Virus record (IMG/VR): IMGVR_UViG_3300010371_000001
Coordinates: 1-64,000 of that record
Strand: one strand, 5' to 3'
DNA from: a virus
DNA: 64,000 bases
A program made the position numbers and the translations under genes. Under the pieces are notes generated by a model, which was not told the DNA's origin, did not search any database, and saw nothing but the letters and a program-made list of their open reading frames with translations. This document shows, piece by piece, positions 1-64,000 of this stretch. How positions within the stretch are numbered: the first letter of the stretch is position 1; each line of letters opens with the position of its first letter.

Positions 1-66
1 CGGAGCCACGCGCCACGCGGCATGCACCCGCCACGCCACGACAACCTCACCGAAAGAGGTGGCGTG

Positions 67-792
67 ATGTCTGGATTGAATCGATTTTTCCGCTGGTTCC
101 AGCCAGATAAACCGGAGCAGCCATCCCAGGCGCACATCGTATGGAGCAATGTGCCGCCGCCGCCGATAGAGTCGGTGCATCTGCCATTGCCCGCGCCGTA
201 TAGCATCCTGGATGAGGCTGAGGCCATCGCCGCCGATGCCTACCGGCGCGCATGGGGCAAGCCCGCGCCCGCGCCGCTGGCGAAGACACAGCCCCTCGTG
301 CAACGCGCCGATGCACATCATGCGGATGCCCTGCGCGCCGCTGTGGCAGGTCGTGGTCCCGCCGCCGATACCAGCATCATTTTCATGGCAGACCGCCTCC
401 CGCTCATGGTGGAGCCGTATCCCAATGAGGTCTGGCTCAGGGCGGCAAGGGTCAGCATCCAAAACGCCCTTGCCGCCATGCCAGCCCAGCAGCGCGAGCG
501 GTTCCGCCGCATCCGTGCCACGGCGTTGGCGACGCCCGACATCCTCAGTGTGGAAATGAGCGTGGCCTATCCGATGTCCTGGGGCAGCGAAAAGGTGCTG
601 CGTTCCAACCTGGTGCCTCACCTGGCGGGCGTGGCGGTGATGACGCTGGATCTGCCCCCGTCGCTGATTGCTGAGTGTGACACTGATAAAGATGCGACGA
701 ACCTGTTCACAGCGATGGGTGAAACCGGCTGGTGGTCGGTGTGCATCCGAGTGGATGGCGACGGCGATGATGGCGAAAGGATGGCCGCATGA
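67..792 (+). CDS. hypothetical phage protein
   Basis: ORF with AAAGAGGT RBS upstream of ATG 67; stop overlaps next start (ATGA). Confidence 0.7.
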   Translation: MSGLNRFFRWFQPDKPEQPSQAHIVWSNVPPPPIESVHLPLPAPYSILDEAEAIAADAYRRAWGKPAPAPLAKTQPLVQRADAHHADALRAAVAGRGPAADTSIIFMADRLPLMVEPYPNEVWLRAARVSIQNALAAMPAQQRERFRRIRATALATPDILSVEMSVAYPMSWGSEKVLRSNLVPHLAGVAVMTLDLPPSLIAECDTDKDATNLFTAMGETGWWSVCIRVDGDGDDGERMAA

Positions 793-989
793 AACGTAGC
801 ACACCGCGCATCTGCGGCGTCGGCTTCGATGCCATTCAGCGTGCCGACGGCAATTGGATCATCGTCGTGCCGTTCACCACGCGCCGTGTCTCGGTACACG
901 TCTATCCCGGTACAGAGATCCAGGCAGAACTGGACACGTGGAACGCGCTGTACATGGCAGGGCGCGCGTGGGGCGAGGTGGCGGCATGA
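789..989 (+). CDS. hypothetical protein
   Basis: Coupled by ATGA overlaps at both ends. Confidence 0.6.
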   Translation: MKRSTPRICGVGFDAIQRADGNWIIVVPFTTRRVSVHVYPGTEIQAELDTWNALYMAGRAWGEVAA

Positions 990-1105
990 CGTATCTCATC
1001 CCCATCGCCGCCATCGCCGCCGCCCTGCTGGCGACCGCCCGGGCCATCGTGGCGACGCTGGCCCGGGCCAGCGCAGAGCCGGATAACCTGACGAAATATC
1101 ACTAA
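986..1105 (+). CDS. small hydrophobic peptide
   Basis: GAGGTGG RBS, ATGA overlap, MTYLIPIAAIAAALLA... Confidence 0.45.
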   Translation: MTYLIPIAAIAAALLATARAIVATLARASAEPDNLTKYH

Positions 1106-1134
1106 CGCAAACAGAACGAGAGAGGGAAACCATC

Positions 1135-1899
1135 ATGTTGACCCAAGAGCGCAAAGACCAACTGGAATCAGCCTATCAGGCGAATATCACCGCTGGACGC
1201 GCGCCCTATGCGGGCGTGATCATCCGCAATACCGAAGAATTGACATGGATTTACAATCAGCGGAATTGGTCGTCTCGCTTTTGGTTTGAAAGCGATAAAT
1301 CGCGGCCCGATCTGTCACGCGCCAATCTGTCACGCGCCAATCTGTCAGACGCCGATCTGTCAGACGCCGATCTGTCACGCGCCGATCTGTCACGCGCCGA
1401 TCTGTCACGCGCCAATCTGTCAGACGCCGATCTGTCAGACGCCGATCTGTCAGACGCCGATCTGTCACGCGCCGATCTGTCAGACGCCGATCTGTCACGC
1501 GCCGATCTGAGTGCGATCAAATCCGATATCTATGACATCGTGGATCTGGTTCCGCTCGATTTACCCTACATGGTTGCGGCGCTGAAAGCGGGGACCGTGG
1601 ACGGCTCAACGTATCGCTCAGATTGTAATCAGGGATGCCTCGTGGGGACATTGGAGATCAGCGCGAAGCGACGGATCGCCAGCAACCCTGACCTGGACAT
1701 GCCCCACATTCCCCACAATTCATCCCGCCCCGCCGAACGCTGGTTTCTTGCCATACGGCCTGGCATGACGCCAGAGAATAGTCAGATTGTTGCTTGGACG
1801 GTGCAGATCCTAGAAGAGCGTCTGGCGTTCTATGATCGCATTGCCGCCATCTGGTCTAAACCAGCGACTGCGGCGGCGGTGGAGTCCGTCACGGAATAA
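1135..1899 (+). CDS. pentapeptide repeat protein
   Basis: 14 A(D/N)LS(R/D)-type repeats; C-terminal GTVDGSTY..CLVGTL..SSRPAERWFLAI domain; GAGAGGG RBS. Confidence 0.9.
   Translation: MLTQERKDQLESAYQANITAGRAPYAGVIIRNTEELTWIYNQRNWSSRFWFESDKSRPDLSRANLSRANLSDADLSDADLSRADLSRADLSRANLSDADLSDADLSDADLSRADLSDADLSRADLSAIKSDIYDIVDLVPLDLPYMVAALKAGTVDGSTYRSDCNQGCLVGTLEISAKRRIASNPDLDMPHIPHNSSRPAERWFLAIRPGMTPENSQIVAWTVQILEERLAFYDRIAAIWSKPATAAAVESVTE
1306..1515 (+). repeat. 15-bp tandem repeat (GCC[A/G]ATCTGTCA[CGC/GAC]), ~14 units
   Basis: Directly visible; encodes the pentapeptide array. Confidence 0.95.
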
Positions 1900-1910
1900 C
1901 ACATTAACTG

Positions 1911-1932
1911 GCTGGCGGTCATAGCCGCCAGC
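1911..1932 (+). terminator. GC-rich hairpin after pentapeptide gene (possible terminator)
   Basis: GCTGGCGG-tcatag-CCGCCAGC; no U-tract. Confidence 0.35.
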
Positions 1933-1961
1933 ATCACATGAATGAAATGGAGAGAACGGAT

Positions 1962-2645
1962 ATGCAACCGAGAAGTGAAGATGTCCAGACCATTGACATC
2001 GCCTCTCTGCGCGCCTATGCGCCCGATGCTGACCTGAGCGAGGCAGCGCTAGACGACCATGCCACGCGCCCGATGCCGGTGGCTGGGCCAGTGCCGCCAC
2101 GCCCGCTGTCGCAAGGCTTATCGCCAGCGGATAGCTGCTATAACGATGCTCTTGACCCATCGCCCGATGAATCGGCGTATAGCGGCTCATTGCCCCACCG
2201 CGTGACGCAATGGACGCGGCGCGAGGGCAACATCCAAGGCTACGCCATCATCATCTCACTTATCAGTGTAGCAATCCTGGTCACGCTGGGGGCGGTCGCC
2301 ATTGCCGCGAAAGTGCCGCCGCCCGCCGCTACGCAATCCTGGCTGGCCACCGAAAACAACGGCACGGTGGACTTCCTGACGGGCATCCCCAGCGCCGATG
2401 GCACGTTCACCGGCCAATGGCTCTCCGTTGCGCCAGGCCAGCAACAACCCACGGTAGCGGCCATATCTGGCACCGTGCAAGGCGGCGTCGTCACCATCAA
2501 ATATCGCGACAATGTGCTGGTCAACATCCGAGGTCGTATGACTGGCGCAGGCAGATATGCACGCATCGTGTTCAGCTTCGCAACATTCGGCGCATCAGAC
2601 TGGAACGGATATAAAAACGCCCTGCTGAATCGAGGTGGACACTAA
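1962..2645 (+). CDS. single-pass membrane protein
   Basis: TM segment YAIIISLISVAILVTLGAVAIAA followed by beta-rich domain. Confidence 0.7.
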   Translation: MQPRSEDVQTIDIASLRAYAPDADLSEAALDDHATRPMPVAGPVPPRPLSQGLSPADSCYNDALDPSPDESAYSGSLPHRVTQWTRREGNIQGYAIIISLISVAILVTLGAVAIAAKVPPPAATQSWLATENNGTVDFLTGIPSADGTFTGQWLSVAPGQQQPTVAAISGTVQGGVVTIKYRDNVLVNIRGRMTGAGRYARIVFSFATFGASDWNGYKNALLNRGGH

Positions 2646-2890
2646 TGCTGACACTCTATGCCGCCCTGCGCTGGGCATCTGTCGCCATCAAAGCCACGAT
2701 GGCGGTGCTAGGCGCGGTGGTAGCCCTGGCACTCTGGTCCAGCAATGCGGGCGATGCGCTCATCCTGCTGGCACTGGTGGGCATTGCAGTGGCATGGGAT
2801 AGCGAGCATGCCAGCGACCGGACGTATGCATTCGTGGCACGACAGCGGGCGGTGCGGGCCATGCGGCGTCCGGTACGACGATATCCGTAA
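2645..2890 (+). CDS. small two-TM membrane protein
   Basis: Two hydrophobic helices; TAATG overlap. Confidence 0.6.
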   Translation: MLTLYAALRWASVAIKATMAVLGAVVALALWSSNAGDALILLALVGIAVAWDSEHASDRTYAFVARQRAVRAMRRPVRRYP

Positions 2891-2960
2891 GTGGATTCGT
2901 AGGAAGAACCTTGAATTCTCCGTACCAATCTCTTGGGTAATTTCAGAAAGGGGACACAGG

Positions 2961-3215
2961 ATGAAAGAACTGGATGAGCCTTGGGTGCATCGCTGTGTAC
3001 AATGCCGCAAAGAAGTGAAGCGGTTCGCGGTTGGCGGTATTTGGGGCGTTGGGTGGTGCTATGCATGCTATCGGCTCTCTGAGAAAAAACAGACGGCATA
3101 TGTTCGTGCATGGCTCCAACATGGTCGCCCAGATGATTTTCCTGAGACCTATGATCGTGCATTTGCTCAGGGCGGCATCCCGAAAGAGTTGGAAGTGCAT
3201 ACTTTATGCCGATGA
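2961..3215 (+). CDS. small Zn-finger protein
   Basis: CVQC...CYAC; AAGGGG RBS. Confidence 0.55.
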   Translation: MKELDEPWVHRCVQCRKEVKRFAVGGIWGVGWCYACYRLSEKKQTAYVRAWLQHGRPDDFPETYDRAFAQGGIPKELEVHTLCR

Positions 3216-3261
3216 GTACATACCCTCTCGCTACGCTCAGGGGGGGCATAGGAGGAAAACG

Positions 3262-3540
3262 ATGGCCAATGACGAAACAATAGCGCATCGCGAATGGCAT
3301 ACAACCGCATTAGTGCGTATCACGACAGCGTGCGGGGCCGCGTCTGTTGATCCGTATCGTATTCGTGATTTCCGTGTCGGGGAAGAAATCGTGATGCACC
3401 AATGGGGCCGTAAAGGGAGGGTAGTTATACGCGATGATTGGTGGACCAGCTTTGATATTGACGGCGCGTTCATCATTCCCGCTGAAAACGTTGAGGTGAT
3501 CAACGTCATTGATGAAGTTACGCCAATTCCCCAAGCGTAG
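3262..3540 (+). CDS. hypothetical protein
   Basis: AGGAGG RBS. Confidence 0.6.
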   Translation: MANDETIAHREWHTTALVRITTACGAASVDPYRIRDFRVGEEIVMHQWGRKGRVVIRDDWWTSFDIDGAFIIPAENVEVINVIDEVTPIPQA

Positions 3541-3621
3541 GGGGGCATAGCAATTATCGGTTTGCAACATCATCGTCGCCCTAACTATCGCTAAGGGCGG
3601 TGAAGCGATAACAACGGAGGA

Positions 3622-3867
3622 ATGGGCATGGCAACTAACCAGACAAAACAAGCTCTTTTCGCGCAAGCAACACAGCATACTAGCCAGGCTATTGCAGAAC
3701 TCTATGCATTGCGCGGACTCCTCGATAGTTCGCCTGCTGCGTTCAAAATTGAGGATGCTCTAGGCAACATACGAGTGGCCCATAGCTGGCTCATGTCAAT
3801 GGAGGCCCATTTCGCGGAATCGGTTCAAGCGGATGAGGAAGAGACGCAACCATGCAGCAATCCCTAG
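3622..3867 (+). CDS. hypothetical protein
   Basis: GGAGG RBS. Confidence 0.55.
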   Translation: MGMATNQTKQALFAQATQHTSQAIAELYALRGLLDSSPAAFKIEDALGNIRVAHSWLMSMEAHFAESVQADEEETQPCSNP

Positions 3868-4010
3868 ACCTACCCAGCGACCGCCCGGCCATCCTGGGCA
3901 TCATCGCGGCGGCGGTCCTGGCGGCGCTCATCATCTGTCTGTGGCTCGCTGGGCATGGGGCATTCGCGCCGGGGCTGTGGGCGCAAGAAGCACTCTGAGG
4001 GGGGATCATC

Positions 4011-4361
4011 GTGAGCGCAGTGGAATTGCAAGACTCTCTTGCTAGATATCAAGCCCGTTTGGCAGAATTGCCACGCGAGATTGAACGGGCGAAATGGAAT
4101 ATCGTGTCGCTGTCTGGCGAGTTAGGGCAATTTGAGCGCCATATTCGTGCCAATCAGTCGCTAGCCCGCGCTCAACAAAGCGTCCGCAAATCAATTCGTT
4201 TGGTGCGGCCCGATGATCCCTATGATCGTATGCAAACGGCATGGCGCGAACTTTTTGACAAAGCCGATGCGCTATCGGATGCACTCAGGATATTACGCAA
4301 CCTTCTTGCTGAGAAAAAAGAGAACGCAACACGTCATCGCGTATACCGAGGCATTCTATAG
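4011..4361 (+). CDS. coiled-coil hypothetical protein
   Basis: GAGGGGG RBS, GTG start, helical heptads. Confidence 0.55.
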   Translation: MSAVELQDSLARYQARLAELPREIERAKWNIVSLSGELGQFERHIRANQSLARAQQSVRKSIRLVRPDDPYDRMQTAWRELFDKADALSDALRILRNLLAEKKENATRHRVYRGIL

Positions 4362-4406
4362 GGAAATCTTTGGCGAACAATCAACAGAATCAGAGGGGGC
4401 ATAATC

Positions 4407-4637
4407 ATGCAGCAAGCAATCACCGCTGTCTATCCGGCCATCACCGCACAGCATGCATCGCCGCCGGTCCCGGCCATCTGCCCGCGCTGTGGGGTCGTCT
4501 GGCGGGCGCAAGAGACGCCGATTGAGCAGACGTGGGAGAATGCCCTGATCATGCTGACGGTCGCTGTGCTGGCGCTCACAGCGGGCATGGTGGCGGCGCA
4601 TTGGATTGCAGCGAGCGGGGTGTTGGCATGGCTGTGA
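4407..4637 (+). CDS. small membrane protein with CxxC
   Basis: CPRCG motif plus C-terminal TM helix. Confidence 0.55.
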   Translation: MQQAITAVYPAITAQHASPPVPAICPRCGVVWRAQETPIEQTWENALIMLTVAVLALTAGMVAAHWIAASGVLAWL

Positions 4638-4993
4638 GAGCGGTCGTCACGCCGCTGGATTATCGCCGCATGGTGGATGCCCAGGAAAGCGAGAAAGCCT
4701 TTCAGGCACGTGTGCTGGAACTGGCGGCGGTAACAGGCTGGCATAGTTATCATACGTATGATTCGCGCCGTAGCCAGGCGGGCTATCCCGATCTGACGCT
4801 GGTACGAGGAACGCGGTTGATTTTCGTGGAACTGAAAACACAGCGCGGGCGCATGTCCCCAGCACAGAGGGCGTGGCGCGAGGTGTTGCTGGCGACGGGC
4901 AAAGTGGAATATTATTGCTGGCGACCGGCTGATTGGCCAGAAATTGAGCAAGTGTTGGCACCGGAGAGAGTGCGAAGGGGGAGAGCGGCATAG
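4628..4993 (+). CDS. VRR-NUC domain (PD-(D/E)xK) nuclease
   Basis: SEKAFQ...GYPDL...IFVELK..RGRMSPAQRAW...WRP signature. Confidence 0.9.
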   Translation: MAVRAVVTPLDYRRMVDAQESEKAFQARVLELAAVTGWHSYHTYDSRRSQAGYPDLTLVRGTRLIFVELKTQRGRMSPAQRAWREVLLATGKVEYYCWRPADWPEIEQVLAPERVRRGRAA

Positions 4994-5287
4994 ATGGAAG
5001 AAACGAACACGCCAACGACAAAACCTTATCCGCCTGATATGTCAGGCATAGGTAAACCCAAGTACGGAACGTTCGTGCAAGAGGCAACAGCGGCCATCAA
5101 GACACATGACCGTGCCACACTGAAAGCAGTGTTTCGGCGGTTTCACGTCACGTGGATGGCACGAGAGCAAGCGACACGGAACCCCATAAAGCAAGCCGAC
5201 GATCTAGAGGATGCATTAGACGCCTTAGGAGTTGTTTTCGGCAGCCTATTAGATGAATGGGACGAGGGGGCATCCAATGGAAATTGA
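4994..5287 (+). CDS. hypothetical protein
   Basis: ORF abutting upstream gene. Confidence 0.55.
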   Translation: MEETNTPTTKPYPPDMSGIGKPKYGTFVQEATAAIKTHDRATLKAVFRRFHVTWMAREQATRNPIKQADDLEDALDALGVVFGSLLDEWDEGASNGN

Positions 5288-6416
5288 ACTAATCCACATT
5301 CAGGCAGAGCATACCATGAGTCCGCGCGGCAAAGTCAACAGCAAACATGTTGATGAATTTGTCGAAATGGCGGGCGAATGGCCGCCGATCCTAGTGCGGC
5401 CTATTCAGCATGAATGGTATACCCATCAACTCATTGACGGATTCCATCGCTTTGACGCCGCCCAACGCCTCAATTACGACATGATTGATGCGCACGTGGA
5501 GGAGATGGATGACGCGACGGCACTGGCGCGGGCGCTCAGAGAAAACTTGCACGGGTTACCTATGACGCAAGAGGAACGACAAGCGCGCGTAGTGCAACTA
5601 ATGAAAGAATTCGGGTGGAAACTAGGACAGATTATCCTTGAAACGGGCATCAAGCTTCGTCAGGCAGAGCGATATATTCAGGCAGTACAGGTAGATGATG
5701 CAATTGCGTCCTCAGGACGCAATTCGCCAGAGCCACCACCACAACTAACTATTCATCAAAAAGCGGCACTCGCCCCACTGGTTACGCCGCCTGAAAAGAC
5801 CGGCCCCAAGCCCAAAGCGCCGCAAGGCCCGCAACTCATGCCTGTGCCAGCCGCTACGCCTAAGCCTGATCCCAAGGCAACACAGCGCGCAACGGCACAA
5901 GCCGCACTCCCGGCTGTTGCCAAGATTGTTGAGAAGGAAAAAGATACCAAGGTCATTCGCGCCATCTCGGATGCGGTTTTAGACGCCCCTGAGCATGCAG
6001 AGGACATCGCGCAAAAGGCCATTGGCGATAATCTAGCACCTGATGCCATCCGCCACATGGGCAAGGTGCTTGCCAGCCCTGAGACCCCGCCAGAATTGGC
6101 AGAAGACATCAAACGGCCTGGCACCATGATTCGAGATGTGGCGGGCAACATGGCGGCATCAGAGCCGCAACGCATGGTAGCGACCGCATTCAAGCAGCAA
6201 CCAGAGATCATCGCAGAGCCATTCACCTCATATCTTGTGGCGCTAAACGGCTTTTTGAAGGTGGATGATGCTATTTTAGCAGCATGGCTGGAAACGGCTG
6301 ATCATAAACAAATGGCGCTTTGCGAAGGCATTTTTGCCTCCGTTGAGGGGTTCTTCACTCACGTTCGTGAGTGCATCAAAAACCAGCGGCGCGACTCGTT
6401 GCGCCTACTTTCGTAG
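5277..6416 (+). CDS. ParB/Srx-like N-terminal domain protein
   Basis: PPILVR...LIDGFHRFDAA...ALRENL..HG motif, HTH-like segment, Pro-rich linker. Confidence 0.85.
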   Translation: MEIELIHIQAEHTMSPRGKVNSKHVDEFVEMAGEWPPILVRPIQHEWYTHQLIDGFHRFDAAQRLNYDMIDAHVEEMDDATALARALRENLHGLPMTQEERQARVVQLMKEFGWKLGQIILETGIKLRQAERYIQAVQVDDAIASSGRNSPEPPPQLTIHQKAALAPLVTPPEKTGPKPKAPQGPQLMPVPAATPKPDPKATQRATAQAALPAVAKIVEKEKDTKVIRAISDAVLDAPEHAEDIAQKAIGDNLAPDAIRHMGKVLASPETPPELAEDIKRPGTMIRDVAGNMAASEPQRMVATAFKQQPEIIAEPFTSYLVALNGFLKVDDAILAAWLETADHKQMALCEGIFASVEGFFTHVRECIKNQRRDSLRLLS

Positions 6417-6431
6417 TGAGGTGAGGTTGGT

Positions 6432-6980
6432 ATGGGTAAAGCATCAAACCACACGCATAAAGCAGATGTGGTGATTCAAGAGGCGTTAAAACACCTTGGT
6501 CTGATCGCCGATGGTGTTGATGCCATTTACGACAAGATTGTCGCAATGGGAAACCTTGCTGCAATTCGCACAGCATTCTCAGAGCAAGCATCCGCGCGAT
6601 TAATTCGGGGACAGGATGTATGTGAAACGCCATGCAAGTTTCACTTGAAGCAGTATATCCGCACCCGCCTACAGAACATCATGGGCGCGAATAGGAAGCG
6701 CGCCATTCTCAACACGGGCGGTAAAAAGGCCACACGTTTCTATGTCTGGCTTGAGGCCATGCACTATGAGGTGAAACGTGAAAATGGACTGATAAGCAAA
6801 GAAATGGCCTACAACAGCATTCAAGCCATTACTCAGTACCGCAAGAATCAAGGTGGACGGATGAATGCAGCGTATGAAGCGCTATATGCATTTATGGAGC
6901 AAATGCAGGATAGTTCAATTGCTGCCAGCCGCCCCAAGGTCTATGACGAATTCCAAGATCGTCTCTTTGACGCTGCTTAA
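6432..6980 (+). CDS. hypothetical protein downstream of ParB-like gene
   Basis: GAGGTGAGG RBS, 182 aa. Confidence 0.7.
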   Translation: MGKASNHTHKADVVIQEALKHLGLIADGVDAIYDKIVAMGNLAAIRTAFSEQASARLIRGQDVCETPCKFHLKQYIRTRLQNIMGANRKRAILNTGGKKATRFYVWLEAMHYEVKRENGLISKEMAYNSIQAITQYRKNQGGRMNAAYEALYAFMEQMQDSSIAASRPKVYDEFQDRLFDAA

Positions 6981-6989
6981 GGAGGCCGC

Positions 6990-7208
6990 ATGATGGCAAA
7001 TAACAGCGATTGGCATGATGTCCCGAACGGCATACAGGCCACATGTCAGGTGCCGGAATGTACGCACCATGCAGCAAAACAAAAGCTGCTGTATAGCCGA
7101 CCACGACTGGGATATTATCTTTGTGACCTGCATTACAATCGCTTGCTGAGCAACCGTGTACTGCCTACTGGCGAACCTATGCGTTCCGCGCAAGAGGGGG
7201 TGGCTTAA
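6990..7208 (+). CDS. small Zn-binding protein
   Basis: CQVPEC...LCDLH; AAGGAGG RBS. Confidence 0.6.
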   Translation: MMANNSDWHDVPNGIQATCQVPECTHHAAKQKLLYSRPRLGYYLCDLHYNRLLSNRVLPTGEPMRSAQEGVA

Positions 7209-7394
7209 GTGAAAGACAAGGAACCACCACCGCTACCTATTGACCATCAATTTCGACGGCCACCAGCGCGACCGGATGATTTTCGGGAATCAAGCAAGAA
7301 GAGCAACACAACTACCGCCCTGGTATTCGTCTTCATTACTTTGGCGCTGCTCATGCTTGCATTCAGCATCTTTGTATTAAGGGGGCAGATATGA
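7209..7394 (+). CDS. small membrane protein
   Basis: C-terminal TM helix. Confidence 0.5.
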   Translation: MKDKEPPPLPIDHQFRRPPARPDDFRESSKKSNTTTALVFVFITLALLMLAFSIFVLRGQI

Positions 7395-7978
7395 CCTGTA
7401 TCGTAGGCTTGACACATGCCGGTGGCGTGACGTTGGGAGCGGACAGCCAGGTTACTACTGGCTGGGTACACGCGCCGCTGGCTGATTCACAGGGCAAGAT
7501 CTTTCGCGTGGGGAAGATGCTGATTGGCGGTACAGGGACGTTGCGCCAATTGCAATTGGCGCAATATGCCTTGGCACTTCCTGAACATCCATCGGATATG
7601 GCGTGCATGACCTATCTCGTCACGCGCTTTGTGGACGCCATGCGTGATTGTCTCAAAAACGGTGGCCATGCCACCAAAGATAAAGACCAGGAAAGCACCC
7701 CAGGTGCTTTGCTGATAGCCTATTATGGTCGGCTGTTTAATCTCGCCTCTGACTATGCCGTCCAAGAAACTGCCGACTCCTACTATGCCGTCGGCTCAGG
7801 TCAAGAGGTGGCTCTAGGTTCGCTGCACACCAGCGCCCGCATGGGGGAACTGTTGTCGCCAGAGAAGCGCGTCACCTGGGCATTGGAAGCAGCGGCGACG
7901 TTCAGCAATGGCGTGGGCGGGCCATTCGTGATTGAGACACTGGCGAATGAAGCTGCTAAAGAGAGTGAGGCCGCATGA
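7391..7978 (+). CDS. HslV/proteasome beta-like Ntn threonine peptidase
   Basis: M-T-CIVG..GADSQ...KIF...AVGSG..ALGSL...ALEAA. Confidence 0.85.
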   Translation: MTCIVGLTHAGGVTLGADSQVTTGWVHAPLADSQGKIFRVGKMLIGGTGTLRQLQLAQYALALPEHPSDMACMTYLVTRFVDAMRDCLKNGGHATKDKDQESTPGALLIAYYGRLFNLASDYAVQETADSYYAVGSGQEVALGSLHTSARMGELLSPEKRVTWALEAAATFSNGVGGPFVIETLANEAAKESEAA

Positions 7979-8178
7979 TGGCGAAACAGACGGCGAAGAG
8001 TCGCGCGGCGCAGGGGAAAGCGCCGCAGACGCGCAAGGTAAAGACAACACCATACACCGCAGAGGCATGTGCCATTGCATCGCTGAACGCGCCCATCACG
8101 CTGCGCACGGTAAAACTGGCGCACTTGCTGGCGCGCATCACCGCCGAACACATCACCACTCTGCCAAAGGCCAGCTAA
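7975..8178 (+). CDS. small basic protein
   Basis: Coupled by GAGGCCGCATGA overlap. Confidence 0.5.
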   Translation: MMAKQTAKSRAAQGKAPQTRKVKTTPYTAEACAIASLNAPITLRTVKLAHLLARITAEHITTLPKAS

Positions 8179-8180
8179 CG

Positions 8181-9836
8181 ATGAAACCACAGAAGCAGGA
8201 TCTCCTGCATTTTCAGGGCGTGCCGCCACCAGGGGACGGGGCGCGCGTCGCCACCTACCGGCGGTATAGCTCCGGAAAGCAGAAGGCCACCACGTTGCAG
8301 AAGCAGCAAGATAGCATTGAAGAATCGCTCGATGAACTGCATCCAACGTGGCGCATCCTGCCTGACGGCGAATACGCCGATCCGAAAAAGACGGCGCGCG
8401 ATGACACATTCGAGAATCGCCCCGGCTTACAGCAACTCATTGCCGACGCTCAGGCGGGGAAATTTGACGTCGTGATTGTCGAGTCTGTGGATCGGTGGTC
8501 GCGTTCATCGGCGGTGACGTGGAACACACTGGCCATCCTACATGCGTGTGGCGTCTACTGGATGACCACTGACGGCTTCGATAGCGTCACTATCCGGCAG
8601 GAAGGCACGTCGGCATCATTCGCCCACGCCGCAGAGGCAGCGGCCCAGGTGTCGCGCACGATCAGCAAGAAGGTGGTCAGGGGCAAGCGCACGCGCACGA
8701 AACAGGGCTATCATGGCAGCCACGCACCCTTTGGTTATCAGCGTGGCGAACTGGATGAGAATAACCGGCGCAACTATGAGCCGCACCCGGATCTCTTTCC
8801 GGCGCTGGCCATCATCCGTGATATGAGCATCGCAGGGCAAACGGATCAGGACATCGCCAGCGAGTTGAACCGTCAAGGGTACTACGCGCCGCCAACGGAC
8901 CAGGGCCAGCGTGTGAAGGGGTTGCATGATGAGTCAGTGCAGCACATGGATAAGCGACCGATTACCGCGCGTCTCATTGTCGGCACCCGGCACAATCGCT
9001 TCTATGTACGCTTCCAACCTGATAGCGACCGGGGTATCACCTGGACAAAGCGCGAGGGCGTGGAACGTGAGGGACGCCACGTGGCGGCATGGACGCAAGA
9101 GGAATGGGCGGCGATGCAAGCGGCAAAGCGACCGATGCAGAATCGCCCAAACGCCACGCCGCGCGCCCGGCGCACCTGGCCGTTCGGCGGCATCATGATT
9201 TGCCAGCAATGCGGACTGGTGATGCAGTGCGCCGCACATAAACGCTACAAAGAGCGGGGCGACCTTCTCTGCTACTATCAATGCCGCCGAACAAGCGCAT
9301 GCCGTCCGCAATCCGTCCGGGCTGAATACCTGGAAGATGCATTCGGCGCGCTCTTGGAACATCTGGATGATGCAGGATGGCGCGAGACACTGACGGCACT
9401 GGTACAGCAAGACGTGGAACCACCGCCTGACCACGCCGCCGAACGCGAGCGGCTAGAGACGGCCATCCGGCGCGAGAATATCAAACTTGATGCGGGCGGC
9501 ATCACAGAAGCAGAGTACAAGCGCAATGTGAAGCGGCTACGCGCGGATCTCGCTCGCGTCCCTATACCGCGCGCCAATCCGGTGCAAGAGCGCCAGCACC
9601 AGGCCGCAGAGACGATGGCAACCATCGCAAAATGCTGGCAAGCCGCGCCACTCACCGATAAGCGCGAGATGACGACCCTACTCCTGCAACAACCCGGTGC
9701 GGTGTACGACCGGCGCGATAAGCGCATCGTTGCGGTGCGACCGCATGATGAATTCGCGCTGGTGTTTCAGGCGGCACTCGGATGGGAAATGCGGGATAGT
9801 TGGCTCTGGCATCCAGCACAAAGGGAGGTCGCATGA
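8181..9836 (+). CDS. large serine recombinase (integrase-like)
   Basis: YRRYSS catalytic motif, RPGLQQL, DRWSR, PFGY recombinase domain, CQQCG..YYQC..C Zn ribbon, coiled coil. Confidence 0.92.
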   Translation: MKPQKQDLLHFQGVPPPGDGARVATYRRYSSGKQKATTLQKQQDSIEESLDELHPTWRILPDGEYADPKKTARDDTFENRPGLQQLIADAQAGKFDVVIVESVDRWSRSSAVTWNTLAILHACGVYWMTTDGFDSVTIRQEGTSASFAHAAEAAAQVSRTISKKVVRGKRTRTKQGYHGSHAPFGYQRGELDENNRRNYEPHPDLFPALAIIRDMSIAGQTDQDIASELNRQGYYAPPTDQGQRVKGLHDESVQHMDKRPITARLIVGTRHNRFYVRFQPDSDRGITWTKREGVEREGRHVAAWTQEEWAAMQAAKRPMQNRPNATPRARRTWPFGGIMICQQCGLVMQCAAHKRYKERGDLLCYYQCRRTSACRPQSVRAEYLEDAFGALLEHLDDAGWRETLTALVQQDVEPPPDHAAERERLETAIRRENIKLDAGGITEAEYKRNVKRLRADLARVPIPRANPVQERQHQAAETMATIAKCWQAAPLTDKREMTTLLLQQPGAVYDRRDKRIVAVRPHDEFALVFQAALGWEMRDSWLWHPAQREVA

Positions 9837-9841
9837 TGTTA

Positions 9842-10063
9842 TTATTCGTTTTGAGACGGTTTGCTGCGCAGTCGTTCGCCTTCTGCAATCAACTTCTGAA
9901 CCTCGTCAGGATCGAAGTCCAAACGACCGCGCTTGCTATTCCATGGCGATTTTTCCGGGGCGGTCAGCCTGCCTTCTGCAATCAGACGATACAAGGTTGG
10001 TCTCGTAATGCCCAGCAAACGCATAACCTCTTGCGAGGACACGCGCTGTTTCTCTTCCACCAT
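9842..10063 (-). CDS. excisionase/MerR-like HTH (possible directionality factor or repressor)
   Basis: SQEVMRLLGITRPTLYRLIAEGRL; GAGAGGG RBS; convergent with recombinase. Confidence 0.85.
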   Translation of the reverse strand: MVEEKQRVSSQEVMRLLGITRPTLYRLIAEGRLTAPEKSPWNSKRGRLDFDPDEVQKLIAEGERLRSKPSQNE

Positions 10064-10221
10064 ATTTGTCCCTCTCTCAAACTCGCAAAGTGTTTTGACA
10101 TAGTTACGTCAGGTACTACCAAAACTATACCACACTTGACGAACACACCGCAATGAGGTAGTATATAAATACATGGTTACGATGATACGTTAGAACGTTA
10201 GATAGTAAGAAGGAAAGCAAG
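10064..10221. promoter_or_regulatory. divergent promoter region
   Basis: Minus-strand extended -10 TGGTATAGT (10124-10132); plus-strand TTGACA/TTGACG boxes and TATATA; GTTAC/GTTAG direct repeats. Confidence 0.65.
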
Positions 10222-10914
10222 ATGGCTGAAAAGCAGAATGGAGCGAGCGGCATGAGGCAAGACACAGAGCGGGATAACGCTCATTTAGTGACAGGGAAAA
10301 CAGTCAAGACTGAAACTAATGTCACTAACACAGATATGAGCCGTTATACAACGGCCTCTGCCCCCGCCCCGTACACCATCCCCAGCGACCCCAGCGCCAT
10401 CGACATGCGCCGTTTGGGGCAATTGATCTGGCGCATGCACAACACAGTCCCGATGGACGGCAAAGGGTCAGCCTTATTAGCTGACATCATGCAAGCCGTA
10501 GGCATGATGCCAGATGACGGGATGCTCTATACCAGTGAAGTGTGCGAAGAGATTGAGCGCCATCGCTCACCTTCCACACACCCCATCCCCGACGACACGT
10601 TCACCCCCGCCAACGATGCTGAGCGCCTGTTCGGCGTGCCAGCGGGCTATGGCGACACATCCGAGCGCGACGACCGGCACGATCCGTATTGCACGTGTGC
10701 GGGGTGCCGGGGTGATGAGCCGGATGAGCCGGAATGCCCTCCGCCACCATCATTCGGCAAGTGCGACCTGTGCAAGAAGGAAACGAGCGACCTGAAACAA
10801 TGCAGCAAATGCGATGCGTGGTGCTGCTACATGGATTGGATGCGACAGGATGGCGGCACGGTGCTGTGTGTCCACTGCGATTTTGAGCAGGCGTATGGGG
10901 AGGCGTGGCAATGA
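10222..10914 (+). CDS. hypothetical protein with C-terminal Cys-rich Zn-binding region
   Basis: CTCAGC, CDLC, CSKC, CC, CVHC; AAGGA RBS. Confidence 0.7.
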   Translation: MAEKQNGASGMRQDTERDNAHLVTGKTVKTETNVTNTDMSRYTTASAPAPYTIPSDPSAIDMRRLGQLIWRMHNTVPMDGKGSALLADIMQAVGMMPDDGMLYTSEVCEEIERHRSPSTHPIPDDTFTPANDAERLFGVPAGYGDTSERDDRHDPYCTCAGCRGDEPDEPECPPPPSFGKCDLCKKETSDLKQCSKCDAWCCYMDWMRQDGGTVLCVHCDFEQAYGEAWQ

Positions 10915-11195
10915 GTAGACTTGATAACTTCCTTGAGGAATCGGATCGTCGCACTAAGATTAACCTCTATCTTGCCCGCAAAGAACGCGAGCGCAAGGAA
11001 CTGGCACATAGCATTGCCGTGCTGATTGTGCTGGGGTTGTACACCCTGGCATGGCTGGCTGGCACAGCGCTGATCGCTTGGGTGCTGTCATTCACCATAG
11101 GACATCTGACCTTCTGGCAATGGTGCCTCACCATCTTCGTGGTGGGCATCGCAGCGGGGCGCGTAGCATCGTGGTTCAAACGAGGGGAGAAATAG
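10911..11195 (+). CDS. two-TM membrane protein
   Basis: Two hydrophobic helices. Confidence 0.6.
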   Translation: MSRLDNFLEESDRRTKINLYLARKERERKELAHSIAVLIVLGLYTLAWLAGTALIAWVLSFTIGHLTFWQWCLTIFVVGIAAGRVASWFKRGEK

Positions 11196-11199
11196 CGCG

Positions 11200-13485
11200 A
11201 TGGTAGCACCAACAGCCGACTACGGCGCGTTTTTGGCCAGCAAACGTATCACGGCTCAGCCGTGCGGTTTTGATGTGAGTGAGCGCGATATCAATCCGAT
11301 GCTGTTCCCGTTCCAACGGCGGATCGTCCAGTGGGCCGTGCATCGTGGACGGGCGGCACTCTTCGAGGAATGCGGCCTTGGCAAGTCGCTACAACAATAC
11401 GAGTGGGCGCGCATCATCAGTGAGCATGAGCATCGCCCCGTTTTGATTCTTGCCCCCTTGGGCGTGGCGGTACAGAGCGTGGATGAGGGGGCAAAATTTG
11501 GCATCCCTATCACGCTTTGTCGGACCCAAGCCGATGTGCAATCAGGGATCAACATCACCAATTACGACATGCTGCATCATTTCGATCCCGCCGCATTTTG
11601 CGGGATCGTCCTTGACGAATCGAGCATCCTCAAGTCGTTTGGTGGCGAAGTGCGCAAGGAAATTACGGAGTTTGCTCGCATCATCCCCTATCGCCTGTGT
11701 TGCACCGCCACGCCAGCTCCGAACGATCTCATTGAACTGACGAACCATGCCGAATTCCTAGACATCATGAGCGGCAAAGAGATCATCGCCTTGTTCTTTA
11801 CGCAGGATGGCAACACCACCCACAAGTGGCGACTCAAGGGTCACGCCCAAGACGAGTTTTGGCGGTGGATGGCATCCTGGTGTATTGCTATTCGCAAGCC
11901 GTCGGACTTGGGATTCAGTGACGAGGGTTACACACTGCCGAAACTGCATATCCATCAGGTGACAGTGAAAGGGACCGCGCGCCCCGGTCAGATGTTCGCT
12001 GTGGAAGCACAGACACTGGAAGAACGGCGCGATGCCCGACGTGAAAGCCTCTCCGAGCGCGTTGCGGCGTGTGCCAAATTGGTGGCGAAAGAACCGGATG
12101 AGCCTTGGCTTGTGTGGTGCGATCTCAACATTGAGGGTGAGTCTCTCACAAAAGCCATTCCTGGCGCGGTGCAAATCACTGGCGCAGATAGCCGGGACCA
12201 CAAAGAAACAGCGATGCGCGATTTCATTAAGGGTACAACACTCGATCTGGTAAGCAAGCCCTCTATCTGTGGTTTTGGTCTGAACCTGCAACATAGTGCG
12301 CGTGCGGCATTCGTTGGGCTATCGGATAGTTTCGAGCAGTTCTATCAGGCGATCCGTCGGGAGTGGCGTTATGGGCAGACCCGCGAAGTCCATGCCTATG
12401 TCATCACATCTGAGACAGAAGGGGCGGTGGTTAAAAATATCCAACGCAAAGAGAAGCAGGCTAGCCAAATGATGGAAGAGATCGTCAAGCATATGGCTGG
12501 CCTGTCCTTGGCTCATGCGGAACGCAGCGAGATGGAGTATGAAGAAGCCGTCACTCAAGGGCGCGGCTGGACGCTATACCTGGGCGATAGTGTGCTACTG
12601 ATGGATGCACTTGATGATAATAGCGTGGGTCTTACAGTCACATCGCCGCCCTTCCCTGGCATGTATGCGTACACCAACAGTTCCCACGACATCGGTAATA
12701 CCACCACGATTGATGAGATGGTGGCCCACTTTCGCTACCTGATGAGCAAAGAGAAACTCTATCGCGTCACGATGCCTGGACGCATGGCGTGCATCCACCT
12801 CTGCCAACTCACGGCTATGAAGAGCCGTGAGGGATATGTCGGGCTGCACGACTACCGGGGTCGGGTCATTCAGATGATGATCGAGGAGGGATGGGTATTC
12901 GCGGGCGAGGTCACGATTGAGAAGAATCCCCAGGTGCAAGCAGTACGCAACAAAGAACGCGGCTTACTCTTTAAGACTCTCGCCACGGATGCCAGCCTCA
13001 TGCGCATGGCCTTAGCTGATTATCTCATCTACTTCCGTAAGCCAGGGGATAATCCGGTTCCGATTCACGCCGGAATGAGCAAGAAATACAACCCCAACGG
13101 CGGATGGATTACCGAGGAAGAGTGGATCGAGTGGGCATCGCCTGTCTGGCATCGCCAGGGTAAAGCATACCCCAATGGCATCCGTGAGACGGATGTGCTG
13201 AACGTCTCAGCGGCGCGGGACACAAATGATGAACGCCACCTTTGCCCGTTGCAGTTAGGCGTCATTGAGCGCGCCGTTAAACTCTGGTCAGCACCTGGCG
13301 ATCTTGTTCTCGACCCCTTCAATGGCGTTGGCAGCACAGGCTATCAGGCACTGCGTTTTGGTCGGCACTATGTTGGTTTTGAGTTGAAGCGGTCATACTG
13401 GCAATCAGCGAAGGCTAATCTTGAACGCGCCGCTCGTGAGAAAGCCCAGCCGGGACTATTCGATGAACTCGATGAGGTGGCCTAG
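11200..13485 (+). CDS. SNF2-like helicase fused to N4/N6 DNA methyltransferase
   Basis: CGLGKS, LDESS, TATPAPND, QAIRREWRYGQ; then TSPPF and VLDPFNGVGSTG (beta-class order). Confidence 0.92.
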   Translation: MVAPTADYGAFLASKRITAQPCGFDVSERDINPMLFPFQRRIVQWAVHRGRAALFEECGLGKSLQQYEWARIISEHEHRPVLILAPLGVAVQSVDEGAKFGIPITLCRTQADVQSGINITNYDMLHHFDPAAFCGIVLDESSILKSFGGEVRKEITEFARIIPYRLCCTATPAPNDLIELTNHAEFLDIMSGKEIIALFFTQDGNTTHKWRLKGHAQDEFWRWMASWCIAIRKPSDLGFSDEGYTLPKLHIHQVTVKGTARPGQMFAVEAQTLEERRDARRESLSERVAACAKLVAKEPDEPWLVWCDLNIEGESLTKAIPGAVQITGADSRDHKETAMRDFIKGTTLDLVSKPSICGFGLNLQHSARAAFVGLSDSFEQFYQAIRREWRYGQTREVHAYVITSETEGAVVKNIQRKEKQASQMMEEIVKHMAGLSLAHAERSEMEYEEAVTQGRGWTLYLGDSVLLMDALDDNSVGLTVTSPPFPGMYAYTNSSHDIGNTTTIDEMVAHFRYLMSKEKLYRVTMPGRMACIHLCQLTAMKSREGYVGLHDYRGRVIQMMIEEGWVFAGEVTIEKNPQVQAVRNKERGLLFKTLATDASLMRMALADYLIYFRKPGDNPVPIHAGMSKKYNPNGGWITEEEWIEWASPVWHRQGKAYPNGIRETDVLNVSAARDTNDERHLCPLQLGVIERAVKLWSAPGDLVLDPFNGVGSTGYQALRFGRHYVGFELKRSYWQSAKANLERAAREKAQPGLFDELDEVA

Positions 13486-13746
13486 ATGGATATCACCGCA
13501 ATCCCGTATCAGCATCGCATCGTCGTGGCGCGTGTGCCTGATGGCTGGGTCTGCGTGCTGCGGCCTGGCGGCATCATCGGTGATGACGCCGAAACGTGGC
13601 GGCAGGCGCGTGAGAACGCCGTGGACCCGTGGCATGCCGACCCCGCCACCTGCATAATTGTCGATGCACGCGAGCCGCAGTGGCGCAAGGTGCGTGACGA
13701 TTCCTGGCGCGTGCTGGGGATGATGGCGCGAGAGCGAGGCGAGTGA
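13486..13746 (+). CDS. hypothetical protein
   Basis: GAGGTGG RBS, abuts upstream gene. Confidence 0.55.
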   Translation: MDITAIPYQHRIVVARVPDGWVCVLRPGGIIGDDAETWRQARENAVDPWHADPATCIIVDAREPQWRKVRDDSWRVLGMMARERGE

Positions 13747-13747
13747 T

Positions 13748-13978
13748 ATGGCAACACAACCCAGCCCATTCACCTACACCGCTGTGACGCTGCACGGCCA
13801 GCACCTCTACCGTGTGCTGGCCGATGGCCGGGAGATTGGCCTGATGCAGCGCACCCGTGGCGGCTGGGCAGCCTGTGAGTGGCACCAGGCGCACGGCACG
13901 ACCCAACAGCGCGAGGTATTCGCCACGCAAGCTGAGGTGGGCTGGTACTGGCTGAAACGGAAGGGGGCAAGGGGATGA
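13748..13978 (+). CDS. hypothetical protein
   Basis: Tightly packed operon ORF. Confidence 0.55.
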   Translation: MATQPSPFTYTAVTLHGQHLYRVLADGREIGLMQRTRGGWAACEWHQAHGTTQQREVFATQAEVGWYWLKRKGARG

Positions 13979-14175
13979 TGGCAAATCGCAAAGAGATCAG
14001 GGAAGCGGCCCGCAAGCGGGATATAGCCACGCTGAATGAGGCGATCAAGATCATGGCGCGCCATATCCCGCCCGTGGGAAGCGTTCAGCCGATGGCCCGC
14101 ATCCCCTGGCGTGAAGCGATCAAATTGATGCGACAGATGAAGGCGGAACTGGAAAGCGAGGTGAGCGAGAGATGA
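13975..14175 (+). CDS. hypothetical protein
   Basis: ATGA overlaps. Confidence 0.55.
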   Translation: MMANRKEIREAARKRDIATLNEAIKIMARHIPPVGSVQPMARIPWREAIKLMRQMKAELESEVSER

Positions 14176-14396
14176 TCATCACCATTCACGCGCCCCTAGA
14201 CATCGACACGGCGCGGCTCACGCGGGCGCAACGGCTGCTGGTGGGCTACCTATGCGGGCTGCATGAGCGCCAGGGCGATGTGCTGCTGTTCAGCGTGCGG
14301 CGGGCGGTGGTGGTGACGGGGATGGAAGATGCGGATGTTCAAGACGCGCTGCATGGGATGGTAGCGGCGCGGGCGATTGAGTTGGAAGCGGCGTAG
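14172..14396 (+). CDS. small winged-helix-like protein
   Basis: LTRAQRLLVGYL...SVRRAVVVTGMEDADVQDALHGM pattern. Confidence 0.5.
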   Translation: MIITIHAPLDIDTARLTRAQRLLVGYLCGLHERQGDVLLFSVRRAVVVTGMEDADVQDALHGMVAARAIELEAA

Positions 14397-14471
14397 GACA
14401 TCGGCACTAATGGCGGCAGATCGGCGCGAATTGCCGGTATATCGTCAGTGCGCATTACAAGGCGGGCGAAT

Positions 14472-15653
14472 ATGGTGGCAGAACGGAAAGATGAACCAGG
14501 GGTGGTGCTTCCCTGGCGACAGAGGGCGGCGGTGATGGGTGTAGTTGAGGAAGAAAAAATCAGCGTCATCACCGGTGACGCCTTTGCCGCTGTGCAGAAA
14601 GTGGGGCAGATGGGATATCCCAAACGCATGACTCACTTCCTCTTAGACGCGCTACTCAAAGAGACGTTCAAGAACTCTGGATGGCACCGCAAGCATGGCC
14701 GCCCACAGCACGTATGCACATTCCGTCTCACTACATGGGCGGTCACACTCGGCTGGGAGAAACCAACCGTCATCCAGGTACGCAACCGCCTAGTAGAGGC
14801 TGGCGTCATCACCTTTGAGCCAGATCCTGATATTCCCGGAGATGGCGTGATTGCGTGGAATATCGCCTTTAACGAATGGCAACCCATCGGTCTCAGGGGA
14901 GGGAAGCGCACTGGTGCTGGCAATCCCTATTTTTCGTCGCCAGAATATCAAGCGTACATTACTAGATTGAAAGCAGAAAAGACCTATCAAAGTAGTAATG
15001 GCGACTATCAAAGTAGTAACGATTCCCTATCAAAAGAGAAACGCAAGCCTGCTAAAACGCCTATCAAAGTAGTAACGGTCGTAAGCTCTGATGCCAGTGT
15101 AGGCCAGGCCGCACCAGACCCTTTAAGAAAAGATACGGAAGAAACAAAGAAGAAAACCCCTAACGGGGTACGCACGCGGTCGCGTGCTAGCCCTGATGGT
15201 TCTGCAAAAACGTTTGAGGTGGTTGATGAGGACGACATCCGCTTCAAGATTGCTGCTTATTTCTGGCGCAAGCGCAAGGAATTCGCGCCAGAGTTGACGG
15301 ACCCACCACTTACTCCCGCTGGGTTGGCGAAGTGGTGCGACTTAGTAAGACGCCTCCTTGCCAAGCACGATAAAAACACCATCGGCCACGCCATTGACTA
15401 CGCTTTTGCAGACGTGAAGTGGTGGGCAGGCAAGATGAGCGGAATGGATCGATTCCACCGCGATTTTGCCAAGATTTACACGGACATGCAGGCCGCGCAG
15501 AAACGAGAGGAGAGAGGGAATGGGCAAGCGAGATCATCAACTCAAAGCACTGTCAACGGACGAGGTACTCCGGCTGGCAAACTTATCAAAAGTCGAGAGC
15601 AGCGCATCGCCGAGGCCGCTCAGCCGCATGGAACGCGAAAAACAAGCGCGTGA
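14472..15653 (+). CDS. phage replication initiator (lambda O-like)
   Basis: N-terminal wHTH (WAVTLGWEKPTVIQVRNRLVEAGVI..WNIAFNEW), internal iterons, upstream of DnaC-like gene. Confidence 0.8.
   Translation: MVAERKDEPGVVLPWRQRAAVMGVVEEEKISVITGDAFAAVQKVGQMGYPKRMTHFLLDALLKETFKNSGWHRKHGRPQHVCTFRLTTWAVTLGWEKPTVIQVRNRLVEAGVITFEPDPDIPGDGVIAWNIAFNEWQPIGLRGGKRTGAGNPYFSSPEYQAYITRLKAEKTYQSSNGDYQSSNDSLSKEKRKPAKTPIKVVTVVSSDASVGQAAPDPLRKDTEETKKKTPNGVRTRSRASPDGSAKTFEVVDEDDIRFKIAAYFWRKRKEFAPELTDPPLTPAGLAKWCDLVRRLLAKHDKNTIGHAIDYAFADVKWWAGKMSGMDRFHRDFAKIYTDMQAAQKREERGNGQARSSTQSTVNGRGTPAGKLIKSREQRIAEAAQPHGTRKTSA
14984..15075 (+). repeat. iterons (CTATCAAAGTAGTAA), probable replication origin
   Basis: Exact copies at 14984, 15005, 15061; degenerate copy at 15027. 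Confidence 0.85.
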
Positions 15654-16503
15654 TGAACACCGCAAATTGATGCGCAACCGCCCCTATTGGGTGCGGGTCG
15701 TCGCTGCAAACGGCGGCACTGAGCCGAGCCATGAAGAATTGCTCCGCACGATGCCAGAGCGAATGGCGACACAAAAGCAACTATGCCCTCGCTGTCATGG
15801 GAGTGGCTATTTGCACTATGACGTGCCGTTCGATCATCCACAGTTTGCCAAGCGTGTTCCGTGTCGATGCCGTGAATCAGAACTGGAAACGAAACGGCGC
15901 GAGCGGTCACAGCGACTAGCAGATCTGACCACCGAAATGAGCGAAATGACGCTCGCCACCTACAACCAGGCGTGCGACCCTGAGGCCTACGCTGCGACGA
16001 TGGCGTTTATCACGGGTGCTAATGCTGCTGGTCAAGTTGCCCCGCCGTGGCTGTACTTTGAGGGCAATCCTGGTGGTGGCAAAACACACCTCATGGCTGC
16101 CATTGCGCACGCTTATTTGGAGCGTGGCGAGCGGGTGATGTTTCGCGTCGTGCCGAAACTGCTAGATTGGTTCCGTGCTGGCTTCAAGCAAAACCCCAGC
16201 GATGATGATGATTTCCAGTGGCGCTTTGATGAAGTGTGTAACGTGCCGCTGCTCTTGCTGGATGACCTGGGATCTGAGCATAACACCCCTTGGAGCCGGG
16301 AGCGGCTATTCACACTCATCAATCATCGTTACGCGCGAAATTTACGGACGGTGTTTTCGACTAACGTTGGGTTATCTGATGCTGATGAGCGCATTCGTTC
16401 GCGCATCATGGACCAGGCGAAATGCGAGTTGGTGTTTACCACCGATGAAGATTATCGGTCGCGTGCAGATCGGAAACAGCAACGGGCAAAGAAGGGGGCA
16501 TAA
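15520..16503 (+). CDS. DnaC/IstB-like helicase loader ATPase (start uncertain)
   Basis: CPRCHGSG..CRC Zn motif, GNPGGGKTHL, LLLDDLGSE, TVFSTN, RIRSRI. Confidence 0.92.
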   Translation: MGKRDHQLKALSTDEVLRLANLSKVESSASPRPLSRMEREKQARDEHRKLMRNRPYWVRVVAANGGTEPSHEELLRTMPERMATQKQLCPRCHGSGYLHYDVPFDHPQFAKRVPCRCRESELETKRRERSQRLADLTTEMSEMTLATYNQACDPEAYAATMAFITGANAAGQVAPPWLYFEGNPGGGKTHLMAAIAHAYLERGERVMFRVVPKLLDWFRAGFKQNPSDDDDFQWRFDEVCNVPLLLLDDLGSEHNTPWSRERLFTLINHRYARNLRTVFSTNVGLSDADERIRSRIMDQAKCELVFTTDEDYRSRADRKQQRAKKGA

Positions 16504-16560
16504 TATGCAAGCCATTGAAACAAGCTACCATGATCAAAAATATGGAAGGAGCGGCAACTG

Positions 16561-16953
16561 ATGTCACGTCGTAAAATCCCCCAGCCCCTCTTGAACCCGC
16601 CCGGCTTGCGTCACGTATCGCCGTCACCTGAGCCATCCGAGCGACCTGGCGAGCCATGCTACTGCTGTGGCGGCACCATCTGGTGGCTCTTGCCCCATAG
16701 CAGCGTGTGGCGCTGTGTCACCTGCCATCCAGCCTGGGATGCCCGCCGTAAAGAGGCGGTGGTCCTCTCAGCAGAGCGCGTGGCGCTGCTGCGGCTGGGG
16801 CGCGCAATGGGCTATCCGCGCTATCGGCTGTCCCCCTGGCGGGCCATCGCGGCGGGCGAGGCGGGCTGGCATGCATTTGTGCGCGCGATGGATGATGTGG
16901 GGATCAGCGTCGTGCTGGAACTGCTGGGGCAAGTGAAAGGACGTGCCGCATGA
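16561..16953 (+). CDS. Zn-finger hypothetical protein
   Basis: CYCCG..WW...WRCVTCHP. Confidence 0.6.
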   Translation: MSRRKIPQPLLNPPGLRHVSPSPEPSERPGEPCYCCGGTIWWLLPHSSVWRCVTCHPAWDARRKEAVVLSAERVALLRLGRAMGYPRYRLSPWRAIAAGEAGWHAFVRAMDDVGISVVLELLGQVKGRAA

Positions 16954-17816
16954 AAGCGCTTAGCTTGATCCAGCCTTGGGCGTCACTGATCGCCATAGGT
17001 GCCAAGAAAATTGAAACCCGCTCACGCTTGCGGCCCCCAGCGTCGCTGATCGGTCAGCGCATCGCCATCCATGCGAGCAAGGGCTTCCCACGCGATGCCA
17101 AGGATGCATGCCTTGACCCCGTGTTCGTTACGGCGCTGTGGTCTGACATCACGCGCTATGCCACCATTGACACGGCTCCTGATGGCGGCTATATGCGGCT
17201 GGGCAGCGAGTTCGTCAGCATCACGGAAATTGAGCAGCACATCAAGCAGTTGCCCTGCGGCGTCATTATCGCCACCGCGCGCGTCACCGGATGCTGGTCA
17301 ACCAATCGCCTTGACCTGCTGGCGAAATTGCCCGATGCTGAGCGCGCGTTTGGCAACTATGCCCCTGACCGCTGGATGTGGGGACTGGCGGATGTGCAGG
17401 TGTTGCCAGAGCCGATAGCCGCCAGCGGGAAATTGGGCCTGTGGGAATGGCAACATCCTGACGAGGTGGAACCCGTCAATACTGAGGGATGCATCTATGT
17501 TGATCAGATCATCCACTGGGGCAATGCGCCCGCACCGGGGGCAGAACGGTTCTTTGGCAATGGCAAGCCCAGTTGTCACATGTCCACCAGCGACCATTCG
17601 CCAGCAGGGCTAGAGGCGCTACATCGGTTCGCAGGGAAGCTGGGGATGAAGCGCGCGTGGTTCCAGGATACCGACGTGATGCCCCACTATGACCTGACGC
17701 CTAGCAAGCGCTCCCTGGCTGTCAGGAACGGGGCGATTGCGGTGGAAGGGACAGAGATCGTGCGGATCTGTGGGCGCGAACGTATCAAGAAGCTGCTGAC
17801 GGAGGGCGTGGCATGA
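16950..17816 (+). CDS. ASCH domain fused to DUF4031-like domain
   Basis: MKALSLIQPWA..GAKKIETR...GKLGLW; then IYVD..CHM..LHRFA..LGMKRAWFQ..PHYDL. Confidence 0.85.
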   Translation: MKALSLIQPWASLIAIGAKKIETRSRLRPPASLIGQRIAIHASKGFPRDAKDACLDPVFVTALWSDITRYATIDTAPDGGYMRLGSEFVSITEIEQHIKQLPCGVIIATARVTGCWSTNRLDLLAKLPDAERAFGNYAPDRWMWGLADVQVLPEPIAASGKLGLWEWQHPDEVEPVNTEGCIYVDQIIHWGNAPAPGAERFFGNGKPSCHMSTSDHSPAGLEALHRFAGKLGMKRAWFQDTDVMPHYDLTPSKRSLAVRNGAIAVEGTEIVRICGRERIKKLLTEGVA

Positions 17817-18010
17817 CGACCTATCGTATCGCTGGCCAGGTCACGAGCCGACTGCACCCCGAACGTGATGGCACGTGGATGGTGGTGGATGAGCAGGACA
17901 AACCGAAGCATTACGCCAAGACACGCCAGGCGGCCCAGCGGTGGATTGGCAGTATGACTGGGGTGGCGACACGGCAAGGGAAGAAGAAAGGGAAGGGTGA
18001 GGCAGCATGA
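17813..18010 (+). CDS. hypothetical protein
   Basis: Coupled overlaps. Confidence 0.55.
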   Translation: MTTYRIAGQVTSRLHPERDGTWMVVDEQDKPKHYAKTRQAAQRWIGSMTGVATRQGKKKGKGEAA

Positions 18011-18249
18011 ATGAAGCACTGACCAAGCAGATCGTCGCTCCATATGAAATGGCGGTGCGCAACCTGCTGCAAACAATGGGGCAACTGCAATTCGTGGAAC
18101 GCGAATACAGTTATCGCCCCACGAAAAGCCAAGCAATCCTGATGCATGATCTGCGCTCGTTGGTGCGCAAATATATGGATGAGATCCGCAAATACGAAGG
18201 GCCAGTGCAAGTGGCACTCTCAGAGATCGGAGGCGACGATGCAGACTGA
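18007..18249 (+). CDS. hypothetical protein
   Basis: Coupled overlaps. Confidence 0.55.
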   Translation: MNEALTKQIVAPYEMAVRNLLQTMGQLQFVEREYSYRPTKSQAILMHDLRSLVRKYMDEIRKYEGPVQVALSEIGGDDAD

Positions 18250-18532
18250 CACACACGGCGTCGCCATCATCTGCGAACGCGAGGGCGGTCACACGGTGGC
18301 CTGGGTAGATGAGGACGCATCCCGGCGCGTACCACCGGGATACTTTGTGGAACAGTGGCCCTATTACGGGCATGTCTATGCTGGCACGCTGGATGGCGAC
18401 TATGCTCAGCAAGAGATTGACGAGACGATGGGGCCACACACACGCGATGACCGCAAGCGCTGGTGGCTCACCTGGCGTAAGGCGGTGGCGTGGTGCCAGT
18501 ATGAAGCGCGACGGAAGGGGATGGCAGCGTGA
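18239..18532 (+). CDS. hypothetical protein
   Basis: GGAGG RBS. Confidence 0.55.
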   Translation: MQTDTHGVAIICEREGGHTVAWVDEDASRRVPPGYFVEQWPYYGHVYAGTLDGDYAQQEIDETMGPHTRDDRKRWWLTWRKAVAWCQYEARRKGMAA

Positions 18533-18825
18533 ATAACCGGATGATGCGCTTCGGCGCGGTGATGTACGACTCATGGTGGATCTTTGTGCTGGCGATGCTC
18601 GTCGGCGGCGGCATCGGTTGGGCAGTGCAATCGCTACAACCTGTCTGGCTGGCCTGGGTGCTGGGCATGACGTTCAGCGCAGGCATGGCAATGGTGCAAG
18701 ATCCTGCCGATGCGCGTGCCACTTACAGAAACATTCTGGCAGATAACAAGGGGAGGCGACGATGGCGACCGATGAGGAAAAGTCAATCGACATGCAAGCG
18801 TGGCGCAACGAGTTATGGATGCTGA
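18529..18825 (+). CDS. small membrane protein
   Basis: Two hydrophobic segments. Confidence 0.45.
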   Translation: MNNRMMRFGAVMYDSWWIFVLAMLVGGGIGWAVQSLQPVWLAWVLGMTFSAGMAMVQDPADARATYRNILADNKGRRRWRPMRKSQSTCKRGATSYGC

Positions 18826-19106
18826 AATTGTGGCATCCGCTGTATGGGCAGGGGAGCCAGAAACGTTCTGTGCTTGACGATGCCCTAGACGAACTGGCGG
18901 CGTCGCGCGCGTGGCGGGAACGAGCGATGCCACTGCTGAGCCGTAGCCAAAAGGCACTGGATGCTGCCATAGATAACATCTGTGAGGAATGCGGGATTGA
19001 TCGCCCGTTCATGGAATCGCAGTATGCTGCCATGATGGAAATCGAACGTGATTTGCGGCAATTGCTCACTGATACACGAGAAAGTGAGGCGAAACATGCC
19101 AACTAA
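18762..19106 (+). CDS. hypothetical protein with CxxC
   Basis: GGGGAGG RBS; CEECG. Confidence 0.6.
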   Translation: MATDEEKSIDMQAWRNELWMLKLWHPLYGQGSQKRSVLDDALDELAASRAWRERAMPLLSRSQKALDAAIDNICEECGIDRPFMESQYAAMMEIERDLRQLLTDTRESEAKHAN

Positions 19107-19452
19107 CGACCTGACCCCGCGCCCGGCCATCATGGCCTTTGCCCGGCTGATGGAGCAGGTGATGCGCGTGAAAGATGCCGCTGGCTATCCGGCATGGGAC
19201 AGTGAGAAGATCGATCAGCATCTAGCGGGCATCCACACGGAAGCGAACGAGGTGGAAGGGGCGCTGCATGATGCGCGATTAACCGGCTTCCTGGGCTGGG
19301 ATGGGGGGATGGAACTGGCACAGGCGGTGATGCGTGAGTGCGCCGATGTAGCCAACCGAGCCATGATGCTCGCCAACGCCGTGCGTCCGCTATGCAAGCA
19401 TGATGGGCGCGGGCGGGCGGTGGTGGATGAGAGGGCAATTGATGATAACTGA
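19096..19452 (+). CDS. MazG-like (all-alpha NTP pyrophosphatase-like) protein
   Basis: EANEV...ECADVANRAMM acidic motif. Confidence 0.6.
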   Translation: MPTNDLTPRPAIMAFARLMEQVMRVKDAAGYPAWDSEKIDQHLAGIHTEANEVEGALHDARLTGFLGWDGGMELAQAVMRECADVANRAMMLANAVRPLCKHDGRGRAVVDERAIDDN

Positions 19453-19684
19453 GCAGCAGATCCATCACCTCGCAACCAGCACGCCATTGTCGTATGACGG
19501 CATCGCTGCATTGGCATACCGCGCCGAACGATACGGCATGAGTAATGAGGCGTTCGTGGTGCTGGTTGAGTGTGCTTGCAAGGTGCCAATGGATAACGGG
19601 ATGACCTATCGCTTCATTGCGGCGGCGATAGATGTTGAGCGAGCATGGCAGATGGTAAAGAAAAGGAGCAAGGGGAATGAGTGA
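19442..19684 (+). CDS. hypothetical protein
   Basis: GAGGG RBS. Confidence 0.5.
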   Translation: MITEQQIHHLATSTPLSYDGIAALAYRAERYGMSNEAFVVLVECACKVPMDNGMTYRFIAAAIDVERAWQMVKKRSKGNE

Positions 19685-19892
19685 AGAACAGTTTCTCGCA
19701 TTTATCCGAGCGAACAAACATCTGGGCTATGGCCGCATGATGCAGATCATCTCGCATGAGTGGTGGCGGCATGATCCACACGGCGCGCTCAGTGTTGGTG
19801 ATTGCTACGCACTGATCAAGCCATCATCCGAAAAACAGGCGAGCGATTTTGAGGCACGGCATGATCCGCTGTTTGGGGATGGTGCAAAATGA
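19677..19892 (+). CDS. hypothetical protein
   Basis: AAGGAG RBS, overlap. Confidence 0.55.
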   Translation: MSEEQFLAFIRANKHLGYGRMMQIISHEWWRHDPHGALSVGDCYALIKPSSEKQASDFEARHDPLFGDGAK

Positions 19893-20197
19893 CCGAGACC
19901 GAACGCGAGGCATGGGCCGCATTGGAGGCAGGCATCGTGGAAGATGCGGTGGCAGCGGGGCTGCTGAAAGAGCTTCAGCGCATGTGGGCAGAACACGCCA
20001 TCCATGCCTATGAGAAGCGTCCCATGCAGATAGAGCAAGCGCCATACAGCAGAGAGACGCCGTATCGTTGCCCGAACTGTGACGGGACAGGCGAGCGGGT
20101 ATACCCAGCATCACCGAAAGCCACCACGTCAACCATCCTCTATCCGCAGCCGCAGCAGTGCCACTCATGCCAGGGGAAGGGCGTGCTATGGCGATGA
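19889..20197 (+). CDS. protein with DnaJ-type CxxCxGxG Zn finger
   Basis: CPNCDGTG...CHSCQGKG. Confidence 0.65.
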   Translation: MTETEREAWAALEAGIVEDAVAAGLLKELQRMWAEHAIHAYEKRPMQIEQAPYSRETPYRCPNCDGTGERVYPASPKATTSTILYPQPQQCHSCQGKGVLWR

Positions 20198-20514
20198 GTG
20201 AAGATGAACCAGTGATCCTGGGGCCGGAACACATGCATATCCTGCATGGCCTAATGGGCTTCCTACGGCAAACATACATCAGCACAGAAATGCTACGGAA
20301 CTTCGATCCGGTGCTGACCATCGACTATGTGGATATCCACCTGCCTAACGTCCCCATGACGTTGCGCGTGCCGATTGCCCTGGATGGGTCGTTTGCTCAG
20401 CAGGTACTCGATATCGCCCCGCCGAAAAGACAGCAGGTGAAGAAGGTAGACAAGCTAGGGCTGTTGGCACCGCCGAAAGCGGCGTTACCGAGCGGCGATG
20501 ATAATGAACGATAA
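20188..20514 (+). CDS. hypothetical protein
   Basis: Overlapping operon ORF. Confidence 0.55.
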   Translation: MAMSEDEPVILGPEHMHILHGLMGFLRQTYISTEMLRNFDPVLTIDYVDIHLPNVPMTLRVPIALDGSFAQQVLDIAPPKRQQVKKVDKLGLLAPPKAALPSGDDNER

Positions 20515-20936
20515 TGGCAGCAGACACAGCGACAGGAAGGAAGCAGAGCGATGAGCAATCCAACCAAGACACGCAAACTGAAGATCATCAGCGATGGGAA
20601 TACGGGCCACGTGTTGTGGTGGCGGTGACGCCGACTATGCCCATCCCGAATGAGGAAACATCGCCAATCTTCGCCGTGGGATCTACGGGATTCATGCGCC
20701 AAGCGCCCCAGCCACCAGCCGCCCCGCCAGTGTCGCTGATCATCCAATGCCAGCGGCGCTTTGCTCATACTCAGGTTCGATTGCGTGAATTTCAACAATT
20801 GCGCAATGACCTGTATGGCGATCAGCAATTCTTTGAGCAAATGAAAGCACAAGGGACCGCCGAAGAGCAGACGGACATCGCATCCTATATTGAGGCAATT
20901 CAGCGGGCGATTGGCGATATCCAGCAGGCTGCATGA
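20514..20936 (+). CDS. hypothetical protein
   Basis: TAATG overlap. Confidence 0.55.
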   Translation: MAADTATGRKQSDEQSNQDTQTEDHQRWEYGPRVVVAVTPTMPIPNEETSPIFAVGSTGFMRQAPQPPAAPPVSLIIQCQRRFAHTQVRLREFQQLRNDLYGDQQFFEQMKAQGTAEEQTDIASYIEAIQRAIGDIQQAA

Positions 20937-20951
20937 CGATGAATGGAGCGC

Positions 20952-21154
20952 GTCAGTACAGAAGAACAGGCGCGCTCCGCTAAGCCCGAAAAATGGCTTA
21001 AATCCTAGACTTTTCCGTACACGCACTGGACAGTGTGTGTACACTAACGAGGTGATAGCGGTGGCGAGGCGAAAAAAGTCTGTCCCAGAGCGGCATGACG
21101 GCATACGGGCGGCTATTTATTTACGGGTCAGTACAGAAGAACAGGCGCGCTCCG
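20952..21154 (+). repeat. 28-bp exact direct repeat GTCAGTACAGAAGAACAGGCGCGCTCCG (20952-20979, 21127-21154)
   Basis: Directly visible; second copy encodes VSTEEQARS of the recombinase active site. Confidence 0.95.
21017..21042. promoter_or_regulatory. 12-2-12 inverted repeat, serine-recombinase crossover/operator-like site
   Basis: GTACACGCACTG-GA-CAGTGTGTGTAC (11/12 match), overlapping a TACACT -10 in front of the recombinase. Confidence 0.7.
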
Positions 21155-21873
21155 GTTTGGGCATCGAAGCGCAACGTGATCGCGCGATGGCCGCGCTGCG
21201 TTTACGAGATTGGGAATTCATTGGCGAATATGCCGATGAAGGGATCAGTGGTGCCAAAGATGAGAAGAAGCGGCCAGGGTTAGCACGGTTATTAGCTGAT
21301 TGTGAAGCAGGGCGCGTGGATGCAGTGGTGTTTCTTGACCTCTCGCGTTTGGGGCGTCGCACGCTGCTTATTCTCGACTTGGTGGATCGATTGGCAAAGA
21401 TGGATGTGCAGCTCGTCTCGTGCAAAGAAAATATGGACACTTCAACTGCGATGGGTAAGGCCATGTTAGGCTTCATCGCTGTGTTAGCACAGATGGAGCG
21501 CGACCTGGCGAGTGAGCGTACCCGCGCTGCATTAGCAGAGGCGGGCAAGCGTACAGGCGATAAGGGCGGCGGTGTTCCCTATGGCTATCGGCGCATTAGT
21601 AGCGTGATTATGATTGACGAGAGTGAAGCATCTGTCGTGCGTCAAATATTCTTGTGGCATAGCACGGGCGCATCTTTGCGAGAGGTAGCGTTCTGCTTAC
21701 AAGATCGCGGTGTGCCGCCACGAGGGGGAGACCGTTGGCACCATAGCGCAATACAGTGTATTCTAGCTAATGAGGCAGCGTATCGCGGTGGGAACCGTGA
21801 TAAGAGTGAGGCGCGATGGCCAGTGATTCTTGATGAGGATCTTCCGGGACGTGTGCGACCGTTAGCTTCGTAA
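21061..21873 (+). CDS. serine recombinase (resolvase + recombinase domains, no Zn ribbon)
   Basis: AAIYLRVSTEEQ, DEGISG, RPGL, LSRLGR, ERTRAAL, VPYGY; GAGGTG RBS before GTG. Confidence 0.92.
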   Translation: MARRKKSVPERHDGIRAAIYLRVSTEEQARSGLGIEAQRDRAMAALRLRDWEFIGEYADEGISGAKDEKKRPGLARLLADCEAGRVDAVVFLDLSRLGRRTLLILDLVDRLAKMDVQLVSCKENMDTSTAMGKAMLGFIAVLAQMERDLASERTRAALAEAGKRTGDKGGGVPYGYRRISSVIMIDESEASVVRQIFLWHSTGASLREVAFCLQDRGVPPRGGDRWHHSAIQCILANEAAYRGGNRDKSEARWPVILDEDLPGRVRPLAS

Positions 21874-21926
21874 GCTAACAAAGGAAAAATACCAGACATC
21901 CACCACAAGAGAGAGGGGGAGCGAGC

Positions 21927-22241
21927 ATGGCGACCGCAGAGGAACTGATCACCCTGCACCGTGACGGGCATGTGGGCATGGTCGAGGTGGCGCGCGTGGT
22001 CACATCCTATGATAAGGAAGGCAAAGACGATATCGTGCTTGATGTCCTGCTATTGGACGCAGAGGCGCGCACCGAAGGCGACGACGTGGCGTTGACGGAT
22101 ATCTATGTGGCTGGTGATGGTGATGTGTTACAGGATCACGTCTACCTGAATGCCGACGCCATGACACAAATGGCTGTCGCCTGGCTAGGGCGGCAAGGGT
22201 ACACGGTGACGCCACCAGCGACGGCGCGGGGGAGTGAGTGA
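21927..22241 (+). CDS. hypothetical protein
   Basis: GAGGGGGAG RBS. Confidence 0.6.
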   Translation: MATAEELITLHRDGHVGMVEVARVVTSYDKEGKDDIVLDVLLLDAEARTEGDDVALTDIYVAGDGDVLQDHVYLNADAMTQMAVAWLGRQGYTVTPPATARGSE

Positions 22242-22609
22242 TGCTGAAACGCATTCGCCAACGGATTCATGAGTGGGACGCGCACCGACACCAGCGCGTC
22301 ATCGAGCAGATAGGCATGGCGTTTGCAGAAGGGCTGTTGCGGGGACTCGGTGTGCCTGCCGCTGATATGCCAGCGAAACTCAAAGCCGTTCAGGATGGGC
22401 GCATTCGTTCTGAGGCTGCGGCACTGAAAATGCATGTGTTGCTGCGAAATATTTACGGCTACTCATGCGGTCTGAATCTTCTCCATTATTACGCATCCAC
22501 CAAGAACGCACGAGCAGAAGATATCTTCAATGAGGCATATCGGCAACTCTGTACAGGGGATGACCAATTCATCCACGAGCTGCGGACATTCCATAGCAAT
22601 ATGCTATAA
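22238..22609 (+). CDS. hypothetical protein
   Basis: GTGA overlap. Confidence 0.55.
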   Translation: MMLKRIRQRIHEWDAHRHQRVIEQIGMAFAEGLLRGLGVPAADMPAKLKAVQDGRIRSEAAALKMHVLLRNIYGYSCGLNLLHYYASTKNARAEDIFNEAYRQLCTGDDQFIHELRTFHSNML

Positions 22610-22610
22610 T
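22602..22610 (+). promoter_or_regulatory. extended -10 promoter TGCTATAAT
   Basis: Consensus TGnTATAAT 33 nt upstream of the HTH gene. Confidence 0.65.
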
Positions 22611-22642
22611 ACAACCAACGAGACGCCACAAAGGAGCACTAC

Positions 22643-22909
22643 ATGTCCACTCCTGCCCCCCGCTTTGAACCTGGCGAGATGAAACGCCTGCGCAAGTCTG
22701 TTTACCTCACCCAAGAGAAGGTTGCTGAGCGCATGGGATACAGCGCCCCCTGGCAACTCAAGCGCTGGGAACGCGGCAGGGACGTCATCGGCACTGTTCG
22801 TGCTGACCAGTTCCTCGCCATCATTGAGCAAGAGCAGGAACGATTGGGTGCCGCCGACGCTGCTTTCCAGCGCCGCAAAGAAGCGATACACCAGCGCCTT
22901 GCCTCTTAG
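22643..22909 (+). CDS. XRE-family HTH regulator
   Basis: MKRLRKSVYLTQEKVAERMGYSAPWQLKRWERG; AAGGAG RBS. Confidence 0.85.
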   Translation: MSTPAPRFEPGEMKRLRKSVYLTQEKVAERMGYSAPWQLKRWERGRDVIGTVRADQFLAIIEQEQERLGAADAAFQRRKEAIHQRLAS

Positions 22910-23037
22910 AAATCCACCCCTAAACTCACCCCTTCTGCCATCTGGTGCCTTTGTCCCCTGTCAGATACGCTTGATATGGGAACGTGGCATGGTCCCTCTC
23001 GTGTCGCCAGTGCCACGCGCCCTCATGAGGAGCGCCG

Positions 23038-23631
23038 ATGGCCAAACGACAGAAGCGTGCCGAGCGACTTGCCGCCACGCTGCGCATTGTCCCGAAAGAG
23101 CCACCCAAGACAACCCTGAATACGGACGCACTGACTGGCGAACGCCTGACATTTGGTGCGCCTCGTGTCACGGTGGCCGATGATGACCGCATCGCGTTCC
23201 CTAAGCATGCTAACCCGGAAGATCTCCATCCCCACAGTATCTACGCCGTCGGCTATCGTGTCTCGCTGCCGCTGCGCCTCCATCAACGCCAAACCGAAGG
23301 CCCGCTGGGGGGCAATGCCTTCGCCAAGCCGCTGCTGAAATATATCCAGGCGGGTGAGTCGGTCAAGGGCCGGGGTTATCGGAAGCAGCACCTCTCATCA
23401 GCCGACTATGCCAAGCGCTTCTGGTGGACGCCCGTTTGGGCAGAGGCAGAACTACGCGCCAACTTCCCCTCCGACGTGGTGGATGTGGTGCTAGCCGTGC
23501 GGCGCGATCAGCAGGATTGGGACATGGCAATGGTAGGCTGCCACCGCGCCGAGGGTGACGTGAAGGCATTCATGCGTAACATGGCTGCACACTGCCGGGG
23601 GATTATTCAGAGCGAAGTGCAAGCAGCGTAA
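23038..23631 (+). CDS. hypothetical protein
   Basis: GAGGAG RBS, 197 aa. Confidence 0.65.
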   Translation: MAKRQKRAERLAATLRIVPKEPPKTTLNTDALTGERLTFGAPRVTVADDDRIAFPKHANPEDLHPHSIYAVGYRVSLPLRLHQRQTEGPLGGNAFAKPLLKYIQAGESVKGRGYRKQHLSSADYAKRFWWTPVWAEAELRANFPSDVVDVVLAVRRDQQDWDMAMVGCHRAEGDVKAFMRNMAAHCRGIIQSEVQAA

Positions 23632-23716
23632 ACGAATATTGAACTGCCACGAGTGGATGCGTGATGGCACAGGTCCGAGAACACCACCCGTGTATCGCTA
23701 TGAGAGGAAAGTACGT

Positions 23717-24088
23717 ATGCCGTCATTTACGCCACGTGAGCGACCCACCAAAGAAATTCATGCGCCGTGGTGGAGTGAGGTGCGCGATCTCCTTGGACGC
23801 TATAAAGAGCATGTCATCATTTACGCGACGCTTTCGGACGACGATGTCCGTAATCAACTGGCTGGCATAGAGGCACAAGCTGCATCAATGACTGGGCTTC
23901 TCGATCTCTTGTTTTCATTCCGGGACACCTTTCTTGTACGGATGATTGTTGAATTAACTGACGAACAAGGCAGTGTGCTCCCAGTTAGCGCAGATCTTAT
24001 CCGGCAGATGGAACCGAAGGACATACAGTTCATCTGGGATGCCATCAATGCCACAGTTGCCCCGGAAAAAGCGGAACAGAAGACATGA
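23717..24088 (+). CDS. paralog of the tail assembly chaperone (51363)
   Basis: Shares HAPWWS and MIVELTD(E/D)xG motifs and GAGAGGAAA RBS with 51363. Confidence 0.75.
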   Translation: MPSFTPRERPTKEIHAPWWSEVRDLLGRYKEHVIIYATLSDDDVRNQLAGIEAQAASMTGLLDLLFSFRDTFLVRMIVELTDEQGSVLPVSADLIRQMEPKDIQFIWDAINATVAPEKAEQKT

Positions 24089-24164
24089 GCGACTGAATGG
24101 CAGATTCTCGCGCGCCTGCCACGTGTAGGTGGCGTAACGGCCCCGTTCTGCGAGGCCAGCACCT

Positions 24165-24269
24165 GAGGGCGTAGCTCAGTTGGCAGAGCAGCGGCATAGC
24201 GAGCAATGCTCTTGCGAGAGCGGTTCAGACGCCGCAATTGCGCAGGTTCAATTCCTGCCGCCCTCTCCA
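24165..24269 (+). tRNA. tRNA-like RNA with a 35-nt anticodon loop (intron-containing or pseudo-tRNA; identity unclear)
   Basis: Acceptor GAGGGCG/CGCCCTC+TCCA, D arm GCTC/GAGC, anticodon stem GCGGC/GCCGC, T arm GCAGG-TTCAATT-CCTGC. Confidence 0.85.
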
Positions 24270-24281
24270 CAGGATACCCCC

Positions 24282-24938
24282 ATGCCTGCATCCCACTCCA
24301 CCCTCGCCCTACGCATCGCTGACATCACCCGTCAAGCGACGGCACTCATCGTCGCCCTCGTCACCGCAGATATCCAGCGGTCCTGGGCGATGGTGGAGTG
24401 GGACGAAAATCTGCATCCACGTGGCTCCAATGGTAAGTTCATTGGTGGCTCCGGGTTGCAAGCTGAACGTGAGGCGTATCATGCCGAGCATGCCATCGCG
24501 CGCTTCAACAAGGCGGCGGACGCCATGCATTTGCAAGGGGCATTACGGGAGCATGCTGCGAAAGCCTTTCACCTTTTGCTGCACAATGGTCAGGATATCC
24601 AGAGCATCGCTGCACTCCATGCGCACCATGAAGCGATGACCCGCCAGGCGGCGGAGCAGGCGCGGTGGGATACACGGGATCGCGAGGAGTCCCATCGCCT
24701 CGTGTATCTGCGCACGAAATATGCCTCTGCCCTCAAATTCGACACCACGCTTTCTGCCTATTCACGTGGCCGTCTTCAGCGTGAGATTGACATCATCGAC
24801 CGCTATTTGGCGCGCATGTGGATTCCTGCTCCCGTGCGGTTACGCCTGCCCGCAGACCAGAAGGCGAGCATTCGCGCTCAGGTGCAGCAGGGAATAGCCG
24901 CCGACCGCTCAGCCCCTGTCACGGCAATGACGGAGTAA
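24282..24938 (+). CDS. putative head-packaged cargo protein 1
   Basis: Leader helix ..ADIQR|S then WDENLHPRGSNGKFIGG. Confidence 0.7.
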   Translation: MPASHSTLALRIADITRQATALIVALVTADIQRSWAMVEWDENLHPRGSNGKFIGGSGLQAEREAYHAEHAIARFNKAADAMHLQGALREHAAKAFHLLLHNGQDIQSIAALHAHHEAMTRQAAEQARWDTRDREESHRLVYLRTKYASALKFDTTLSAYSRGRLQREIDIIDRYLARMWIPAPVRLRLPADQKASIRAQVQQGIAADRSAPVTAMTE

Positions 24939-25164
24939 CCTCCTCTTCCACCAGGCAATCCCGAATGCGATCAAGTCGCAAGCAACATAGCCCATTCGCC
25001 TCTGCATCCTCAAAACCTGTGAGCCACCACGTATCGTGCTTTTGTTCGATGCCCATGAGCAAGAGATAGATGACGCCTCGCACGGTGTGGTCGAGCAGGA
25101 TGCATTCGCCGCAGTGTTGGCGTAGCCAGGCACTGCGGCCGTCGAGGCTGAGGTCGGTCCACAT
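24919..25164 (-). CDS. stand-alone minimal WYL-like protein
   Basis: WWLTGF....CLRLDRI resembles WYL..FRLDRI; GGGAGG RBS. Confidence 0.55.
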   Translation of the reverse strand: MWTDLSLDGRSAWLRQHCGECILLDHTVRGVIYLLLMGIEQKHDTWWLTGFEDAEANGLCCLRLDRIRDCLVEEEVTPSLP

Positions 25165-25203
25165 ATACGCCTCCCGTGTGAATTGTAACTCAAGGTAACA
25201 CTC

Positions 25204-25896
25204 ATGTCGAGATCATGCACCATCTGCATACACCCCCAGCGTGATGCGATTGATGCGGCGCATCAGCGCGGCGAATCGAATCGGCGTATTGCGTCGCAAT
25301 ATGGCCTCACTGAGGCGAGTGTGCGTCGCCATTGTGCCAGCCATGTCACTGAACTGCCTGAGACGAAACGACGCGACGCTTCGGTGCCTCACGCGCGCAA
25401 GCAAGGCGAGAACATCCCGCAAGAGGTGCGCCCTGGTACGCAGGCGGCATTCCTTGCGGCGTTTGTGGAACTGGGCAACGAAATCGGCGCATGTCGCGCC
25501 ATTCAGATCGACCCTGGTACCATCGACTGGTGGGAAGAGCACGACACGGATTTCTCGTTCCGCTATGCCCGCGCCAAGGCTGAGCGTAATGACGTGATTC
25601 GCGGTGAAATGTACCGACGCGCCATTAAGGGTGTTCCTGAGCCAGTAGTGAGCGGTGGCAAGGTGATGACGAATGCCGACGGTTCCGTCATGACCGTGCA
25701 GAAATATAGCGACGCACTCATTGGCAAACTCGCATCGGCCTGGATGCGCAGTGAATTTGCCGACAAGCAGCAAGTGGAAATCAGCGGCAAAGATGGTGGC
25801 CCCATTCAGTCGCAGCAGACGGTGGCGCTGGATGTGCGTGGCATGACGCCAGAACAACTGGCGGCGTTGCGGCAGGTGTTGGAGGCGGGGCAGTGA
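25204..25896 (+). CDS. terS: terminase small subunit
   Basis: N-terminal CxxC/HTH, RRAIKG..V..YSD, EISGKDGGPI tail; upstream of TerL. Confidence 0.8.
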   Translation: MSRSCTICIHPQRDAIDAAHQRGESNRRIASQYGLTEASVRRHCASHVTELPETKRRDASVPHARKQGENIPQEVRPGTQAAFLAAFVELGNEIGACRAIQIDPGTIDWWEEHDTDFSFRYARAKAERNDVIRGEMYRRAIKGVPEPVVSGGKVMTNADGSVMTVQKYSDALIGKLASAWMRSEFADKQQVEISGKDGGPIQSQQTVALDVRGMTPEQLAALRQVLEAGQ

Positions 25897-26240
25897 GTAG
25901 TGTGCTGACAATTGGCGATCTTGAGGCATCGCTTGTGCGGGCAATGGCTTACTATGCTGATGGCGAAGAGCGAGCTTGTGAAGACCAACAAGAAATTGTT
26001 CGTGGGGCATTCACTGAACTTGCGACATTGCGCCAATGGCAGTCCGTTGCATTACCTTTACTGAGATCTTTAGCCGTCTTGGACTTGGTGCCGACGACAG
26101 ACGAGAACTTTGGCTGTCCTTTCCATTGCGGATGCGAAGATGTCACCTATCCGTCCTTTCCGCATGAGCATGCCCCTAGCTGTGCCATCGTCATTGCACG
26201 TATGATCATTGACCATGCAGACCATCCTCACTCCCGCTGA
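25893..26240 (+). CDS. hypothetical protein inserted between terS and terL
   Basis: GTGA overlap; CPFHCGC..H..SC. Confidence 0.55.
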   Translation: MSSVLTIGDLEASLVRAMAYYADGEERACEDQQEIVRGAFTELATLRQWQSVALPLLRSLAVLDLVPTTDENFGCPFHCGCEDVTYPSFPHEHAPSCAIVIARMIIDHADHPHSR

Positions 26241-27678
26241 ACTCCTAGAGCGGGTCAAAGCCGAGCAGGCGCGCCGCAGCCTGAAAGAATTTATTATCCA
26301 GGCGTGGGATGTTGTTGAACCTGGTACGCCATTCTATGACAATTGGCATTTAGATGCACTGTCCTCTCACCTTGAGGCCGTCACTCGTGGCGACATCCGC
26401 AACCTGCTCATCAACATCCCGCCACGCTGCATGAAATCGCTCACGGTGGCGGTTTTCTGGCCCTGCTGGGTGTGGGCGACGCACCCCCAAATGCGCTGGC
26501 TTTTCGCATCCTATGCACTGAACCTGGCTATTCGAGATAGCGTGAAGTGTCGCCGTCTCATTGAATCGCCTTGGTATCAACGCGAATATGGCGACACAGT
26601 GCGGCTTGTTGAGGACCAGAACCAGAAGAGCCGTTACGAGACGACGGCGCGTGGTTATCGCTATGCATTGTCAGTGGGTAGCGGTGTGACGGGTGAAGGC
26701 GGCGACATCATCTGCATTGATGATCCGCACAACGCCGTAGATGCCGAGAGCGCAATGGTGCGGGAATCGACATTGGAGTGGTGGGACCAGGCCATGTCGA
26801 TGCGCCTCAATGACCCGAAGACGGGGCGGCGCGTCATTGTCATGCAACGCCTGCATGCCAATGATATGTCAGCACATGTTTTGGCACAGGGCGGATGGGA
26901 ACATCTGAATCTGCCAATGGAATATGAGCCTGATCGCCATTGCGTGACGAGTATTGGTTGGGCTGATCCACGTAAAGATGAAGGTGATCTGCTCTGGCCT
27001 GAGCGCATCGGCACAACAGAGTTAGAGCGGTTCAAACGCGACCTTGGCTCTTTCGGTTATGCTGGGCAGTTCCAGCAACGTCCCGCGCCCAAAGAGGGCG
27101 GGACGTTCAAGTTGGAATGGATGCGGCACCGCTATCGTGAACTGCCCAAGATGCAGCGCATCGTGCAAACGGTGGACAGCGCATTCAAAGAGGGCGTGGC
27201 ATCCGACTATAGCGTTATTGCCACGTGGGGTAGCGACGGCGTTGACTTCTACCTCATGCACATCTGGCGGGGGCGTGTCGCCTTCCCGGAACTCATCACC
27301 GCGATCAAGGACCAGTTCGCCCGCTTCCATCCACAGGCGGTGTGCATTGAGGATAAGGCGAGTGGACAATCAGCCATTCAGGTATTGCGCCAGCAAACGC
27401 ACCTGCCAGTTATTGCGGTGCCAGCTGATGGCAGCAAAGAGAATCGCGCCGATATGGTCTCGCCGCTGTTTGAGGCGGGCAAAGTGAAGCTACCTGAGGC
27501 GGCGGAGTGGTTATCAGCTTGGATTGATGAGCATGTCAACTTCCCGAAGGCAGCACATGACGACCAAGTAGACAGTACATCTTACGCCCTGCTACGCCTT
27601 GGCGGTCGCCGAGGGGCTGGCGCACTGCTCGATCACCTGCAATCCCGCATAGAGGCGCGAGAGACGCGCCCGTATTGA
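26215..27678 (+). CDS. terL: terminase large subunit
   Basis: INIPPRCMKS, IICIDDPH, IVMQRLH, FQQRP, TVDSAFK, IEDKASG, HDDQVDS. Confidence 0.97.
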   Translation: MQTILTPAELLERVKAEQARRSLKEFIIQAWDVVEPGTPFYDNWHLDALSSHLEAVTRGDIRNLLINIPPRCMKSLTVAVFWPCWVWATHPQMRWLFASYALNLAIRDSVKCRRLIESPWYQREYGDTVRLVEDQNQKSRYETTARGYRYALSVGSGVTGEGGDIICIDDPHNAVDAESAMVRESTLEWWDQAMSMRLNDPKTGRRVIVMQRLHANDMSAHVLAQGGWEHLNLPMEYEPDRHCVTSIGWADPRKDEGDLLWPERIGTTELERFKRDLGSFGYAGQFQQRPAPKEGGTFKLEWMRHRYRELPKMQRIVQTVDSAFKEGVASDYSVIATWGSDGVDFYLMHIWRGRVAFPELITAIKDQFARFHPQAVCIEDKASGQSAIQVLRQQTHLPVIAVPADGSKENRADMVSPLFEAGKVKLPEAAEWLSAWIDEHVNFPKAAHDDQVDSTSYALLRLGGRRGAGALLDHLQSRIEARETRPY

Positions 27679-27694
27679 GAGAGAGGAACACATC

Positions 27695-28156
27695 ATGGCA
27701 AAGCATCGAGAACGGCAGAAGGTGGAAGTCGTCCGCCTGGGATTCGAGTTTACGTTCGTGACCGAGTTCGATAATCGCGGGAAGCCGAAAGCCTATACCA
27801 CGGCTCCCGCAGGATCTGCGCTGGTGATTAAAGGCGAAGGCCGTGACCAGGAAATCACGTGGATGCCGTGGGACGAGGCAATGACACGCTACGAGCCAGA
27901 GGATGAGATTGGGCATGATGATGAGGATGCGCCACGCGCTGCCGCTCGCCGCCGTGATCGAGTAACTCGTTATGATGATCGCCGCGATGGCCACCGTGAG
28001 CCACGTTATGATGAGCATCCACGCTATCGGGATGGCATTGGCGTGTACGCTCCTGGCCACGCGCCACCCTCTGAGCCGTATCGCATGCCCACGTTGCTGC
28101 CGAATGCGGTGCTGCCATCCGATGACGAGCAGAAGCGGCGTGCGGAGAGCATGTGA
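27695..28156 (+). CDS. hypothetical protein (Arg/Asp-rich)
   Basis: GAGAGG RBS. Confidence 0.6.
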   Translation: MAKHRERQKVEVVRLGFEFTFVTEFDNRGKPKAYTTAPAGSALVIKGEGRDQEITWMPWDEAMTRYEPEDEIGHDDEDAPRAAARRRDRVTRYDDRRDGHREPRYDEHPRYRDGIGVYAPGHAPPSEPYRMPTLLPNAVLPSDDEQKRRAESM

Positions 28157-28410
28157 TGGGTCGCCACGAGAAGATTTCCTATCGCCCCTGCCGCGAGCAT
28201 CACATCATCACCACCGAACAGGATGGCGTCATCAGCCAGACGTGCGAGGGCTGTGGGGCGGAGTGGTTCTTTGATGAGCCAGTGTCAGAGCAGGTGCATC
28301 AGTTCGGCATGTGTGAAGTGGAATATGCGAAGGCAGTGGCATTTGGGCAGATGCTATTCTCGCGGACGTTTCCGGCGCTGAAAGCGTTGGAGCAGGTGAT
28401 AGAGGGATGA
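28153..28410 (+). CDS. small Zn-binding protein
   Basis: CREH..CEGCG. Confidence 0.5.
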   Translation: MMGRHEKISYRPCREHHIITTEQDGVISQTCEGCGAEWFFDEPVSEQVHQFGMCEVEYAKAVAFGQMLFSRTFPALKALEQVIEG

Positions 28411-28411
28411 T

Positions 28412-28597
28412 ATGGATATCTACAAGCGTGTCATCTGCTTTGGCATTGTTGGGGCGATCTTAACCTTCATTGCTATCCCCATTGCTTTAGCGTTGCTTGA
28501 TATTCACGGGATAGTAGCTGGGTGTGTGACCGGAATCACGTGTGCCGCGATTTTCTTTGACGGTGCGCTGTGTATAGGTGTACTCACGGCTCCATAG
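28412..28597 (+). CDS. small two-TM membrane protein
   Basis: Two hydrophobic helices. Confidence 0.55.
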   Translation: MDIYKRVICFGIVGAILTFIAIPIALALLDIHGIVAGCVTGITCAAIFFDGALCIGVLTAP

Positions 28598-28601
28598 AAT
28601 C

Positions 28602-28627
28602 CCCCGTGGCGCTTCGTCACCACGGGG
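28602..28627. terminator. hairpin between convergent genes
   Basis: CCCCGTGG...CCACGGGG. Confidence 0.5.
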
Positions 28628-28657
28628 CGGGGCGATGCAGCGATGTGTCGCCCCTGC

Positions 28658-28879
28658 TTATTTGGGTGTCTCAGGATGCTCTTTCAGCCATACTTGTCCA
28701 GCAGTAAACACGTGGTCGCGGTAATCCCGTAACTGGCGTTGTTCTGCCCATTCATGTAATGCTCTCATCATCTCGATTACTTGACGCTCAGTCAACCCGA
28801 AACCATGCATCAAATCATAGGTATCGCAGGTCCAATAGTGGTCTAGGAAGTACGCCAGCGCCGCACGATGAATCACCAT
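28658..28879 (-). CDS. minus-strand moron, hypothetical protein
   Basis: GAGGTG RBS before MVIHRAAL; own extended -10 TGGTATCAT at 28902-28910. Confidence 0.55.
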   Translation of the reverse strand: MVIHRAALAYFLDHYWTCDTYDLMHGFGLTERQVIEMMRALHEWAEQRQLRDYRDHVFTAGQVWLKEHPETPK

Positions 28880-28938
28880 CCACACCTCGCCGTTTCTCAT
28901 CATGATACCACGCCACACCGCCAGCATAGGACACACAC

Positions 28939-31900
28939 ATGAGTCGCCAGCGCCGCCGATCACAACCGAAACCCGACGCCGCGCTGGTGCAGAAGCTGGA
29001 CGCCCTCACGACGCAGATGGCGGAATTGACGCGGCGCATGTCACCAGCGGACGCTGCTCGTGGCACACCCCTGCCCGCACATCTCGTCAACCCGCCACGC
29101 CAGCAACGCACGCCGCAACTGGATCAGGTGGCGGTAAAGGGCGATTCGGCGATGGGCGTGCCATCACAGCAACTCATGAACGAGATGCTGAAGAATCAGG
29201 CACCGCAAGCGGGGGCAGTCGGCATCTATGCGCCTGGTGCGCCGCTGCAAGTGGTGCCTGGCATCGAGTCGCCGTATGGCCCGCGCATCTGGGACTTTCC
29301 GTATGGCTACAACATCGCCGCCCTGCCACGCAGCACCGAGGCAACAGCGTTCCAGGAACTGCGCGACCTCTCGGATCTCTACTATGGCATTCGACTGTGC
29401 CAGCGCGTCTGGTTCGATGTCATCAATCGCCTGGAACTGAAGATATCCTTTGAGCCGGGCGTCATCCCGGATGGCGAATCCGAGACGGATGCCAAGTGGA
29501 AGAAGTTCACCCAGCCCGTGCGTGATTTCCTGGCCTATCCTGATGGGCAAAACAGTCTATCCGACTGGCTCATCATGAGTGTGTCGGATGTACAGGAACT
29601 GGGCCAGAGCATCATCTTCAAGAACCGTAATAAGAAGGGCGAGATCATCGCCCTGGATGTGGTGGACGCGGCGTTGGTGAAACCGCTCCTGGATCAGCGT
29701 GGCCGTCTACCCAAGCCCCCCTATCCGGCATTTGAGCAATTCATCAAAGGCATCCCAGCAGGGCTGTATGTTGGGGACACCGATGTCACGCAAGAGTGGA
29801 CCTCCTCACAGATGCACCTCATCCGCGAGATGGCGCGCACCAACTCGGTGTATTCGCGCTCGCGTGTTGAGGACATTCTGCTCATCATCAATCAGGCATT
29901 GCGCAAACAGAACTTGGATCTGACGCGCTACACCGATGGCTCAACCCCTGAGGGCATGGTGTTCGTGGATCCTAGTTATGCTGAGGGATCGCCTGAGGAG
30001 TGGGGAGAAGTTGAGCGTTCGTTAAATGGGGTGTACGCCGGTAACGACCGCATGCGCGCCAGACTTAAAATCATGCCGCCAGGACTGAAAGACTACACCA
30101 ACACGCGCAGCCCTGACCCACAGATCGACTTCGATATGTGGCTGCTGAAAATTACCTGTGGCTCATTCGGCGTGACAATGGCCGAGATTGGCATCACTGA
30201 TGATGTGAACCGCTCTACCGGCGATTCACAGGAGAATGTCATCTATCGCCGCGTGGTGCAACCCCTGGCCGTGAGGTATGCACAGTTCCTCACGGAAGTG
30301 GTGAAAGAACGCTTCGACAAGCGCATGCGAGTGGAATGGGGCGGCATTGAGGAGCAAGAGGATCGGCTGGCTAAAGCGCAAGAGTTGGACATCCTCGTCA
30401 AGAATGGCAGCATCAGCCCCAGTCGGGCGGCACGGGAGATGGGCTATGAGGTCGATACGGAAGTGCCTGCCTTTGTGCTATTCAATGGTGGCCCCACGGC
30501 GGCGATTGTCATGGATGACCTGGACGCCCTGCGCAAGAGTCAGTTGGAGTCGTTCCAGACGCAGACCGAGCAGGCCAAAGCCGGGCTGAAGAACACCCAA
30601 CTCCAAGCCGAGCAGTTGCAAATGGTCATCAAGCAGCAACAGCAGCAGGGTAGCCAGCAACAAGGCGAGGACCAGGGCGGCGAAGGCCAGGGGCAAGGCG
30701 AGGGCAACGAGCCTGAGCCGAATGGTCCCGGTGGCAACTCTGACTCAGGTAATAAGCAGCAAGGCGAGCAAGAATCTGAGGGGGAAGCATCTCCTGAGGA
30801 TGAGGGCGAGCCTGGCGGCAATGAGGACCAGGACCAGGGCGCATCCGAGCAGCCAGGAGAAAGCGAAGGCGAAGAGACGGGGCCGGATGATGAGGCGGCG
30901 CGCGAGGTAGATCGCCTCATTGCGCAAGCTAAGGCACGTCAGAGCAAGGGCAAGCAGCAGCGCATGCATGTGGCAGATGATGTCACTGCCGTCTCCGACG
31001 AGTGGCGGCGCTACCGTGATGTCGCCCTGCGCGCCGTGAAGCGCCAGCAGAGCGTGCCAACGTTCACCAGCGACGTGATGCCCAGCAACCTCCACACCTA
31101 CGCCGCTGAGGCGCTACAGCGTGCCACGACGCCTGATGATGTGCGCCAGGTGTTCGCTGATGTGCGTGATGCTGAGACGCATCCGAGTGAGTGCCGCTGC
31201 ATGGTGTGCGGGTGCGGTGAACCGCTCAATGATCACGGAAAACCTTACATCACGGCAGGCACGGCGGGCAATGTCCCAGGCGATGCCCCCGTCTACCCGA
31301 ACCTCATGCCGCCAGTGGATGAGTGCTTCGTCGCGCTGTTTGTGCCTGCGCATGTAGGGCAACCCCTAGCCGACCTTGTGGGCTGGGAGAACTGTGATCC
31401 GAAAGATTTGTATGTGTCGCTGGCATCGCTAGGGCATGAGACTGATATTGATGATGTAGATATTCTCTGTGCGACGGTGCAAGCATGGGCTAAAACACAG
31501 CATTCCATCGTAGCCCGCATCACTGGCTATGGACGCGCTCCTGATGACATTGGCGATGCGGTTTATGCCGTTGTGCAAAGTGATGCACTTCCAGCAGTGC
31601 GACAGGATTTGCTGGGGGCATTACACGCAGCATTGAATGGTGCGGGTCTACCGGTTGTGGATGACCCCGGCTATTCGCCTCGTATCGTGCTGGCACACCT
31701 TGATCCGGCATCACCCATGCCTGAGACGATTGCGCATGTGCCGACCAATGGTGATGCGTTCGCACTCTCTTATGTGTGGGTTGTGTCTGGGCAATACCGT
31801 TGGGCCTATCCCCTCGGCGGCGATGATGGCGAGCGTGTCACCGTCGTGGATGAACTGCGCAGTCTGCGGGCCGAGATCCAGCGCGCCATCACAGCGGAGA

Positions 31901-32910
31901 TGACACCGCAGCACGTGCGCTGGGCAGAGCATGAGATTGTGCGCGGAACTGGCGGCAAGATCATCGGCAACATCTATGCTGGCGTGTTCCATCCTGCCGA
32001 CGGTGTGACCCATGAGCATGTGCGTCAGGCATTGGCCCTGCACGAGGCGAGCAGCGAGAAGCACCAGGCGCTGGCAGCGTACCTGAGTCGCCAGGAATTA
32101 TCTGGGCGATTATCCGCAGCCATTCATAGGGAGGTTGAAGCCCGTAGCGAATCAGCAATTTCAGTAATGCGCCCAGGTCGCGGCGCATCTGATCGACAAT
32201 GGGCCGAGTATAATGCTTGGAAAGCCGCTAAAGAATCCTATGAGGAAGCGCAGGCACAGGCACAACCATTGAAAGATGCAATGGCAGCATTACTCAATCG
32301 GGATGCACAAGCAAAAGGTGTCACTCTTCGTGTTGAGTCACCGGGGGTTTTTGAAAACCTTCTTGCCATTTGGCCTCACTTGCCATCCGGTGGCGATATT
32401 GCCGCTTTATTGCATGCACAGAAAGGCGATACCGTTACTCTTGGTACATCAGGGAAGATCACCCTGCAAGGGTCTCATGAAGCCTATGGGTTTATCCGTC
32501 GTCGTCACGATAATGGGCTGATTGAGTTTAGCGCTCCTACGGTGCGCGTAGCCCGTGGCGAACGTTCAGCGGCATCTGGGCGTGACATTGTACGTACATT
32601 TGCCCATATGCAATACATGGGAATCCAACGCTTAACGGCTCAGGCCGAGCGAGGTCAAGATTGGAACGGGTATTATACCTGGGCACGCATAGGGTTTGTT
32701 GGTGATATCCCCGAACCAGTACGTGCGGCGGCACAAGATCGTTTTGGCAAAAACGTGACCCGCGTGGAACAAATCATGGCACTTCCAGGTGGCGCGAAAT
32801 GGTGGAAAAACAACGGCGTTACATGGGATGCTGCGTTTGATTTTACCGATGGGAGCCTTTCACGTCAAGTGTTTGACCGCCTCGTCAAAAGTTTGGAGGG
32901 TTCTGACTAA
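28939..32910 (+). CDS. portal protein with large C-terminal extension (acidic linker, degenerate 2H domain, cargo leader, GNAT-like domain)
   Basis: Follows terL; portal core (..VKPLLDQRGR..YSRSRVE..PEG..ICGSFGV-like TCGSFGVTMAEIG..VNRSTG); 1323 aa. Confidence 0.9.
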   Translation: MSRQRRRSQPKPDAALVQKLDALTTQMAELTRRMSPADAARGTPLPAHLVNPPRQQRTPQLDQVAVKGDSAMGVPSQQLMNEMLKNQAPQAGAVGIYAPGAPLQVVPGIESPYGPRIWDFPYGYNIAALPRSTEATAFQELRDLSDLYYGIRLCQRVWFDVINRLELKISFEPGVIPDGESETDAKWKKFTQPVRDFLAYPDGQNSLSDWLIMSVSDVQELGQSIIFKNRNKKGEIIALDVVDAALVKPLLDQRGRLPKPPYPAFEQFIKGIPAGLYVGDTDVTQEWTSSQMHLIREMARTNSVYSRSRVEDILLIINQALRKQNLDLTRYTDGSTPEGMVFVDPSYAEGSPEEWGEVERSLNGVYAGNDRMRARLKIMPPGLKDYTNTRSPDPQIDFDMWLLKITCGSFGVTMAEIGITDDVNRSTGDSQENVIYRRVVQPLAVRYAQFLTEVVKERFDKRMRVEWGGIEEQEDRLAKAQELDILVKNGSISPSRAAREMGYEVDTEVPAFVLFNGGPTAAIVMDDLDALRKSQLESFQTQTEQAKAGLKNTQLQAEQLQMVIKQQQQQGSQQQGEDQGGEGQGQGEGNEPEPNGPGGNSDSGNKQQGEQESEGEASPEDEGEPGGNEDQDQGASEQPGESEGEETGPDDEAAREVDRLIAQAKARQSKGKQQRMHVADDVTAVSDEWRRYRDVALRAVKRQQSVPTFTSDVMPSNLHTYAAEALQRATTPDDVRQVFADVRDAETHPSECRCMVCGCGEPLNDHGKPYITAGTAGNVPGDAPVYPNLMPPVDECFVALFVPAHVGQPLADLVGWENCDPKDLYVSLASLGHETDIDDVDILCATVQAWAKTQHSIVARITGYGRAPDDIGDAVYAVVQSDALPAVRQDLLGALHAALNGAGLPVVDDPGYSPRIVLAHLDPASPMPETIAHVPTNGDAFALSYVWVVSGQYRWAYPLGGDDGERVTVVDELRSLRAEIQRAITAEMTPQHVRWAEHEIVRGTGGKIIGNIYAGVFHPADGVTHEHVRQALALHEASSEKHQALAAYLSRQELSGRLSAAIHREVEARSESAISVMRPGRGASDRQWAEYNAWKAAKESYEEAQAQAQPLKDAMAALLNRDAQAKGVTLRVESPGVFENLLAIWPHLPSGGDIAALLHAQKGDTVTLGTSGKITLQGSHEAYGFIRRRHDNGLIEFSAPTVRVARGERSAASGRDIVRTFAHMQYMGIQRLTAQAERGQDWNGYYTWARIGFVGDIPEPVRAAAQDRFGKNVTRVEQIMALPGGAKWWKNNGVTWDAAFDFTDGSLSRQVFDRLVKSLEGSD

Positions 32911-33038
32911 TGCCAGGAAATATCGACTGGACCGATGAATTAGAGGCTGCCGCAGACGCAGTTTGGAGTGGTATTGTAGTGAGCGGGCAACCAGAAGTCA
33001 GTCAAGCAGGAGAATCTACCGATGTATCTACTGAGTAG
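32910..33038 (+). CDS. 42-aa acidic peptide coupled to portal
   Basis: TAATG overlap, GGAGG RBS; MPGNIDWTDELEAAADAVWSG... Confidence 0.6.
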   Translation: MPGNIDWTDELEAAADAVWSGIVVSGQPEVSQAGESTDVSTE

Positions 33039-33319
33039 ATACATCGGTAGAGGAAGATCATCAACAATCGTACTTTCCTTAAAACTCTATCTGGAAGATC
33101 CGCCATATATCGTCGTTGCGCTCCACTCCATACCGACCAGGTTGAAGCCCTAGTTCCATGAGGCGGCGTGTACCAATACCGATGCGGCAGCCTTTTCGGT
33201 ATTTTATACCGCTGATCAGGTATTCCTCTCCTGGTGCCATATAAACGCGATAATCGGCTACAATAAAGCCGATTTTTGGCGGGCATCCCATATCCGTCCA
33301 TATGTCTTACCGCCCTCGC

Positions 33320-33643
33320 TCACAGCCCGAGTTTTTGACGCACATATGCGCTGATATCCATGTCGGCCTCCTCAGCGTCGGACTCAACCTGGGCATATTG
33401 CTCTTGCGACAAGCGCACTTGCAGTCGCCTCCCCATCCCTTCAGAGGCTATAACGATATAGCCAGCGATTAACGTGCGCTCCTCTGTAGAAAGGATAATG
33501 AGCGGGTCGCCTAGCACTTCGCCTGCAAACTTGTTGTACAACTGTTGGTAAATCGGGCTGCTGGGTGAGCGGCGTGCCAACTCACGCGCCGCATCCATCG
33601 AATGTACTATTAACAGCCGCGCGGCGTCTTGAATCGTGTTCAC
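33320..33643 (-). CDS. protein with C-terminal ribbon-helix-helix domain
   Basis: RRLQVRLSQEQYAQVESDAEEADMDISAYVRQKL. Confidence 0.75.
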   Translation of the reverse strand: MNTIQDAARLLIVHSMDAARELARRSPSSPIYQQLYNKFAGEVLGDPLIILSTEERTLIAGYIVIASEGMGRRLQVRLSQEQYAQVESDAEEADMDISAYVRQKLGL

Positions 33644-33939
33644 TCCGCCACCTCAACGGTATAGTCGCCGCATTCGCCCGATAGCACGCGATCTTCAATG
33701 ATGTGTAGCGTGGTCGTAACGTCATCTTGATCCGCACCATCAACAAAAAGACGCTGCTCATCGCTGATGGCATTATGACGATCATAGGACACATCTACAT
33801 CTGCATCAGGAAACGCCTCATGCACCTGCATTGCTACCAGATTAGCAAATGCAGCATTAGTGGCGTCAACGTCAAGATCGTCAAACTGTCTTGCGCCCAA
33901 TTCCATATCTGCTCCATAGCGCACGATGATTGTAGCCAT
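33640..33939 (-). CDS. acidic hypothetical protein
   Basis: GAGAGGG RBS; coupled to RHH gene. Confidence 0.65.
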   Translation of the reverse strand: MATIIVRYGADMELGARQFDDLDVDATNAAFANLVAMQVHEAFPDADVDVSYDRHNAISDEQRLFVDGADQDDVTTTLHIIEDRVLSGECGDYTVEVAE

Positions 33940-33979
33940 GATCTGTATCCCTCTCATTCCATCTACTTGTACTGCCGTG

Positions 33980-34022
33980 TGAGTACAAATCCAGTGTACG
34001 CTCATGTACGTACAGATGTCAA
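33980..34022 (-). promoter_or_regulatory. sigma70-type promoter with GTAC operators
   Basis: TTGACA (34017-34022)-N18-TACACT (33993-33998); palindrome TGTACGTACA in spacer. Confidence 0.7.
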
Positions 34023-34086
34023 CCCTCTCACCACATCTTCACCGAAACCTTAACCTAACCCATCCTACACCCGCTCGGAGCCACCC

Positions 34087-35754
34087 ATGCCTGCACGTAT
34101 CGACCTCGCCACCCTCCATATCCGCGTCGCCTGCATCCAGGCAGAGTGCGCGCTGTGGCAGATCCGCCGCCAGTGGGAGCGTCTGCTCGCCACCACGACG
34201 GATGAGGGGCGACGCATGCAGATTGCAGAGTTGCTGCGTGAGGGGCGCTGCCCGCCGGATCGGGTGATACGTGGGTATCATGGGCGGTTTGTGGGTTGTG
34301 CTGACGGCGGGAGTGGATCGGGGCATATGCCAGAAGGTGGCATCCATACACGTGGTGGGATTAAGCATGAGGTTGATCTGAAGAACCTCCTGTCCCGTGA
34401 TGGCAGTAAGGCATGGCTTGCCAAACATGAGGGCAAGTATGGCCCTGACCATAATGCGCTACGTGCCGAGGTGGGGCGACTCAGTACAAAAGCATCCGAA
34501 GCAGCAGAGAAGATGTCAGCGGATGATGTCGCTGCACTGAAAACGCATGCGGATAATCTGGAAAAACTTTTGAGCGCCGATGATCCTCACTCGCTCATCG
34601 GGCAACTCGCCGCCATAGAGCAGCGGTATGCTGCCAAGGGCGACGAGGGGTATACTCAACTATTGGCCGATAAATCGTATCTGAGATTGCGCAAGGAAGC
34701 CGACACACGACAAGCAGAACTGACGATTATCCAGGATCATCTGGCTCGTCATGCCGGGGAATATGAGCCGTCACGCGATGAACGTGAGGGCATGCGCCAA
34801 CATACTGCGAATCAGCGCTATGGGCAAGGGAAATCATCAGGCAGAACCTCTGCTGGTAAGGCCACTAAAGCCACGAGGGAACCAGCCAAAGCCCCCGGCA
34901 CACCGAAGGCGAGCAGCGGGCGCAAGGGCAGTGCGAAGAGCGAACGTGAATCGCTGGACGATCTGCATGCGAAGGCACAAGCAGCACGCGCTAAGCAGGG
35001 ATTGCCCGATGAGGTGAAGCCGGAAGATGTGCGGCATACAGGAAAGGATAATCGACCTGTTATCGCCTTCCGTGAAGGGTATAAAGGCATTGCGGGACCA
35101 TTACCAGATCCATTCGCATTACCAGATCCCCGTCGATATATCGCAATGTATGGGGAAAAACAATTGGGCTTAGCCCTCAATGAGTTGACTCCTCAGACGT
35201 TGCGGGACATTGCGCGCAAAGAAGGTATTGAGCAGCCCGGATCGACCAAGGCTGAGATCCTGAGTCGCCTTGTTGCCAAGGTTACGCAAGGGCGGTATTC
35301 GGCTAACTTTGGTGAACCGACGAAGGCGGCAAAATCCCCAAAATCCAGTGAGGCTAAATTACCTGCTGGTAAGCGTCAGCGGGCTGTTGAAAAGTATCAA
35401 CTAACGAAAGCACACATTGAACTCAAATTCAATCCACCGCCGAATTTGGTGCTCCCTGATCCATTCTCCATACCAGATCCACGCCGTGCTACTCGTATGT
35501 ACGGTCCGGATGGTGCGCCAAAGGCGTTCAACGGGTTGCTGCTCACTACCCTAAAATCAATGGCAGCTAAATGGCAGGAGCGTTTTCCTGAAGCGGGCGC
35601 ACCGCGCAGTCGGACATCAAAGAAAGATCTCATTGACTATCTCACGAAGGCGGTAGAGCAGCACGAGGGCAAGATACTCACTCAATCTGATGCAGATAAG
35701 GCTTGGCAGAATGATCCGAATCTTTGGGATCTTCCCCAGCAGCACGGGAAATAA
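34087..35754 (+). CDS. putative head-packaged cargo protein 2 (two HeH/SAP/Rho-N-like repeats)
   Basis: Leader IDLATLHIRV..; RGYHGRFVG; two PDPF..PDPRR...MYG..TL..A..K..I..L repeats. Confidence 0.75.
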   Translation: MPARIDLATLHIRVACIQAECALWQIRRQWERLLATTTDEGRRMQIAELLREGRCPPDRVIRGYHGRFVGCADGGSGSGHMPEGGIHTRGGIKHEVDLKNLLSRDGSKAWLAKHEGKYGPDHNALRAEVGRLSTKASEAAEKMSADDVAALKTHADNLEKLLSADDPHSLIGQLAAIEQRYAAKGDEGYTQLLADKSYLRLRKEADTRQAELTIIQDHLARHAGEYEPSRDEREGMRQHTANQRYGQGKSSGRTSAGKATKATREPAKAPGTPKASSGRKGSAKSERESLDDLHAKAQAARAKQGLPDEVKPEDVRHTGKDNRPVIAFREGYKGIAGPLPDPFALPDPRRYIAMYGEKQLGLALNELTPQTLRDIARKEGIEQPGSTKAEILSRLVAKVTQGRYSANFGEPTKAAKSPKSSEAKLPAGKRQRAVEKYQLTKAHIELKFNPPPNLVLPDPFSIPDPRRATRMYGPDGAPKAFNGLLLTTLKSMAAKWQERFPEAGAPRSRTSKKDLIDYLTKAVEQHEGKILTQSDADKAWQNDPNLWDLPQQHGK

Positions 35755-35758
35755 GACG

Positions 35759-37906
35759 ATGCCTAATCTCTTTCACCTCCTCGCCATCGATGCCCGCCTT
35801 GCCGCCGCCATCGCGCGCGCCGAGCGTCCCCGCAAGCGTCGTCCCGGCCAGCCACGCCGCCATCGTGTTGAGGGACAGATCGTGGCACAGATCGCGCTCC
35901 CCCGCTTCCTGGTGTGGCACAGCTATCTCGCCAGCCGCAAGCCCAAGCGCGAGAGCATGCTGCGTGCCGCTCATCATGTACGTGGCATCGCCCTTTATCG
36001 CTATGCCCACTGGGCATCCGCACAGGGTAAGCCCCTGCCCAGCGACCACAAACCGCCATCATGGGCGCTGCATCCGCAGCAGCGCGTGCAGCAGTCCGAT
36101 GTGACACGCAAGGACACCGAGAAGTGGCTGAACCCCGACGATTTCCCTGATCCCGATGACGCCGCCGCCGCGTGGTGGGATGAGATGGGTTGGGATGATG
36201 GCATTCCCCAGGATGCGTGGGATGCCGCCAGCCCTGAGCAACGCAAGCAATGGCAGCAAGAGGCATTGGCAAGCGTCAGTGCCGATCTGGATTTTCAGGA
36301 CTGGATTGCCAGCACAGTCCTGAATGACTTGCAGGTGTTGCAACTGCTCGAATCGTATTGGAACGGCCAGGCGACGCTCATGTCCGGGCAGGAGATGCTC
36401 GGTGACATGGGTATCGCTGGCGATTTCAATCTGGTCGATCCGATGGCAATGGATTTTCTGCGCTATCAGGCGGGCAACTTTGTCGGTGGACAGACCAATC
36501 GCATTGACGAAAACACTCGCCAGCAGCTAGCTGATGCCCTCTGGTCAGGCTGGGGCGGCGAGACTGATGAGGGCGTTGGGCCATTCGGTATCCCGCAACT
36601 GGCACGCTATGTCCAGGGCGTCATGCAGAACTGGGAAAATGGCCTCTCGGACATGAGCTACAGCCGTGCGCTGCTCATTGCCAACACGGAAGTAGCGCGG
36701 GCTGAGACATTCGGGCAATATATCGCGATGCTCAGCAGTGGTGTGCAGCAGAAAATCTGGGTGATCACGGCAGGGGCGTGTCTCATCTGCATGACCCAGG
36801 CAGAGCAAGGGCCAGTGCCGATACGCGGCCAGTTCCCGAACGGGTTGATGGCCCCTCCTGGCCACCCCCGCTGCTTCCCTGCTGGCACACGTGTGAGCGG
36901 GCCGCGCTCAACTGGTGCTTCCATGCGCTTCTATGAAGGCACGCTCGTCACGATACGAACGGAAGATGGGCATAGCGTGTCCATGACGCCGAATCACCCT
37001 GTGTGGACGAGCGAAGGCTGGAAAGCAGCACAGCACCTTAACCTATTTGATGAAGTCGGGATCGTGCATGCTGGCCCATCGCAACCTATCGAAGATGTAT
37101 TTAATCGCCATTACCTATGCTGCCCTTGGGTTCATGATCAGTTAGCAACACTGGTACATGTAGAAGACTTTCACGGCGACGGCACAGAGGACACAATTGC
37201 CCTGGTCATTCCTGGCAGATCTGAGCCGCATGACCCTGAGCCGCAATGGTATTCACCCATCGTATGGATGCAGACACAGCCGTTCTCTGGGCAGGTGTAC
37301 AACCTTGAAACGGAAGACGGGTGGTATGCAGCCAATGGCATCATCTCGCATAACTGCCGCTGCTCGCTTAGCCCGTGGGTAGATGAGACCAAGCCATTCA
37401 ACCCCAATGATTGGTCATATGCCCCTGACCCCGCCCAAATGCAGCGCTTATTCCAAGACCCCTCATTCGCCGCGTGGCCCGCCCAGGTCGCTAATCTCAA
37501 CGATCCCGCATTGCAACTGGTGCCGCCCCCGCCCACCGCACTAGGGGGATTCGGGCAACTGCAATACAGCGACTTGCCGCCAGCCTTGCAACAGGTCATC
37601 TCCCCACAGGCATTCGCCAATAACTACACCGATGCTTGGCAGATGATGATACAGGGCATGGGGCAAGCGGTGAATCAGGCAGCGCAAGCGGACAAATCCG
37701 TGAAGGCTGCTGAGGAAGCCGTGATGTATGGCGGTGGTGGTGCTGGTGGCAAGGTGCTGACGCTGGATGACATTCTGGCAGGCGAAACGCCAGCAGATCT
37801 GGCGGAATCATCAGCGCAGATTCGCAGTGCGCTGGATGATGCCTTGGGGCAACTACAAGATGGCCTAGCCAACCTGGATGACATCGGTGACGGGGAAGGC
37901 GAGTGA
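35759..37906 (+). CDS. MuF/gp7-like minor head protein containing an intein
   Basis: RALLIANTEVARA, KIW, ACLIC, PPGHPR-[intein]-CRC. Confidence 0.92.
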   Translation: MPNLFHLLAIDARLAAAIARAERPRKRRPGQPRRHRVEGQIVAQIALPRFLVWHSYLASRKPKRESMLRAAHHVRGIALYRYAHWASAQGKPLPSDHKPPSWALHPQQRVQQSDVTRKDTEKWLNPDDFPDPDDAAAAWWDEMGWDDGIPQDAWDAASPEQRKQWQQEALASVSADLDFQDWIASTVLNDLQVLQLLESYWNGQATLMSGQEMLGDMGIAGDFNLVDPMAMDFLRYQAGNFVGGQTNRIDENTRQQLADALWSGWGGETDEGVGPFGIPQLARYVQGVMQNWENGLSDMSYSRALLIANTEVARAETFGQYIAMLSSGVQQKIWVITAGACLICMTQAEQGPVPIRGQFPNGLMAPPGHPRCFPAGTRVSGPRSTGASMRFYEGTLVTIRTEDGHSVSMTPNHPVWTSEGWKAAQHLNLFDEVGIVHAGPSQPIEDVFNRHYLCCPWVHDQLATLVHVEDFHGDGTEDTIALVIPGRSEPHDPEPQWYSPIVWMQTQPFSGQVYNLETEDGWYAANGIISHNCRCSLSPWVDETKPFNPNDWSYAPDPAQMQRLFQDPSFAAWPAQVANLNDPALQLVPPPPTALGGFGQLQYSDLPPALQQVISPQAFANNYTDAWQMMIQGMGQAVNQAAQADKSVKAAEEAVMYGGGGAGGKVLTLDDILAGETPADLAESSAQIRSALDDALGQLQDGLANLDDIGDGEGE
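36872..37354 (+). mobile_element. mini-intein (161 aa, no endonuclease)
   Basis: Starts CFPAGTRV, block B TPNHPV, ends VYNLET..YAANGIISHN followed by Cys. Confidence 0.93.
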
Positions 37907-37935
37907 GATATGCTACACAGAAAACGGAGTTACCC

Positions 37936-38187
37936 ATGAGTCAGCCGCAGCAACCACAGCAGCATACGTATCCCCCAGCAATCCATGCTGCTGGCCCTGA
38001 CGCCATACATGCATATGACGCGCTCCTGGCCCGCTTGCACGCCGCCAATGGCACCGCTGGCCCTGCTGAAGTGTTCCCTGAGGAAATCACCCTGATTCTG
38101 GCGCGCTTAGGCAAAGGACCATTACCTGATATGTCGCATGTGCCGATTCCCCATGAGCCAAGTGTTCTCGACGACGAAAAGGACTGA
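37936..38187 (+). CDS. hypothetical protein
   Basis: GGAG RBS. Confidence 0.55.
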   Translation: MSQPQQPQQHTYPPAIHAAGPDAIHAYDALLARLHAANGTAGPAEVFPEEITLILARLGKGPLPDMSHVPIPHEPSVLDDEKD

Positions 38188-38190
38188 CCG

Positions 38191-40074
38191 ATGGACATGT
38201 CTGCAACGGCCAAACAACTCAGCGCATTGCGGACATGTCTCGCTGATATCGCCCGCAGTGGCGGCAACCCCAACCACGCCGCTGACGGTAAGTTTGCCTC
38301 AGGTAGTGGTAAATCGGTGCCAGACATCCGCGTGGAGCCGGGCGAGACAGGCGGCAAATATGCCCGCCTCATCGCACGCGCTGAGGACCATGAATCCATC
38401 CATGTGCAATGCACGCATTGTTCTCGCATGAAGAATGGCCCGCTGAGTGGAAGAATTCTCGGCGTGGTCGTGCGCAAGGACGGATGGTCACATGGCATCT
38501 GCGCTCCGTGTGAGCACGCCTGGTTGCAACAGTATTTCCAATCCAAGGGCATGAGTCAGGAAATGGCTGAACGGCGGATTGCCTTGTTTATGACGAATCA
38601 ACCTATCCCTGATGATTTGCTGCTGCCTGGTGAAACACCCTCCGCCGAGCAGCGCGCCCAGCGACTGCGCGTCCTGGCGGCTCATGTGACACAGGTGGCG
38701 GAACAGGTGCGTCGTGCAGGCCATCCTTTGCGTGATGGACGTGGGCGTTGGATCGGCTGGGTCGGTGGCGACGGCACGGTGCATATGAATGGCGAAGGCC
38801 ATGCCCACACGGGATGGGGGGGCGTCACCCACCACAGCGCCAAGGCTGGCAAGAGTGGCGGAGGGACAAAGACGACAGGCAATCGGGAACTGGATGCCGA
38901 GATCGCCAGGCAGCAAGCGCGCATCACTGAGGCAAAACGCCAGTTAACCACGGAAGATGCAAAGCACGATGCTTCGGTTTGGAATTATTATCAGCAGGAA
39001 ATCAGCGACGCTGAGTACCGTATCAGTGTTGCTCAGCAAAAGGCCGGGATTGCACAGCCAGCACCAGTGTATAAAACCGCAATGACCGATGAGCAATTCT
39101 GGCAAGCATTCGCTCGCACTCACCAGCAGATGCAAGCGAAAAACTTGTCTGGCCTTGTCGAAATCCGTGATATGCAGCGGCACTTCAAGCGTGAATATGG
39201 CATGTCAACTAGCGAGTTTTCAGCACGTATGAATGCCATGCGTGAGGATGGAGATCAAGGCGAACATCCAGGCCGTTTGCATTTTGAAGATGATGGAGAG
39301 TCTGGTCGCGCGCCACACTTCTATCATGGACTTGCGTTTCATTATGTTGCGCTGACCGATCTCAGCAAAGGCACGCCGAATGCCTATCGTGGTGATCCGT
39401 ATGAGAAGACAGGGGGCGTGCGCACTGGTGCGCTCATGAAGGCGTTTGATTATGCAGCAAAGGGAAGTGGCGGCAAATCCGGCGGCACGAAGGCGCTGGG
39501 TGAGGCCACCAGCAACGCCGCTGACCACCCATTCGCCGCTGAATATCGCGCCCGCCTCGCCGCCCTGCGCACTGATGCTGAGAAATCAGGCTATTTCGCC
39601 GCGCACCCCGAAGCCGAGAAGGCGCATGCGTCAGCCGAGAAGGCAGCGCGTGGGGGCAAGGGTGGCAAGGCGAAGACAGCAGGGGCAGAAAAAGTGTGGG
39701 CTGATGATGGCCTTGTGCCTATTCGGCGTGTTGAAGGGCGAGAAATCGGTATTGTTGCCCCTCCTGATGCACGGTTTTTGCGCGAACTCTATGGCCACGA
39801 TCAGCTGGCCAAGGCACTTGCCCGCTACACACCTGCCAAGATTCGTGAAGCCGCTGACGGCGTTGGTGTCAGTAGACGAGGGAGTAAGGCAGATATCATC
39901 GCTCGTATCCTGGATAAACTCAAGGATGAGCCGGAAACCACGTATTCCCAACTCAAAGAGACACCCCTTGATCGCATTGATACCCAGCGTGCCGCTCTGC
40001 CCCCACACATCGACCTTGCCGCTCTGTCGCATCAAGTGAATAGCGTCATCGCCGATTTACGCCGCATCGCTTAG
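38191..40074 (+). CDS. putative head-packaged cargo protein 3 (multi-module, DNA-binding-like domains)
   Basis: Two leaders (DIAR|SGGNPNHAADGKF; QVRR|AGHPLRDGRGRWIG), CxxC..CxxC, wHTH-like and HeH-like domains, C-terminal IDLAAL helix. Confidence 0.75.
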   Translation: MDMSATAKQLSALRTCLADIARSGGNPNHAADGKFASGSGKSVPDIRVEPGETGGKYARLIARAEDHESIHVQCTHCSRMKNGPLSGRILGVVVRKDGWSHGICAPCEHAWLQQYFQSKGMSQEMAERRIALFMTNQPIPDDLLLPGETPSAEQRAQRLRVLAAHVTQVAEQVRRAGHPLRDGRGRWIGWVGGDGTVHMNGEGHAHTGWGGVTHHSAKAGKSGGGTKTTGNRELDAEIARQQARITEAKRQLTTEDAKHDASVWNYYQQEISDAEYRISVAQQKAGIAQPAPVYKTAMTDEQFWQAFARTHQQMQAKNLSGLVEIRDMQRHFKREYGMSTSEFSARMNAMREDGDQGEHPGRLHFEDDGESGRAPHFYHGLAFHYVALTDLSKGTPNAYRGDPYEKTGGVRTGALMKAFDYAAKGSGGKSGGTKALGEATSNAADHPFAAEYRARLAALRTDAEKSGYFAAHPEAEKAHASAEKAARGGKGGKAKTAGAEKVWADDGLVPIRRVEGREIGIVAPPDARFLRELYGHDQLAKALARYTPAKIREAADGVGVSRRGSKADIIARILDKLKDEPETTYSQLKETPLDRIDTQRAALPPHIDLAALSHQVNSVIADLRRIA

Positions 40075-40100
40075 CTTCATCCCCTCATCCATCACTCTCT

Positions 40101-40125
40101 AGAGCCATCCGTGAAGGGTGGCTCT
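40101..40125 (+). terminator. hairpin upstream of the protease gene
   Basis: AGAGCCATCC-gtgaa-GGGTGGCTCT then TCTGTT. Confidence 0.45.
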
Positions 40126-40159
40126 TCTGTTGCATCCCGCAGCAGGAGGAACCACCCAC

Positions 40160-42652
40160 ATGGCTGTCAAATTCAAACAACGCAACCAGAAGGCGCATCA
40201 TAAGCGCGCCGCATGGTCCAGTGCCTATGTCTCATCATTGCCTGATTCTAGCTTCGCGGCTATAGATGAAGCTGGACGCCACCTCCCCTACAAAGATAAG
40301 GATGGCAAGGTCGATCTGCCTCACCTGCGCAATGCTTTAGCTCGCCTCAATCAGACGCAGATTTCCCCTGATCTCAAAGCGAAAGCCCGCAAGAAACTGG
40401 AAGCCGCCGCCCGGCAGGCTGGTGTGGGCGATTACGATAACGACTCCGAAGGAGAACGCATGACTACCCCCACAATGCCCGTCACGCCTGATGATGCGGC
40501 GCTGGACCCCCTGGCCCTCTTGCAGCGGGCGCAAGACACGTTCATGGAAGTGGCCGATGCCCTCGGCTATGACCCCCTCACACTTGTTGAGCGCGCCAAG
40601 AAGAGCGCCCCCGCTGGCGACGAGGATGAGGAAGACGGCGACGACGAGTCCGATGAGGATGAGTCGGAAGACGAAGATGAGGACGAGGAAGAAGAGGATG
40701 TGCCACCGTCCAAGAGCAAGCCCGGCAAGGGCAAGTTCGCGCCACGCTTCACGAAGAAGCGCGAGCAAACGCCTGAGCCTGTGCTGACCCGTGGCGTGAC
40801 GGTGAAAGCCTTCACGACGCCGAACCTGGACGAACTGGCCTACATCCCCTTCAACTTCATTAGCCGCAACGATGCTGAGAAGCGCGAGGTGGAGGGCGTG
40901 CTCAGCAATGAGCAACCCGATACCTTCGGCACGATCTTTGATTACGATAGCATGAAGCGTGCGGTGGAATCCCGCTGGCATCGCAACGTGCGTGAGCAGC
41001 ATGACCCCAAGAAAGCCGTTGGGAAGGGCGTCATGGTTATCTGTGATGATGACCAGCGCCAGGTGACGGTGCGCGCACGTATCAGCAAAGGTGCCGAGGA
41101 CACCTGGCAGAAGATCCTGGATGGGACGCTCTGCGGTTTTTCCATCGGCGCGGCCAATGCCAAGACCGAGACGCGCATGATCGGTGATAAGGCCGTTCCA
41201 TGCTATAAGGATTTCGACCTGGCGGAAATCAGCGTCGTGGATGCGCCTAGCAATCCTGGTGCTGCGCGTAGTGGCCTCACGCTGTATCGTAGCGCCATCG
41301 CCGTGCAAGCGGCAGATGATGTCTACGCCGATGTGCTCGCCGCTGATGAGGTGACAGTCGAGGCCGTCACCTCATCAGCGGCAACCGATGCCTCTGCTGA
41401 ACCTACCATTGCTCCCAGCGTTTCCCTCAGCGAGACGGAGATCGAGCAGCGTGTGGCGGAAGCTGAGGCAGCGCTGATGCGCGGCGATGCATTCGGTGCG
41501 CCACAAGTAACCACTGGCACCCCTGAGGCCAACGATACTGGCACCCCTGCCGTGCCGACCGGTGCTGAACTGGATGCTCTGGACAAGGCGATGCACACGG
41601 ACACGGGCCTCACCCATGCCCATACCCATGCCTACAATCCCAGCACCGTCCACATGGACCAGAACGCGCATCACCACAGCGACGGCACCCAGCACGCGCA
41701 TCACCACATGCACGGCCACGTCGGGCATGGCGATGGCAAGACACCGCATGTGCATGGCCACGAGCATGACCACAACTTTCAGCGCGCCGCTGCGGATGGC
41801 AAAGGGCCAAATGGCTTCATCGGCGAGGGCGACTCGCGGATGGAAGATTATCTGAGTCTGGTGCAGCGCGCGCAGAAGCCCTCCGCACCGCCAGCCGCCC
41901 TCCCAACCAAAGTTGCGGAGACGAGCGGCAACGCAGCCTCTATTCCTGTGCCATTGGCACGGCCATCAGATCGCCCGTCGGCCATTCCTGTACCAACGAC
42001 CGTGTCTGGTGGCAGCATGCCAGCGCCCCTTGCAGAGCGCACGCAAGTCCCTGACGAGACGCGCTATGGCCAGCGCATCAGCGGCGACACGCGCACTGGC
42101 ATGCACGAAGGCGCGCTACTCATCTTGCGCACCTGCGGCTGCCCGACGTGCCAGGACGCCATCCAGTGTTACGACCCCGACAACGATGGCGACGACGATG
42201 TGGACGAGGGCGGCGATACCGATCATGACGCAATGGTCGTCATGCCGCGCGTCCAGCGTGCCCAACTGACCCGCGCCGTCGCAGGCATCGTCCAGCAGCA
42301 AATGCAGCCCATCATCGCACAGCAGCGCCAGATCGCCGCGCGCCTTGCCGGTGTGCAAACCCCGGATCTCTCGCGCATGCAGACTCAGCTTGACGAGGTG
42401 CGCTCCGTATTGACGGAGGTACAAGGTCTCGTGAGTGTGATTGCCGAGCAAGAACAGCCAGGAGCACCCATCGTGCGTGCCACAGATAAGCGCCTCGCCA
42501 TTCACCCGACACGGCAACAGGGCGGCATGACGCCCTTTTCCGATGATCAGCTCTCGTTTCTGCGTAAGCAGAACCTCCTCACGCAGCCAACTGCGGATCA
42601 ACAGACCGCATTGGCTGAGCAAGTCTTTCGCCAGCGCCATCCGGGCAGTTAG
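40160..42652 (+). CDS. prohead protease/scaffold polyprotein
   Basis: LPDSSFA..RHLPY N-domain, acidic tract, protease VREQH..AVGK..GFSIG..EISVVDAPSNP, His tract, C-terminal coiled coil; precedes capsid. Confidence 0.9.
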   Translation: MAVKFKQRNQKAHHKRAAWSSAYVSSLPDSSFAAIDEAGRHLPYKDKDGKVDLPHLRNALARLNQTQISPDLKAKARKKLEAAARQAGVGDYDNDSEGERMTTPTMPVTPDDAALDPLALLQRAQDTFMEVADALGYDPLTLVERAKKSAPAGDEDEEDGDDESDEDESEDEDEDEEEEDVPPSKSKPGKGKFAPRFTKKREQTPEPVLTRGVTVKAFTTPNLDELAYIPFNFISRNDAEKREVEGVLSNEQPDTFGTIFDYDSMKRAVESRWHRNVREQHDPKKAVGKGVMVICDDDQRQVTVRARISKGAEDTWQKILDGTLCGFSIGAANAKTETRMIGDKAVPCYKDFDLAEISVVDAPSNPGAARSGLTLYRSAIAVQAADDVYADVLAADEVTVEAVTSSAATDASAEPTIAPSVSLSETEIEQRVAEAEAALMRGDAFGAPQVTTGTPEANDTGTPAVPTGAELDALDKAMHTDTGLTHAHTHAYNPSTVHMDQNAHHHSDGTQHAHHHMHGHVGHGDGKTPHVHGHEHDHNFQRAAADGKGPNGFIGEGDSRMEDYLSLVQRAQKPSAPPAALPTKVAETSGNAASIPVPLARPSDRPSAIPVPTTVSGGSMPAPLAERTQVPDETRYGQRISGDTRTGMHEGALLILRTCGCPTCQDAIQCYDPDNDGDDDVDEGGDTDHDAMVVMPRVQRAQLTRAVAGIVQQQMQPIIAQQRQIAARLAGVQTPDLSRMQTQLDEVRSVLTEVQGLVSVIAEQEQPGAPIVRATDKRLAIHPTRQQGGMTPFSDDQLSFLRKQNLLTQPTADQQTALAEQVFRQRHPGS

Positions 42653-42739
42653 CCCGCTAGAGATATCTCCCCACACATGTTTGCTTGTCCATTGACGATC
42701 ATCTCCTGATCGGTGATGGACCAGAAAGGTTTTGGCCTT

Positions 42740-44365
42740 ATGCCCGCTCAAACGATCCCGGTGGGCCAGTATGCGGATAGTCTGACTGAAGAGACGATCC
42801 AACTGGTTCAACAGCGCCTACAAACGGCGAGTGTGACCCGCAACATCAACACCACCACTGGCCTCATTGGCTACGATCTGCGTGGTCCTGCGGCTGTCGT
42901 GGTGCCAGTAGATACCCCGCTCGTCAACTTCATTCCTCGCGTCAACAATGTTGATCGCTCATCAGACCGGCATCACTGGAAAGCCATCCAGTCCTTTGGC
43001 TGGAACCAGGTCTCAGGCTTGCCTGGTGTTCGCCAGCAGGCTGCCCTTTCATCGGGTGGCGATCTGCCCTACTCAACGTTGGACCTGTTCAACACATTCC
43101 AGAACATCGCCGTCGATCAGTCCATCACCATGCAGGCCGTTGATCGCGCCGGACTCTTGGAAGGTGATCTGCGCGCCCGTCGCTTTGGTGAGTTGATCTT
43201 TGCGTTCAAGCTCATCGAAGAGAACTGGCTGACGCACTATAGCGACTACCTGTGGGCACCTGCCACACCGTTGCAGCCCACGACGAAGTCCAGTGGCGGT
43301 ACCATTGCCGACGGCACCTACTTTGTGTTCGTGAGCGCTACCAATGCGAATGGCGAAACCTTTGCCACTCAGGCGGCGGCGACAGTCGTCTGTGCATCGG
43401 GTGGTGCGAACACCAACACCATCTCATGCACGTATTTCACGGTACCCAACGCAACAGGCTACAACGTGTATGTGGGTACTGCTGCGAACTCCGCACGCAA
43501 GCAGGTGGCCGCGAATTTCAGTGTCCCCAATGGTGCTCTGCCCACCCAGAGCGTCCTCAACATGAACGGCAACTCAAGTTTCACGCTCACCAGTATCACG
43601 ACTGGCGCGAACCAGTTGCCCGCCAGCAATACCGCTGTAGTCGCACAGGATAACGCCTCGTATAACAGCCTACCCATCACCAACAATGGCCTCATGGGCC
43701 TCATCTTTGGTGGCGGCAACCAAAACTACTCGTCGGGCGTCAACCCCGGACAATCCTCGGCTCCCACGCCGCTCAGCACCTTTACGGCGGCTGGATCGAA
43801 TGCCGGGACCGTGGCAACGTCTGGTGGCTTGGGCGTCAATACGATGGGCTGTACTATCCTGCAACCCGCAGCGGCGAATGGCAAGCTTGCCTACAGCGAT
43901 ATCACCACGGCCTTGCTCATCTTCTACAACCAGGCACGTGCGAAACCGGATAAGATGTGGTGTTCCCCGCAGGATAACCAGACGGTGACGAACATCCTCA
44001 TGAATGCCGGTGGCACTCGCGTGATCTTAAACCCGACGACCGACGACGTGGGTAACATCACGGCTGGTGGCCGCGTGGGGCGCTTTTGGAACCCCACGAC
44101 GAACTCGCCGATTGACATTGAGGTATTGCCCTTCTTGCCGCAAGGCACGATCTTATTCGGTTCCACTGTCATGCCCTACCCGGCCCCCGGCTTTGAGGGT
44201 TCGACCATGTGCGTGATGGAAAACAAACCCTATACCGGACTGGATTTCCAGCCGACGCGTGCCAACCCCGTGTACGCCTATGAGGTCTACACTGACCAGG
44301 TTTTAAAAGTGACATTTCTGGGCGGATTTGGCGCTATTACAGGCATAATCCCCGGTACTTCGTAG
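42740..44365 (+). CDS. major capsid protein with inserted FN3/Ig-like domain
   Basis: GYDLRGPA..VPVDTPL..IPRV N-terminus, PFLPQGTI C-terminus; position after scaffold. Confidence 0.85.
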   Translation: MPAQTIPVGQYADSLTEETIQLVQQRLQTASVTRNINTTTGLIGYDLRGPAAVVVPVDTPLVNFIPRVNNVDRSSDRHHWKAIQSFGWNQVSGLPGVRQQAALSSGGDLPYSTLDLFNTFQNIAVDQSITMQAVDRAGLLEGDLRARRFGELIFAFKLIEENWLTHYSDYLWAPATPLQPTTKSSGGTIADGTYFVFVSATNANGETFATQAAATVVCASGGANTNTISCTYFTVPNATGYNVYVGTAANSARKQVAANFSVPNGALPTQSVLNMNGNSSFTLTSITTGANQLPASNTAVVAQDNASYNSLPITNNGLMGLIFGGGNQNYSSGVNPGQSSAPTPLSTFTAAGSNAGTVATSGGLGVNTMGCTILQPAAANGKLAYSDITTALLIFYNQARAKPDKMWCSPQDNQTVTNILMNAGGTRVILNPTTDDVGNITAGGRVGRFWNPTTNSPIDIEVLPFLPQGTILFGSTVMPYPAPGFEGSTMCVMENKPYTGLDFQPTRANPVYAYEVYTDQVLKVTFLGGFGAITGIIPGTS

Positions 44366-44390
44366 CTTGGTCGCTTAGGAGAGATCACGC

Positions 44391-44714
44391 ATGGCAACCA
44401 AGAAAGCGAAAGAGGAGGCGGCACACGTGTCGCCTCCTGCCCTTGAACCGCTCTATTCCATTTCACTGCGCATGCAAGTGAGTTCACTGGCAGGTGATGC
44501 TGAATATCACTTACGCATGCGGCGAGATGAGATTGAAGGCATCCTTAGCGGCAAAGCCACGTGTGTGCGCTTGCCGTCACGCTACGGGCCATCTCGTGCG
44601 CTCGGCCACGCAAATGATGAGTGGCGCTTCCTACCGCTCAGCAATATCGTGGAAATTACCCTCTTTGACTTTGAATGGCCTGCGGCGGACTACATCGCCG
44701 AGGCGGAAGGGTGA
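44391..44714 (+). CDS. hypothetical protein
   Basis: AGGAGAG RBS. Confidence 0.6.
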   Translation: MATKKAKEEAAHVSPPALEPLYSISLRMQVSSLAGDAEYHLRMRRDEIEGILSGKATCVRLPSRYGPSRALGHANDEWRFLPLSNIVEITLFDFEWPAADYIAEAEG

Positions 44715-44717
44715 GAT

Positions 44718-45920
44718 ATGGCTTCTCAGACCAGTTCCACCGTCAATCATGACGGGAACAACGTGCCATCGGATGCGGTATACGTACCGTCATCGACGCC
44801 TAATAGCTTTCCAGCGGGAACGGGCGTCATTAATGCCCTCGGCGGCACCGTTGTCACCGATGCGAACAACAACACCGCGGCGGCACAAGTGCTGCAACTG
44901 GGCGACCGCACTTTGCCAACTCAGTGTGCGGCTGTTGACCCAGCGGGCAACCTTGCTGTCAAACTGGGCAGTGGTAGCACGCCCAGCATCGTGCAAAAAG
45001 CCAGCAGCGTCAGCACTGGCTCGGTGACGACGCTCACCGCCACCTTCACCAGCAACGTGACAGCAGGCAATACCCTCGTGGTTTCTTGTGGCGTGGGCAA
45101 CAACGCTGCCATTGCCGTGACCGACACGCTTGGCAACACCTATACCCAAGCGTCGCTGGTAGCGAACTCGACCACCTTTGAAGCAGCGGTGTTCTTTGCC
45201 CCAGTGAAACTCAGTGGGGCCAACACCGTCACCATCACCGTGACCAGTGCCTCGGCGGCGATGGAAATCTACGAGGTGTCCGGCATCCTGTCGCAGGTTC
45301 CGGGCCAGCCGAGTAATGCCAGTACTGGCACTGGCACCGGCACCACCGCTTCCACATCCAACATCGGCGCTGCGGCCCCAGCATCCCTGGCGTTCCTGGC
45401 GGTCTCGGTGGGTACAGCGGCCCAAGCTGTCTCTGTCAGCACGAACACTACATGGACACTGGACAGCACGCAGAACAGCGCAGGCACCCCGGCGGGCCTG
45501 TTCACGTTTGGCGCGCTCAGTCAGAGTGTCAACAATGTGTCCGGCGTGTTGCCCAAAGCGACCCTGGCGGGTTCCGAGCCGTGGGCGGCGGCCAGCGCGC
45601 TCTTCCGCACCGCAGCGGTGCCAGTGGAAGGCACAGTGAGTGTTGGCGGCTACCAGAAGACCAACATCACGAGTGCCACGACCACGCTGGTGAAAACTGG
45701 TGCGGGTGTGCTGCACAGTGTGACGGTCAATAAGATGGTGGCCTCGGCCACGGTCGAGTTGGATGACGCCGTGACGAACACTAACTCGTTCGGCATCATC
45801 ACGCTGCCTGGCACCGTCACCAGCATGGCCCCCTTCACGCTCATCTATGACGCGCCGTTCAGTACTGGTCTGTCGATTACGACGAGCCAGGCGACGGATG
45901 TCACCGTGGTGTGGAAGTAA
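44718..45920 (+). CDS. beta-rich virion structural/decoration protein
   Basis: T/S/A/V/G-rich beta pattern; in head-neck module. Confidence 0.7.
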   Translation: MASQTSSTVNHDGNNVPSDAVYVPSSTPNSFPAGTGVINALGGTVVTDANNNTAAAQVLQLGDRTLPTQCAAVDPAGNLAVKLGSGSTPSIVQKASSVSTGSVTTLTATFTSNVTAGNTLVVSCGVGNNAAIAVTDTLGNTYTQASLVANSTTFEAAVFFAPVKLSGANTVTITVTSASAAMEIYEVSGILSQVPGQPSNASTGTGTGTTASTSNIGAAAPASLAFLAVSVGTAAQAVSVSTNTTWTLDSTQNSAGTPAGLFTFGALSQSVNNVSGVLPKATLAGSEPWAAASALFRTAAVPVEGTVSVGGYQKTNITSATTTLVKTGAGVLHSVTVNKMVASATVELDDAVTNTNSFGIITLPGTVTSMAPFTLIYDAPFSTGLSITTSQATDVTVVWK

Positions 45921-46008
45921 GGCAATTCCCAATTACAATGGGTGCGGCTGTCATGGCCGCGCCCTTGCGCATGAGTCCCATCCCTGCGCTTAAGTCGAGG
46001 TTCCGCTG

Positions 46009-47220
46009 ATGGCCATCTTCCCCATTTACTGCGATGTTATAGAATTTCTGACTGACAGCGCTGCCGCCATCGAGACGAACTCGCTCATCGGGGGCAACGC
46101 CACGCTACACGCGAGCTATCCTGCTGGCAGCACGTCACTCGTGGTTGATCCGGTGGCACTTGCCCAGACGTATGCCATCAGCGGCTTCGGAAGCGGCGCG
46201 GTCTCAGTGCAAGCCTGGATTTTGGATGGTCTGCAATGCGAGCAAGTCACCATCACCAACGTCAACACTGGCACCAGCACACTCACGCTGGCCAGCCCTG
46301 GCACGCAGGTGGCGCATGCGGCAGGCACCAACATTGCCAGCGCAGGCACCGCTGGCAATCTCGCCAAAGCGCTGGTGGATGCATCGCGCAAAGCCGAGAC
46401 ATTCTGTCGCCAGGGGCCAGCGGGCGTTACAGGCATCACCGGTGGCAACGCAACGGCGCTCACGGGCGGCCCCTACAGCATCGGGGCAGTTAGCGCGACG
46501 GTGCAGAGCAGCGCGGGCCTCGTGGCTGGCGCGGCACTGGTCATCGATGGCCCATCCAGCGAGCGTGTTACCCTCATCACTGCCACAGACAACGCCATCA
46601 CCCTCGCCAGCCCTGGCTTCGCCAATACCCATTCCAGTGGCGCAACGGTGGTCATGGCGGCAGGTGGCGACCGCAACCTCTACGCGCTGCCCCGCACCGA
46701 GACCTACAGTCTCACCAGCATGACCGCACATGTGGACAACGACCGCACACTGGTGGTCAATCCGTATCACTTCCCCGTGACATCGGTGCAGGCGATGACG
46801 CTGCAATTCGGCACCTACGCGGGCAATGCGCTCTCTGGCACAGGGCTGGTGTTTCCCAATGATGGACGGCAAATCATGCTGCCGTATGTCTCGTGGGGCA
46901 GTAGCGCGACCCCCTCGGCGTTCTATCCCCCTGCCTATCTGCGTGACCCCAATGTGTGGCTGCAACTCAGTTACACGGCTGGCCCCATTCCCCTGGCGTT
47001 TTCTGGCACACCGCAACTCCTGCTGGTGCCGGATGACATCAAGCGCGGTGTGTACATGTATGCGCAGAACTATCTGGGCTATCGGCAAAATCCCCTTGGT
47101 GCGGCGAATATCCACCAGGGCGACACCAGCCGGGAATACCGGTTACGTGGTGACAAATCCAGCAAGAGCCTACTCGTGATGGAAGCGGAAGAAGCATTGC
47201 AGCCGTACAAGAGGTGTTGA
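46009..47220 (+). CDS. head-tail adaptor with two inserted beta domains
   Basis: LVDASRKAETFC..., LSYTAG..VPDDIKRGV..EALQPYKR adaptor motifs. Confidence 0.8.
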   Translation: MAIFPIYCDVIEFLTDSAAAIETNSLIGGNATLHASYPAGSTSLVVDPVALAQTYAISGFGSGAVSVQAWILDGLQCEQVTITNVNTGTSTLTLASPGTQVAHAAGTNIASAGTAGNLAKALVDASRKAETFCRQGPAGVTGITGGNATALTGGPYSIGAVSATVQSSAGLVAGAALVIDGPSSERVTLITATDNAITLASPGFANTHSSGATVVMAAGGDRNLYALPRTETYSLTSMTAHVDNDRTLVVNPYHFPVTSVQAMTLQFGTYAGNALSGTGLVFPNDGRQIMLPYVSWGSSATPSAFYPPAYLRDPNVWLQLSYTAGPIPLAFSGTPQLLLVPDDIKRGVYMYAQNYLGYRQNPLGAANIHQGDTSREYRLRGDKSSKSLLVMEAEEALQPYKRC

Positions 47221-47221
47221 T

Positions 47222-47590
47222 GTGCGCGATACGACGATCACCATCCTGCGTGGCGGTAATAACAATCCAACGAATATCCTAGTGGGGTTAGATAACCGCA
47301 ACGCAACAGGCATCTACGTGCAGGTCGATCAGGCAGATGACAAAGAACTCGCACTGATGCAGCAGGTCTATCAGTGGTATGGCAAAATCGGGTTCAAAAT
47401 CAAGACGCACTATTGGAACGCCAACGCCCTGATTAAGCAAGATGATATTTTGGTTGATGAGCGTTTCACCGACCCTGATACTGGCGCGCTCTATCGCTAT
47501 CACGTTGTGGGTCGGCCCAGGGATTTTAGCGAAGGCCCATATGCCGGGGATCATCAGGAGGTTTTCTGTGATGTGCCGGTGGGTACGTAG
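47222..47590 (+). CDS. head closure/stopper-like protein
   Basis: Size, position, IKQDDILVD..YHVVG. Confidence 0.6.
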   Translation: MRDTTITILRGGNNNPTNILVGLDNRNATGIYVQVDQADDKELALMQQVYQWYGKIGFKIKTHYWNANALIKQDDILVDERFTDPDTGALYRYHVVGRPRDFSEGPYAGDHQEVFCDVPVGT

Positions 47591-47617
47591 CGAAAGAGGA
47601 ACAGATGAGAGGGACAC

Positions 47618-47881
47618 ATGGCAGTTTTGACTGAGGAGACGGCGCAGGCGGCGCGCATCGCTGCCCAGCAGGAATTGTACCGAGACCTGGTGCAGCGCCT
47701 CTACCAGCGGGGCAGGCGCGTGGAATTGGAGCCGATGCGCCTGGATGCGCTTTCAACGTTCATGGCAAAACTCGTGGCGGCTGGGCGTGTGAGCCACGCT
47801 GAACTGGAAGAAGAAATCATCACCTATCAGGTGCAGCGGTTGCAGCAGGAATTGCGCACCCTCTCAACACGCCAGCGGTAA
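47618..47881 (+). CDS. hypothetical protein
   Basis: GAGAGGG RBS. Confidence 0.55.
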   Translation: MAVLTEETAQAARIAAQQELYRDLVQRLYQRGRRVELEPMRLDALSTFMAKLVAAGRVSHAELEEEIITYQVQRLQQELRTLSTRQR

Positions 47882-47903
47882 TTGCGATGAAGCGAGGCAC
47901 GAC

Positions 47904-48362
47904 ATGGGACTCATCGGCAACGCCATGTATGGCATCTCCTTCGATCCAGCGAGCATGGCACGCATTGCGGCACTGGTCAATGCGCAACCAGTGTTTGCGC
48001 GCTATAATCTTGCGGCAATGCGCGTCTGCGTGAACTTGGTCGTCCAAAAGGCAATAGCGAACGCGCCGGTGAAGGACGGCCATTTGTGGAAAGCCATTCG
48101 TGGCTATCCGCTATCCCCCTGGCTTGGCCAAGTCGGTGTTCTTGGTAATATCCCCTACGGTCGGCGGCGCGAGTTTGGCTTCGACAATATGACCGACAAA
48201 CTTGGCCGGACGTACTCACGCGGCGATCCTTTGTACACTAACACCGATGCACGCAGTCACATGCACTATCTTGGTCGCGCACTGGATAGCAGTCGCCCCT
48301 TCATCGCCAACGCATTCCGCACCGCTACCCAAATGGCCATCCGTGCCTACATCGCACCATAG
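47904..48362 (+). CDS. HK97 gp10-like tail completion protein
   Basis: ANAPVKDGHLWKAI..YGRRREFG..YLGRAL. Confidence 0.8.
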   Translation: MGLIGNAMYGISFDPASMARIAALVNAQPVFARYNLAAMRVCVNLVVQKAIANAPVKDGHLWKAIRGYPLSPWLGQVGVLGNIPYGRRREFGFDNMTDKLGRTYSRGDPLYTNTDARSHMHYLGRALDSSRPFIANAFRTATQMAIRAYIAP

Positions 48363-48373
48363 AAAGTCCATCC

Positions 48374-48661
48374 ATGTACGTGCTCATTTCCACCTGCCCG
48401 CACTGCGGCGCACCAATCTATGTCCCCTATGAAAGTTCCTCCGGCCAGCCCCTGCTCTCTGAGAGCGGGCTGTGGCATGCCGTGCAAGAGCCACGCTTCT
48501 CGTGCCAGTGCCGGGAAATTATGGTCGTGGCTCCTGTTGAATGTACGCCTGCTACCGTTACTGATGAAGTGCCGCCTCGCGCTGAGTATCATCGTCCCCG
48601 CCGCACCAGCGGCTATGATGCCATCAAGCCCAGCTTTGGCGTAGGGCGGAAAGAAGGGTAA
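48374..48661 (+). CDS. small Zn-binding protein
   Basis: CPHCGAPIY...SCQCR. Confidence 0.55.
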   Translation: MYVLISTCPHCGAPIYVPYESSSGQPLLSESGLWHAVQEPRFSCQCREIMVVAPVECTPATVTDEVPPRAEYHRPRRTSGYDAIKPSFGVGRKEG

Positions 48662-48662
48662 T

Positions 48663-49244
48663 ATGGCATCCGGCCCCAACACCCTCAACGTGCTGCAAAG
48701 CATTCAATATCGGATCTTCACTGAGGTGCTGGTCAGCAGTGCGTCACCCTTCACCTCGTGGGCGCTGACGCCCAACCCGGATAATCCTGGTAGCGTCAGT
48801 GACTATACGCGCTTTGGGACCAATCGACAGGGACAAGTGACGACCGCCATTTACATCGGCATGCCCAAAGTGCCGAACCCCAACTACCCCGTGCAATGCC
48901 ATATCATTCCGCCGTTTCAAGAGCAAATCTATCGCAAAAGCATGGGCGGCAAGGTCTTCGATGAGCAATCCATCTACATTCGTTTCCTCTCGCTCAACGT
49001 GGGCGACTGGTATGATAATCAGATTTCCATGATGGCCCTACGTGATGTGGCTGTTCCCATGATTCAGCGCCATGCCGAAATGCCAGGAGGCATCGCCACC
49101 ACCGCCAGCAAAGAGATGCCTGGGGGCAATGGCATGCCCACGGGCTACAACCGTGTGGAAGTCATTGGCCGCGAGTGGGACACGTGGGGTTTTGTGTGGT
49201 GGGTGCGCCAGGAGTACACCCTTACAGATGGGTTTGTGACGTAG
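48663..49244 (+). CDS. tail terminator-like protein
   Basis: Position between gp10-like and tail tube genes; size. Confidence 0.6.
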   Translation: MASGPNTLNVLQSIQYRIFTEVLVSSASPFTSWALTPNPDNPGSVSDYTRFGTNRQGQVTTAIYIGMPKVPNPNYPVQCHIIPPFQEQIYRKSMGGKVFDEQSIYIRFLSLNVGDWYDNQISMMALRDVAVPMIQRHAEMPGGIATTASKEMPGGNGMPTGYNRVEVIGREWDTWGFVWWVRQEYTLTDGFVT

Positions 49245-49367
49245 CCCCTCTATCTTTTATGCACGCCAACATGGCGTTGTAGCGACGCCCATCCATGATG
49301 GTTTCCCCTTCACGTGGCGCAACAATCTCCCATCTTCACCGAAAACCTTAACCCCACGAGGTATCCC

Positions 49368-49646
49368 ATGCCCAAATCCCCCAAAGCGGATGCGCCTCTC
49401 GTATCCGCTGAACCCCTTGCGCCTGCCCCCATCCTCATCCCCATTGCTGGCGGCGATTCCCGTCTCCCGCAGGGGCTGCATCTGGGCGAGGGCGTCTGGT
49501 ACGCCGAAGAACTGCCTGATGGCCGCATTGTGCCGCAGGGGCTGCCCCCAGCGGTTATCGCCGCCTTCTATCCCGATCTTGTTCCCCTTGCCTCACCTAC
49601 CCCGGCGGACCCCTTGCCGCCGCCACCATCCGTCGAGGAGTTATAA
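49368..49646 (+). CDS. small Pro-rich protein
   Basis: GAGG RBS; precedes tail tube gene. Confidence 0.55.
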   Translation: MPKSPKADAPLVSAEPLAPAPILIPIAGGDSRLPQGLHLGEGVWYAEELPDGRIVPQGLPPAVIAAFYPDLVPLASPTPADPLPPPPSVEEL

Positions 49647-49649
49647 CCG

Positions 49650-51290
49650 ATGGCCTCCACCCCTAAGGGCTATAGTGGGGTGGCGCTTGAGAACACGTCT
49701 GGAATCCAGCAGTTGCTCAGCGCCACCGCCGTCTCTAGCTTGCCCGTCTCCCTCACCAGCAGCACGGCGCTCACTGCTGCCACGACTGGCATGCACCTGC
49801 TGATCCGCGCCTACAACCATACGGCCACCGGCACCATCACCGTCGCTGGGACTGCCGTCAATTCCTTGGCGGTGGTCAGTGAGACCACCACTACCATTCC
49901 CATCTTGGAAAACCCCGGCAACTACGCCGATTACGTCACCAGTGCCGTGTATGGTGCGGTGAATGCCTCTGGCGTGACACTGGGTGGCGGTCTCACGAAT
50001 GGCTCCATCACCATCTATGGCATCCAGGCTGCTAAACGCATGGTGTTGGGCGAGTTCAAGCTGGTGGACAAACGCCAGGAGCATGTGGTCCCGACACAGC
50101 GCGGCGACTTCTCCGAAAGTCACATCCCCAGCCTGCCCTTGGCGGATGACCCGGAGTGGGAATACCAGGCGGACCTCTGGCCAGATTCATCCAGCTTCAT
50201 TTTCACCACAGGCATCAACGCATCGCCCACCACCACCGCCATCCCGGCGAGTCCCGTGGCAATCCTGGGCGCAACCAGCGTCACCACCTCTGGCACCGTT
50301 TCGGCATCGCTACAACCCACGACCCCTGGCATGATCCTCGTCATTGCCCTCACGGGCTCCCCCACGACCGCGCAAACCGTGTCGGTAACAGGAACGAACG
50401 TGTATGGCGAGCCGGTCACCGAAGTGGTTGTCTCCAGCACCAAGACCACAGGCACGTGGTACAGCTACAACACGTTCGCCAGCATCGCCAGTAATGGCAT
50501 CGCCTACGGCGCATTCGGCGGTACGGGGTCCATCACCGTCAATGGCCAGTTCCTCTGGCAACTCTCGGCCAATACGAGCGACGCCACCCTCAACTCGTTT
50601 GCTGCCTGTCAGTACGATGGCATCGGCTCATATGTCGCCCCAGACTGCATCACGGACTCGTGGGAACTGCAATGGGGCGAGGACAAAGAGGCCAAAATCA
50701 GCGCCAAGGGCAAATGCCAGGCGGTGCTGAACGTCGGCAATTTTGCCACATCCACCAGTCAGGTACCCGCCCTCACCAATCCGCTGGATGAGGCGATCAC
50801 CGGCTGGCGTGGCTTGGTATTCATTGATGCCATCAGTGGCACGCCTGGCACCACGTCATTTGGCACCGCCATCGAGGGCAAGATCGCCTGCGCGCTGAAG
50901 CAGAAGACGACGCACACGAGTGCCTGGAACCCCCCGGCGCGCTGGTTCAGCAAGGTGGACAGGGGCCGCCGTGAGGTGATGGTCGAACTCAAAGTTTACA
51001 TGGATGCCACGACCTATCAGAATGAGTACGCCCAGGCCTGGAAACGCGGCACCCGTCGCCTCATCCAGATCCAGTTGCAGGGACTCAACGCGATGGGAAC
51101 CAGCAGCGGCACCACCTACTCCCCTGGCTACACCTTCAATATGCCCGTGCGCTGGGTGGAAGATCCCACCCGTGAGTTCACGCTCTCCCAGGAGTTTGTG
51201 ACGCTGACCTTGAAGGGCCGCGCCTACTATGATCCAGGGCTGGGCTATGACCTCAACGTCACACTCAACAGCCGCTACCAGGCGTGGTAG
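49650..51290 (+). CDS. major tail (tube) protein with two inserted beta domains
   Basis: Position before chaperones/tape measure; tube-like C-terminus (GRREVMVELKV..YTFNMP..LTLKGRAYYD). Confidence 0.8.
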   Translation: MASTPKGYSGVALENTSGIQQLLSATAVSSLPVSLTSSTALTAATTGMHLLIRAYNHTATGTITVAGTAVNSLAVVSETTTTIPILENPGNYADYVTSAVYGAVNASGVTLGGGLTNGSITIYGIQAAKRMVLGEFKLVDKRQEHVVPTQRGDFSESHIPSLPLADDPEWEYQADLWPDSSSFIFTTGINASPTTTAIPASPVAILGATSVTTSGTVSASLQPTTPGMILVIALTGSPTTAQTVSVTGTNVYGEPVTEVVVSSTKTTGTWYSYNTFASIASNGIAYGAFGGTGSITVNGQFLWQLSANTSDATLNSFAACQYDGIGSYVAPDCITDSWELQWGEDKEAKISAKGKCQAVLNVGNFATSTSQVPALTNPLDEAITGWRGLVFIDAISGTPGTTSFGTAIEGKIACALKQKTTHTSAWNPPARWFSKVDRGRREVMVELKVYMDATTYQNEYAQAWKRGTRRLIQIQLQGLNAMGTSSGTTYSPGYTFNMPVRWVEDPTREFTLSQEFVTLTLKGRAYYDPGLGYDLNVTLNSRYQAW

Positions 51291-51362
51291 CACGTCAACC
51301 ATTCACCCCGCCCTGTGAAGGCGTACAGCGCCTCACAGGGCCATTCGAGAGAGGAAACCCGC

Positions 51363-51953
51363 ATGCCCCGCAGTTATACCAGCAATGACGAAACCCGTGA
51401 GAAGAAGATTCTGCATGCGCCCTGGTGGTCGGACACGTTCACTACTGACGGCAATCCCAATAGCCCGGAATGCGACGAAGAGCAGGGCGGCATCCCTGTT
51501 GAACGCTGCGTCGTGTTTGCCCGGCGTCTGCACATTGATGATGAAGCCGTAAATCGGCGTGTCTTTGGCACGATGGAAGCCCCCAAGCCGGGGCAGAAGA
51601 TCGACACGAGCATGACGGCGAAGACGCCCACCTACCTCATGCAGCAGATGATCGTGGAACTCACTGATGATGAGGGCCATCCCGCCCCCATGTTGAATAT
51701 TATTGGCAAGCGTCCCCTGCTCAGTGAAGCGTTCATCAAAGGGATGGATAAGCGCGACACGGACTACATCATCCAGCAACTCGACGCCCTCAATGAGGCT
51801 CCGGTGCCAGTGACGGAAAGGGATGAGGAAGAGGCTGCCAAGCGCAATGCCGCACGGCAAGACAAACTCGACCGCGGCTTCCCAGGGGCGCGGATTGATC
51901 CCCCGGTCTCACCGGAGGAAATCGCCCAGGACGACTTTCGCACGTATCGCTAA
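51363..51953 (+). CDS. tail assembly chaperone (G-like)
   Basis: Directly after tail tube gene; overlapping +1 ORF at its 3' end. Confidence 0.75.
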   Translation: MPRSYTSNDETREKKILHAPWWSDTFTTDGNPNSPECDEEQGGIPVERCVVFARRLHIDDEAVNRRVFGTMEAPKPGQKIDTSMTAKTPTYLMQQMIVELTDDEGHPAPMLNIIGKRPLLSEAFIKGMDKRDTDYIIQQLDALNEAPVPVTERDEEEAAKRNAARQDKLDRGFPGARIDPPVSPEEIAQDDFRTYR

Positions 51954-52233
51954 GGCGCTCTTCGCCGGAACCTCCCTTGGCCCGCCTGGTTCCAGTGCGC
52001 GAAGTGATCCGCGCGTCACGTTCGTCATGCAGTCACTCAGGGAGTGGCAGTATCTGATTGAGATGGGGACGGATTATTGGCTCCTGCATGACGAGCCGCC
52101 CACCTCCGCCTACCTCTGGCGACTCCACGCGCTGCAATGCGCGCATAATGCCGCCGAAGCAGATGCCATGAGCAAGGCCAGGCCTGACACGGACTCCGCT
52201 GGCAATGCCCGCACCACCACCTCGCGCTCCTGA
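51937..52233 (+). CDS. tail chaperone frameshift extension (T-like), +1 frame
   Basis: Open +1 frame entered at GAC-TTT-CGC: FARIAKALFAG...LREWQYL... Confidence 0.6.
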   Translation, partial: FARIAKALFAGTSLGPPGSSARSDPRVTFVMQSLREWQYLIEMGTDYWLLHDEPPTSAYLWRLHALQCAHNAAEADAMSKARPDTDSAGNARTTTSRS

Positions 52234-52242
52234 GGTTTCCCC

Positions 52243-53904
52243 ATGCCCACCTCATCCCTCACCACGCTGGCCTGTCGCCTCGCCGCCATTCGCATCGACC
52301 TGCGCGCCATGCAGCGGGTGCAGATGGCCGAGGCGTTGCGCAACTACGAATATTGGGTGCAGACTGCCAATGGTGGCGAGGTGGAGCACGAGGTCACAAC
52401 GGGCGCAGGTGGCAAATGGATCGCCAATGAGGTTATCGCCACCATTGGCGGCGCAGGCAAAAGCGCATGGGAGGGCGTGACGCATCACAGCGCGAAGGCC
52501 AGTAGCAAGGCTGGTGGATTGAAAGGCGAGAGCGCGCCCAAGGCCGCCACACCTCGCAAGACACCCGAACAGAAGGCGTCTGAACACGCCGCGCAGATTC
52601 ATCAGGCGCTGGAAGACTGGAAAAGCGGGCGTGCCTATTACGGTAAGGGCAACTATCGCATCCACGTAGGTGATGAGAAGTTCCTCGGCAAGTTTACCGG
52701 CAAGAGCGTGATGGCCTCCTGGAACAAGGCAGCGAAACTGGAATTCCCCGATGTGGATGCGCTCCATCGTGCTGCGCATGAGCCAAACTATACGCCGAAA
52801 GTGGATTTTAGCCGACCAGCGAAAGGCGCAGGGAAGGCCACTGGAAGCAAATCGACCGCGACACCGAACCGTGATGTAGAGATCGCCGCTGGCATCGCCG
52901 CTCAGCGCGCCTATCGGGACGCCACCGCCCAACGTGACCAGATCTTGCGTGACATGGAGCAAGGGCGACGTACCCATCCATACGATACCAACTTCACGAC
53001 GCGCTACAAGGCGGAGCATGGCTTTGCCGACATCGTAGCGAAACGACGCCAGGCAGCGGCGGCGGCGGATAAAGTTGCCAAGACACTCACACATGAAGAG
53101 CGTCAACGTCTCTATGACGAGATGCACCAGCACACCGAACAAGCGCCTCGCTCATCTTCCCGCGAAGAACAGCATCATCATTATGAAGAAGCATTCGCAC
53201 GCGGGGATTTGCTAGCACGGCAGAAGAATTTGCCAAGCGAATCACCGCCCAAGGGCAGCAGCACGAAGGCGACGGGCGGCGGAAAGAAGGCGGGGGCGGG
53301 GGCGGCGAAAACCCAAGACAATCTCTATGGCACCGCTAAGAATGTCACGCTCCCCAAGAGCCGCAAAGGTGAAACGATCTACGATTCACCGATGCTACCA
53401 CTATTCCTGCACGAGATCCAGGATAATCCGAGGAGTAAGATCGGCGATGGCGCGGTGCTCGTCACGTTCCCCAAGGATGTCAGCAAGATCTTCGCAACGG
53501 CGGGCAACATTGAGAAGGACCGCGAACTCCAAGCAGCAGAACAAACACGGCGTGATGCCAGTCCCGTCTATCGCGACCTGCGGGAACGCGGCGAAGTCAC
53601 CTATTATAACGCCAACGGCACTAATCAGGAGAACGCATACATCACTATCCGCTATCGCTATGATATGCAGCACCGCATCCCAGTGTACGATGTATTCATG
53701 GGTGACAGCACACAACCTGCCAAGGATTTTGCCAACCTCCTGTGGACGCCCGATCAGGCATTGCGATTCATTCAGGATACATCTATCCCCAATTTGCGCA
53801 CCGACCGCGCCACCACCCCCGACCTCACCGCATTAGCCGAGCGCGTGGTAGCAGTACATGCGCAGATGGCGCGAATACGGCGGCGGGATGGCGGCGAGGG
53901 CTAG
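52243..53904 (+). CDS. putative head-packaged cargo protein 4
   Basis: Leader LTTLACRLAAIRIDLRAMQR; EHEVTTGAGGKWIAN; WEGVTHHSAKA shared with 38191; C-terminal DR|ATTPDLTALAERV helix. Confidence 0.75.
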   Translation: MPTSSLTTLACRLAAIRIDLRAMQRVQMAEALRNYEYWVQTANGGEVEHEVTTGAGGKWIANEVIATIGGAGKSAWEGVTHHSAKASSKAGGLKGESAPKAATPRKTPEQKASEHAAQIHQALEDWKSGRAYYGKGNYRIHVGDEKFLGKFTGKSVMASWNKAAKLEFPDVDALHRAAHEPNYTPKVDFSRPAKGAGKATGSKSTATPNRDVEIAAGIAAQRAYRDATAQRDQILRDMEQGRRTHPYDTNFTTRYKAEHGFADIVAKRRQAAAAADKVAKTLTHEERQRLYDEMHQHTEQAPRSSSREEQHHHYEEAFARGDLLARQKNLPSESPPKGSSTKATGGGKKAGAGAAKTQDNLYGTAKNVTLPKSRKGETIYDSPMLPLFLHEIQDNPRSKIGDGAVLVTFPKDVSKIFATAGNIEKDRELQAAEQTRRDASPVYRDLRERGEVTYYNANGTNQENAYITIRYRYDMQHRIPVYDVFMGDSTQPAKDFANLLWTPDQALRFIQDTSIPNLRTDRATTPDLTALAERVVAVHAQMARIRRRDGGEG

Positions 53905-53906
53905 GG

Positions 53907-54866
53907 CTACGAGGCATCCTCCTCGAAGAGCATGGCTTGGGTGAGATGTGTGGATGGCTCTGACGAGACGGCATATCCCTCAACTGTGATAATGCCTTCT
54001 TTGACGAAATGTCGTAAGCTGCGGTAAACGTTGTCTCGGCTCATGGAGTATCGTTCCATGAGCGACTTCACTGCCTTCATCAGAAGCACTGGCACATGCG
54101 GTACCCACCCCAATTCGTGCAATGCAGCAAGGACGGTTTCAAGCCGTTGCTGGCTACGTTGTCGCTGATAATTCTGCCCCGCTTCTAGGCGTGCCTGCTC
54201 ATTCGCTGAGAGTTCACGCGGCTTCTGGGCAGTGCGCCGAGCCTCAGTCCATTGTACCCCTGATTTAGCACGACTAATCTTCTCGCGGACTTCTGGCGGC
54301 TTGGGTCCCGTCTTCGCCCCACGCCGCCGCGCATAATAGGCTTCTCGTTCAGGTGTTTTACCACGCGCTTTGATCGCCGCTGCGCGTTTGGCAATAAGTT
54401 CGGGGTCTTGTTTCTTGCCTAGTCGCGCTTCTAAAGATCGTGTACGTGCCAGCGGGGAGAAGGCACTGTTCTTCTGCGCCTCTCGCATTTTGGCGAGAGT
54501 CTCTGGTCGGGCCTTTACACCTAATCGACTACGACCAACAAAGAGGCAGAGATTGTAACGAGGCTTTCGCTCATCAATGTACCACTGTTCGCGGTCATCT
54601 AATTTGCGTTTGTTATCCACCCACTCCAACACTTCCCAGCCAAACGCCTCAGCGCCATATTTATCCCAGGCTCTTTGTAAGTGAGCGGTGTTGATACCGA
54701 GGCGCAATTCACGCATATGTTTATGCCATCGATGCCGCAGATGGACCGCTTGGCCGATATATTCATCTTGCTGCTCGCCATCTAAACGGTAGATGTGGTA
54801 AATGCATGAATGCTTGAGTTCGTCGGGGGTGTATTGAGAGTACGGAAACTCTGCGTCACGGGGCAT
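53907..54866 (-). CDS. GIY-YIG homing endonuclease with NUMOD3-like motifs
   Basis: CIYHIY..YIGQA..LRHRW..H..LQRAWDKYG..F.WEVLE; PETLAKM, PEVREKIS. Confidence 0.9.
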   Translation of the reverse strand: MPRDAEFPYSQYTPDELKHSCIYHIYRLDGEQQDEYIGQAVHLRHRWHKHMRELRLGINTAHLQRAWDKYGAEAFGWEVLEWVDNKRKLDDREQWYIDERKPRYNLCLFVGRSRLGVKARPETLAKMREAQKNSAFSPLARTRSLEARLGKKQDPELIAKRAAAIKARGKTPEREAYYARRRGAKTGPKPPEVREKISRAKSGVQWTEARRTAQKPRELSANEQARLEAGQNYQRQRSQQRLETVLAALHELGWVPHVPVLLMKAVKSLMERYSMSRDNVYRSLRHFVKEGIITVEGYAVSSEPSTHLTQAMLFEEDAS

Positions 54867-54871
54867 GTTCT

Positions 54872-54980
54872 TAGCTCCTACATGCTAATCCTACTCTTTG
54901 TGAGCCGTCAGGAGGGGTAGGAATCCCTCTTTTCAGGAAGTGCTGATCAGGCACCCCTTAGGCGGCACTTCAGTATAGCA
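54872..54980 (-). ncRNA. structured C4-like leader RNA and extended -10 promoter of the GIY-YIG gene
   Basis: TGCTATACT promoter; two hairpins in an outer stem; loop TCCTAC complementary to two downstream GTAGGA sites. Confidence 0.55.
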
Positions 54981-55012
54981 TTCTTTTTCCTGCTAAGCAG
55001 AAGCGGAAGTAC

Positions 55013-55044
55013 AAGCGCCATGGCCCAAAAGCTATGGCGCTTTT
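55013..55044 (+). terminator. hairpin with short U-tract before tape measure gene
   Basis: AAGCGCCATGGC-ccaaaa-GCTATGGCGCTT-TT. Confidence 0.45.
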
Positions 55045-55060
55045 CGTTGGGAGACATCAT

Positions 55061-58000
55061 ATGGAAGGCGCCGGACAAGCACTCGTCTTAGCTGTATATA
55101 TCCACGCCTATGACCAATTTTCCGGCATGATGCATAAGTTGGGGCTGGCTGGGATCGAGAATGCCAGCATCTTCCAGCATCTTCAAATGGGGGCGCTGGG
55201 AGTTGCGGCGGGCATCATCGCCATCGGTGCCGCTGCGAATCATTATGCATCCGATTTCCAAACACAGTTTGCCAGAATCACCGGCTTAACGGATAGTAAT
55301 ACCCAGCAGATCAGCTATTATCGCAACTCATTAATCCAACTGTCCGCCCAATATGACATGACAGCAAGCGATGCGGCGAAGGCACTGTACTTTATTATCT
55401 CTGCTGGCCTTGATCCGCTTGGAACTGCTATGCAGCAGGCGAAAGAAAACGTCGATGTTTTGCGCTACAGCAGTATGTCGGCAACCGCATCCTTGGCCGA
55501 TCAGGCTGGGACGGCCTCGGCCATGACTGCGATGATGAAGGCGTACGCCGATTCCAACCTATCAGCCGCCGATGCCGCAAATACGTTGACACGTATTGAA
55601 CAACTTGGCAGCGCACAGCTTGGAAGTTTCACGTCCAGTCTTGGCTTTATGATGGTCACGGCACACGCAGCCGGGCTGACCGCCCATGAAGCCGCTGCTG
55701 CTCTAGCGAACCTCTCCCAAGTCTCAGGCAACCACGGGGTGAGGCGCATGGCGAATGACCTCGACAACCTCATGCGCTCGCTTCTTTCTGTTGATGATGT
55801 CGCCAAGCGTTCCGGCGCGCAACTCAAAGCAATGGGCATCGATGATGTCCAAACCTTCCAGACGATCAATACGCGCGCAACCGACATGGGGTTGACATTT
55901 AACAAGCTGACATATAGTTCGCTCGACTTCATGGGCAAGTTGAAATATTTAGCCCAACTATCAGGCTTCTCGGCGAACCAATATAATACCAGCCGCGAAG
56001 CTATGATCGCCAAGCAGGCGTCACTTATTGAAGGTACCAAGGGCGAGGCTGCCGCAACGGCATGGCTCAACTTGCAAAACAACGAGGGTGCCGCCCGATT
56101 CATGAAAATGGTCGGTGGTGCTGCCGCATTCATCCCCGCTTTAACGCTGCTCACTAGCCACGGTGCTGAATATACCAAGATTCTTGGGCAGATGAACTCC
56201 AAGACGGATATCGTCGTCAACGCCTTCAACAATATGCGTAACACCGCCAACCAGCAGTGGAAGATGATGGAGATCGGCGTCCAGAACCTGCTGGTGGTCA
56301 TCGGCCTGCAACTGCTTCCGGTCCTGCAAGGCTTCTACCACTGGATCTACGAAATCACCAACGCGATGATCCGGTGGTTGCAAAACACTGGCAATATGGA
56401 GGCGTTCAAGTATGCCCTCCTGGGCATCGCCATCGTCGTCGGCACGATCCTGCTGCCCGCAATGGTCCGGCTGGCACTGGCCTTTGTCACGAATCCCGTT
56501 GGCATCGCCATGATGGCTATCGTGGCTGCGGGCATCCTCCTCGGCAAAGTCTTGCAATCGCATCCAGAGATCATCAAGAAAGTGCAACAGGCACTGGGCG
56601 GTCTGATGGATACGGTAGGCAAGGTCATCGGCGTTTTCCACACGCTGGGTGACATGATTTCCGGCAGCACCAAATCGGCGGCAGATGCGGCAGCGGTGCA
56701 TGCGACGCAGATGCGGCTCACGGTCGTTGACCAGTCCATTAAGATGCAGCAAGACTCCGTGCAACATCTCCAACTAATGCGCATGGGGATCTCGACGCAG
56801 TTAGCACTCACACACAGCGAGGCGGGGCGTCACGCATTGGAAACGCGCCTGGCCGTCGTGAATCACCTGATCGCCATGCGCGAGAAATCAGTAGTGGAAG
56901 CGGAAAAGATGCGTGCTGGGGTACAGTCGCATCTCAAGGCGCTGACGCATGACAGTCGCACGGCGCTGGGGCCACTACCAACGGCCATCAACGCCATCGG
57001 CAGCGCCATCAGCACGACGCTGAGCAAGTTTATGCAATTCGCCAATTGGGTGCGCGGCAATGAGACCGCATTCACCGCATTCAAGGCGATTATGCTGGCA
57101 CTCGCCATCGCCATCGGCATCAATCTTGTCGGCGCGGTCATCTCAGCCATTCCCATCGTGCTGGCCTATGCAGCCGCCCTGTGGTCGGCTGCCATCGCCG
57201 CCCTCATCGCCGAGGGTCCAGTCATTCTCCTGGTCGCCGCCATCGCCCTCCTCGTTTTCGGCATCATGGAACTGGTGCAGCATTGGACGCAGGTGAAGGC
57301 GTTCTTCGCCAATATCGCCGCAGCAGTTGGCGGTTTCTTCTCCTGGTTGGGTGGGCATGTCCACGATGCACTGGGCAAAGTCGGCCAATTCTTTCAAGCG
57401 GGCTTTGATAAGCTGGGACAGATCGTTCACTGGTTCACCACACTCACGCCGCAGAAGATCGCCTACATGGTCGGTTATGCGTTGGGGTTCCTGCTGGGGT
57501 TGCCGGTACGCGGGGCTATCATTGTGTGGCAGTTCGTGCAGCGCGCCGCAGGATTCATTGCATGGCTGTGGCACGAAGCACCCGGTTTCATCGCGCGTAT
57601 GGCTGTGGCCATTGTGACATGGCTCCTGCACATGAAGGATGAGGCGATCAAACACATCAGCGCCTTCGCCGTGGCGGCAGTCGCTGAATTAGTCAAACTC
57701 TGGCATGAGGCACCGGGCTTCATCCTGAAAATGGCCATCGGCATTGTCGCCTGGCTGATTAAGCTGAAGGACGATGCCTGGCAGAAAATCAAGGACGTGA
57801 CGGCGGCGATCTGGAGTGAACTGCAAAAGCTGCCAGGGCAAGCATTACAAGCAGCCAAGGATTTTATCTCCGGCATCGTCAACGGTATCAAAAACGGTGC
57901 GGGCGCGGTTGTCAACGCGATCAAAAATATGGCAGGCGGTATGGTGGATGGCTTCAAGAATGCCCTCGGCATCCACAGCCCCTCCACCGTCATGTTCCAG

Positions 58001-58351
58001 CATGGCGTCAATCTCGTCCAGGGCTTGATCAACGGCTTCCGTAGCATCAACCTGGCTTCGGCCTGGATGCAGCACACGGCGGCCCTGGCCAGCCCCATCA
58101 CGGCGGGAGGCTTTGCTGGTGCTGGGCATGGGGTCGGCGGGAGTGTGCCAGGGGGTGCCATCGGCGGGTTACGGTTGGCCAATGGTGGAGGTGGCAATAC
58201 CACGCACAACTGGACACTCAACTTCCCCAATGCGCGTGACCACAACGAGATCAAGAAGGCCATCCTCGATTCACAGCAGGAAGTCTACCGACGCTCGCGT
58301 CGCCCCGGTGGCTATGGCGGGTTCGGCTCCGATTATACCAGCGACTCCTAG
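55061..58351 (+). CDS. tail tape measure protein
   Basis: TP901-like N-terminal core (AKALYFIISAG), Trp-spaced helical repeats, LGIHSPSTVM. Confidence 0.93.
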   Translation: MEGAGQALVLAVYIHAYDQFSGMMHKLGLAGIENASIFQHLQMGALGVAAGIIAIGAAANHYASDFQTQFARITGLTDSNTQQISYYRNSLIQLSAQYDMTASDAAKALYFIISAGLDPLGTAMQQAKENVDVLRYSSMSATASLADQAGTASAMTAMMKAYADSNLSAADAANTLTRIEQLGSAQLGSFTSSLGFMMVTAHAAGLTAHEAAAALANLSQVSGNHGVRRMANDLDNLMRSLLSVDDVAKRSGAQLKAMGIDDVQTFQTINTRATDMGLTFNKLTYSSLDFMGKLKYLAQLSGFSANQYNTSREAMIAKQASLIEGTKGEAAATAWLNLQNNEGAARFMKMVGGAAAFIPALTLLTSHGAEYTKILGQMNSKTDIVVNAFNNMRNTANQQWKMMEIGVQNLLVVIGLQLLPVLQGFYHWIYEITNAMIRWLQNTGNMEAFKYALLGIAIVVGTILLPAMVRLALAFVTNPVGIAMMAIVAAGILLGKVLQSHPEIIKKVQQALGGLMDTVGKVIGVFHTLGDMISGSTKSAADAAAVHATQMRLTVVDQSIKMQQDSVQHLQLMRMGISTQLALTHSEAGRHALETRLAVVNHLIAMREKSVVEAEKMRAGVQSHLKALTHDSRTALGPLPTAINAIGSAISTTLSKFMQFANWVRGNETAFTAFKAIMLALAIAIGINLVGAVISAIPIVLAYAAALWSAAIAALIAEGPVILLVAAIALLVFGIMELVQHWTQVKAFFANIAAAVGGFFSWLGGHVHDALGKVGQFFQAGFDKLGQIVHWFTTLTPQKIAYMVGYALGFLLGLPVRGAIIVWQFVQRAAGFIAWLWHEAPGFIARMAVAIVTWLLHMKDEAIKHISAFAVAAVAELVKLWHEAPGFILKMAIGIVAWLIKLKDDAWQKIKDVTAAIWSELQKLPGQALQAAKDFISGIVNGIKNGAGAVVNAIKNMAGGMVDGFKNALGIHSPSTVMFQHGVNLVQGLINGFRSINLASAWMQHTAALASPITAGGFAGAGHGVGGSVPGGAIGGLRLANGGGGNTTHNWTLNFPNARDHNEIKKAILDSQQEVYRRSRRPGGYGGFGSDYTSDS

Positions 58352-58416
58352 CCGATAAGTGACATGTGATTCATATGTCACTTATCGATGTTCACATTCT
58401 CCCGACGAGGTTCCAC

Positions 58417-61400
58417 ATGACGGCCACGGTATGTCAAATTGGGGCATGGCAAACAAGCAACGATACGTTCATTGCTCACCCCAATTCCCCCACTGGCGCA
58501 ATCCTCAACCTCAACGACGGCACCACGTTCTCGCTGCTGGATACCAGCGGCACGGGGACGGGGCTGGACTGGGGGCAGATGAAGCGCGAGGTGCTCACCA
58601 CGGGCAATCCGCGCACGACGGGCAGCCGTGTCACCAGCGCGACCTATCGGGAGAATCGGGAGATCAAGCTGCACCTCGTGCTGGGGCCAACGGCGACTTT
58701 TGCCGTGTTACAGACAGCCATCCACACCCTCATCCAGACGTGCCGGGGCATCACCAACGAGTATCCCGGCGCATTGCAATTCCAGTCCAGTGGCGAGGCC
58801 AATCCGATCTATTTCGACATCCTGGAAGCGCACGTGGATGCGCGCTTCCAGGAGTTGCTGTGGATACAAAACATTGATGATTCGTTCGAGGTGACGCTGA
58901 CCTGTAAGCCATTTGGGCGCGGGGCGCGGGTGTGGTTGCAAAACTTGGTCAACAATCCGGGGGCGGAAGCACCGAGTGGGCCAGGGGTCACGGTGTTTAA
59001 TGATCCGCTGACGAACCTCAATGCATATCAGACGGCCTACATCGGCACGGTGCTGGCAGACTCGCCCGTGTCATTTTGGAAGACCAATGAAGCGTCTGGC
59101 ACGACGATGACCGATAGCGTTGGTACGAACAACGGCTCCACGGGCGTGGGCGTGACCGTGGGACAAGCGGCGTTCAACGGCGAGGCAGATCTGGGGAGTT
59201 ATAGCTATGCGTCCAGCTTCTCCAACGTCCTCTACACGGCGGCACTCAACACTGCCACATGGACGATTGAAGCATGGGTGAACCCTAGTGGCGGCGCAGG
59301 CACGCAGCGCACGATCATCAGCAATCAGAGCAATTTCAAGGGCATCCAAATCCAGGCATCAGGCGGCAATGTCTACTCGGTGCAGATTGGCAATGGCGCG
59401 TCCTTCCCAACAGTGACCGGCGGCACGGCGACCGTGGGATCGTGGGCACATGTTGTCGCCACGTTTGGGAGCGGCACGCTCACGCTCTATGTCAATGGCT
59501 CCCAGGTCGGACAAACTGGAAGCCTGGCATTCGTTGCTAATACGTCGAACAACTGGGTCATTGGGGAAACGTCGGCACTTACTGCGCCCTGGCCTGGCAA
59601 TATTGGCCCCGTTGCCATTTACAATACGGCCCTTTCATCGGGTCGGGTCAGCGCGCATTATAGTGCTGCTGGTTCTGGCAGCACGCTCACCCAGGACAAA
59701 TTCACCTATCTGGATGCCGTCATTGCTGATGCACCGTTGCGCTACTACCGCATGGATGAAGCGAGTGGCACGGTGGCACGCGACGCGATGTTTTCTGGCA
59801 ATAATGGCACCTACACGGGGACGCCGACGCTCGGTGTTGCGGGCGCACTCACCAGTGACCCACAGTCAGACACCGCCATCACCCTCAACGGTACGACGGA
59901 TTATGTGACAGCAGGTGGCGCTGGACTCCCCACTGGCAACGCGACGCACGCTCTGGATGCCTGGGTCAAGATTGCAGGCAACCCCGCATCGACGGCCTTT
60001 GTCCTTACACTGGGTGATGGCAATACCGCAGGACATTTTAGCAGTATCCAACTCACGACGGCAAGCAAGGTACAATGGTCCAATGGCACCAACACCGTGA
60101 CATCTGCGTCAGCGATTTCCTTCAACTCCTGGCATCATGTGGGCATGACGTATGATGGCACGACGGTGATTCTTGAGGTGGATGGCGCTCAAGTCGGCAC
60201 GGCAACACCCACCAATACGCTCAGCATGCCGACCAATGCGGTCATGATCGGCGCGAGATTCACCACCGTCGCTACGGCATTTCTCACCGGCAGCATTGAT
60301 GAGTGTGCGGTCTACGGCACCAACATTGGTCTCTCGCGGCTCTCGGCACACTACAATGCGGGACACAATGCACCCAGCGTCACAGCCAATACGATGGCCA
60401 TCCCTGCTGGCATGCAGGTGGCATTCGGTAGCCCTGCCTGGACGAGTTACAATCAGTGGCAGATTCGCTTCCGCTGGGTGACGGGCGGAACGGTCAAGTT
60501 TTTCTTGCATTACCTGGATGCCAATAACTATCTGCTCTGCCAAATGCAGAGCACGTCGCTCACCTTGATCAATGTTGCGGGGGGCGCGTCAACCACGATT
60601 GCCACCAGCGGCAGCGTGGTGTTGACCAACGGGATGCAGTATTGGCTGCAAATCACGCAATTTCCGGTTGCTCCGCAAATTGATACAGGAGCGGGCCTCA
60701 CGGGGACACTCGGAACCCCGTTTGTCCAGGCGACGATCCTGGTGGATAGCGCTGGGACGGTGGGAAGTAGCATTGCATCCATTGGCCCCGCCGCAGCGAC
60801 AGATACGAGTCAATATACCAGCCTGGGATCAAGTTCCAGCCTCAACGGTCGTGCGCAAATTGCGGCAAGCGGAGCAACACTGGGCATCGGCGGCAATTTT
60901 TCCAACGTCAATCAGGTGCAGTTGTTTGGGCCAGGTGGCTGGACGTGTACCAGTACGGGTTCAGGATACGCCAGTGGCGCGTGGGAGTCGTTCACAACGA
61001 CGCCTACCGTCATTGGCAACACCTACGGTGCCGGTCCAGTCATCTCCTATGGTGCTGGGCGCATTGATGCCCCGCCAGCGGGAACGCTCAATGCCCAATG
61101 GGCGAGCGGATCATCGGGCAACACCGGGAATATGATCCTGTATGGTATACCTGCCACACAAGGGCAGGTGATGGGCGTGTTTGGCTATCTCATGACATCA
61201 GGGGTGGGGTCTGGCTGTGTCGAGTCGCTGGGCGTCATTGAATACAACAGCAATGGATCGCAGCAGGCATCTGGCACCGTAGCGACGCATACGGGGGGAT
61301 TGAGTAGTTATACCAAACTGAGCGGCACCTATACGGTAGCAAATGCCAACACCAATTATTGTCTTATCTACGTCAACGCAACGGATAGCACGGCTGGGGC

Positions 61401-62436
61401 AAGTGCAAACGGCACCGTGTGGTGGGATAACGTGTGCGCCTGGAACCAGACCACCACTGGCATGACCACTATGCCGTATTGCGAGTTACGCTTCCCACAA
61501 GCCCCTGCCATGTTCGTGGTGAGTGGTCTCACAGGCGACATGCCCGCTCCTGCGCTATTCAGTGTCGGCATCAACATTGGCACAACCGCATGGCCCAATA
61601 ATCGCAACGCCAATCTCTTTCTGGGACGGCGACCGTATTTCAGTAAATATGCGCAATTGGTCACACCCGCCTATCCCTTCACCACCACCAACATCCAGCC
61701 CACACTTGCCACCTCGGCCTATGGGGGCTTTTACTTGCAAACAACCTCCAATGCCACCACCCAACTGGCAACGTTTCCCAGCCTCCCCTCCGATGCATCA
61801 GGGCAGAACCTTATCGCTGGCACCTACCATGCATTTAGCCGCATGCAGGTTACGGGTGCTGCGACGCCAACCGCCGTTTCCGCTACCGCGAATGAGTTCT
61901 ACTACGGTGGCGGTACCTTCCCTACGTATGCCTATCCAACACAGCAGCCATTTTCCGCCAACAGCGCATGGACCCTTGCGGACCTCGGTCAAGTCTTTGG
62001 CAATATTTCCCCCCCCAGCACATTAACAGGCCAGGGAAACTGGGTGCAGCCTTTTGTTGGCTGCGACAGTTCCAGCAAGACCGCTTTCTGCAACTACATG
62101 GTGCTGGTCCCAGTAGACGGTGAGTATTTTAGCCTTCTTGCCACGAACACCACCTCTGGATTTAGTGCGGGATGGGTCCATACCTATCTTGACGGGCAAA
62201 ACCGCAGTTGCTCCTACACGGTCGATACTGCCGCTGCAAGCAATACTGCTTTTGCATTCACGAACGTTGGCGTAACAGCGAGCGTAACGAGCCTGGGCTA
62301 CAGTCAGCCCATTGTCGATCCTGATCTCGGTAGCGGGACCAATCAGTTTGGCTTCGTGGCGCAAGACAGTACAGGCAACATTCTCCCGTGTTCGCTCGAA
62401 GTCATCTACTCCCCTCAGTTCGGCTTCACATCGTAG
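58417..62436 (+). CDS. distal tail protein with inserted LamG/ConA and CBM-like domains
   Basis: Dit-like N-terminus (NREIKLHL..FEVTLTCKPF); two LamG repeats (TIEAWV..WAHVVATF..LYVNG; DAWV..WHHVGMTYDG). Confidence 0.88.
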   Translation: MTATVCQIGAWQTSNDTFIAHPNSPTGAILNLNDGTTFSLLDTSGTGTGLDWGQMKREVLTTGNPRTTGSRVTSATYRENREIKLHLVLGPTATFAVLQTAIHTLIQTCRGITNEYPGALQFQSSGEANPIYFDILEAHVDARFQELLWIQNIDDSFEVTLTCKPFGRGARVWLQNLVNNPGAEAPSGPGVTVFNDPLTNLNAYQTAYIGTVLADSPVSFWKTNEASGTTMTDSVGTNNGSTGVGVTVGQAAFNGEADLGSYSYASSFSNVLYTAALNTATWTIEAWVNPSGGAGTQRTIISNQSNFKGIQIQASGGNVYSVQIGNGASFPTVTGGTATVGSWAHVVATFGSGTLTLYVNGSQVGQTGSLAFVANTSNNWVIGETSALTAPWPGNIGPVAIYNTALSSGRVSAHYSAAGSGSTLTQDKFTYLDAVIADAPLRYYRMDEASGTVARDAMFSGNNGTYTGTPTLGVAGALTSDPQSDTAITLNGTTDYVTAGGAGLPTGNATHALDAWVKIAGNPASTAFVLTLGDGNTAGHFSSIQLTTASKVQWSNGTNTVTSASAISFNSWHHVGMTYDGTTVILEVDGAQVGTATPTNTLSMPTNAVMIGARFTTVATAFLTGSIDECAVYGTNIGLSRLSAHYNAGHNAPSVTANTMAIPAGMQVAFGSPAWTSYNQWQIRFRWVTGGTVKFFLHYLDANNYLLCQMQSTSLTLINVAGGASTTIATSGSVVLTNGMQYWLQITQFPVAPQIDTGAGLTGTLGTPFVQATILVDSAGTVGSSIASIGPAAATDTSQYTSLGSSSSLNGRAQIAASGATLGIGGNFSNVNQVQLFGPGGWTCTSTGSGYASGAWESFTTTPTVIGNTYGAGPVISYGAGRIDAPPAGTLNAQWASGSSGNTGNMILYGIPATQGQVMGVFGYLMTSGVGSGCVESLGVIEYNSNGSQQASGTVATHTGGLSSYTKLSGTYTVANANTNYCLIYVNATDSTAGASANGTVWWDNVCAWNQTTTGMTTMPYCELRFPQAPAMFVVSGLTGDMPAPALFSVGINIGTTAWPNNRNANLFLGRRPYFSKYAQLVTPAYPFTTTNIQPTLATSAYGGFYLQTTSNATTQLATFPSLPSDASGQNLIAGTYHAFSRMQVTGAATPTAVSATANEFYYGGGTFPTYAYPTQQPFSANSAWTLADLGQVFGNISPPSTLTGQGNWVQPFVGCDSSSKTAFCNYMVLVPVDGEYFSLLATNTTSGFSAGWVHTYLDGQNRSCSYTVDTAAASNTAFAFTNVGVTASVTSLGYSQPIVDPDLGSGTNQFGFVAQDSTGNILPCSLEVIYSPQFGFTS

Positions 62437-62445
62437 AGGTGCCGC

Positions 62446-63954
62446 ATGGCCATTACGCAGCCCCCCATCGTCGCCTATTTCTACAGCCTCAGTCAGGCGT
62501 TGCCTGCTGTGGACTACGGATGGCAATTGGAGAACGTCAAACTGACCACCGTGTCGCCAGGAGGGTTTGGCGATTTCACGGCGGACCTTTACGTATCGCA
62601 GAGCCAGATCGTCCCTGCGGCTTTCACCTCATTCAATAATGTGGCTGTCGCCTGCGAGGACACGTGGATCTTCTTGGGGCGACTGGATGAGCCTGGCCCG
62701 GCGTTGGACACGGCGCAAGGCCCCGTCATCCACCTGAGTGCCTTAGGTGCGGCGGACGTGCTCAAAGATGATCCCCAAGATTCGGCTTACACCACCCAGA
62801 CCGCCACGCAGATCATTGAGGATCAGTTGACTGGCCCCACCGGTGCCGCGCATCCGCGCAGCAATTATCTCCTCATCTCAACCGATTACACGACGATTCT
62901 GCCGGATGCGCCATCGGCCCAATTTACCCCCGTCTTTACCGGCAAAACCATTGAAGATGTCCTCAACGAGATGATCAACGATCTCGGCGACTACACCTGG
63001 GGCATGTGGGATCACCCTACACAGAAAGACGCCCAAGGGTTCCCTAAGTGGCAACTACAAGTCCACCAACGGAATTTCTCCATCGCGTCACCGTCGGTCA
63101 ATTATCGCATCACTCAGGATCAGATCATTGATTTCGAGATCCGCCCAGCAGTGGAATACTCGTTCAATAGCGCCTACCTCACCTACCGCGATCCGACAAG
63201 CCAGAATCCCAACGCCGTGCAGGTACAAGACTCACGACTCAATAGCAATCGCAGCCAAGGCACGGCACCATTTCCCTATCGACTGCTGCGCAAGGATGTC
63301 AGTGAGGCACTGTTGACGACTACCCAGGCGACGGCACTAGCCAATGCACTGCTGAACCAGTACAAGAATGGTAGCTACAAAATCACGCTCAAGGTCAGCG
63401 GGATCAGCAATGGTAATGGCCAGGAGATCCCCCTTCCCACCGTGCGCGCAGATACTAATGTCTTTGTCGATCTGCTCTCGCCACTGGGCAACACGCTACC
63501 GACCGGACTGGTGAAGGATAACGGGCTATACTACATCACCGAGACCGAATACAACGAGACATCCGGGCAAGCACCAGAGCTGACACTCACCTGTGACTCG
63601 TTCTACGACACCACGGCGTTTCAACTGGCGCGCATCCAACGTATCGCGCACCAAAAGGCGAAGAATCATAAAGGCAAGGGGACGGTACAGCAGCCAAACA
63701 TCGCAGAGAAGGGCAGCGTCGGCACAAGCTGGGGGGCGAATGCGGTAAGCACTGATGCCTATGAGGAGGGTGTGAATTTTCGGGCGACGATGACATCGGC
63801 ACCGACGAGCATCACCCTCACGGCGACAGCCTCAACCAATGCCAAAACGCCAAGTGTCGCCAACATTACCACGACGGGGTTTGAATTTATCGTACAGCCA
63901 AATGCCAATGGTGCCGGTAAATGGTTTGGGGCCTACTCTACAAATGGAAATTAA
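62446..63954 (+). CDS. tail hub/Tal-like minor tail protein
   Basis: Follows Dit; PGGFGDF..IFLGRLDEP..LSALG pattern. Confidence 0.75.
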   Translation: MAITQPPIVAYFYSLSQALPAVDYGWQLENVKLTTVSPGGFGDFTADLYVSQSQIVPAAFTSFNNVAVACEDTWIFLGRLDEPGPALDTAQGPVIHLSALGAADVLKDDPQDSAYTTQTATQIIEDQLTGPTGAAHPRSNYLLISTDYTTILPDAPSAQFTPVFTGKTIEDVLNEMINDLGDYTWGMWDHPTQKDAQGFPKWQLQVHQRNFSIASPSVNYRITQDQIIDFEIRPAVEYSFNSAYLTYRDPTSQNPNAVQVQDSRLNSNRSQGTAPFPYRLLRKDVSEALLTTTQATALANALLNQYKNGSYKITLKVSGISNGNGQEIPLPTVRADTNVFVDLLSPLGNTLPTGLVKDNGLYYITETEYNETSGQAPELTLTCDSFYDTTAFQLARIQRIAHQKAKNHKGKGTVQQPNIAEKGSVGTSWGANAVSTDAYEEGVNFRATMTSAPTSITLTATASTNAKTPSVANITTTGFEFIVQPNANGAGKWFGAYSTNGN

Positions 63955-64000
63955 CCTACGCTGGATAGGATGGCGCTATGCTCACTCACGTTGATCTCGT

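What the first reader, a model, noticed from the sequence alone, without database searches (positions are those of the whole stretch)
20943..21154. Exact 28-bp copy of the recombinase's catalytic-serine codons placed upstream of its own promoter
Seen: GTCAGTACAGAAGAACAGGCGCGCTCCG occurs at 20952 and 21127 (175 bp apart). The second copy encodes the active-site VSTEEQARS. The first is in frame in a 21-codon ORF, 20943-21008 (MERVSTEEQARSAKPEKWLKS), and forms a hairpin (GGAGCGCGTC/GGCGCGCTCC). The repeats bracket the promoter, the 26-bp dyad and the start codon. Inference: recombination between copies would delete the promoter and first strand (an off switch); alternatively an active-site mimic peptide, a regulatory RNA, or a scar from a local duplication or template switch.
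Basis: partly seen in the sequence, partly recalled or inferred. Interest (0 to 1): 0.7.

Follow-up and report, generated by a model that had tools for sequence, protein, structure and literature searches.

The report
Stray 28-base copy of recombinase codons
A soil phage carries an exact 28-base copy of its small recombinase gene's active-site codons 175 bases upstream of the original. It is real DNA, but it most likely marks an old DNA-repair or copying accident rather than a switch or a regulator.

Summary
An exact 28-bp direct repeat lies at 20952-20979 and 21127-21154. It is the longest dispersed exact repeat in this complete 102,273-bp phage genome, and none is expected by chance.

- **Copy 2** encodes RVSTEEQARS, including the catalytic serine, in a 270-aa small serine recombinase (21061-21873).
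- **Copy 1** is intergenic, starting 16 nt after the upstream gene's stop. It sits inside a GC-rich hairpin (-21.2 kcal/mol).
- **Real, not an artefact.** An independent assembly spans both copies. Contigs from two other soil studies cross copy 1.
- **Not kept exact.** Those two soil strains carry a C>T change inside copy 1. It turns the mimic peptide's Thr into Ile.
- **Not a family feature.** None of about 240 related recombinase loci (51% identity or less) has such a self-copy.
- **No signal found.** I found no sigma-70-type promoter, no U-tract terminator, no Rfam family and no deletion joint.
- **Likely origin.** The 7 nt left of copy 1 are the reverse complement of its own right end. All 35 new bases can therefore be explained as a templated copy plus a snap-back.

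Best reading: an unselected templated-insertion scar, at most reused as an RNA hairpin. The repeats do bracket a 26-bp 12-2-12 dyad, which looks like the recombinase family's own binding site. Interest is low.

The parts
20952..20979 (+). Copy 1 of the exact 28-bp repeat. It is intergenic and starts 16 nt after the stop codon of the upstream ORF.
   Evidence: Contigs from independent soil runs X2 and X4 cross it, both with C>T at 20959.
21127..21154 (+). Copy 2 of the repeat: codons V23-S32 (VSTEEQARS plus the first base of the Gly codon) of the small serine recombinase, including the catalytic serine S24.
   Evidence: It aligns with the TP901-1 integrase catalytic domain. An X3 contig covers it unchanged.
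20945..20978 (+). GC-rich stem-loop: a 10-bp stem with one G-U pair and a 14-nt loop. The left arm's first 7 nt (GGAGCGC, 20945-20951) lie outside the repeat and are the reverse complement of 20972-20978. No U-tract follows.
   Evidence: I17. (-21.2 kcal/mol, z -3.9; the copy 2 context does not fold, -6 kcal/mol, z +0.8). (no terminator called). (about 1% of 46-nt windows in this genome fold as well).
20943..21008 (+). 21-codon ORF that reads copy 1 in the recombinase's codon register. It has no Shine-Dalgarno sequence, and the G of its ATG is the first base of the hairpin stem. Probably not a gene.
   Evidence: The variant at 20959 changes Thr to Ile in this ORF.
20981..21000 (+). Second small hairpin (6-bp stem, 8-nt loop) directly after copy 1.
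21017..21042 (.). 26-bp 12-2-12 dyad (GTACACGCACTG GA CAGTGTGTGTAC). It is the likely binding or crossover site, or operator, of the small recombinase, and occurs once in the genome.
   Evidence: The same GT[ACT]CA-N16-TG[GAT]AC geometry lies upstream of the gene in 8 of 239 family loci (one is this genome's own) and in 0 of 239 control regions. The X2 variant T>C at 21036 makes it a perfect palindrome.
21061..21873 (+). Small serine recombinase, 270 aa (GTG start after GAGGTGA). It has a Resolvase catalytic domain plus the first half of the 'Recombinase' DNA-binding domain, and no zinc ribbon.
20514..20936 (+). Upstream ORF (140 aa, no known family). Copy 1 and its hairpin sit in its 3' flank.

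Best explanation
Copy 1 is an unselected scar of local DNA copying. At some point the DNA between the upstream gene and the recombinase gene was broken or its replication stalled. The free end primed briefly on the recombinase gene 175 bp away and copied 28 nt, from 21154 back to 21127. It then folded back on itself and copied 7 more nt from its own new end, giving GGAGCGC, before it was rejoined. One such event accounts for the exact direct repeat, its sharp edges, the abutting inverted repeat, the hairpin, and the chance ATG at the junction that opens the 21-codon ORF. The scar has been carried since then. At most the resulting stem-loop now acts as an RNA hairpin in the 3' flank of the upstream gene. 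The catalytic-site codons were copied by accident, not because of what they encode.

Shown: the repeat, the hairpin, its absence from relatives, and a substitution in copy 1 in other strains. Inferred: the copy-plus-snap-back pathway and the neutrality.
For: - **Sharp edges.** Identity is 28/28, then drops at once to no similarity on both sides. That is not the pattern of a decayed duplication or a gene remnant.
- **No coding remnant.** In the copy's coding register the left flank has stop codons. Neither flank resembles recombinase sequence.
- **Inverted neighbour.** The 7 nt immediately left of the copy are the reverse complement of the copy's own right end (I17). All 35 new bases (20945-20979) therefore derive from the 28-mer. 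Repair scars with direct (loop-out) and inverted (snap-back) templated insertions are described in PMC2943611. Template switching at quasipalindromes occurs in E. coli (PMC7202029).
- **Not a family feature.** Of 167 recombinase motifs checked in 164 loci, only this genome's own three had an upstream self-copy longer than 13 bp.
- **Exactness not maintained.** Contigs from two independent soil studies (X2, X4) carry C>T at 20959 inside copy 1.
- **No function signal.** There is no sigma-70-type promoter or U-tract terminator and no Rfam family. The codons of the 28-mer are ordinary for this genome.
- **Not an artefact.** A second assembler's 41.8-kb contig spans both copies with no differences. 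X2 and X4 contigs run from the upstream gene through copy 1 and the dyad into the recombinase start.
Against: - Conservation at short range is therefore untested.
- The hairpin is strong for its composition (z -3.9). The only change seen in copy 1 lies in its loop, so a selected hairpin is not excluded.
- The single mismatch that ends the repeat on the left (C at 20951, G in copy 2) is the base that pairs in the stem. That could reflect selection for the stem.
- Junction microhomology is only 1-2 nt.
- The described templated-insertion scars are mostly shorter and come mainly from eukaryotic systems.
- One substitution in 28 bp at about 0.5% strain divergence is not statistically informative.
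Confidence: 0.6

Rival explanations
1. The copy has been put to use as an RNA stem-loop. In the long rightward transcript, the hairpin at 20945-20978, with the small one at 20981-21000, protects the 3' end of the upstream message or lowers read-through into the recombinase gene. The origin is still a local copy, but the structure is now under selection.
For: - The hairpin is stable: -21.2 kcal/mol, z -3.9, and no shuffle out of 200 folds as well.
- It begins 8 nt after the upstream stop codon.
- The natural variant at 20959 falls in the apical loop and leaves the stem intact.
- The base that ends the repeat on the left is the one needed for pairing.
Against: - No U-tract follows it. This genome's clear terminators (for example near 55003, 70105 and 77932) have one.
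- About 1% of all 46-nt windows in this GC-rich genome fold as stably.
- No Rfam match.
- No related locus could be compared for stem conservation.
Confidence: 0.15
2. The two identical 28-bp elements are protein-binding sites that flank the crossover site or operator. They would act as accessory sites for the recombinase or an architectural protein, as res subsites or the gal and lac operator pairs do. They would loop the 175 bp to control the recombinase gene or to shape the synapse.
For: - They bracket the 26-bp dyad, which looks like the family's cognate site.
- The 28-mer contains GTACAG, which opens several relatives' half-sites, and it resembles a Ktedonobacterales relative's half-site.
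- Precedent, from established knowledge: gal OE/OI and lac O1/O2 place one operator inside the coding region.
Against: - The 28-mer matches this phage's own half-site at only 5 of 12 positions (GTACA).
- It has no dyad symmetry of its own.
- The natural variant hits the C of GTACAG.
- Relatives that have dyads have no flanking repeat pair.
- AGT-ACA at the Ser-Thr codons is not enriched in close family members.
- 175 bp is not a whole number of helical turns at 10.5 bp per turn.
Confidence: 0.08
3. The pair is a built-in off-switch. Recombination or slippage between the copies deletes 175 bp. That removes the dyad, the ribosome-binding site, the start codon and the first 22 codons (the basic N-terminal tail and strand beta-1). 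It leaves an in-frame, beta-1-less recombinase coupled to the upstream gene.
For: - Both copies are in the same codon register, and an ATG lies 9 nt before copy 1, so the deletion product would be an open frame.
- 28 bp is near the minimum length for homologous recombination (established knowledge, recalled from memory).
Against: - No joint between the copies appears in any of four runs. These were contigs, which drop rare variants, so this is weak evidence.
- The arrangement persists in soils sampled from 2017 to 2025.
- The loss would be rare and irreversible, so it would not be a regulated switch.
- Exact identity is already broken in the X2 and X4 strains.
- Relatives lack the arrangement.
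Confidence: 0.05
4. Copy 1 is what remains of an earlier recombinase gene, replaced when a new recombinase module recombined in at the conserved catalytic-motif sequence.
For: - The locus is mosaic in the population. Contigs from other soils diverge from the window near 20583-20608.
- In run X3 the gene's 5' half is about 99.7% identical while its 3' half is about 92% identical.
- The catalytic motif is the most conserved stretch of the family.
Against: - Neither flank of copy 1 keeps any recombinase coding signal. The upstream gene's stop codon is 16 nt away.
- At least two further precise deletions would be needed.
- It does not explain the abutting inverted 7-mer.
Confidence: 0.07
5. The 21-codon ORF is translated, by re-initiation after the upstream gene, into a peptide that mimics the recombinase's active-site loop.
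For: - The ORF is open and reads copy 1 in the coding register.
- Its ATG is 6 nt after the upstream stop codon.
Against: - It has no Shine-Dalgarno sequence.
- The start codon is part of the hairpin stem.
- The X2/X4 variant changes the family-invariant Thr to Ile.
- No relative has such an ORF.
- A 9-residue loop removed from its fold has no known way to act on the enzyme (inference).
Confidence: 0.02

Closest known systems
Templated-insertion repair scars (synthesis-dependent microhomology-mediated end joining, loop-out and snap-back; PMC2943611, PMC5728401) and quasipalindrome template-switch mutations in E. coli (PMC7202029)
   Same: A short exact copy of nearby sequence is inserted at a new place. 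It has sharp edges and is joined to an inverted copy of its own end, which creates a hairpin. No function is required.
   Different: The direct part (28 nt) and the distance to the template (175 bp) are at the long end of what those studies describe. Those studies are mostly in flies, yeast and E. coli reporter genes, not phages. The event itself cannot be observed here.
res/hix-type sites of small serine recombinases (Tn3/gamma-delta res, Hin hix, Gin gix), placed just upstream of the recombinase gene and often autoregulating it
   Same: The 26-bp 12-2-12 dyad between the two copies has this geometry and position. It recurs in relatives of this recombinase.
   Different: This applies to the dyad, not to the 28-bp repeat. 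The repeat has no dyad symmetry and matches the half-site at only 5 of 12 bases. There is no second dyad in the genome, so no invertible or excisable segment is defined.
Operator pairs that bracket a promoter with one operator inside the coding region (gal OE/OI, lac O1/O2)
   Same: Two like sequences flank the gene's start, one of them inside the coding sequence.
   Different: No cognate binding protein, no palindromic operator and no promoter were found. Relatives lack the pair.
Short-direct-repeat deletion hotspots (deletions between short repeats, as in the classical lacI studies)
   Same: Two exact 28-bp direct repeats 175 bp apart are a substrate for slippage or recombination that deletes the interval.
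   Different: Those are mutational liabilities, not regulated switches. No deletion product was seen here.

Membership tests
Small serine recombinase (resolvase/invertase superfamily): the gene that holds copy 2 | Resolvase-type catalytic domain with the nucleophilic Ser in a Y-x-R-V-S-T-x-x-Q motif | tested here: met
   PF00239 scores E 4e-39 over residues 17-164. Y20, R22, S24, T25 and Q28 are invariant in 18 family members. The domain aligns with the TP901-1 integrase catalytic domain, 3bvp.
Small serine recombinase (resolvase/invertase superfamily): the gene that holds copy 2 | A dyad-symmetric crossover site of about 26-28 bp with a central dinucleotide, near the gene | tested here: met
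   A 12-2-12 dyad lies at 21017-21042. The same geometry occurs in 8 of 239 family loci against 0 of 239 control regions. Binding and cleavage were not tested.
Large serine integrase | Full Recombinase domain plus a zinc beta-ribbon and coiled-coil, about 450-700 aa | tested here: not met
   The protein has only profile positions 2-54 of 102 of PF07508, no PF13408, and 270 aa. Family members are 240-290 aa. The phage's separate large integrase is at 7932-9836.
res-like multi-subsite or enhancer architecture (the 28-mers as accessory recombinase sites) | Accessory sites carry recognisable copies of the recombinase half-site | tested here: not met
   The 28-mer matches the phage's own half-site at 5 of 12 positions. 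No half-site with 2 or fewer mismatches lies near either copy.
Invertible or excisable recombinase switch (hix/gix or skin-type) | Two copies of the recombinase crossover site bounding a segment | tested here: not met
   The dyad occurs once in the 102-kb genome with up to 3 mismatches. The 28-mers are not dyad-symmetric.
Templated-insertion or template-switch scar | The inserted bases are an exact copy (direct and/or inverted) of sequence nearby, with sharp edges | tested here: met
   28 of 28 bases are a direct copy of 21127-21154. The adjoining 7 nt are the reverse complement of 20972-20978. There is no flanking similarity.
Templated-insertion or template-switch scar | Absent from the ancestral state, that is, from relatives | tested here: inconclusive
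   It is absent from about 240 loci at 51% identity or less. The 65-86% relatives could not be fetched.
Templated-insertion or template-switch scar | Microhomology at the junctions | tested here: inconclusive
   There are only 1-2 nt: CG before each copy and a shared terminal G.
Intrinsic (Rho-independent) terminator | A GC-rich stem followed by a U-tract | tested here: not met
   The stem is present, but no T-run follows and the scan does not call it. Canonical examples with T-runs occur elsewhere in the genome.
Known RNA families (Rfam 15) | A match to a covariance model | tested here: not met
   No match at E of 1 or less in 20000-22500.

The most novel reading that the evidence does not exclude
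The two identical 28-bp elements are kept on purpose around the recombinase's crossover site. They would serve either as paired architectural sites that shape the synapse or loop out the gene's start, or as a homology pair that lets a fraction of genomes discard the site and the gene's start together. That would be a self-limiting serine recombinase.
Probability: 0.06. Interest if true: 0.55.

Novelty: new member of a known kind. Interest (0 to 1): 0.2.

Why it matters
It matters little as it stands. The finding shows that an eye-catching exact copy of active-site codons beside a gene's start can be a by-product of DNA repair or replication, and need not be a regulatory device.

It has modest value as a clean natural example of a combined direct-plus-inverted templated insertion in a phage genome. 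It also marks a locus where deletion between the copies could inactivate the recombinase.

The more useful by-product concerns the 26-bp dyad between the copies. It appears to be the conserved binding site of a large, uncharacterised family of recombinases of about 260 aa that have half a 'Recombinase' domain.

Tried and rejected
- **Closest relatives' DNA.** The contigs of the four closest homologues (86-65% identity) could not be read.
- **Phage records.** blastn of 20400-22300 against the GenBank phage collection found no match.
- **IMG/VR.** The single-protein scan found no relative. A 19-mer from the repeat had no exact match.
- **Synteny.** None of 11 neighbouring proteins recurs next to related recombinases, so intergenic regions could not be aligned.
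- **RNA evidence.** No RNA holder was listed among the sequencing runs. Expression was not tested.
- **Laid runs.** All four were Logan contigs, not raw reads. The absence of a deletion joint therefore says nothing about rare variants. No independent contig spans both copies. Parts without cover (X2 21087-21143; X3 20598-21120; X4 beyond 21086) are not evidence of absence.
- **Tandem duplication of a 175-bp unit.** Rejected, because the 147 bp after each copy are unrelated.
- **Target-site duplication by an inserted element.** Rejected, because the interval holds the gene's own essential N-terminus and binding site.
- **Diversity-generating retroelement repeat pair.** Rejected, because the copies are identical and only 28 bp long.
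- **Repeat duplication by a CRISPR integrase.** Rejected for the same reason as target-site duplication.
- **Translational bypass of the T4 gene 60 type.** Rejected, because the product would lack strand beta-1.
- **Third partial copy at 99858.** The 16-mer it shares with 21159 lies in an unrelated reading frame and context, so it is a chance match.
- **Assembly artefact.** Rejected.

Full report
**Setting.** The window is the first 64 kb of a complete virus record of 102,273 bp with 123-bp direct terminal repeats. The DNA is found in soil metagenomes. The region around the finding is a run of small rightward genes without known families. It contains a 270-aa serine recombinase at 21061-21873 and a helix-turn-helix protein at 22643-22909. 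A separate large serine integrase, with Resolvase, Recombinase and zinc-ribbon domains, lies at 7932-9836.

**The observation.** The 28-mer GTCAGTACAGAAGAACAGGCGCGCTCCG occurs at 20952-20979 and 21127-21154. Both copies are on the + strand, and no such match appears in 100 shuffles. It occurs nowhere else in the genome with up to three mismatches. Leaving aside a 15-bp tandem array at 1307-1509, it is the longest exact dispersed repeat in the genome. The next is 18 bp. The match continues for three more bases on the left with one mismatch, CGC against CGG. On both sides similarity then stops abruptly.

Copy 2 is codon-aligned with VSTEEQARS. Here S24 is the nucleophile of a Resolvase-type catalytic domain (PF00239, E 4e-39). 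Y20, R22, S24, T25 and Q28 are invariant in the family, and the domain aligns with the TP901-1 integrase catalytic domain.

Copy 1 starts 16 nt after the stop codon of the upstream 140-aa ORF.

**Is it real DNA?** Yes. A contig built by a different assembler from the probable source run spans 20300-22300 with no differences. Contigs from two other studies cross copy 1: X2 (2024 soil) and X4 (2025 soil). They run from the upstream gene through copy 1 and the dyad into the recombinase start, at 20764-21086 and 20886-21086. An X3 contig covers copy 2, at 21121-21427. No independent contig spans both copies.

**What the population data add.** Both X2 and X4 carry C>T at 20959, inside copy 1.
- The change breaks the exact identity.
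- It falls in the apical loop of the hairpin.
- It turns the short ORF's Thr into Ile, at the residue that is invariant in the real enzyme.
- It hits the C of the GTACAG word.

The duplication therefore predates the split of these strains, which differ by about 0.5%, and it is not being held exact. No joint between the copies was seen. All the material was contigs, which cannot show rare variants, so that test remains open.

**Relatives.** The recombinase belongs to a large family of proteins of 240-290 aa. They have a Resolvase domain plus only the first half of the 'Recombinase' domain (3,389 hits). The closest members are 86, 68, 66 and 65% identical. Scans of IMG/VR, metagenomes and genomes gave 240 loci at 51% identity or less. 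The check for an upstream self-copy was run on the viral and metagenome loci held at that point. Only this genome's own loci have an upstream copy of their catalytic-site codons longer than 13 bp. Neighbouring genes are not shared with any of the loci.

**What lies between the copies.** The 26-bp dyad at 21017-21042 has 12-bp arms around a 2-bp centre. Several relatives have a dyad of the same geometry at the same place. It opens with GT(A/C)CA and closes with TG(G/T)AC: 8 of 239 family loci (one of them this genome's own) against 0 of 239 control regions. In X2 a T>C change at 21036 makes the dyad a perfect palindrome. I read this as the family's own binding or crossover site. It occurs once in the genome and has no partner half-site. 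That fits autoregulation, multimer resolution, or a partner site on another replicon, but defines no invertible segment.

It concerns the dyad only. The 28-mer matches the phage's half-site at 5 of 12 positions and has no symmetry of its own.

**The hairpin.** The stem-loop at 20945-20978 folds at -21.2 kcal/mol, and none of 200 shuffles does as well. The same 28-mer in its coding context does not fold. The difference is made by the 7 nt GGAGCGC immediately left of copy 1. They are the reverse complement of the copy's own right end (I17). No U-tract follows, whereas clear stem-plus-U-tract terminators exist elsewhere in the genome. About 1% of all 46-nt windows in this GC-rich genome fold as stably. 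No Rfam family matches.

**Most likely mechanism (inference).** All 35 new bases (20945-20979) can be derived from the 28-mer in the gene. They are a direct copy of 28 nt followed by a fold-back that copies 7 nt of the new end. That is the signature of templated insertions made during break repair or after a stalled fork.
- Loop-out synthesis gives direct repeats and snap-back synthesis gives inverted repeats (PMC2943611).
- Template switching at imperfect inverted repeats is documented in E. coli (PMC7202029).

The ATG of the short ORF is then created by chance at the left junction, from the resident ...AAT plus the inserted G. A 175-bp tandem duplication, a target-site duplication and a remnant of an older recombinase gene each need extra events, or are contradicted by the flanks.

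**Rival readings.**
- **Selected RNA hairpin.** This remains possible. The stem is intact in the variants, and the base that ends the repeat on the left is the pairing base.
- **Paired protein-binding sites around the dyad.** Disfavoured by the poor half-site match, by the variant, and by the absence of such pairs in relatives. The codons used show no sign of selection at the nucleotide level.
- **Deletion switch.** It is geometrically possible. Both copies are in the same codon register, so a deletion would leave an open frame lacking strand beta-1, joined closely to the upstream gene. The loss would be rare and irreversible. It is unsupported by any joint, and the arrangement has persisted in soils from 2017 to 2025.
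- **Mimic peptide.** It lacks a ribosome-binding site, starts inside the stem, and is altered in the variants.

**Verdict.** The repeat is real and far beyond chance. The weight of evidence says it is a repair or copying scar rather than a device. I put 0.6 on that reading, 0.15 on a co-opted hairpin, and the rest on the other rivals. The interest score is 0.2. The decisive missing pieces are the DNA of the four closest relatives and raw-read mapping across the pair.

Noticed in passing
window 21017-21042; loci L006, L007, L019, L027, L127, L166, L170: The 12-2-12 dyad upstream of the small recombinase shares its geometry and outer bases (GT[ACT]CA-N16-TG[GAT]AC) with dyads at the same place in relatives: 8 of 239 loci against 0 of 239 control regions. 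A soil variant (T>C at 21036) makes it a perfect palindrome. It is probably the cognate site of an uncharacterised family of serine recombinases of about 260 aa.
   Followed up: partly
window 21061-21873: In the conserved D-R-L-x-R stretch of the catalytic domain, this protein and two relatives (P0002, P0049) read L-S-R-L-G-R, with the Asp two residues earlier. Most family members read L-D-R-L-G-R. This may be a shifted acidic residue in the active-site pocket.
   Followed up: no
window 20583-20608 and 21427-21713: The locus is mosaic in soil populations. Contigs from runs X3 and X4 diverge from the window at about 20583-20598, inside the upstream ORF. In X3 the recombinase gene's 5' half differs at 1 of 307 bases, but the next 285 bases differ at 23.
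   Followed up: no
window 21086: Contigs from two independent soil runs (X2 and X4) both end at exactly 21086. X2 resumes at 21144 and X3 starts at 21121. This is unexplained. It could be a branch point between co-existing variants of the recombinase N-terminus.
   Followed up: no
window 22209-22243: A stretch of about 35 bp holds a strong GGGGGAG ribosome-binding site and the start of the gene at 22238. In runs X2, X3 and X4 it occurs in several different sequence contexts, with unlike DNA on both sides and at higher depth. It may be a conserved junction sequence where modules are exchanged.
   Followed up: no
window 1307-1509: A tandem array of 13.5 copies of a 15-bp unit (consensus CCGATCTGTCACGCG, 91% matches) lies about 1.3 kb from the genome end. 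It could be iterons or a partition or packaging site.
   Followed up: no
window 7541-7564: A perfect 24-bp palindrome (TTGCGCCAATTGCAATTGGCGCAA) lies about 370 bp upstream of the large serine integrase ORF (7932-9836). It is a candidate operator or attachment-site element.
   Followed up: no

Follow-up and report, generated by a model that had tools for sequence, protein, structure and literature searches.

What kind of gene is a tRNA that has no anticodon? The question arises in a complete phage genome of 102,273 bp with direct terminal repeats, which comes from a soil metagenome assembly and whose first 64 kb (64,000 nucleotides) are the window. At positions 24165–24269 on the + strand lies a gene with the stems and the CCA end of a tRNA and with a 35-nt segment at the place of the anticodon loop. 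The answer can be narrowed to two: a tRNA that has been disabled, or a look-alike of a tRNA that does not decode. Its tRNA shape, its tRNA-Lys-type frame, its inability to decode and its position in a fast-swapping slot are the firm points on which the choice between the two has to be built.

A tRNA shape without an anticodon

Four perfect stems, an encoded CCA, a 35-nt loop at 24196–24230 and a hairpin GCUCU-UGCG-AGAGC inside this loop had been described in the original prediction, and all of them can be read directly from the sequence. The parts of the element are as follows.

24165–24269, + strand: tRNA-shaped gene of 105 nt, whose frame is of the tRNA-Lys(UUU) type and whose anticodon loop is replaced
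24165–24171 with 24259–24265, + strand: acceptor stem of 7 bp, GAGGGCG/CGCCCUC
24174–24189, + strand: D arm, GCUC / AGUUGGCA / GAGC, with a 4-bp stem and with A14, G15 and G18–G19 intact; identical to D arms of Planctomycetota tRNA-Lys(UUU)
24191–24195, + strand: 5′ strand of the anticodon stem, GCGGC, pairing with 24231–24235; the same stem is found in the host-type tRNA-Lys of planctomycete L053
24196–24230, + strand: 35-nt segment without a usable anticodon, replacing the 7-nt loop YUUUUAA
24208–24221, + strand: the inner hairpin, with a UNCG-type tetraloop; the stem letters GCUC/GAGC are the same as those of the D stem
24214–24241, + strand: predicted alternative long hairpin, pairing GCGA (24214–24217) with UUGC (24238–24241) and GCGGU (24220–24224) with GCCGC (24231–24235)
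24231–24235, + strand: 3′ strand of the anticodon stem, GCCGC, pairing with 24191–24195
24236–24241, + strand: variable loop AAUUGC of 6 nt, replacing the family-invariant NGGUC, with C48 retained
24242–24258, + strand: T arm, GCAGG / UUCAAUU / CCUGC, whose stem is identical to that of the tRNA-Lys of L052 and L062 and whose loop differs only at position 57 (A for G)
24266–24269, + strand: discriminator U73 followed by the encoded CCA (24267–24269); the discriminator is A73 in 9/9 planctomycete tRNA-Lys

The Rfam tRNA model (RF00005) gives the element 50.5 bits, the gathering score being 29, with an E value of 7e-8 for the window. Model positions 1–71 are all matched, with a 35-nt insertion at the site of the 7-nt anticodon loop, and no Rfam family other than tRNA is matched at the element. 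The stems comprise 7, 4, 5 and 5 bp, every pair being Watson–Crick, and the nucleotides of the L-shape (U8, A14, R15–Y48, G18–G19, T54–ψ55–C56 and A58) are all present in the sequence. The length of the variable loop, 6 nt, compares with the usual 4–5 nt. The standard anticodon loop of 7 nt, with its U33, its anticodon and its purine 37, is missing; the loop has 35 nt. Default ARAGORN does not call the element as a tRNA, and with introns allowed, a check proposed with the original prediction, it is accepted solely as a tRNA-Leu(cag) with a 28-nt insert at position 32. No other tRNA-type gene was found in the phage, either by ARAGORN on the whole genome or by Rfam on the window and the remaining 38 kb.

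Several other ways of reading a tRNA out of these letters were considered and dropped. A class II reading (long variable arm) was among them, as were an internal 7-nt loop of the sequence CAAUGCU, with A at position 33 and a pyrimidine at position 37, and a Lys-CUU loop, CUCUUGC, that lacks a closing stem. The other two were frameshift suppression through an 8-nt loop and an opal suppressor (UCA), for which no stem exists.

RNAfold predicts two near-isoenergetic folds for the element. The minimum-energy fold contains the alternative hairpin (−47.0 kcal/mol), compared with −45.6 kcal/mol for the cloverleaf with its stem between nt 27–31 and 67–71, and the alternative pairs make up about 85% of the predicted ensemble. 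UUGC of the new variable loop is the complement of GCGA in the insert, and this pairing would extend the alternative arm to 9 bp. The folding of the 45-nt anticodon arm is no better than that of shuffled sequences (z = −1.4; 17 of 200 shuffles equal it).

The letters of the replaced region have few counterparts. Exact 12-mer matches to 24191–24241 are absent from the rest of the phage genome on both strands, with six 11-mer matches corresponding roughly to chance, and beyond these chance 11-mers neither an antisense target nor a repeat of the insert was found inside the phage. The central 60 nt gave matches in 19 of 401 Planctomycetota genomes at E values up to 0.05, which equals the chance expectation. 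Within the element itself, the insert bears a weak resemblance to the D arm followed by the 5′ anticodon-stem strand (GCUC..UU.GC.GAG.AGCGG; shuffle p = 0.057), as does the segment at nt 32–71 to the variable loop and the T arm (p = 0.046). These alignments, singly non-significant and partly conflicting, are hints that would fit duplication or recombination between tRNA sequences.

Ancestry of the frame and the probable host

A search by acceptor stem, U73 and tRNA-like spacing matched three genomes among 185,579 species (one genome each). All three are Planctomycetota, and the matches are tRNA-Gly genes that carry U73 on the same acceptor stem as the element; an earlier genome scan with a pattern of D arm, T loop and acceptor had given no match. 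Comparison of the element by BLAST with the 401 Planctomycetota genomes showed 94–97% identity over nt 1–31 (the 5′ strand of the acceptor stem, the D arm and the 5′ strand of the anticodon stem) to genes that ARAGORN identifies as tRNA-Lys(UUU), and nt 77–101 (the T arm and the 3′ strand of the acceptor stem) are 96% identical to the tRNA-Lys(UUU) of another planctomycete. For the frame as a whole, the best single match is the tRNA-Lys(UUU) of L052, with 58 of 67 positions identical, and tRNA-Lys(UUU) accounts for eight of the 11 top matches; the next isotype is tRNA-Met with 56 of 67, a modest margin in a sample that was chosen by similarity and drawn by BLAST from one phylum.

With nine planctomycete tRNA-Lys(UUU) of 73 nt placed in register, 61 positions outside the anticodon and variable loops can be compared. 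At 59 of them the element stays within the variation of the family, and these include all 42 stem nucleotides, the whole D loop and positions 8–9 and 26; the two departures are an A for G at position 57 and a U for A at the discriminator. The anticodon loop YUUUUAA and the variable loop xGGUC, each present in 9/9 members of the family, are both absent from the element. The isotype frame of a tRNA-Lys(UUU) is therefore present, whereas UUU within YUUUUAA and A73 are missing. Set beside the individual genes of four Planctomycetota (L050, L052, L053 and L062), the element has the same acceptor stem, D arm, anticodon stem, T stem, U8, A14 and G18–G19, and it differs by the 35 nt that stand for YUUUUAA, by AAUUGC for NGGUC, by A57 for G and by U73 for A. 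From these comparisons we consider it probable, with good confidence, that the frame descends from a tRNA-Lys.

The original prediction had taken the intact stems as an argument against simple decay. The stems are indeed intact, but the argument is a weak one, as the differences from the family are block replacements and not scattered drift.

The match to planctomycete tRNAs, obtained by BLAST in one phylum, suggests a Planctomycetota host. Such a host is also weakly suggested by one planctomycete MAG, in which two contigs carry a terminase 50–51% identical to that of the phage, as close as its best IMG/VR relatives.

The frame thus has close cellular relatives, and we looked for the design as a whole in several collections. 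Exact and gapped patterns for the scaffold with an enlarged loop found nothing in IMG/VR, the pattern of the flanks found nothing in JGI metagenomes, and blastn of the element against GenBank phages returned only generic 5′ halves of tRNAs. In IMG/VR, 29 contigs carry a normal tRNA-Lys(UUU) whose D and anticodon arms are those of the element; these viral genes come from unrelated phages and resemble the element less closely than the cellular genes do. No second copy of the design was found in IMG/VR or in the Planctomycetota genomes.

A variable slot ahead of the packaging genes

The surroundings of the element have the following features.

23639–24088, + strand: upstream gene of 149 aa, without a match to a Pfam or PHROG family
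24089–24164, + strand: leader from the upstream stop to the element, common to close relatives and ending in U(−1)
24165–24281, + strand: variable slot, made up of the element and 12 nt with an AGGA ribosome-binding site, wholly replaced in close relatives
24282–24938, + strand: downstream gene of 218 aa, of no known family, with its start at 24282
25204, 26209 and 28939, downstream of the 24282 gene: terminase small subunit, terminase large subunit and portal, respectively

The element lies on the same strand as both neighbouring genes. It ends 12 nt before the ATG at 24282, as originally noted, with AGGA at 24271–24274 in between, and neither a sigma-70-like promoter nor an intrinsic terminator was found between the flanking genes. 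The start at 24282 follows from its two homologues, P0001 and P0002, which both begin with MP, and from a relative in soil run X3 that rejoins the phage sequence at this point. The downstream protein has no family in Pfam or PHROG, matches in the protein atlas at noise level and no relatives in IMG/VR; apart from the two database homologues, one exact partial copy occurs in JGI metagenomes, on a contig without the upstream DNA.

We compared contigs of four other soil runs with positions 23700–24700 of the phage, the cassettes of the relatives being known from 30-nt loose ends. The relative in X3 is collinear over 23708–24165, with 15 differences over 458 nt. From 24166 on it has the 5′ half of a different tRNA (a GGGAUGA acceptor strand, UA and a D stem GCUC/GAGC), and unrelated sequence of at least 255 nt runs on before collinearity resumes exactly at 24282, with three differences up to 24700. 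A second relative, in soil run X2, is collinear up to 24168 (one difference over 336 nt) and then diverges into a sequence that is unreadable as a tRNA from the 30 nt seen. In a run labelled as transcriptomic (X20), nothing was present beyond a bacterial tRNA-Lys and a portion of the upstream gene. Since the flanks of the close relatives are at least 97% identical to those of the phage, near-identical phages have other content at 24165–24281, and the slot is a cassette exchanged between them; the leader at 24089–24164 is kept. Among more distant relatives in IMG/VR, with terminases about 50% identical or less, no tRNA was found beside the terminase, and four of five whole records of relatives are without any tRNA.

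A probable disabled tRNA-Lys copy and its alternatives

The element is most likely a disabled phage tRNA-Lys copy that is still processed like a tRNA and serves at most as processing punctuation. We hold this explanation with moderate confidence, because no conservation of the design is seen, the closest relatives are without the element, the slot turns over fast and what PrrC-type nucleases read is the very loop that has gone. The ancestor would have been a working phage tRNA-Lys(UUU) of the Planctomycetota type, in other words of the type of the lysine tRNA of the probable host, in which three single-stranded recognition regions, the anticodon loop, the variable loop and the discriminator, were presumably swapped as blocks. 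The present element would be co-transcribed with its + strand neighbours, cut by RNase P at G24165, with U at position −1, and trimmed to the encoded CCA, which would free a stable RNA of L shape and leave the downstream mRNA with a leader of 12 nt. The known determinants of lysyl-tRNA synthetase (LysRS) are the anticodon and A73; as both are lost, the RNA would not be charged by LysRS, and it cannot decode. Any residual role would be that of processing punctuation ahead of the packaging genes. A working ancestor is plausible in this phage, given that AAA makes up 44% of its lysine codons and that rescue by a phage-borne tRNA-Lys gene is known both for PARIS AriB (PMC11464382) and for PrrC170 (PMC11555353). 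With so few block replacements and such a quick turnover of the slot, the cassette may simply be young.

Some observations nevertheless stand against a disabled copy. All of the changes avoid the 42 stem nucleotides and the positions of tertiary contacts, which would happen by chance with a probability of about 0.03–0.07 if three or four independent events are assumed, and which hints that the tRNA shape is selected. The complementarity between variable loop and insert looks as if both replacements belonged together. Finally, the loop has been replaced and not just interrupted, which a single insertion does not explain.

The first two of these observations count in favour of a selected non-decoding mimic of tRNA-Lys, which could be a bait or sponge for a host factor that recognizes tRNA-Lys (for example a defence nuclease) or a scaffold displaying the 35-nt hairpin. 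The element is the only tRNA-type gene of the phage, its CCA and tertiary-contact nucleotides are intact, and its frame is kept perfectly while every element recognized by LysRS and by anticodon nucleases is changed. The anticodon stem-loop of tRNA-Lys is read by PARIS AriB, which cuts at 40/41 (PMC11464382), and the stem that it cuts and reads is identical in the element to host-type stems. On the other hand, no homologue of the design was found in IMG/VR or Planctomycetota that could reveal conservation or covariation, the closest relatives do without the element, the anticodon loop read by PrrC-type nucleases is gone, the insert folds no better than shuffles, and a sponge would have to outnumber the tRNA-Lys of the host. 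We therefore regard a selected mimic as possible but rather unlikely. The anticodon-less decoy put forward in the original prediction has in this way become more specific, its frame being that of the tRNA targeted by PrrC and PARIS; the loop that these nucleases are known to read is, however, missing, and no conserved family was found.

Known systems help to define what such a mimic would and would not resemble. The tRNA-Lys of T5 that acts against PARIS AriB (PMC11464382) and the phage tRNA-Lys that acts against PrrC170 (PMC11555353) are, like the element, phage-borne lysine tRNA derivatives with changes concentrated in the region of the anticodon arm. However, anti-defence tRNA-Lys of the T5 type keep UUU and restore translation, whereas the element has no anticodon and, being unable to decode, cannot work in this way. 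With YrlA (RF02553; PMC4201824) it would share the nature of a non-decoding RNA with a tRNA-like fold, but YrlA works with Ro60 and has no free acceptor–CCA end (PMC4201824), whereas the element has a full acceptor stem and CCA; the phage has no TROVE/Ro60 gene (PF05731), which argues against a mimic of the Y-RNA type.

Another parallel comes from the laboratory. In the engineered ‘tRNA scaffold’ of Ponchon and Dardel (2007), a structured RNA reportedly replaces the anticodon loop of tRNA-Lys3 or tRNA-Met and is processed and stabilized like a tRNA. Foreign sequence in the anticodon loop is common to both; the scaffold is a laboratory design, whereas the element is natural and known from its sequence. 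A natural ‘tRNA scaffold’, that is, a tRNA-Lys frame matured and stabilized like a tRNA and serving as bait, sponge or switch against a host system, is conceivable, although we would give it only a minor share of the probability. The two near-isoenergetic folds predicted above might act as such a switch.

A cis-acting processing or stability element, for which any tRNA shape would do and the anticodon would be irrelevant, is improbable as the whole explanation. Cleavage by RNase P and 3′ trimming there would part the upstream genes from the packaging operon and give the mRNA a short, defined 5′ end at 24270. In three phage variants the start of the slot falls within 1–3 nt of the 5′ end of the tRNA, its other end being the next ATG, one relative (X3) has a different tRNA in it, and the element lies 12 nt from the ATG, on the strand of its neighbours, with no promoter-like or terminator-like site between the flanking genes. 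The replacement in X2, however, is not readable as a tRNA from its 30 nt, and a processing role leaves the replaced variable loop and U73 unexplained; moreover, the absence of a tRNA beside the terminase of distant relatives, and of any tRNA in four of five records, indicates that such punctuation is dispensable. The RNase P/Z processing signal that had been proposed is compatible with the data, relatives having other tRNA sequence at exactly the same slot.

An intron-bearing tRNA is very unlikely. According to this reading, a 28-nt intron would be excised by protein splicing and the RNA resealed by host enzymes, leaving a 7-nt loop (CAG), and the acceptance by aragorn -i of a tRNA-Leu(cag) with a 28-nt intron at position 32 speaks for it. 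Removal of 28 nt does give CAG, AAG, AGG or AGC, as originally listed, and it is equally correct that none of these fits U73 and a short variable loop: no excision yields a coherent tRNA with a class I frame, U73 and a tRNA-Lys body. The frame is that of tRNA-Lys, yet no excision restores YUUUUAA. A Leu tRNA (CAG) depends on a long variable arm and A73, in conflict with the class I shape and U73 of the element, and AGC (Ala) requires G3:U70, whereas the pair in the element is G3:C70. The smallest group I introns have about 200 nt, roughly seven times the 28 nt of the insert, which also has no match to an Rfam intron family, so that the earlier statement that it is far too small for a group I intron holds. 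Nor does Rfam recognize a ribozyme in it. A bulge-helix-bulge (BHB) intron, with two 3-nt bulges, a 4-bp helix and its endonuclease, is not what is found here: if the anticodon stem is taken for the outer helix, the motif calls for a pairing of GCGA with UUCA, which is impossible, and bacteria are not known to have the splicing endonuclease. The phage itself has no detectable splicing endonuclease of the EndA family (PF01974) and no detectable ligase of the RtcB, Rnl2 or T4 Rnl1 type, the T4 Rnl1 model being one that matched no control genome either. The element therefore shares the anticodon-loop site with archaeal BHB and bacterial group I tRNA introns, and lacks the BHB geometry, the Rfam intron match and the endonuclease gene.

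Unexplained introns do exist in the tRNAs of Lak megaphages (Devoto et al., 2019; PMC6784885), and these ‘enigmatic’ introns resemble the element in adding sequence to the anticodon loop and in being seen only in intron mode. For the Lak Thr(TGT), intron-less copies fix the point of excision and a sensible tRNA remains, and according to the authors the intron may itself encode a tRNA (PMC6784885). The element has no coherent excision, and its insert, unlike the Lak type, is not tRNA-shaped: it consists of a 14-nt hairpin (5 bp and a tetraloop) with flanks, and has no T loop and no CCA. A tRNA-Lys frame that no excision restores, together with the absence of BHB geometry, ribozyme, ligase and endonuclease genes, makes an intron unlikely, and the protein-spliced mini-intron of the original prediction finds no support.

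The least probable reading, to which we give hardly any weight, is a recombination site or scar, either an attP-like copy of a host tRNA-Lys or the outcome of a duplication, or an illegitimate recombination, between tRNA genes. Integration commonly targets tRNA-Lys genes, recombination is active at the slot, and the insert and the segment at nt 32–71 show the weak resemblances to other parts of the tRNA given above (p = 0.057 and 0.046), but the phage has direct terminal repeats and no tyrosine integrase (PF00589), its three serine recombinases do not use tRNA-derived attP sites, attP normally corresponds to the 3′ part of a tRNA whereas the best-conserved part of the element is the 5′ part, and a scar as the origin of the element would be compatible with a disabled copy and not a separate function.

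The element also carries a practical caution, namely that tRNA finders run in intron mode can assign a spurious ‘intron’ and isotype, here Leu(CAG), to such a gene. What is new in it is the apparent origin of the frame from a tRNA-Lys(UUU) whose anticodon loop, variable loop and discriminator have been replaced. Should the element be no more than a disabled gene, it would be of more modest value, marking a tRNA slot before the packaging genes whose content is swapped between near-identical soil phages, in an uncultured 102-kb phage linked to Planctomycetota, a phylum with few known phages. Phage tRNA genes act as counter-defence tools, those for tRNA-Lys being the best documented (PMC11464382; PMC11555353). 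If the element has been selected, it would represent a different tactic against defence systems that cut tRNA-Lys, mimicry instead of replacement, and a natural precedent for the engineered tRNA scaffold.

Exchange of the tRNA-bearing interval

The tRNA-shaped RNA gene (24165-24269, +), together with the short stretch that follows it, behaves as a replaceable unit among close relatives of the phage. In phages from two soil runs, X2 and X3, that are at least 97% identical to it in the flanks, other sequence occupies the whole interval 24165-24281, from the end of the conserved leader up to the start codon (ATG) of the downstream gene. The replacement in one variant is at least 255 nt long and contains a different tRNA.

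The downstream gene (24282-24938, +) carries a 19-nt inverted repeat that is 95% complementary, with arms at 24291-24309 and 24385-24403 separated by 75 nt. Both arms lie within the first 120 nt of its coding sequence, and the repeat could form a long hairpin directly after the start codon.

Recombinase and portal genes

Three serine recombinase genes and an unusually long portal gene are present:

window 8250-8708, serine recombinase
window 21109-21552, serine recombinase
genome 90016-90393, serine recombinase
window 28939-32910, portal protein, 1323 aa

The open frame that contains the recombinase at 8250 is 634 aa long, which matches a large serine recombinase in size. No tyrosine integrase was found in the phage, whose genome has direct terminal repeats. 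Pfam places the portal domain at residues 185-494 of the portal protein and PHROG at about 190-750, which leaves a C-terminal extension of several hundred residues without an assignment.

Planctomycete tRNAs and the acceptor end

The Planctomycetota MAG G205 encodes two relatives of the phage terminase (50-51% identity). It also has about 30 tRNA genes arrayed in 4.5 kb of a single contig (G205:C13:12659-17077), and six further tRNAs at the end of a contig that carries a terminase (G205:C44:69701-70556).

In a second planctomycete MAG, G006, tRNA-Gly(UCC) and tRNA-Lys(UUU) (loci L037 and L048) are identical throughout the 7 bp of the acceptor stem, but the discriminator is U in the glycine tRNA and A in the lysine tRNA. 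The A73-to-U change in the phage RNA, whose frame is of the tRNA-Lys(UUU) type, thus corresponds to a glycine-type acceptor end.
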